A stretch of DNA of 19,244 nt from an uncultured archaeon (GTDB lineage Archaea > Asgardarchaeota > Thorarchaeia > Thorarchaeales > Thorarchaeaceae): assembly GCA_964458565.1 (NCBI GenBank), contig CAYWJO010000057.1:1-19244 (forward strand), read 5' to 3'. Positions 1 through 19,244 of this stretch are shown here, one piece after another. Position 1 is the first letter of the stretch; each line of letters opens with the position of its first letter. A program made the translations under genes and the position numbers. The notes below the pieces were generated by a model, which ran no database searches, was not told where the DNA came from, and saw only the letters and a program-made list of their open reading frames with translations.

Positions 1-53
1 ATTTGTCTGACTAGGTCCGATTCGAAATAAAGTGTGTAATATGTTTGACGCAT
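1..53 (-). CDS. 5' end of a gene running off the left edge (MRQTYYTLYFESDLVRQ...), product unknown
   Basis: On the minus strand GGAGGT lies 3 nt before an ATG at 53. The frame is open to position 1. Not in the ORF track. Confidence 0.6.
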   Translation of the reverse strand, partial: MRQTYYTLYFESDLVRQ

Positions 54-100
54 TGTACCTCCTAGTGAAAGAATATTAAAAACCTCCCTTAATATAGGTG

Positions 101-265
101 AACCAATCTTTTTGGTTGACGCAATCCATTATTTAATAATTAATGGTTTGGAAAACAAATCTTTAAATACACATTAGTACACAATACATTTCGTTTGTAT
201 AACAAACCATTAACTGAAGGTGGCTGGATAGTTACATTATGTGACCCTAAATGGTGACCCTCAGT
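101..265. promoter_or_regulatory. AT-rich divergent promoter region with several inverted and direct repeats
   Basis: Inverted repeats: AACCAA/TTGGTT (101-117), CCATTA/TAATGG (126-146), TTAATGGTTTG (140-150)/CAAACCATTAA (203-213), GTTTGT/ACAAAC (193-207). Direct repeat GTGACCCT at 241 and 254. Confidence 0.5.
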
Positions 266-316
266 TGTGGCTTCGCGTTATATACTAACTATGATGGAAA
301 TGGAGTGTGAATAATT

Positions 317-418
317 ATGGCTCTAGCGAAAGACAATCCGCGTAAATTCGTGAAGAAGAACATGACAAAGGCTCCCACAGCGAAGGCTCTGGCACATGCC
401 TATATCTACCAAAGGTAG
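317..418 (+). CDS. 33-aa basic small protein or leader peptide (MALAKDNPRKFVKKNMTKAPTAKALAHAYIYQR)
   Basis: ATG at 317, TAG at 416-418, SD-like GGAGTGTGA at 302-310. Ends 37 nt before the MFS gene. Below the ORF-track cutoff. Confidence 0.5.
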   Translation: MALAKDNPRKFVKKNMTKAPTAKALAHAYIYQR

Positions 419-455
419 ACCCTATCCCGATAGTAATTAAAATTGGTGAAAAGAA

Positions 456-2021
456 GTGAGTCGAATCAAATCTGTCTTGGGACTCCCTGATGCACCTGAT
501 AAGGTCGCAAGACTTGGAAAGATCATGTTTACACTAGGTCCTCTTGGCAACTTCACGTTCACGATTAGTTCTACATTCTATATGATCTTCATAGCTGAGG
601 CTCTAGGCGGTGGCGATTATATTCAGGGTCTCGGTCTAGTAGGCACATTAGTCGTAATTCAGATGGCGGTCCAAATAATCTTGGACTATCCCAGCGGTGC
701 TTTGGGTGACTGGATTGGTCAGAGGTGGGTCATCGCGGCAGGCAACTTCTGCTATGCAATATCGTTCTTTATGGTATCACTTGTTACTTCAGCAACACCC
801 TTCTCATTTCTTATTGCGATTTATGTCTTGCAAGGATTTGCTAACTCCCAGATTAGTGGTGCTTGGGGCGCATGGTTCGATAATAACTATAGAGTTGCCA
901 TGCCCAGTGACGAGGACCGAAAACAGTATGGAGTCTTCTGGGGCCGCACAGGTATGATAATGCAAATAGTATCAACTGCTGCTCTTATTCCTGGAGCTAT
1001 ACTAGCTGTCACAGTTGGGCGTCCTTGGGTATTTCAGTTCCAAGCTGTTGGTGCAGCAATATTCTCACTGATGGTCTTGAAACTTGTACGTGACTTTCCA
1101 GAGGTCGAAGAGTTGCGTGAAGAGCGACCTTCAATGGTTGAATATGTCACCCTCCTCAAGAGTGGAGTTTCATATTTGTTTAGCAACAACTTCGTCAAAT
1201 ACATAATCCTTGGCAGCATGCTAGCAACGAGTACGATAATGGTTTGGGGTAATCTCATACTCTTTCCAATGTACTTTAGCTATCTACTAACTGATATTGC
1301 TGTGGCAGGGTATCGAACAATTCTCTTCGTTCCTGGAGTATTTACACAAGAGCGCTCAGGTGTCTGGTCTCAGAGATTCGAGCCCAGGAAGTGGATTCCA
1401 AGGTTCCGATTAATTCAGGCGTGTGGATTCGTGTTCTACATAGTATTATCAATTTTTATGCTCGTCTTTCCTCCAGTTGTAGACACAACCTTCATCAGCG
1501 TCACAATACCATTCACTGCAATCGAGATCTTACAGGTTCCTACTGCGAACATCATCCCCATTATTCTCATTGCATCAATGTTCTCTGTTACAATGCTCTT
1601 CGGTGGTTTCGCTGAAATACTAACTCAACGAGAACTCCTTGATGTGATTCCAAACAAAATCAGGAATAGTATGTACTCTCTATCTCCTACAATTGCTACT
1701 CTGTTCGCGATGCCTCAGATCGCAATCTTCGGGTGGTTAATTCCGATAATCGGATTCCCCACCACACTGGCAATGATTGGTTTCATTTCACTTATGGGAG
1801 TGGTTATGATTCGCTATGGACTTAATCAAGAAAAGCCAGAACGAACAGATCAGGACCTGTTAGCAAAATTAGCAGAATCTGAATCTACATCTTCTACCCT
1901 CGAAGAGGAGACTCCTCTATTAACGGTTGAAGAGGAATACATAGCTGTCCTTGATGCTCCTTCAGACTATATTGAAGTCTTCGAGGATAAGTTTTCTCTG
2001 GATAGAGAAAAACCTGAATGA
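456..2021 (+). CDS. MFS transporter (paralog 1) with acidic C-terminal tail
   Basis: About 12 hydrophobic segments, MFS motif A-like DYPSGALGDWIGQR, GTG start with GGTGA RBS. Confidence 0.9.
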   Translation: MSRIKSVLGLPDAPDKVARLGKIMFTLGPLGNFTFTISSTFYMIFIAEALGGGDYIQGLGLVGTLVVIQMAVQIILDYPSGALGDWIGQRWVIAAGNFCYAISFFMVSLVTSATPFSFLIAIYVLQGFANSQISGAWGAWFDNNYRVAMPSDEDRKQYGVFWGRTGMIMQIVSTAALIPGAILAVTVGRPWVFQFQAVGAAIFSLMVLKLVRDFPEVEELREERPSMVEYVTLLKSGVSYLFSNNFVKYIILGSMLATSTIMVWGNLILFPMYFSYLLTDIAVAGYRTILFVPGVFTQERSGVWSQRFEPRKWIPRFRLIQACGFVFYIVLSIFMLVFPPVVDTTFISVTIPFTAIEILQVPTANIIPIILIASMFSVTMLFGGFAEILTQRELLDVIPNKIRNSMYSLSPTIATLFAMPQIAIFGWLIPIIGFPTTLAMIGFISLMGVVMIRYGLNQEKPERTDQDLLAKLAESESTSSTLEEETPLLTVEEEYIAVLDAPSDYIEVFEDKFSLDREKPE

Positions 2022-2024
2022 GGG

Positions 2025-2585
2025 ATGAATATGGTCACGCCGAGTCTTCCCACTGTATCAATCTCTCTGAATAGTGGATTTTGGTGTGACTATTCTCTCA
2101 TATCACTGAGTACTGTTAGTGCTCTATTTATGCTCACTATTTCAAAAATAATGTACTCTCTGTTGAAAAGTGTTGGAATGATAGGGTCGGTCTTCCTATC
2201 TTCCCCTCCGGTTGCTATCAAACTCTCAGTATTTCCTAATGCTGCATTGTTCTTGATTGCAATCACTCTAATAGAAACTGGGTCTATTATTGGACTTGCT
2301 AAAACATTATCAGACTCCAAACTTTTGGTTCCTGCTTCATATGATAACGACTTAAGCATATTCTCAAACAATCCAATAGTCGGAGTGATACTTGTCTGTA
2401 TAGTCCTTCAGGCAGCCATCCTCGGGTGGTTGAATCCAGAGATTGGAATCCTAGTTTCTATTGCCTCTATTTGCATCATAATCTGTGTCGGAACAGTGAT
2501 GCTTCAAAGAGGACTTAGTCATAATGACTCGGTTTGGACCGAGTTTGTTGACACACACACTATCTCCGTAGCGGCCCTTGACTAG
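2025..2585 (+). CDS. Membrane protein; strongly diverged homolog of the C-terminal part of the neighbouring MFS transporters (possibly a decaying fragment)
   Basis: QAAILGWLNPEIG...GTVMLQRGLSH aligns by eye with QIAIFGWLIPIIG...GVVMIRYGLNQ (MFS1) and ...GVILIRHGLSQ (MFS2). GLAKTLSDSKLL resembles GFAEILTQRELL. Confidence 0.6.
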   Translation: MNMVTPSLPTVSISLNSGFWCDYSLISLSTVSALFMLTISKIMYSLLKSVGMIGSVFLSSPPVAIKLSVFPNAALFLIAITLIETGSIIGLAKTLSDSKLLVPASYDNDLSIFSNNPIVGVILVCIVLQAAILGWLNPEIGILVSIASICIIICVGTVMLQRGLSHNDSVWTEFVDTHTISVAALD

Positions 2586-2606
2586 TAGCTGGAGCCATGG
2601 GCCGCT
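2570..2606 (+). terminator. GC-rich hairpin spanning the stop codon of the 186-aa ORF; putative terminator
   Basis: AGCGGCCC (2570-2577) and GGGCCGCT (2599-2606) form a perfect inverted repeat. Confidence 0.45.
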
Positions 2607-2636
2607 CAATCCCTTATATTTTCTATAACGAGATAA

Positions 2637-2694
2637 TCACTGATGGTCACTGATGTGGTCACTAAGTCCCAATATTGGCATATTCAGTGACCAT
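2637..2694. promoter_or_regulatory. Operator-like repeat cluster (GGTCAC/GTGACC boxes)
   Basis: TCACTGATG at 2637 and 2647; GGTCAC at 2645 and 2657; 11-bp inverted repeat ATGGTCACTGA (2643-2653)/TCAGTGACCAT (2684-2694); palindrome CCAATATTGG (2669-2678). Confidence 0.5.
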
Positions 2695-2723
2695 TCCAAT
2701 ATTTCTTAGAGGTGTCAATTAGA

Positions 2724-2846
2724 TTGAGTCGCCTTGGAACATTCTTCGGTTTGAAACAGCAATTGATATGTCCTCTATCTCTACAGCGACCCCGTTTATT
2801 AATAATAATCAGGGGTCGCTCACCCTATATCGCGTTGACAAATTGA
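2724..2846 (+). pseudogene. Truncated 5' remnant of a further MFS paralog (40-aa ORF, MSRLGTFFGL...)
   Basis: GAGGTG RBS (2709-2714) and TTG start at 2724. The first 10 codons, MSRLGTFFGL, match MFS2 MSRLANFFGI and MFS1 MSRIKSVLGL. Similarity then stops abruptly. Confidence 0.6.
2785..2820. repeat. Inverted repeat enclosing an AT-rich TATA-like core upstream of MFS paralog 2
   Basis: AGCGACCCC (2785-2793) and GGGGTCGCT (2812-2820) flank GTTTATTAATAATAATCA. Confidence 0.55.
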
Positions 2847-2876
2847 TTAAAAAGATACATCTGGTGAGTGGTATTT

Positions 2877-4421
2877 ATGAGCAGACTTGCGAACTTCTTT
2901 GGTATTCCTGATGCAAACGATAAAATAATGCGTTTGGCGAAAGTCCTTATTGCAATTGGACCTTTAGCCAATTTTACTGTGGTCATGTCTTCTACTTTCT
3001 ACATGATTTTTGTAGCTGAAGCTCTTGGTGGTGGTACAGGATACGAATTCTATGTGAAAGGACTACAGTACGTTGGAATTCTAGTTGTTATCCAAATGGG
3101 TATTCAGATTTTACTAGACTATCCGACCGGAGCAATCGGAGATTGGATTGGTCAAAGATATATCATTACTTCTTCAACGCTATGTTACGCAATTGTGTTC
3201 TACATGATTTCGTTAGTCCAAATTGGTACTCCGTTTTGGTACCTCATTGTCATCTATCTTATTCAAGGATTCGCAAACTCACAGCAGAGTGGTGCATTCT
3301 CCTCATGGTTCGACAACAACTATCGCGTCGCGATGCCTGGTGATACTCAGAGAAAACAGTACGGGGTGTTTCTTGGGCGTTTGGGGATGGTGATGAGTAT
3401 TGTGTCTACTGTTGCTCTGATTCCGGGAAGCATTATTGCTGCAATACTCGGGAGACCTTTTGTTTTTCAGCTTCAGGCTTTTCTTTTGATAATAATTGCG
3501 ATTCTTGGCTTCTTTCTCATAGTTGACTTCCCCGAAGTTCGAGAGGCTCGACAAGGTCGTCCTTCTCTAAGTGAATATACTTCTGTATTAAGTGGCGGGG
3601 TGTCGTATCTATTTGAACATCCCTTCCTCAAATATATTATAATTGGAAGCATGCTAGCGGCTTCAAGCATTATAGTCTGGGGAAATCTAATCTTATTTCC
3701 GCTCTATTTTGGCTATCTTGTTACAGATGTAGCTGTCGCTAGTTTCAGAACACTTCTCTTCATCCCCGGTGTATTTTCTCAAGAGAGATCGGGTGTGTGG
3801 TCACAGCGCTTTGAATCGAAAATTTGGATTCCCCGATTTAGACTTCTTCAAACATGCGGACTAGTATTCTTTTGGATAGTTGGTTCAATCATGGCTTTCT
3901 TCCCACCTGCTCAGCCTGGTGATCCTACTTTTGATATTCTGTTTCCTTTTAGTGATATACCGCTTATCACATTACCTTATGTTTCAGTCATTCCAGTTCT
4001 TCTTTTACTCACAGCATTTGTTAGTACCAGTTTCTTCGGTGCATTCGCAGAAATTTTGACTCAAAGAGAATTACTTGATGCAATTCCGAATCGCATTAGA
4101 AATAGCATGTACTCACTCTCTCCTACAATAGCAACTCTATTTGCGCTGCCTCAAATTGCGATATTTGGTTGGCTAATTTCAAATATAGGATTCTCATTCA
4201 CGTTAATTCTGTGTGGACTAGTTTCACTAATCGGTGTTATTCTTATAAGACATGGTCTATCTCAAACAAAGCCGTTTGCACAAGACCATGGACCTATAGG
4301 CACCCCTGACCAAACTGAAAGAGAGTCAGAATTTAAAGAAGGTTGGTCTGATGATATTCTTGAAGACGATTCTTCAAGTAGCCTAGTTGATGAATGGACA
4401 TCCGATGACATAATTGATTGA
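2877..4421 (+). CDS. MFS transporter (paralog 2) with acidic C-terminal tail
   Basis: Long near-identical blocks shared with paralog 1 (WFDNNYRVAMP, QERSGVWSQRFE, RNSMYSLSPTIATLFA). Start moved from 2868 to ATG 2877 because of the GGTGA RBS at 2863-2867 and the matching MSR N-terminus. Confidence 0.9.
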   Translation: MSRLANFFGIPDANDKIMRLAKVLIAIGPLANFTVVMSSTFYMIFVAEALGGGTGYEFYVKGLQYVGILVVIQMGIQILLDYPTGAIGDWIGQRYIITSSTLCYAIVFYMISLVQIGTPFWYLIVIYLIQGFANSQQSGAFSSWFDNNYRVAMPGDTQRKQYGVFLGRLGMVMSIVSTVALIPGSIIAAILGRPFVFQLQAFLLIIIAILGFFLIVDFPEVREARQGRPSLSEYTSVLSGGVSYLFEHPFLKYIIIGSMLAASSIIVWGNLILFPLYFGYLVTDVAVASFRTLLFIPGVFSQERSGVWSQRFESKIWIPRFRLLQTCGLVFFWIVGSIMAFFPPAQPGDPTFDILFPFSDIPLITLPYVSVIPVLLLLTAFVSTSFFGAFAEILTQRELLDAIPNRIRNSMYSLSPTIATLFALPQIAIFGWLISNIGFSFTLILCGLVSLIGVILIRHGLSQTKPFAQDHGPIGTPDQTERESEFKEGWSDDILEDDSSSSLVDEWTSDDIID

Positions 4422-4504
4422 TGTAAATGGTGAAATTCAACTAATGTGCTAAATAGCAACAAAGTTAATACTCTTTCAGAACACAGAGAATTTGGTGTAA
4501 AATC

Positions 4505-5377
4505 ATGGCAGATAGACCACATTTCTTAGCGGTATCCTATTCTGATTCAGGTCTAAAGACTATGGATTATGAGAAGAAGATGGTCCGAGAGAAAGACGTT
4601 AAATTTGATAATGAAGATGGTTCAATAGAAGTAACTGACGTCCGTTTAGTCTGGTACAAGAAACCGAGTCGTTGGGGTGGAATGAAAGCAATCGGCGCTG
4701 TCGCTGGTGCGATAGCTGGAGCGGCTATCCTAGAGGGTGCTGGCCGTCAAGTTGGTGGTATTGGTGGTAGCCTTCTCAGAGGTGCTAGTCGCGGACTTGC
4801 TTATGCAGCAGTTGGTACTGCAATAAGTTCCTGGACACGTGATTCTTACTTGAATAAAGATAAGGATGGCAACACTGAGAGTCTTGCACTCCCATTAATT
4901 GCTATTAGCAATGCTGCTCAGAGTGGTAATCGGCTAATAGTTGATCTTGCTTCTGGTGGCAACATGGAATTCAACTTCAAACAAAAGAAAGTCATTCCTT
5001 CCGTAATTGCTAATATTACCGGAGCTCAAAAATCCGCTAAATGTCCATATTGCGGTGCTGGAGCAGCAGGTTTAGCTACCTGTTCAAATTGTGGTGGCAC
5101 GCTAGGTGACGCAGGTGGACCCGCTGCTGGGGCGATGGGCGGAGGAGTTTCAGGATCTGCATCGGTGACAAGACATGGTGATCGAATAACCGTTGAGGGT
5201 GATGGAGTAAGCGCGCAATACCATTTACGTGACACTGATGGTGATGGTGAACCTGATAGTGTTACTGTCGACTTTGGTGGCAGCCGTGGAGGAACTGGTG
5301 CGGGTTTCTGCAAAAACTGCGGGAATCCTCTCGATGCGGGTGATAAGTTCTGTGGAAAATGCGGCCAACGAATGTAG
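4505..5377 (+). CDS. PH-like (GRAM/GLUE-type) domain protein with glycine-zipper insert and two zinc-ribbon modules
   Basis: GSIEVTDVRLVW...SLALPLIAI...EFNF plus a helix fits a PH pattern. GxxxG repeats; CPYC/CSNC and CKNC/CGKC pairs; DTDGDG motif. Alternative start at 4562. Confidence 0.7.
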   Translation: MADRPHFLAVSYSDSGLKTMDYEKKMVREKDVKFDNEDGSIEVTDVRLVWYKKPSRWGGMKAIGAVAGAIAGAAILEGAGRQVGGIGGSLLRGASRGLAYAAVGTAISSWTRDSYLNKDKDGNTESLALPLIAISNAAQSGNRLIVDLASGGNMEFNFKQKKVIPSVIANITGAQKSAKCPYCGAGAAGLATCSNCGGTLGDAGGPAAGAMGGGVSGSASVTRHGDRITVEGDGVSAQYHLRDTDGDGEPDSVTVDFGGSRGGTGAGFCKNCGNPLDAGDKFCGKCGQRM

Positions 5378-5388
5378 AATTAATATGA

Positions 5389-6150
5389 TTATCTAAAGAG
5401 ATCTTCATCCTTGGGCCTGATAACGTCCTTTGCTCTCTCAGGCCCATCTTCATATTTATATCCTCTAAGAATAACGATTGGTATTCCTTCATCAGCTTGG
5501 CCCATTATATTTTCTGCAGCTGATGCAATCTCATCGATTTGGCATACCATCGAGCGCTGCAATTCGCGTCCGTAGAGGTCTCGCTTCCCTCTATTGTGTT
5601 TATACGCATTAATTCCTGCACATCCAATCGCTATGTTGATTGAACCCTTTCTCCAAGGTCTTCCTTGCGTATCTGTTATTATGACTGCAATATCTTTTCT
5701 CACCTGTTCCTTCAATTGCATTCGGATAATCTCCGCACTCTTATCGGGGTTCTTTGGAAGCAATATGAAATGTCCTTCAGGTGCATTTGATTTGTCCACA
5801 CCACTGAAATTACAGACTAATCCAGAATGAGTTTCAGTTATCAACGTTCGATCTTCTCTGATTATCTCTTTACTCTCTCTCAATGCAAGCTCAACATGAA
5901 CCGGATCGAATCCGTTTCTTTCGGCTATTTCTGAGGCTTTCTGTGATATACTTACAGATGAAGTCTTTACAATCCTTCCCTCCCATTTCGAAACTATAGT
6001 ATGTGCAAGAATCAGGATATCCATATTTTGGAGTTCAATATCTTCCTTAGTCAATGCTTGAACTATTTCTTTGACAAGGTCTGATATACTATCAATCCGA
6101 GGAAATCCAGAAATACCTATCAGATCAAGACTGTCAACTTCCAAGACCAA
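5389..6150 (-). CDS. cofE: Coenzyme F420-0:L-glutamate ligase
   Basis: Family motifs IVSKWEGR, NFSGVDKSN, LLPKNPDKSA, IITDTQGRPWRKG, DEIASAA..MGQADEGIPIVILRG. Confidence 0.92.
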   Translation of the reverse strand: MVLEVDSLDLIGISGFPRIDSISDLVKEIVQALTKEDIELQNMDILILAHTIVSKWEGRIVKTSSVSISQKASEIAERNGFDPVHVELALRESKEIIREDRTLITETHSGLVCNFSGVDKSNAPEGHFILLPKNPDKSAEIIRMQLKEQVRKDIAVIITDTQGRPWRKGSINIAIGCAGINAYKHNRGKRDLYGRELQRSMVCQIDEIASAAENIMGQADEGIPIVILRGYKYEDGPERAKDVIRPKDEDLFR

Positions 6151-6392
6151 TCACACTTTTTTGTATAGAGATATACTTGTTTAAGTACTGTAAACGCTTT
6201 ATAAAGACTGAAGAGCTTATTCTACCGCGCTAAGATAGCATCTAAGTGTATTCTATCTGCAAATAAGATATAAGCGGAATGAATAGATGGATGTATTGCT
6301 GAGAAGAAGGCTACTTAGACCGAAGAAACTGTATCTATAACCTTCAATAAATAGCAATCAGAAATTAAATCTGTAACCTTGAGGTGAAATGA

Positions 6393-8345
6393 GTGACTAA
6401 TAGTGGAAGCCAACCAACTGGTGATATCAAACAAGGCACAATAGCCAAGTTCATGCGAAAGAGAACACAACTTGTTGGCTTCGAAACTGGTCTGAACAAA
6501 CATACGCAGTATACGATAGAATTCCTAGACAATGCTATCGATGCGCTTGAGAGCTGGTGGTGGAAAACAAAGAAACATCCACGTTTGCAGGATGAATTAG
6601 ACCCGAAGCTTATTGAGGAAGTTCTTGAAAAACTCAAAGGTGAACTCATTGATACTATTGCTCTAAGCAAGCAACTTGAAAAAGATGTAAAATCTGGAAA
6701 AGAGGTAGAGATTCCACCGCGTCGAAAAGAATCTCTTGATGACCGCCTTACAACCTTCAGGAAATTTCTGGTTCCTTTTAGAGGATTCATTAAGAAAAGA
6801 GAGCCTCTTGTTGTGATGCAACTAACAGAAGTTCATATGCCTGACCTCGTCTCTTTAGATGATGAAGAAGGTTTCAAGGTATATGAATTCACATGCTTTG
6901 ATAATGGAGTTGGAATGGTACCAGTTGATTTGGAGAAATTCGGAATCTATCTTGCTTCTAGTAAATCCGAGAAACTTAGACAAACTCGTGGTAGTCAGGG
7001 ATTCGGAGCACCCTCTGCATTTAGTGATGCCCAAAATACTACAGGAAAACCCATTTTTGTTGTATCCAAAAGATACACCTCCGACAAAGCGACTGCTGCT
7101 GACTTTTACACTACGACAGCAAACACTAAGGATTATGTTGGTGGACCTGTTGAAATGGACTTACCACTCGAACATGGAACTTACATTAGACTAAACTTTC
7201 TCAACATTCAATATCGTCGAGGATACGCAGATATCTACTCAGAAATGGCGTCTCTGCTAAATTCTCATGTTACAATTATTTTCATTGATCCGTATGGTGA
7301 AATACATGTTCATCCTCGGAGAGTAAAGATATTTCCTGATGAACCCAAATACGCGCAACCTCATCCTGCAAGTATTAGAATTGGTGAGTTTCAGGATTTG
7401 CTTCGTGAAACTCCTGAGCTCGAACTGAAAGGGTTTCTAACTAAAGCCTTCTGTAGATTGAGTACAAATAAAGCAAGAACAATTCTAGAGAATGCAAATA
7501 AGGAATTACGAAAGCGACGACTTGACACCTTGAGTCTTAAGACTCCAACTGATTCACTTGATAAAGAGGAGGTAGAGCTTCTTTACAAATCATTTTCGAG
7601 TGAGGATTATATCGCCCCTCCAACCGACACAGTAGTAGCTGTAGGTGAGGAAGTCTTTGAGCAGACAATCCAAATGGCATACAAACCTGATTTTGTAGCG
7701 GCGGTGACACGAAAACCTACATCTGGAAAAGGGCTTTCATTTGCTGTAGAGGTGTGTATCGCATATGGTGGAGAGATAAAACCTGCATCATCTGCGCCAA
7801 CGGTTCTCTGGCGATTTGTAAATAGAGTACCAAAACTAAGAGATAACAGTGACTGTGCTACTTGGAAAGCATCGACTATGGTAAATTGGAGAAATTATAA
7901 AGTACAAACCTTTGACAATGGCATTCCTCGAGGTCCTATAATGGTCTTTATTCATGTTTGTGGTGCTTATGTCCATGTTATGTTCAAGGGTCAAAGTAAA
8001 CAAGCTTTAGCAGAAGATGAAGTACTCCTGAAAGAAATCAAGCTAGCTCTAGAAGATGCTGGTAGAAAATTCCGCAGGTATATCACTCGTCGTGAAACTG
8101 CAAGAAGGAAAGCCAAGAGAGCTGGCGTCTTAGCTATGTATGCTGATCAATTCGCTCAAAGTCTCGCAATAATTGCTAATGACGGACGTAAGAAACCACT
8201 ATTTGATCCTGAAGATGTTGCTCGAAAAATACGAGATTCAATTACAGGCTTTCAAACTACTGAGGATGAGGAAGAAGAAGAGGGTGACGATGAGCTTGTA
8301 ACGGATGAGGAGGAATCCGATGATGAGGAGGTTGTCGAAGAATGA
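6393..8345 (+). CDS. top6B: DNA topoisomerase VI subunit B (GHKL ATPase) with a large insertion and an acidic tail
   Basis: N-box EFLDNAIDA, DNGVG, SSK...QTRGSQGFG, HGT, PHP, RFVNRVP, WRNY and transducer FKGQSKQA. GAGGTGA RBS. Confidence 0.93.
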   Translation: MTNSGSQPTGDIKQGTIAKFMRKRTQLVGFETGLNKHTQYTIEFLDNAIDALESWWWKTKKHPRLQDELDPKLIEEVLEKLKGELIDTIALSKQLEKDVKSGKEVEIPPRRKESLDDRLTTFRKFLVPFRGFIKKREPLVVMQLTEVHMPDLVSLDDEEGFKVYEFTCFDNGVGMVPVDLEKFGIYLASSKSEKLRQTRGSQGFGAPSAFSDAQNTTGKPIFVVSKRYTSDKATAADFYTTTANTKDYVGGPVEMDLPLEHGTYIRLNFLNIQYRRGYADIYSEMASLLNSHVTIIFIDPYGEIHVHPRRVKIFPDEPKYAQPHPASIRIGEFQDLLRETPELELKGFLTKAFCRLSTNKARTILENANKELRKRRLDTLSLKTPTDSLDKEEVELLYKSFSSEDYIAPPTDTVVAVGEEVFEQTIQMAYKPDFVAAVTRKPTSGKGLSFAVEVCIAYGGEIKPASSAPTVLWRFVNRVPKLRDNSDCATWKASTMVNWRNYKVQTFDNGIPRGPIMVFIHVCGAYVHVMFKGQSKQALAEDEVLLKEIKLALEDAGRKFRRYITRRETARRKAKRAGVLAMYADQFAQSLAIIANDGRKKPLFDPEDVARKIRDSITGFQTTEDEEEEEGDDELVTDEEESDDEEVVEE

Positions 8346-10441
8346 GTAAGAAAACTAAGGAAACAGAGATTATACAAGCTACTCTTGATGATGTTGAAGA
8401 CGCCTCCAAATCAACAAAGGCTTCAAAGTCACCTAGTAAATCTAAAGAGGCAACTAAAACCTCGTCTAAGAGTACAAAGAAAACAGCAACAACCAAGAAA
8501 AACGAATCTACTAAATCTTCCAAAGCAGAGAAAAAGAAAACAAGTAGTACTAGCAAAAAATCCACTAAGAAAGTGGTTCCAGCTCCCGTAGAATCGAGAT
8601 TTGCTCTTACAGACCTCCCTGGAATAGGTTCAACAACTGAAAAGAGACTAATTGAATCAGGATATGGTACGGTTGAAATAATATCCCGTGCTCGTTCATC
8701 AACTCTAGCCAAAAAAATAGAGGGTCTTAGTGAATCTGGCGCCAAGAAAATTATTGCAACTGCAAAGGATTTAGTCAAGGGCGGAAAAACACCCAAGATT
8801 GAAGGGTCTGAACAAACTGAGGAAATATTTTCTGCAGAAGGACCAAAGCTCACTAATATTCCTGGGATAGGATCAAAACTAGCAAAAAGTTTGGAATCTG
8901 CTGGTTATACTTCAATTGCGAGATTATCAAGGTCGCAACCATCCACAGTTGTGAAGAAAGTCGATGGTCTAAGTACCATACGTGCTGAAAGTATTGTTGC
9001 TGATGCAAAGAAATTCATGAAAGAGGTTGAACTTAGAACATTAATCACAGAACCAGAAAAAGCTATAGTGTCAACAAAAACTGCTAAACCTGATGAATCA
9101 AAGGAAATTTCAATAGACGAGAAGAAGGCACCTCCGAAGAAGGTTTCTAAGAAGGCTCCCTCAAAGAAAGATAAACAAAAACCTCCGAAAAAGGCTCCCA
9201 AAAAACAAAAACCACCAACAAAGAAGAAGTCCAAAGTCATACGTAAGAAATCTGGTCTCCCAGTTCCAAAAGCTGTTGAATCTTTGAACAAAGAAATGGT
9301 GAAAAAATGGAGGGATGCTGAACAACGGGCAGAATCAGGTATTGAAGATGAAGCCATACAGGAAACAGTCGAGGTTGTTACTCTCACAATGGATGATACA
9401 CGTGATAGACTAATCGATGTTGCAATGGAAGTTTTGAATGAAGCTATGGTGACAGGGCGCCCTGCGTTTGAGATACCTAGCCGTTCAAGTGACAATATCG
9501 TATGGGATGAAATACGTGACTTATTACTACTTGGAATGAAGACGATTTCTAGACCATATCACTCACTTGGTTCAGTCGTTGATGCAACCAGGACAGCTCG
9601 AGTAATGGAAATTGTTTATGAATTGCTGAAGTCAAGCCTACACGCAACGAAACGAGAGGTATACTACAGTGATGTGAATCTCTTTAGAGAGCAGAGATAC
9701 AGCGACAAGATAATTGAAGATGTTGCATCTATGCTTAAGACGACCCGTGATAGTATACATGTTGTCGCATCCGCAAGAGGATCTGCAATGGGTCGTGTTG
9801 TGATTCAAGATGGTGGGGACCAAATCGATCTCACAAAGATGGGCACAGGTGGATGGGCTATCACACCCTTTCTAGATCAAGTGGAGATTCTTGAGAGTGA
9901 TGCAGAATTCATACTCCTCTCCGAAAAAGATGCAGCAGTTATGAGACTGGCTGAGGTAAAATATTGGAACCGCCAACCCTGTATTGTTCTGACCGGAAAA
10001 GGTTCTGGAGATATTGCTACGCGTGCTTTTCTAAAAACGCTTGTGAAAGAACTTGAAATTCCTGCATTCGCACTTGTCGATTCTGATCCATATGGACATT
10101 ATATCTACTCGGTCTTCCTGCGAGGTAGTAAACGACTTAGCTACGAGTCTCCATTCATCGCAACTCCAGAGTTGAAGCTTCTGGGGGTATTGACAAGAGA
10201 CCTAGATGAATACAATATTCCTAAGGCCGTAAGAATTCCGATGGAACCTACTGACATCAAACGTGTCAAGGATATGCTAAAGGAACCATTTGTCAGACAA
10301 AACAAAGAATGGGTCGAGGATCTAAAGCTCATGCTTAGTCTTAGAGAGAAGGCGGAGATACAGGCTTTTGCAAGTCACTCCTTTGAATATCTCACAGACG
10401 AGTACATTCCAAGAAAATTAGAAACCGGTGATTGGATTTAA
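8342..10441 (+). CDS. top6A: DNA topoisomerase VI subunit A (Spo11 family) with an N-terminal Lys-rich / double-HhH extension
   Basis: Catalytic motif TKREVYY (Y441/Y442), Toprim EKDA and DSDPYG, TGKG, KAEIQA. ATGA overlap with the top6B stop. Confidence 0.93.
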   Translation: MSKKTKETEIIQATLDDVEDASKSTKASKSPSKSKEATKTSSKSTKKTATTKKNESTKSSKAEKKKTSSTSKKSTKKVVPAPVESRFALTDLPGIGSTTEKRLIESGYGTVEIISRARSSTLAKKIEGLSESGAKKIIATAKDLVKGGKTPKIEGSEQTEEIFSAEGPKLTNIPGIGSKLAKSLESAGYTSIARLSRSQPSTVVKKVDGLSTIRAESIVADAKKFMKEVELRTLITEPEKAIVSTKTAKPDESKEISIDEKKAPPKKVSKKAPSKKDKQKPPKKAPKKQKPPTKKKSKVIRKKSGLPVPKAVESLNKEMVKKWRDAEQRAESGIEDEAIQETVEVVTLTMDDTRDRLIDVAMEVLNEAMVTGRPAFEIPSRSSDNIVWDEIRDLLLLGMKTISRPYHSLGSVVDATRTARVMEIVYELLKSSLHATKREVYYSDVNLFREQRYSDKIIEDVASMLKTTRDSIHVVASARGSAMGRVVIQDGGDQIDLTKMGTGGWAITPFLDQVEILESDAEFILLSEKDAAVMRLAEVKYWNRQPCIVLTGKGSGDIATRAFLKTLVKELEIPAFALVDSDPYGHYIYSVFLRGSKRLSYESPFIATPELKLLGVLTRDLDEYNIPKAVRIPMEPTDIKRVKDMLKEPFVRQNKEWVEDLKLMLSLREKAEIQAFASHSFEYLTDEYIPRKLETGDWI

Positions 10442-10517
10442 TTGCCAAAATGAATGTCCATTAGGTAAGCCTGATAAGAGGATACGAGTAGTGTTCTTAT
10501 TTCAGGAGTCATAACAA

Positions 10518-11444
10518 ATGATATCTAAAGTAGGAATTCCTGTAATTGATGCTCATTCTCATTTCATTACATATAATACTGTGAAGGCTTGGTTTTCTGA
10601 TCCGGCTCGAATAGAAACCATGCGAGCACGTGTCGCTTATCAGACTGATATGGAAGAGCTGAAACTACCTGATGAGCCTTGGGACACTGGAAAGATGTGG
10701 ATCGATGAACTAGACAAATATGGAATCGAATCTATCGGTATGATGATTGGTCCTGAATCTTGGGACGAATTCAACAAAACGCGTAATCGATTTCCTGGTC
10801 GATTCATAGGATATGCGAATGTTAATCCTGCAATGGATGATGCTGTAGAAACCGTGAGACGTGCAGCTCGTGACAATTTTCAAGGTATCAAACTATATCC
10901 AAGCAATTGGGATCGTCACGTTTACGATGAAAGTGTATATCCAATCTATGAAGAGGCACGGAAACAGAATCTGCTAGTAGTCATTCATTTTGGAATCACA
11001 ATTGGGGATCAAGCAAATCTTCGCTATGGGAATCCTCTTGATATTCAGAAACCAGCTCATGACTTTCCCGAATTGAATTTCATGATTGCGCATTTCGGAG
11101 CGGGTTTCTTTAGAGAGGTACTAATGCTATTCTACCAAACTGCTAACGTTGTAGTAGATACTAGTGGTAGTAATAGTTGGATGATCTATCAACCATATGA
11201 TTTGACATTGACAAAGATTTTTGAAAAAGCGTTAAAAGCTGGTGCGGCGTGCAGGGTTGTATTTGGAACAGATTCCTCTTTCTTTCCGAGAGGATATCGG
11301 TTTAACCTTCTTCAAGATCAATATAAAGCAGTGAAATCTCTATGTCCACAACTGTGCTTTAGTGAAGATGATGTAGATCTTATATTCAGGAAAAATATTC
11401 TACGGTTGACAGGATTCAAACCCTTTACTGAGCTAAAGCATTGA
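10518..11444 (+). CDS. Metal-dependent amidohydrolase (TIM barrel, Amidohydro_2-like)
   Basis: IDAHSH, GIKLYP, VIHFG, IAHFG, DTSGS and FGTDS motifs; AGGAG RBS. Confidence 0.88.
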   Translation: MISKVGIPVIDAHSHFITYNTVKAWFSDPARIETMRARVAYQTDMEELKLPDEPWDTGKMWIDELDKYGIESIGMMIGPESWDEFNKTRNRFPGRFIGYANVNPAMDDAVETVRRAARDNFQGIKLYPSNWDRHVYDESVYPIYEEARKQNLLVVIHFGITIGDQANLRYGNPLDIQKPAHDFPELNFMIAHFGAGFFREVLMLFYQTANVVVDTSGSNSWMIYQPYDLTLTKIFEKALKAGAACRVVFGTDSSFFPRGYRFNLLQDQYKAVKSLCPQLCFSEDDVDLIFRKNILRLTGFKPFTELKH

Positions 11445-11454
11445 CTTATAGGGG

Positions 11455-11544
11455 ACTATTACAGAATATGTAATGGTAGAACGCTGACAGGGATTTTAGT
11501 ATACCCCAATATAGAGGGTATTACCACACCCGCCCTGATGGCGT
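11455..11544 (+). other. Structured intergenic element (hairpin plus nested stem-loop) between convergent genes; terminator or cis-regulatory RNA
   Basis: ACTATTACA/TGTAATGGT (11455-11477); ACGCTG-A-CAGGG (11481-11492)/CCCTG-A-TGGCGT (11533-11544); inner ATACCC/GGGTAT (11501-11521). The G-U pairs in the first two stems form only on the + strand. Confidence 0.4.
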
Positions 11545-11862
11545 CTACCAATTTGATGTTTTTTGCGCAAATATTGTTTCTTTCAGATTTAGACTCAGTT
11601 TTAGAAGGTTATCATCATCAAGCAGGTCTTGATGTAATTTACAAATGATAGAATCATCAGTGTTATCCGTGAAATGAACACAAGTCCAACATTCTCTGGT
11701 TCTTAGAACGGAGATATGACGATCTAATTCTATTAGATTTCCTAATGAACCATCCTCAATTAATGATGCTGCAATAACGCATGGAGGTCGTTCTGTATAG
11801 AAGCTCTTTGAAAACCAATCTCTTCTTACATCCTCTGCAAGTTCAGTATCCACTAGGCTCAT
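11545..11862 (-). CDS. Small hypothetical protein with a CxxC-x-H...C-xx-H putative metal site
   Basis: 105-aa ORF with ATG start, co-oriented with the upstream gene; motifs CWTCVH and CKLH. Confidence 0.6.
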   Translation of the reverse strand: MSLVDTELAEDVRRDWFSKSFYTERPPCVIAASLIEDGSLGNLIELDRHISVLRTRECWTCVHFTDNTDDSIICKLHQDLLDDDNLLKLSLNLKETIFAQKTSNW

Positions 11863-11909
11863 ACAATATTATCAACATGCAGGATTATATTCCCCACTAA
11901 TTCTTCGAT

Positions 11910-13157
11910 TCAAGCCTTTCTAATCTTCTTCTCTAAGCCCTTGAGTTTCTTTGAGTCGTCTCCCTCTCTGTATTTCTCAGCTGCTTTTCGGTAGAGGTCT
12001 AACGCTTCACGAGACTGCCCTGATTTAGATAAGATATCTCCTTCTTCCTCACAAGCTCTACCCCATTCAACATAAGCATCTCTCGCTTTCTCTGCACTTT
12101 TGACTCGCATTTTTGTGTCAGATGTTAACATATACTGCTCTCTCGCCTTTTTATATTGAACAATGGCCCACTCATATTGCCCATCCTTCATGTGCTGATC
12201 AGCTTGGTCGTAATGATATTTTGCCAATCCTTCGTATCCTGTATCAATCATCCCAACAGCTTCAGAAACGAGTTTCTCATTATTCGCTTGTTCGAACAAC
12301 ACTTTAGCTTTTTCAAATTCCTCAATAGCTCTTTTATGATCATTTTCTTGAAGCTTTCTTTCACCAAAATCAATTCTAGCTTTGCCCATTGCTTCAAACA
12401 CATATGGAGGATAACTGAAGTCTTTATCAACATTCAAAGAAATACCACAGTTTGGACAAGCTGCTAATTGTAGCTCTTGAAGAGGTTGTTTGAGTGATAC
12501 CTTCTCTGGTTTGCCAACTACAACATCTATAAAGTCCGCAGATGTCATACCTCTACCTGATGGGAATAGGTGGGCAACTGCGTCTCTTGTTGCATCAGCT
12601 TGTTCCGGTAATACATGTTGAATTGCATCTTGATCTATGTCATCAATATCATAAGTTAATACTTTGGGAGGTGCAACCTCAGTAAAAGGCATTCCCTCTT
12701 TAACTTCAGTGCTATCTCTTTCTTCCATATGACCCTCATCCCACGATAAAGAGGGTATTTCCTTGACTGAAAGATCACGAGCTTCAATAATCGGTTCCTC
12801 GTCAATAGATTCGGATTCTTCCAATAAAGCAGGTTCATCATATCTGGATGAGGATTTTGTAATTGAATCTCTCAAAATATCATCAGATTCCCATGGTTTT
12901 TCTGTTTCTCCAATTGCGTCTTCGGTAACTGGCGGTAGAATATCATCTTCTAGATCTGGTAGTGTTGCGGCTTCTACCGAAGGTGTAATTGGTTCTTCAT
13001 ACCTCAAATCTTCATCAATATCAGGTAATGTGACGTCTTCTTGAGATGAATCAATTGGTGTGTTCATATCAGGTAATCGCACACCACAACCAAAGCAGAA
13101 TGTTGAGCCCTTTCTTACTTTTTTTCCACATTTAGGGCATTCAATAGTATCGCTCAT
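11910..13157 (-). CDS. Zinc-ribbon / acidic linker / TPR (SNAP-like) repeat protein
   Basis: N-terminal CPKC...CFGC; long D/E-rich low-complexity region; lone CPNC; C-terminal helical repeats (AIEEFEKA, AIVQYKKA, ALDLYRKAA). Confidence 0.8.
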   Translation of the reverse strand: MSDTIECPKCGKKVRKGSTFCFGCGVRLPDMNTPIDSSQEDVTLPDIDEDLRYEEPITPSVEAATLPDLEDDILPPVTEDAIGETEKPWESDDILRDSITKSSSRYDEPALLEESESIDEEPIIEARDLSVKEIPSLSWDEGHMEERDSTEVKEGMPFTEVAPPKVLTYDIDDIDQDAIQHVLPEQADATRDAVAHLFPSGRGMTSADFIDVVVGKPEKVSLKQPLQELQLAACPNCGISLNVDKDFSYPPYVFEAMGKARIDFGERKLQENDHKRAIEEFEKAKVLFEQANNEKLVSEAVGMIDTGYEGLAKYHYDQADQHMKDGQYEWAIVQYKKAREQYMLTSDTKMRVKSAEKARDAYVEWGRACEEEGDILSKSGQSREALDLYRKAAEKYREGDDSKKLKGLEKKIRKA

Positions 13158-13255
13158 TGAATTATAGCTCCGAGTCTGTTAGAGGGGAATCATGGTAACT
13201 TGAATTTTCAAAAATGATAACCCGTTTGCTTTTCATAAGGATTGTGTGGATGTCA

Positions 13256-13879
13256 TCATGTTTGGATTATTGGTATCGGATAGAGAAATGCATACACTAT
13301 CAAAGTGATTATCACTCCGATACCTATGCCCAATAATCCCTGATTCAAAGAATGCTGTTTCAATATTACTCTTGACCATACTACCACTATCCAGAGGATT
13401 ATTACAAATAACGCTGCGGGTCCGTAGACAAGGATCAATGCTGTTCCAGGTCCCGCAACACCAGCAGAATGAACTGAAACTTTTGTACGGAAGTTAGCTA
13501 ACATGACACCCGCTGTTACACATGCATATGCTGCCGCAAGATTGTACATTAGCGGACTTTGAGCTATGAAGTACATCATGAATGCGAGCGTATAACATAG
13601 GATGGCGAAACCAAAAAAACGTGCTCTCATTTTCTGAGTAGAAATATCAAGATCAATATTACCTCTCCAAGCTTGGTAAAGGATAGGCAAAATTGGTGTA
13701 ACAACCATCAGGCTCATACAGATGAGAAATGCCGAGAGCGGGGATAATATCACGCCAAACGTGAGCGGAGGAGCGAATATTATCATTATAGTACCAACAT
13801 AGAAATTAATGAGCGGTGCTCCTGTAAGTCTGGAAATTATTCTGGCGAGAGTCACTTCCCTCCCTGTGAGATCAAGCAT
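13256..13879 (-). CDS. PAP2-like membrane protein (phosphatidic acid phosphatase type 2 superfamily, divergent)
   Basis: Multi-pass membrane protein with KVSVH (C2-like) and SRVILKQHSLNQ (C3-like) motifs; C1 motif not evident. Start moved to 13879 because of the GGTGA RBS. Confidence 0.7.
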   Translation of the reverse strand: MLDLTGREVTLARIISRLTGAPLINFYVGTIMIIFAPPLTFGVILSPLSAFLICMSLMVVTPILPILYQAWRGNIDLDISTQKMRARFFGFAILCYTLAFMMYFIAQSPLMYNLAAAYACVTAGVMLANFRTKVSVHSAGVAGPGTALILVYGPAALFVIILWIVVVWSRVILKQHSLNQGLLGIGIGVIITLIVYAFLYPIPIIQT

Positions 13880-14061
13880 TTCATCACCAAATTTCATGAG
13901 TAGCACTTGAAATATCGATGTCAGTCCTCAATTTAAGGGTCTTCTTGTTCCCCCGATGACGGTTGAAGTGTTGGCATATGTAATGACAAACATAATATAT
14001 AATGTCGGCCATTCAAGAAGAACAAGGGACAACGTTGTTGAACCCTTTGGATGTGCAGATT

Positions 14062-14370
14062 ATGCCAGCGATGCCAAAAAGAGAGATATTCGAGCGAATT
14101 ATCCAGAACATCACAAGCAAGTTTCCTGATGTATATGCAGCACTTTTCATTAGCCCTGAAGGATTCACCATCAATAGCTGGGGTGTTACAATGGAACGTG
14201 CTGAGGAGGTATCTGCACTTCTAAGTGCTCTTATTGGTAAAACAAAGGAAGTTATACGTCAGGTAAATGAGGGAAGCGATATGCAATTCATTCAGATTCA
14301 AACTACAGTTGGTGGAATCCGAATTGCACCTCAAGACGAATTCATTCTTGTCACTTTCACTCGGAGCTAA
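14062..14370 (+). CDS. Roadblock/LC7 domain protein
   Basis: VYAALFISPEGFTINS...VSALLSALIG...IQIQTTVGGIRIAP..FILV fits the roadblock pattern. Start at 14062 preferred to 14002 because of the GGATGTG RBS and a TATA-like element near 13993-14002. Confidence 0.85.
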   Translation: MPAMPKREIFERIIQNITSKFPDVYAALFISPEGFTINSWGVTMERAEEVSALLSALIGKTKEVIRQVNEGSDMQFIQIQTTVGGIRIAPQDEFILVTFTRS

Positions 14371-14395
14371 TGAGTATCCAGAACCAATAAAAGAG

Positions 14396-14434
14396 TTTTT
14401 TTCATCATTAGGACAGTATTCTACATCCTGATGA
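14396..14434 (+). terminator. T-tract and hairpin downstream of the roadblock gene
   Basis: T7 at 14396-14402; TCATTAGGA (14405-14413)/TCCTGATGA (14426-14434). Confidence 0.4.
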
Positions 14435-14454
14435 GCTATTATGTTGAATACTAG

Positions 14455-14470
14455 CGGTATTTTTATACTG
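14455..14470 (+). promoter_or_regulatory. Putative radA TATA box embedded in the imperfect palindrome CGGTAT-TTTT-ATACTG
   Basis: TTTTATA about 80 nt upstream of the radA start; GGAGGT RBS at 14536-14541. Confidence 0.4.
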
Positions 14471-14545
14471 AATTAAGTTACAACTCATTGGAAACGAGCT
14501 TGGGATTAATAGCCTTTCCCGGGCTAAGTAAAGCGGGAGGTCACC

Positions 14546-15595
14546 ATGATGTCACCAAAGAAAAATGAAGACTCAGATGAAGAAGCGGATTACGAAGATT
14601 TCGAAGAAACAGAAGAACTAGATGTTGATGAAATCGGAGAGGACGGAATTACCGGTCTTGATGTAACAGATCTACCTGGTGTTGGCCCAGCAATTGGGAA
14701 ACGTCTGGGAGAAGCAGGATACAAGAGTGTCGAAGCGATTGCTGTTGCTTCACCTGCTGAATTGGCAGCTGCAGGTTCCATAGGTGAAACAACTGCAACA
14801 AAGATAATCAAAGCAGCTCGAGACATGCTTGACATTGGTTTTGAAACTGCAGATATCTTCCTGGTAAGACGCAGAGAAGCAGGGCGAATCACAACTAGTT
14901 CTAAAGCATTAGATGAGCTCTTCGGTGGAGGTCTAGAAACTCAGAGTATAACTGAGATGTATGGGTCCTTCAGATCAGGTAAGACTCAGATGGCACACCA
15001 ACTAGCAGTAAACATACAACGCCCATTAGACGAAGGCGGCTTGGAATCAACTGCAATATATGTTGATACTGAGGGAACCTTCAGACCTGAGAGATTAGTG
15101 GATATGGCTGAAGCATTGGGGATGAATACTGAGAAAGTCCTGAAGAATGTAATTTGGGCTCGTGCTTACAATTCAGATCATCAGATACTCCTGTGTGATC
15201 AAGCTATGGAAATGGCTCCTGAAAAGAACGCTAAACTCCTTGTTGTTGACTCTGTTATGAGTCATTTTCGTGCAGAATACACCGGCCGCGGAACGCTTGC
15301 ACCAAGACAACAAAAGCTCAACAAGCACTTGCATCATTTGCAGAGAGGAGCTGAGATTAACAACATGGCGGTTTACATCACGAATCAGGTCATGTCAAGA
15401 CCGGATGCGTTCTTTGGAGACCCAACTGCTCCTGTAGGAGGTCACGTTCTCGCACACGTTCCGCAGACACGCTGTTACCTCCGAAAATCGAAAGGTGAAC
15501 GACGAATTCTCCGCTTAGTTGATTCACCAAATCTTCCTGAAGGAGAAGCAGTCTTCACAGTGACAAAAGATGGAATCCGTGATGTCACTGCATAA
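14546..15595 (+). CDS. radA: DNA repair and recombination protein RadA
   Basis: N-terminal HhH domain, GFETA polymerisation motif, Walker [21 protein letters not shown], Walker [32 protein letters not shown]. No intein. Confidence 0.97.
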
Positions 15596-15609
15596 GGAAT
15601 CGAATGATT

Positions 15610-15631
15610 GGATGAGGAACCTATCTCATCC
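15610..15631. terminator. Hairpin between convergent radA and the reductase gene
   Basis: GGATGAG (15610-15616)/CTCATCC (15625-15631). Confidence 0.45.
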
Positions 15632-15640
15632 TCTTATCCA

Positions 15641-16990
15641 TTAAAATACTGCATCTTGGATTATCTTCTCTTGTTCAATAACCCATGTATCAAAATCAAT
15701 GGGTCTTGATGGATATTGTGCATAATGAGTTGATATCCTCCTCATCAGCTTTGACGCTTTCTGTAGCTTTCTTAGAAGACTTATTTTCGATATCCCTCTA
15801 CCCAACCGCTTCATCTTATCAGCAATACTAAGAGATAATCCATCCCCCCGGTTAGCAGCCATCAAATCATCTGCTTCTAGAATCCTTTTCTCAAAACCAA
15901 AATTCATATCGCTGTCTGAAACAGATTGTAGCAATCTTCTGAAGATTTCTAATGAAGCCAATCGGGTTCCAAATCCTGAGAGAAATCTTGTATTGTAGTA
16001 CCACAACCCTCTTGCAGTTGTGTTTTTTCTTGCAATTGCCTCTTTCGCTACTTCCGCCAATATTATGCCCGCTCGCATTCCTGCCCCTATCCCCCCACCG
16101 TGTATTGGGTTGACTTGGAAGGCAGCATCTCCAACAAATGCAACTCCATTACTGACAAGACTTGATATTGGTCTTCTTACTGGAACCGCTCCCCCCTTAC
16201 CCTCAAGCAGTTTACTTCCAAATAATAGAGGATACTGATCTTTGAGTTTCTGAAAGTGCACTTTTGGTGATCCCCTTCCATCTCCTCCTCCAATCCCTAC
16301 CCCAACATTTACAGTTTGAGGTCCTTTAGGAAAAATCCACGCATACCCTTGGGGTGCCCACACTCCACCAAGAAGAACACGAGCGACCTGTGGTTCAGCT
16401 AATGGGACTTTCAATTCGAGAATTTCCCTATAGCAGAGGGCGACATCTTCCTTAGCTATCTCTTTCTCTACATATGGTAAATCAAGTTTCTTTCTAATAA
16501 CTGAAGCAAAACCACTTGCATCAATAATTAATTTCGCAGTGATTGAGATTTCATCCTTTGAGTCAAGATTCAAACATTCAATTCCAACTACCTCGTCTCC
16601 TTTCACCGTGGGTTCCTTGACATGATAATTCTCTCTGAAAATAACGCCTGCATCTAGAGCTTCTCTTAGTAATCTCTGACCAAACAATAAACGATTAACT
16701 GTCCATCCGTCAAAATCTTTCCACCCACGTACTTGGAGCTCATTTTTCATACTAGGTGGATAAACGTCAGCTCCTAAGATAACCTGTGATATCTCATCTC
16801 CCTTTGGACGTTCAATTCCGGTAGCATCGAAATGAGATTTGCTTATTTCATCACCACATACCTTCTGCCCAACCAGACTTTTTTCTTTTCTATCAACGAG
16901 TAAGGTCCTAAGACCCAATTCTGCACATCTTCGAGCTGTAACGCATCCTGCAGAACCTGCTCCAACAATTACAACATCTGGTCGTCTCAA
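15641..16990 (-). CDS. Geranylgeranyl reductase family flavoprotein (digeranylgeranylglycerophospholipid reductase-like)
   Basis: VVIVGAGSAG FAD motif, KVCGD, IDASG, PQGYAWIFPKG, NVGVG, VGDAAFQVNPIHGGGI. Confidence 0.9.
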   Translation of the reverse strand: MRRPDVVIVGAGSAGCVTARRCAELGLRTLLVDRKEKSLVGQKVCGDEISKSHFDATGIERPKGDEISQVILGADVYPPSMKNELQVRGWKDFDGWTVNRLLFGQRLLREALDAGVIFRENYHVKEPTVKGDEVVGIECLNLDSKDEISITAKLIIDASGFASVIRKKLDLPYVEKEIAKEDVALCYREILELKVPLAEPQVARVLLGGVWAPQGYAWIFPKGPQTVNVGVGIGGGDGRGSPKVHFQKLKDQYPLLFGSKLLEGKGGAVPVRRPISSLVSNGVAFVGDAAFQVNPIHGGGIGAGMRAGIILAEVAKEAIARKNTTARGLWYYNTRFLSGFGTRLASLEIFRRLLQSVSDSDMNFGFEKRILEADDLMAANRGDGLSLSIADKMKRLGRGISKISLLRKLQKASKLMRRISTHYAQYPSRPIDFDTWVIEQEKIIQDAVF

Positions 16991-17069
16991 CTTTGGTCAA
17001 TGCGCAATTATACATCTGGAATATAAACAACCCGTTTATGGGAGCTTTTCAATTCTGACCACTCATCAC

Positions 17070-17618
17070 CTAAGCATGCTTGAACTCAATGGCAACGATT
17101 GATACAATTATAATAATCACAACTATGACGATTATTGGTGGCATCCAAGCGAGGAAGCGTTCGAAAATAGTGACCGGATCGATTCCTATCCTAGAAATCA
17201 GTGAGAAAGCTACCAAAGCCCCGTATCCTGCAAATATTGGATAGAATATTGGTCCTCCTGTTATTACAAGAAGAAGTATGATGATACCTAAACGGTTCTG
17301 TGTTGGGTCCAGAATTGGAACTGATATCGTTTCATCATCGCCAAATTGGAAATAATATGATATCAAGAAAGTAGGGGCTCTTCTCTTCAAGAATTCCAAA
17401 ATCTGAACTCCGAGCTGTATAATCAAAAGTGTAAAACTATGAGCAATCATGAAACCTAGAACCAACGCATTAAGTATAGGCAGCTCCTCAGTGAAGAATT
17501 GTAGACTCTCAATTAGACCAACAAATACAAAGAAATTAATCATCAATAGAAGAAAGTGTATAATTAGACCTTTCAGATATCTTGTGCCTTTAATCAAGAA
17601 AATTCTGACCTCATCCAA
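17070..17618 (-). CDS. Hypothetical membrane protein (about 4 TM segments)
   Basis: 182-aa hydrophobic ORF whose TTG start is 3 nt after the GTPase stop. Confidence 0.75.
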   Translation of the reverse strand: MDEVRIFLIKGTRYLKGLIIHFLLLMINFFVFVGLIESLQFFTEELPILNALVLGFMIAHSFTLLIIQLGVQILEFLKRRAPTFLISYYFQFGDDETISVPILDPTQNRLGIIILLLVITGGPIFYPIFAGYGALVAFSLISRIGIDPVTIFERFLAWMPPIIVIVVIIIIVSIVAIEFKHA

Positions 17619-17621
17619 GTT

Positions 17622-18215
17622 TCATGTAATCTTGAATGGTCCTTGTGACTGGACCCCTTGAAAAGTTTCTTGGCCTGTCTCTTTCTGTTTCAAAATTGCG
17701 AGAGTCACTAGATCTGTGAAGAGTGTAGTTACATTCTCTCCGGTCTTTGCTGAAGTTTCGTAGTGCTCAACACCTAACCAATCCTTAATCATGATCCCCG
17801 CTTCCGGAGGTACCAGTCTATCTGGTCGGTCTATTTTATTCGCAACAACCGCCACAACTGCGTTAGGGCAGACCGTGATGAATTTTGTATACCACTCTCC
17901 AATATCGAGAAATGTTTGGGGTCGAGTCACGTCATAGACGATGATTGCCATAGCAGCTCCAGCCATATATCTGCGTCTAAGCTCGTTGTAGCTGGGTTGT
18001 CCGGCAAGGTCCCATAAAACCAGTCGTGCTTTCACGTTACTACCGCTGGGCATATCAACTTCAACATTTTTGAGTGCAAAAGTGGTACCAATTGTAGCAA
18101 TGTATCTCTCGCTGAAACTATCCTCAGTATATCTCTTAATGCAGCTGGTTTTACCAACTGATCCGTCTCCTAATGCGACGAGTTTGAACATGTGAGATAT
18201 AGCTTCAGCAGCCAA
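17622..18215 (-). CDS. Rab-like small GTPase (Ras superfamily)
   Basis: G1 GDGSVGKT, G2 YIATIG, G3 WDLAGQ, G4 NKID, G5 ETSAK. No C-terminal Cys. Confidence 0.93.
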   Translation of the reverse strand: MAAEAISHMFKLVALGDGSVGKTSCIKRYTEDSFSERYIATIGTTFALKNVEVDMPSGSNVKARLVLWDLAGQPSYNELRRRYMAGAAMAIIVYDVTRPQTFLDIGEWYTKFITVCPNAVVAVVANKIDRPDRLVPPEAGIMIKDWLGVEHYETSAKTGENVTTLFTDLVTLAILKQKETGQETFQGVQSQGPFKIT

Positions 18216-18448
18216 TTAGCATCACGCCTATTTTCAAGTATTCTCTTCCTAAATTGATATTTAATGATTCTGGCGATTTCCTATTAGGTATAATGTGTGT
18301 GTATTATGAGTCAGAAATAATTAATAAATCAAGTGTTAATAGAAAATTGAGTAAAATCACTTCTGAAAATGAATTACATAACATCACCATAACTGTTAAG
18401 ATACTCTCGGTTCTTTCTTATTCAATACTGACCAATGAGGAAATTATT

Positions 18449-19126
18449 ATGGCAGAGCAGTTCCTGAGTCGTCTTAATCAAATTGAGTCAAGCATTGAAG
18501 GACTTGGCGAGACCCTAAAACGAATGATCACTGTATTGGGGGCTATTACAGAGATTAAATCCGAAGTCACACAGACTAAGGCTGAGATTCTAGCAGCTAT
18601 ATCTGAATTGAAAGCAACCACATCAGAAGCTCCCGCTGTGGCACCCGTTACTGATGAATTGGAGGCCACATTCAAAGCAGAATTAGAAAGTCTCAGAACA
18701 TTTGTAGAGTCCTCGATGGAATCATTGTTGGAGGAAGTGTCATCTGCTGCTGAAAGCGTGCCAGTTCAAGCTGCACAACCTGTAGCCGCTCCAACAGCTA
18801 TACCTGAACCTGTTGCTTCATCACCACCTCCAGTTACAACAACCTCCTCACTCCCAGCAGATAAAGCGATGAAAATTGCTGAACAACTCACTGCTATATT
18901 GAAGTTTTTGAAGATGGGCTGCAAATCAGAGGATGTTCAAGATGCAATGTCTGACGCTAAAGAGGAGATTCTGAAGATTGTCCCGAGTGACCCCGTTATG
19001 ATTCGTATTGACAAATGGGTAGGGATTGTTGCTGCTTATCCAAAGAGAAAGGAACTCCAAGCTCGTGACATATTGAAACTCAAGAAAGAGATCAAAGCTG
19101 AGATAGGTAGCTATTCCCCAGCCTAG
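18449..19126 (+). CDS. Hypothetical protein: N-terminal coiled coil, Ala/Pro-rich linkers, C-terminal helical domain
   Basis: ATG 18449 with a GAGG RBS is preferred to the track start at 18254, whose extra region is AT-rich and intergenic-like. Confidence 0.75.
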   Translation: MAEQFLSRLNQIESSIEGLGETLKRMITVLGAITEIKSEVTQTKAEILAAISELKATTSEAPAVAPVTDELEATFKAELESLRTFVESSMESLLEEVSSAAESVPVQAAQPVAAPTAIPEPVASSPPPVTTTSSLPADKAMKIAEQLTAILKFLKMGCKSEDVQDAMSDAKEEILKIVPSDPVMIRIDKWVGIVAAYPKRKELQARDILKLKKEIKAEIGSYSPA

Positions 19127-19244
19127 TCATCCTCAACTGGTGCTGCGCTAGCAACTAGCTTCAAGGTGGCAAGCACACGGATTACGTCTGCAGACGTGAT
19201 AAGGCCAATTATCTCATTACCTTCAACCACGGGAATGTGTCCTT
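19123..19244 (-). CDS. 3' end of a CBS-domain protein (...GHIPVVEGNEIIGLITSADVIRVL...*)
   Basis: CBS consensus h-P-V-V-x-x-x-x-h-h-G-h-h-T-x-x-D. The TAG at 19125-19123 overlaps the stop of the convergent gene (CTAG). Confidence 0.8.
   Translation of the reverse strand, partial: GHIPVVEGNEIIGLITSADVIRVLATLKLVASAAPVEDD

Follow-up and report, generated by a model that had tools for sequence, protein, structure and literature searches.

The topoisomerase VI (topo VI) encoded in the window, the whole stretch of 19,244 nucleotides of Thorarchaeota-type Asgard DNA analyzed here, carries on its A subunit (Top6A) an N-terminal arm of ~335 residues with a net charge of +38, in which two (HhH)2 domains and basic disordered tracts precede the catalytic core. 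The fusion is genuine and not an artifact, and we describe below how the arm is built and folded, how far it is conserved, in which lineages it occurs and where the enzyme falls phylogenetically. We consider it probable that this HhH/basic arm constitutes a built-in DNA tether, and possibly also a clamp tether, on a conserved Asgard topo VI. An earlier reading of the same DNA, made from the sequence only, had proposed a Top6A variant with its own DNA-tethering module, a role that the extra, conserved (HhH)2 arm makes plausible.

The gene encoding the ATPase partner subunit, top6B, lies directly upstream of top6A, and its stop overlaps the top6A start as ATGA. The features of the locus are as follows:

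6393..8345, + strand: top6B, 650 aa, ATPase partner subunit (NCBIfam NF003218 and Pfam Topo-VIb_trans)
8326..8332, + strand: Shine-Dalgarno-like GAGGAGG, 9 nt upstream of the top6A ATG, read from the sequence
8342..10441, + strand: top6A with N-terminal arm, 699 aa plus stop
8363..8398, + strand: PIP-like motif at aa 8-19 (TEIIQATLDDVE) with a basic patch in front of it; residues Q12, T14 and L15 invariant in orthologs
8399..8593, + strand: K/S/T-rich disordered tract, aa 20-84, pLDDT < 50; variable and gap-rich among orthologs
8606..8779, + strand: (HhH)2 domain 1, aa 89-146; Pfam HHH_5; AlphaFold2 (AF2) pLDDT 79-85
8849..9022, + strand: (HhH)2 domain 2, aa 170-227; second stretch of HHH_5, with Cdd1 and IMS_HHH matches; AF2 pLDDT 84-91
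9128..9268, + strand: K/P-rich histone-H1-like tract, aa 263-309, net +19, pI 11.2, pLDDT < 50
9269..9334, + strand: predicted helix, aa 310-331, helical by DSSP, pLDDT ~60
9347..10438, + strand: Top6A catalytic core, aa 336-699 (Pfam, NCBIfam; PDB 2zbk_A, E 1e-57)
9665-9667, + strand: catalytic Y442, residue checked
9923-9925, 10079-10081 and 10085-10087, + strand: Toprim E528, D580 and D582, residues checked
14546..15595, + strand: radA, 349 aa (NF003301, 473 bits); context only, outside the topo VI unit

The top6B product matches NCBIfam NF003218 at 343 bits (cut-off 274) and keeps its transducer (Pfam Topo-VIb_trans, E 3e-42), and direct reading of the translation reveals motifs resembling the N-box, G1 and G2, an insertion of ~100 aa that separates the N-box from the G1 box, and an acidic C-tail with a net charge of -19 over the last 51 aa. 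In Top6A, the ORF translation, the Pfam domains and an alignment to M. mazei 2q2e, residue 16 of which aligns with aa 353, bear out the proposal that the 699-aa subunit reaches its core only after a long N-terminal extension, with the canonical core starting near aa 338-353. Both TP6A_N (PF04406; aa 416-474, E 7e-20) and the TOP6A-Spo11 Toprim (PF21180; aa 523-693, E 9e-53) are recognized, and the catalytic residues previously described as intact are all present: the 5Y-CAP holds its catalytic Tyr in the R-x-x-Y/F-Y context (KREVYY, with R438 and Y442), and the Toprim domain provides the acidic Glu (E528) and the DxD (D580 and D582). The subunit thus displays the features of the Top6A/Spo11 family, its core is 78-91% identical among orthologs, and the adjoining Top6B, with GHKL-box-like motifs and transducer, provides the second half of a topo VI holoenzyme.

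Canonical archaeal Top6A proteins (S. shibatae 2zbk_A, 389 aa; M. jannaschii 1d3y; M. mazei 2q2e_A, 369 aa) have the 5Y-CAP, the Toprim Glu and DxD, and the operon with Top6B in common with the enzyme studied here, but these solved enzymes have no counterpart to the extra N-terminal residues, which comprise the PIP-like motif, the disordered basic tracts and both (HhH)2 domains. On sequence grounds, the best reading is that of a normal ATP-dependent type IIB topoisomerase, co-transcribed with top6B and acting as the principal Asgard-type topo VI of the organism. We did not find a gyrase in the source genome (93% complete). A second top6BA operon, which had been suggested as a point to check, is present in the genome; the single further Top6A that we found is a long-branch paralog with a Toprim DxD that reads D-M-S. 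Several top6BA pairs per genome have been reported in Asgard archaea (Brinkmeier et al., bioRxiv 10.1101/2022.05.08.491100; Nat Ecol Evol 2025, PMC12680538), and the same holds here.

To characterize the arm, we searched the N-terminal extension for known domains and found HHH_5 (PF14520) twice (E 1.3e-18; 67.7 bits, cut-off 27; best stretch aa 89-143). The two double-HhH modules previously located at nt 8606-8776 and 8849-9019 correspond exactly to aa 89-145 and 170-226. Each unit comprises five helices and two HhH motifs whose hairpins follow the Gly-hydrophobic-Gly pattern, and AF2 predicts two separate helical domains (pLDDT 82-90) that fold as (HhH)2. Domain 1 aligns gap-free across 38 orthologs with a mean identity of 57%, and domain 2, also gap-free, with 59%; their PGIG hairpins are invariant, and variable linkers surround these conserved islands. 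The two copies share 26 of 58 residues. The likeness of copy 1 to the N-terminal domain of the RadA in the window, itself an HHH_5 and used here as the comparison sequence, had been estimated by hand at some 25 identities in 57 positions, and alignment gives 25 of 58 (43%, E 2e-12), against just 12 of 35 for copy 2. Foldseek ranks RadA N-domains first for the HhH units, and their nearest solved structures are RadA/Rad51 N-domains, the DNA-bound repeats of topoisomerase V (8df7) and NusA AR2. By analogy with these RadA/Rad51 and topoisomerase V structures, the HhH domains would be expected to bind duplex DNA without sequence preference.

The remainder of the arm is predicted to be largely disordered, with AF2 pLDDT below 50 at aa 1-82, 149-166 and 236-306. 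The N-tail (aa 1-84), composed of aa 1-19 and the K/S/T-rich tract, has a net charge of +13. Confidence is low in the core of the full-length AF2 model as well (mean pLDDT 50), and this model does not place the arm relative to the DNA gate. The predicted helix that closes the arm contains an invariant W323, and other Asgard Top6A proteins present a basic helix at the equivalent position. An extra N-terminal helix, alpha1, has been described in Asgard and eukaryotic TopoVIA (Brinkmeier et al., bioRxiv 10.1101/2022.05.08.491100), and aa 310-331 probably represent this helix, as judged from their position in a segment modeled at low confidence (pLDDT ~60).

At the extreme N-terminus, inspection of alignment columns in 38 and in 28 orthologs showed Q12, T14 and L15 to form an invariant Q-x-T-L. 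The PIP consensus Q-x-x-[LIM]-x-x-[FYW]-[FYW] continues with an aromatic pair, which is replaced by V-E in this protein and by V/L-L/V in its orthologs, while canonical PIPs of the same genome read Q-x-S/T-L-D/T-D-F-F; given the missing aromatic pair, we refer to the motif as PIP-like rather than canonical. The predicted complex of Top6A 1-40 with the PCNA of the same genome obtained an ipSAE of 0.68, compared to 0.01 for the best control, although many solved structures are PIP-PCNA complexes and the score may therefore reflect likeness rather than binding. Of 80 solved complexes, 58 attained this score mark, compared to 2 of 110 mismatched pairs. Contact agreement among runs was at least 89%, with partner pLDDT of at least 55, and the predicted contacts join Top6A 8-18 to PCNA 40, 43-47, 124, 223-225 and 241-249, which we take to be the canonical PIP site. 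Based on this model, the N-terminal motif may dock the enzyme on PCNA and couple it to replication.

In this reading, an arm specific to a single Asgard family (f1) has been added ahead of a helix alpha1 of the Asgard/eukaryote type. Starting at its N-terminal end, the arm consists of the basic patch with the PIP-like motif, the Lys/Ser/Thr-rich tract, two (HhH)2 domains that fold independently and are flexibly linked, and the Lys/Pro-rich H1-like tract. The (HhH)2 domains and basic tracts would grip the backbone of duplex DNA irrespective of its sequence. With four such HhH anchors, an A2B2 enzyme would remain on DNA and have G- and T-segments at a higher local concentration, with the N-terminal motif possibly adding a link to replication through PCNA. 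We infer DNA binding, PCNA binding and an influence on activity from these features of the arm.

To elucidate the origin of the HhH modules, we inferred a domain tree. The N-domains of RadA, RadA2 and the RadA of genome G311 define a single well-supported clade (100/96) that leaves all 19 Top6A copies outside, and the modules linked in the same genome to S25e, L32e, the HEAT-repeat protein and C61 are as close to the Top6A HhH as RadA, or closer. These results speak against a specific RadA origin, and the description of the modules as RadA-N-terminal-type, which this phylogeny of RadA and L32e-linked copies was to examine, is not upheld. RadA/Rad51 N-domains (M. voltae 2f1h, 1t4g; P. furiosus 1pzn; human RAD51 1b22) share Pfam HHH_5 and are the best structural neighbors of the Top6A units, but their second hairpin is one residue shorter. 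In HhH-fused L32e (NCBIfam PRK12766; H. marismortui 1s72_Y), a basic linker likewise follows HHH_5 modules in tandem, and the L32e-type model NCBIfam NF009401 matches arm aa 169-296, but the host in that case is a ribosomal protein.

The breadth of this module family bears on whether the HhH domains are DNA anchors or, instead, an adaptor of general use, for protein-protein contacts, RNA or condensate formation, that places topo VI in a shared compartment or assembly. In the same genome, L32e carries two close HHH_5 modules, and others are attached to S25e, Rpb6/RpoK, a HEAT-repeat protein, an unknown 539-aa protein and two RadA paralogs, and their presence on ribosomal proteins and RpoK means that the ligand of the Top6A module need not be duplex DNA. 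Furthermore, the Top6A copies sit in an unresolved bush with L32e, HEAT and RpoK modules, in which donor and recipient are not distinguished, and HHH_5 matches number 12-31 per f1 genome against 2-22 in other Asgard genomes. We nevertheless regard an adaptor function as improbable: the nearest solved relatives, RadA/Rad51 N-domains and DNA-complexed topoisomerase V repeats, bind DNA, the Gly-hydrophobic-Gly hairpins are invariant, the flanking tracts are strongly basic, and duplex DNA is the substrate of the host enzyme.

The charge of the arm could also point to a mainly regulatory function, in which the acidic C-tail of Top6B acts as a DNA mimic for its basic tracts and the enzyme stays closed until DNA or a partner displaces the tail. 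The opposite net charges of tail and arm are consistent with this idea, as is the D/E content of the last 50 aa of Top6B (14-21 in f1, compared to 4-12 in other Asgard). The idea draws on charge complementarity, however, and does not explain the folded, conserved HhH domains and their amplification to as many as seven copies; we judge it quite unlikely as the main function, and it is compatible with the tether model rather than opposed to it.

To determine how the arm is distributed, we surveyed Top6A architectures across Asgard genomes. The arm occurs in one open frame in >120 protein clusters at 90% identity and in at least 65 of the 85 species genomes of family f1. Two HhH modules are present in 117 of 120 clusters, with three, four and seven also represented, and changes in number are always in frame; in one genome (G335), near-identical adjacent copies indicate a recent tandem duplication. 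Two f1 genomes (G367 and G368) have shorter Top6A frames of 437 and 505 aa. No HhH was detected on the Top6A of the sister family f2 or of nine other Asgard families (394-451 aa), nor outside Thorarchaeota-type proteins in the 150 top-ranking sequences from a set of 1.84 billion representatives. The core is ~60% identical to the sole Top6A of most other Asgard genomes, and a quick-search tree, in which a single row is a named eukaryote, places it with Asgard/eukaryote-type TopoVIA, inside a twelve-row conserved Asgard clade (97) that is sister (95) to the clade holding a diatom Top6A. By identity and placement, the core is the ortholog of the sole topo VI in most Asgard lineages, and its position inside the conserved Asgard clade, together with the confinement of the arm to f1, argues that the arm is a late, family-specific addition and not ancestral to Spo11. 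The enzyme belongs to the clade of described Asgard/eukaryote-type TopoVIA (bioRxiv 10.1101/2022.05.08.491100; PMC12680538), and its predicted helix at aa 310-331 lies where alpha1 has been described, but the arm is found in f1 only.

These results run counter to the suggestion of a recombination-targeted or Spo11-like break-forming enzyme, linked to RadA filaments by RadA-like domains and informative on the origin of Spo11. This suggestion draws on the sequence and Foldseek likeness to RadA, on the position of radA 4.1 kb downstream, a top6BA-radA proximity that recurs in families f1 and f2, and on the sister relationship with a eukaryote-containing clade. We consider it very unlikely, given that the RadA clade excludes every Top6A copy, that modules of other proteins are equally close, that f2 has the same radA neighborhood yet no arm, as is the case for the other Asgard Top6A examined, and that the 150 best-matching representatives place the arm in Thorarchaeota-type proteins only. 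Furthermore, the genes between top6A and radA are unrelated and lie partly on the opposite strand, and Top6B keeps its transducer and ATPase-like motifs, which, like the orthology of the A core, disfavors a specialized break-maker. That the arm lies outside the working enzyme, through an internal start near the core, a separate upstream product or an annotation artifact, is barely credible: in-frame Met codons exist at aa 319 and 350, the latter with a weak GAGGT 12 nt upstream, but M350 is not conserved (consensus Ala), the frame is single and uninterrupted across dozens of genomes, the N-terminal start region and its motif are conserved, the HhH domains are visibly constrained and vary in number only in frame, and the SD-like site and ATGA coupling mark the start at 8342.

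The sequence-only reading had allowed that the fusion might already be a common annotated architecture. This is the case in databases, where NCBI labels it 'helix-hairpin-helix domain-containing protein', but we found no published description of an HhH-armed Top6A in the literature, and neither HhH domains nor the PIP-like motif are mentioned by Brinkmeier et al. 2022 (bioRxiv 10.1101/2022.05.08.491100) or in Nat Ecol Evol 2025 (PMC12680538).

In the tether model, the arm is comparable to topoisomerase V HhH arrays, to type IIA C-terminal DNA-binding domains and to the partner proteins that assist plant topo VI in trans. The (HhH)2 array of topoisomerase V is C-terminal and comprises 12 modules. 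The best PDB sequence match of the arm is this type IC enzyme from Methanopyrus kandleri (E 1.2e-8; 8df7, 5hm5), which also bears a tandem (HhH)2 array that binds DNA in a solved complex; its catalytic domain is unrelated to Top6A, making the resemblance a functional analogy and not an enzyme homology. Among plant proteins, RHL1 and BIN4/MIDGET bind DNA. Both are named as putative plant TopoVIA partners (Brinkmeier et al., bioRxiv 10.1101/2022.05.08.491100) and would likewise supply extra basic DNA-binding capacity to a topo VI that belongs to the Asgard/eukaryote clade as well, but they are separate, unrelated proteins acting in trans, whereas the Thorarchaeota-type arm is fused in cis.

A bolder version of the tether model, which we advance tentatively and hold to be doubtful, is that the thorarchaeial topo VI is clamp-coupled, with Q-x-T-L on PCNA and an expandable (HhH)2 array on duplex DNA, so that the enzyme travels with the replisome, and that an analogous B-subunit solution, combining an HhH-like array with a basic tail and a QxTL(D/E) motif, arose independently in another Asgard order. 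If so, a replisome-borne topo VI would clear positive supercoils or precatenanes in a lineage that lacks gyrase, and building DNA and clamp tethers into topo VI would be a general Asgard strategy, with eukaryotes supplying them in trans. In the other order, giant Top6B frames of 2258-4305 aa parallel the armed Top6A and present HhH-like repeats, and one of them ends in a basic tail with KQTTLDEI.

The window has a G+C content of about 41% and, besides genes for a Ras-family GTPase, a Roadblock/LC7 protein and RadA, encodes both subunits of a topo VI. The DNA runs containing the stretch are salt-marsh metagenomes, with no RNA run listed among them.

6393-8345, forward strand: top6B (NF003218 at 343 bits, above the cut-off; transducer E 3e-42)
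8342-10441, forward strand: top6A (ORF translation of 699 aa)

In the translated Top6A, Pfam recovers two HHH_5 stretches (67.7 bits, E 1.3e-18) ahead of the catalytic domains TP6A_N (aa 416-474) and Top6A/Spo11 Toprim (aa 523-693), and the NCBIfam Top6A models start aligning only at aa 349-356, beyond an N-terminal arm of about 335 residues. The sequence-only reading had located two HhH copies in this arm with exact coordinates, and its hand count of about 25 identities between the first of them and RadA is reproduced by an alignment with 25/58 identical positions (E 2e-12). It had also described the catalytic Tyr and the Toprim acids as intact, and R438, Y442, E528, D580 and D582 are all kept. 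In Top6B (6393-8345), an insertion of about 100 aa (aa ~54-160) separates the N-box from the G1 box, and alignment spans suggest that it is common to other Asgard conserved-type Top6B; the acidic C-tail of Top6B (aa 600-650) is richer in f1, the family of the window.

AlphaFold2 predictions of the HhH region, based on an alignment of 38 orthologues, yield two separate helical (HhH)2 units at aa 89-147 and 170-235 (pLDDT 82-90), joined by a disordered stretch. The full-length model, in which the core is poorly predicted (mean pLDDT 50) and which was used only for the pattern of order and disorder in the arm, presents pLDDT values below 50 at aa 1-82, 149-166 and 236-306, and a helix at aa 310-331. 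Among orthologues, the two HhH units are gap-free and 57-59% identical, the intervening tracts are indel-rich and 15-39% identical, and the core is 78-91% identical. A short basic helix is found in other Asgard Top6A at the position matching aa 310-331, and an extra N-terminal helix, alpha1, has been reported in Asgard and eukaryotic TopoVIA (Brinkmeier et al., bioRxiv 10.1101/2022.05.08.491100); we infer from its position that the predicted helix is equivalent to alpha1. Between the Lys/Pro tract and this helix, window positions 9242-9310 (aa 301-323) encode a short conserved RKKSGLPVPK...W stretch, in which S304 and W323 never vary and L306 is kept in at least 90% of rows. A search for look-alikes of aa 1-340 in the ESM Atlas returned a single 0.76 match, to a generic HhH cluster.

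The enzyme is a complete topo VI with a flexible, highly basic arm on its A subunit; this arm ends in an invariant motif and, across the family, bears 2 to 7 folded (HhH)2 domains. In solved topo VI structures DNA is contacted only by the core and the H2TH domain of Top6B, and both the RadA/Rad51 N-domain and the topoisomerase V array are non-specific binders of the duplex backbone. By analogy, the (HhH)2 domains and basic tracts of the arm may also bind the duplex backbone non-specifically, which would provide four or more anchors per A2B2 enzyme. These anchors would raise DNA affinity, processivity and salt tolerance, or aid the capture of a second duplex, and the terminal motif may add PCNA docking. 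We consider it reasonably probable that the arm acts in this manner as a DNA tether of topo VI.

Less probably, the HhH domain might be a generic adaptor module. HHH_5 modules as close to those of the arm as the RadA module, or closer, are present in the same genome in S25e (C3:145995-146996; 50% identity to copy 1 of the arm), L32e (two copies; C1:51879-52889), a HEAT-repeat protein (C11:24526-25269), Rpb6/RpoK (C30:6617-7336), a 539-aa unknown protein (C61:6662-8314) and a second RadA paralogue (C10:48414-49496), where C codes denote contigs of this genome. The HHH_5 module is promiscuous in this lineage. A further, also less likely alternative is a charge-based autoregulation involving the arm and the acidic Top6B tail. 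The arm has a net charge of +38 (pI 10.0), with +13 over aa 1-84 in its Lys/Ser/Thr-rich N-tail and +19 in its Lys/Pro-rich tract (pI 11.2), versus -19 for the last 51 residues of Top6B; the net charge of the Top6A core is -14.

The earlier designation of the HhH domains as RadA-type holds for Pfam family and fold, but not for origin. Foldseek searches with the HhH units returned RadA N-domains as the best matches (M. voltae, ~41% identity), followed by topoisomerase V, Rad51 and NusA AR2, and sequence searches of the PDB returned topoisomerase V (E 1.2e-8) ahead of RadA, Rad51 and H. marismortui L32e. In the domain tree, none of the 19 Top6A copies falls within the clade defined by the RadA N-domains (100/96). 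They branch together with the L32e, HEAT and RpoK modules in an unresolved bush, and in the 4- and 7-module forms the additional copies group by lineage. Local duplication from the nearby radA, considered as a source of the HhH modules, is unsupported by this tree. A role of the arm with RadA or in recombination, the latter raised by the sequence-only reading, finds no evidence here: radA lies 4.1 kb downstream of top6A in the window, but the genes between them are unrelated, the domain tree sets the RadA N-domains apart, and f2, the sister family within the same order, presents the same radA neighbourhood without the arm. In many f1 genomes and in f2 (genome G311, locus L027), radA lies 2-7 kb downstream of top6BA; in nine other Asgard families, it was not detected in the 2-4 kb of flanking sequence retrieved downstream. 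The last alternative, an improbable one, is that the arm is left untranslated; GAGGAGG lies 9 nt 5' of the top6A ATG, which overlaps the top6B stop codon as ATGA.

A search of 5.8 billion proteins showed that this Pfam set is shared by ~700-aa proteins in more than 120 clusters, automatically named 'helix-hairpin-helix domain-containing protein' by NCBI and 'SPO11' by JGI, and the named homologues are almost all from 'Candidatus Thorarchaeota'. Across 400 species genomes of the phylum, arm-including matches were obtained only in f1, where the alignment begins no later than residue 101 in at least 56 genomes and 8 further genomes of genera g13-g15 present frames of 747-954 aa. Matches in the remaining f1 genomes are fragmentary or cut by contig ends, and two genomes (G367 and G368) show shorter frames. 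The f2 Top6A (G311) is 420 aa long and devoid of HhH; an apparent arm match in this genome was rejected, as it crossed stop codons and extended into the Top6B tail. In nine other Asgard families Top6A spans 394-451 aa, and one family (f17; G123, L037:20-1813) has a 597-aa form without HhH, whose 160-aa N-terminal Pro/Lys repeat of AEVKKAPPPP-like units is an independent basic extension. HhH modules within the best 150 of 1.84 billion representatives are restricted to two Thorarchaeota-type proteins and one fragment, and the other long matches scanned contained inteins or unannotated tails instead.

The number of modules is two in 117 of 120 clusters, three in two and four in one, and individual genomes reach four (G335, G384) and seven (G388, 950 aa). 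Two adjacent G335 copies are almost identical, indicative of a recent in-frame tandem duplication. We found no mention of an HhH-bearing Top6A in the topo VI and Asgard papers examined (including PMC12680538, PMC9348778 and Brinkmeier et al.), and literature searches for a topo VI HhH fusion in Asgard or other archaea returned nothing relevant. The survey of Asgard Top6A architectures reveals a fusion that is abundant and automatically labelled in databases, but described in no paper that we could find. Because it is a late addition limited to a single family, the arm is uninformative on the origin of Spo11, for which the sequence-only reading had deemed it possibly relevant.

In archaea, topo VI is the chief type II topoisomerase, and Spo11 descends from it. 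The genome, 93% complete, does encode a second top6AB, in an operon on contig C30 (top6B, 513 aa, L003:6529-8070; top6A, 378 aa, L003:8063-9199). In a Top6A tree of 60 rows, built from a quick search and with one named eukaryote row, the window core groups with the other Thorarchaeota forms (100), then with f2 (100), and within a 12-row Asgard clade (97) that joins (95) a clade containing a diatom Top6A. The C30 paralogue, on a very long branch, is placed with other archaeal sequences. The diatom protein is the sixth match among all representatives (42% identity), and the window core is ~60% identical to the sole Top6A of most other Asgard genomes. In C30-type proteins the Toprim DxD reads D-M/L-S in 20/20 orthologues, with RDFYY retained; as weak evidence, no long forms of this type scored in the homologue search. 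Of 30 f1 genomes sampled, 22 yielded a C30-type Top6A, some f1 genomes also encoding a third type (26-28% identical).

The placement of the window Top6A and the extra copy agree with a report that a conserved Asgard Top6A forms the sister group of eukaryotic Top6A/Spo11 and is accompanied in some lineages by extra, unrelated copies, up to three in Thorarchaeia (PMC12680538). The gyrase A family gave no match in this 93% complete genome, consistent with Villain et al. (PMC9348778). Taken together, the placement of the core, the state of the C30 paralogue and the absence of a gyrase A match indicate that the main type II topoisomerase of this organism, and a fully equipped one, is the HhH-bearing topo VI, rather than this being a side-lined specialist.

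All orthologues, including the 3-, 4- and 7-module forms, carry an N-terminal basic patch and, C-terminal to it, T-(V/I)-Q-x-T-L-x-(D/E)-(V/L)-(V/L), in which Q12, T14 and L15 are invariant. The canonical PIP boxes of this genome, such as the Fen1 C-terminus, read Q-x-S/T-L-D/T-D-F-F; the Top6A motif shares their first half and lacks the aromatic pair. Co-folding of the genome's PCNA (22-row alignment) with Top6A 1-40 (28-row alignment) scored 0.68, a mark reached by 58/80 solved complexes and 2/110 mismatched pairs, compared to 0.01 for the best control, with runs agreeing on at least 89% of contacts and a partner pLDDT of at least 55. Predicted contacts link Top6A 8-18 to PCNA 40, 43-47, 124, 223-225 and 241-249, which we take to be the canonical PIP site. 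Since many PIP-PCNA structures have been solved, this result denotes likeness to a PIP peptide, not binding. We found no paper on a PIP motif in topo VI, and a review notes that topo VI co-purifies with NucS. Clamp docking through this PIP-like motif is a tentative proposal, which we deem somewhat improbable.

Topo VI is known as a weak, distributive enzyme. A natural topo VI with 2 to 7 HhH anchors and a clamp-docking-like motif makes it readily possible to test how added DNA tethers affect processivity, salt tolerance and substrate choice in a type IIB enzyme, and suggests a direct replisome link that, to our knowledge, had not been described for topo VI. The enzyme belongs to the clade closest to eukaryotic Top6A, for which accessory DNA-binding partners act in trans. 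We regard it as moderately relevant to topoisomerase mechanism and replisome coupling.

In another Asgard order, Top6B is encoded in open frames of 2258-4305 aa (L095:2815-15369, reverse strand, in genome G015; also loci L091-L094). The G015 protein has an N-terminal core and a long remainder with summed Pfam matches to RAD51D_N and the HhH-type RNA-polymerase alpha-CTD, with at least 11 divergent repeat units confirmed; its C-terminus is a basic Thr/Lys repeat containing KQTTLDEI. An HMM built from the Thorarchaeial HHH_5 modules detected zero units in this protein, the repeats of which are of a different, divergent HhH-like type. The arm on Top6A and this giant Top6B together suggest at least two acquisitions of HhH-type arrays, basic tails and a QxTL(D/E) motif in Asgard topo VI, on different subunits. 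Long Top6B proteins were also observed in families f22 (1052 aa, L033:1156-4314) and f32 (961 aa, L036:3401-6286), where the alignment is split by an insert of ~250-300 aa, possibly an intein.
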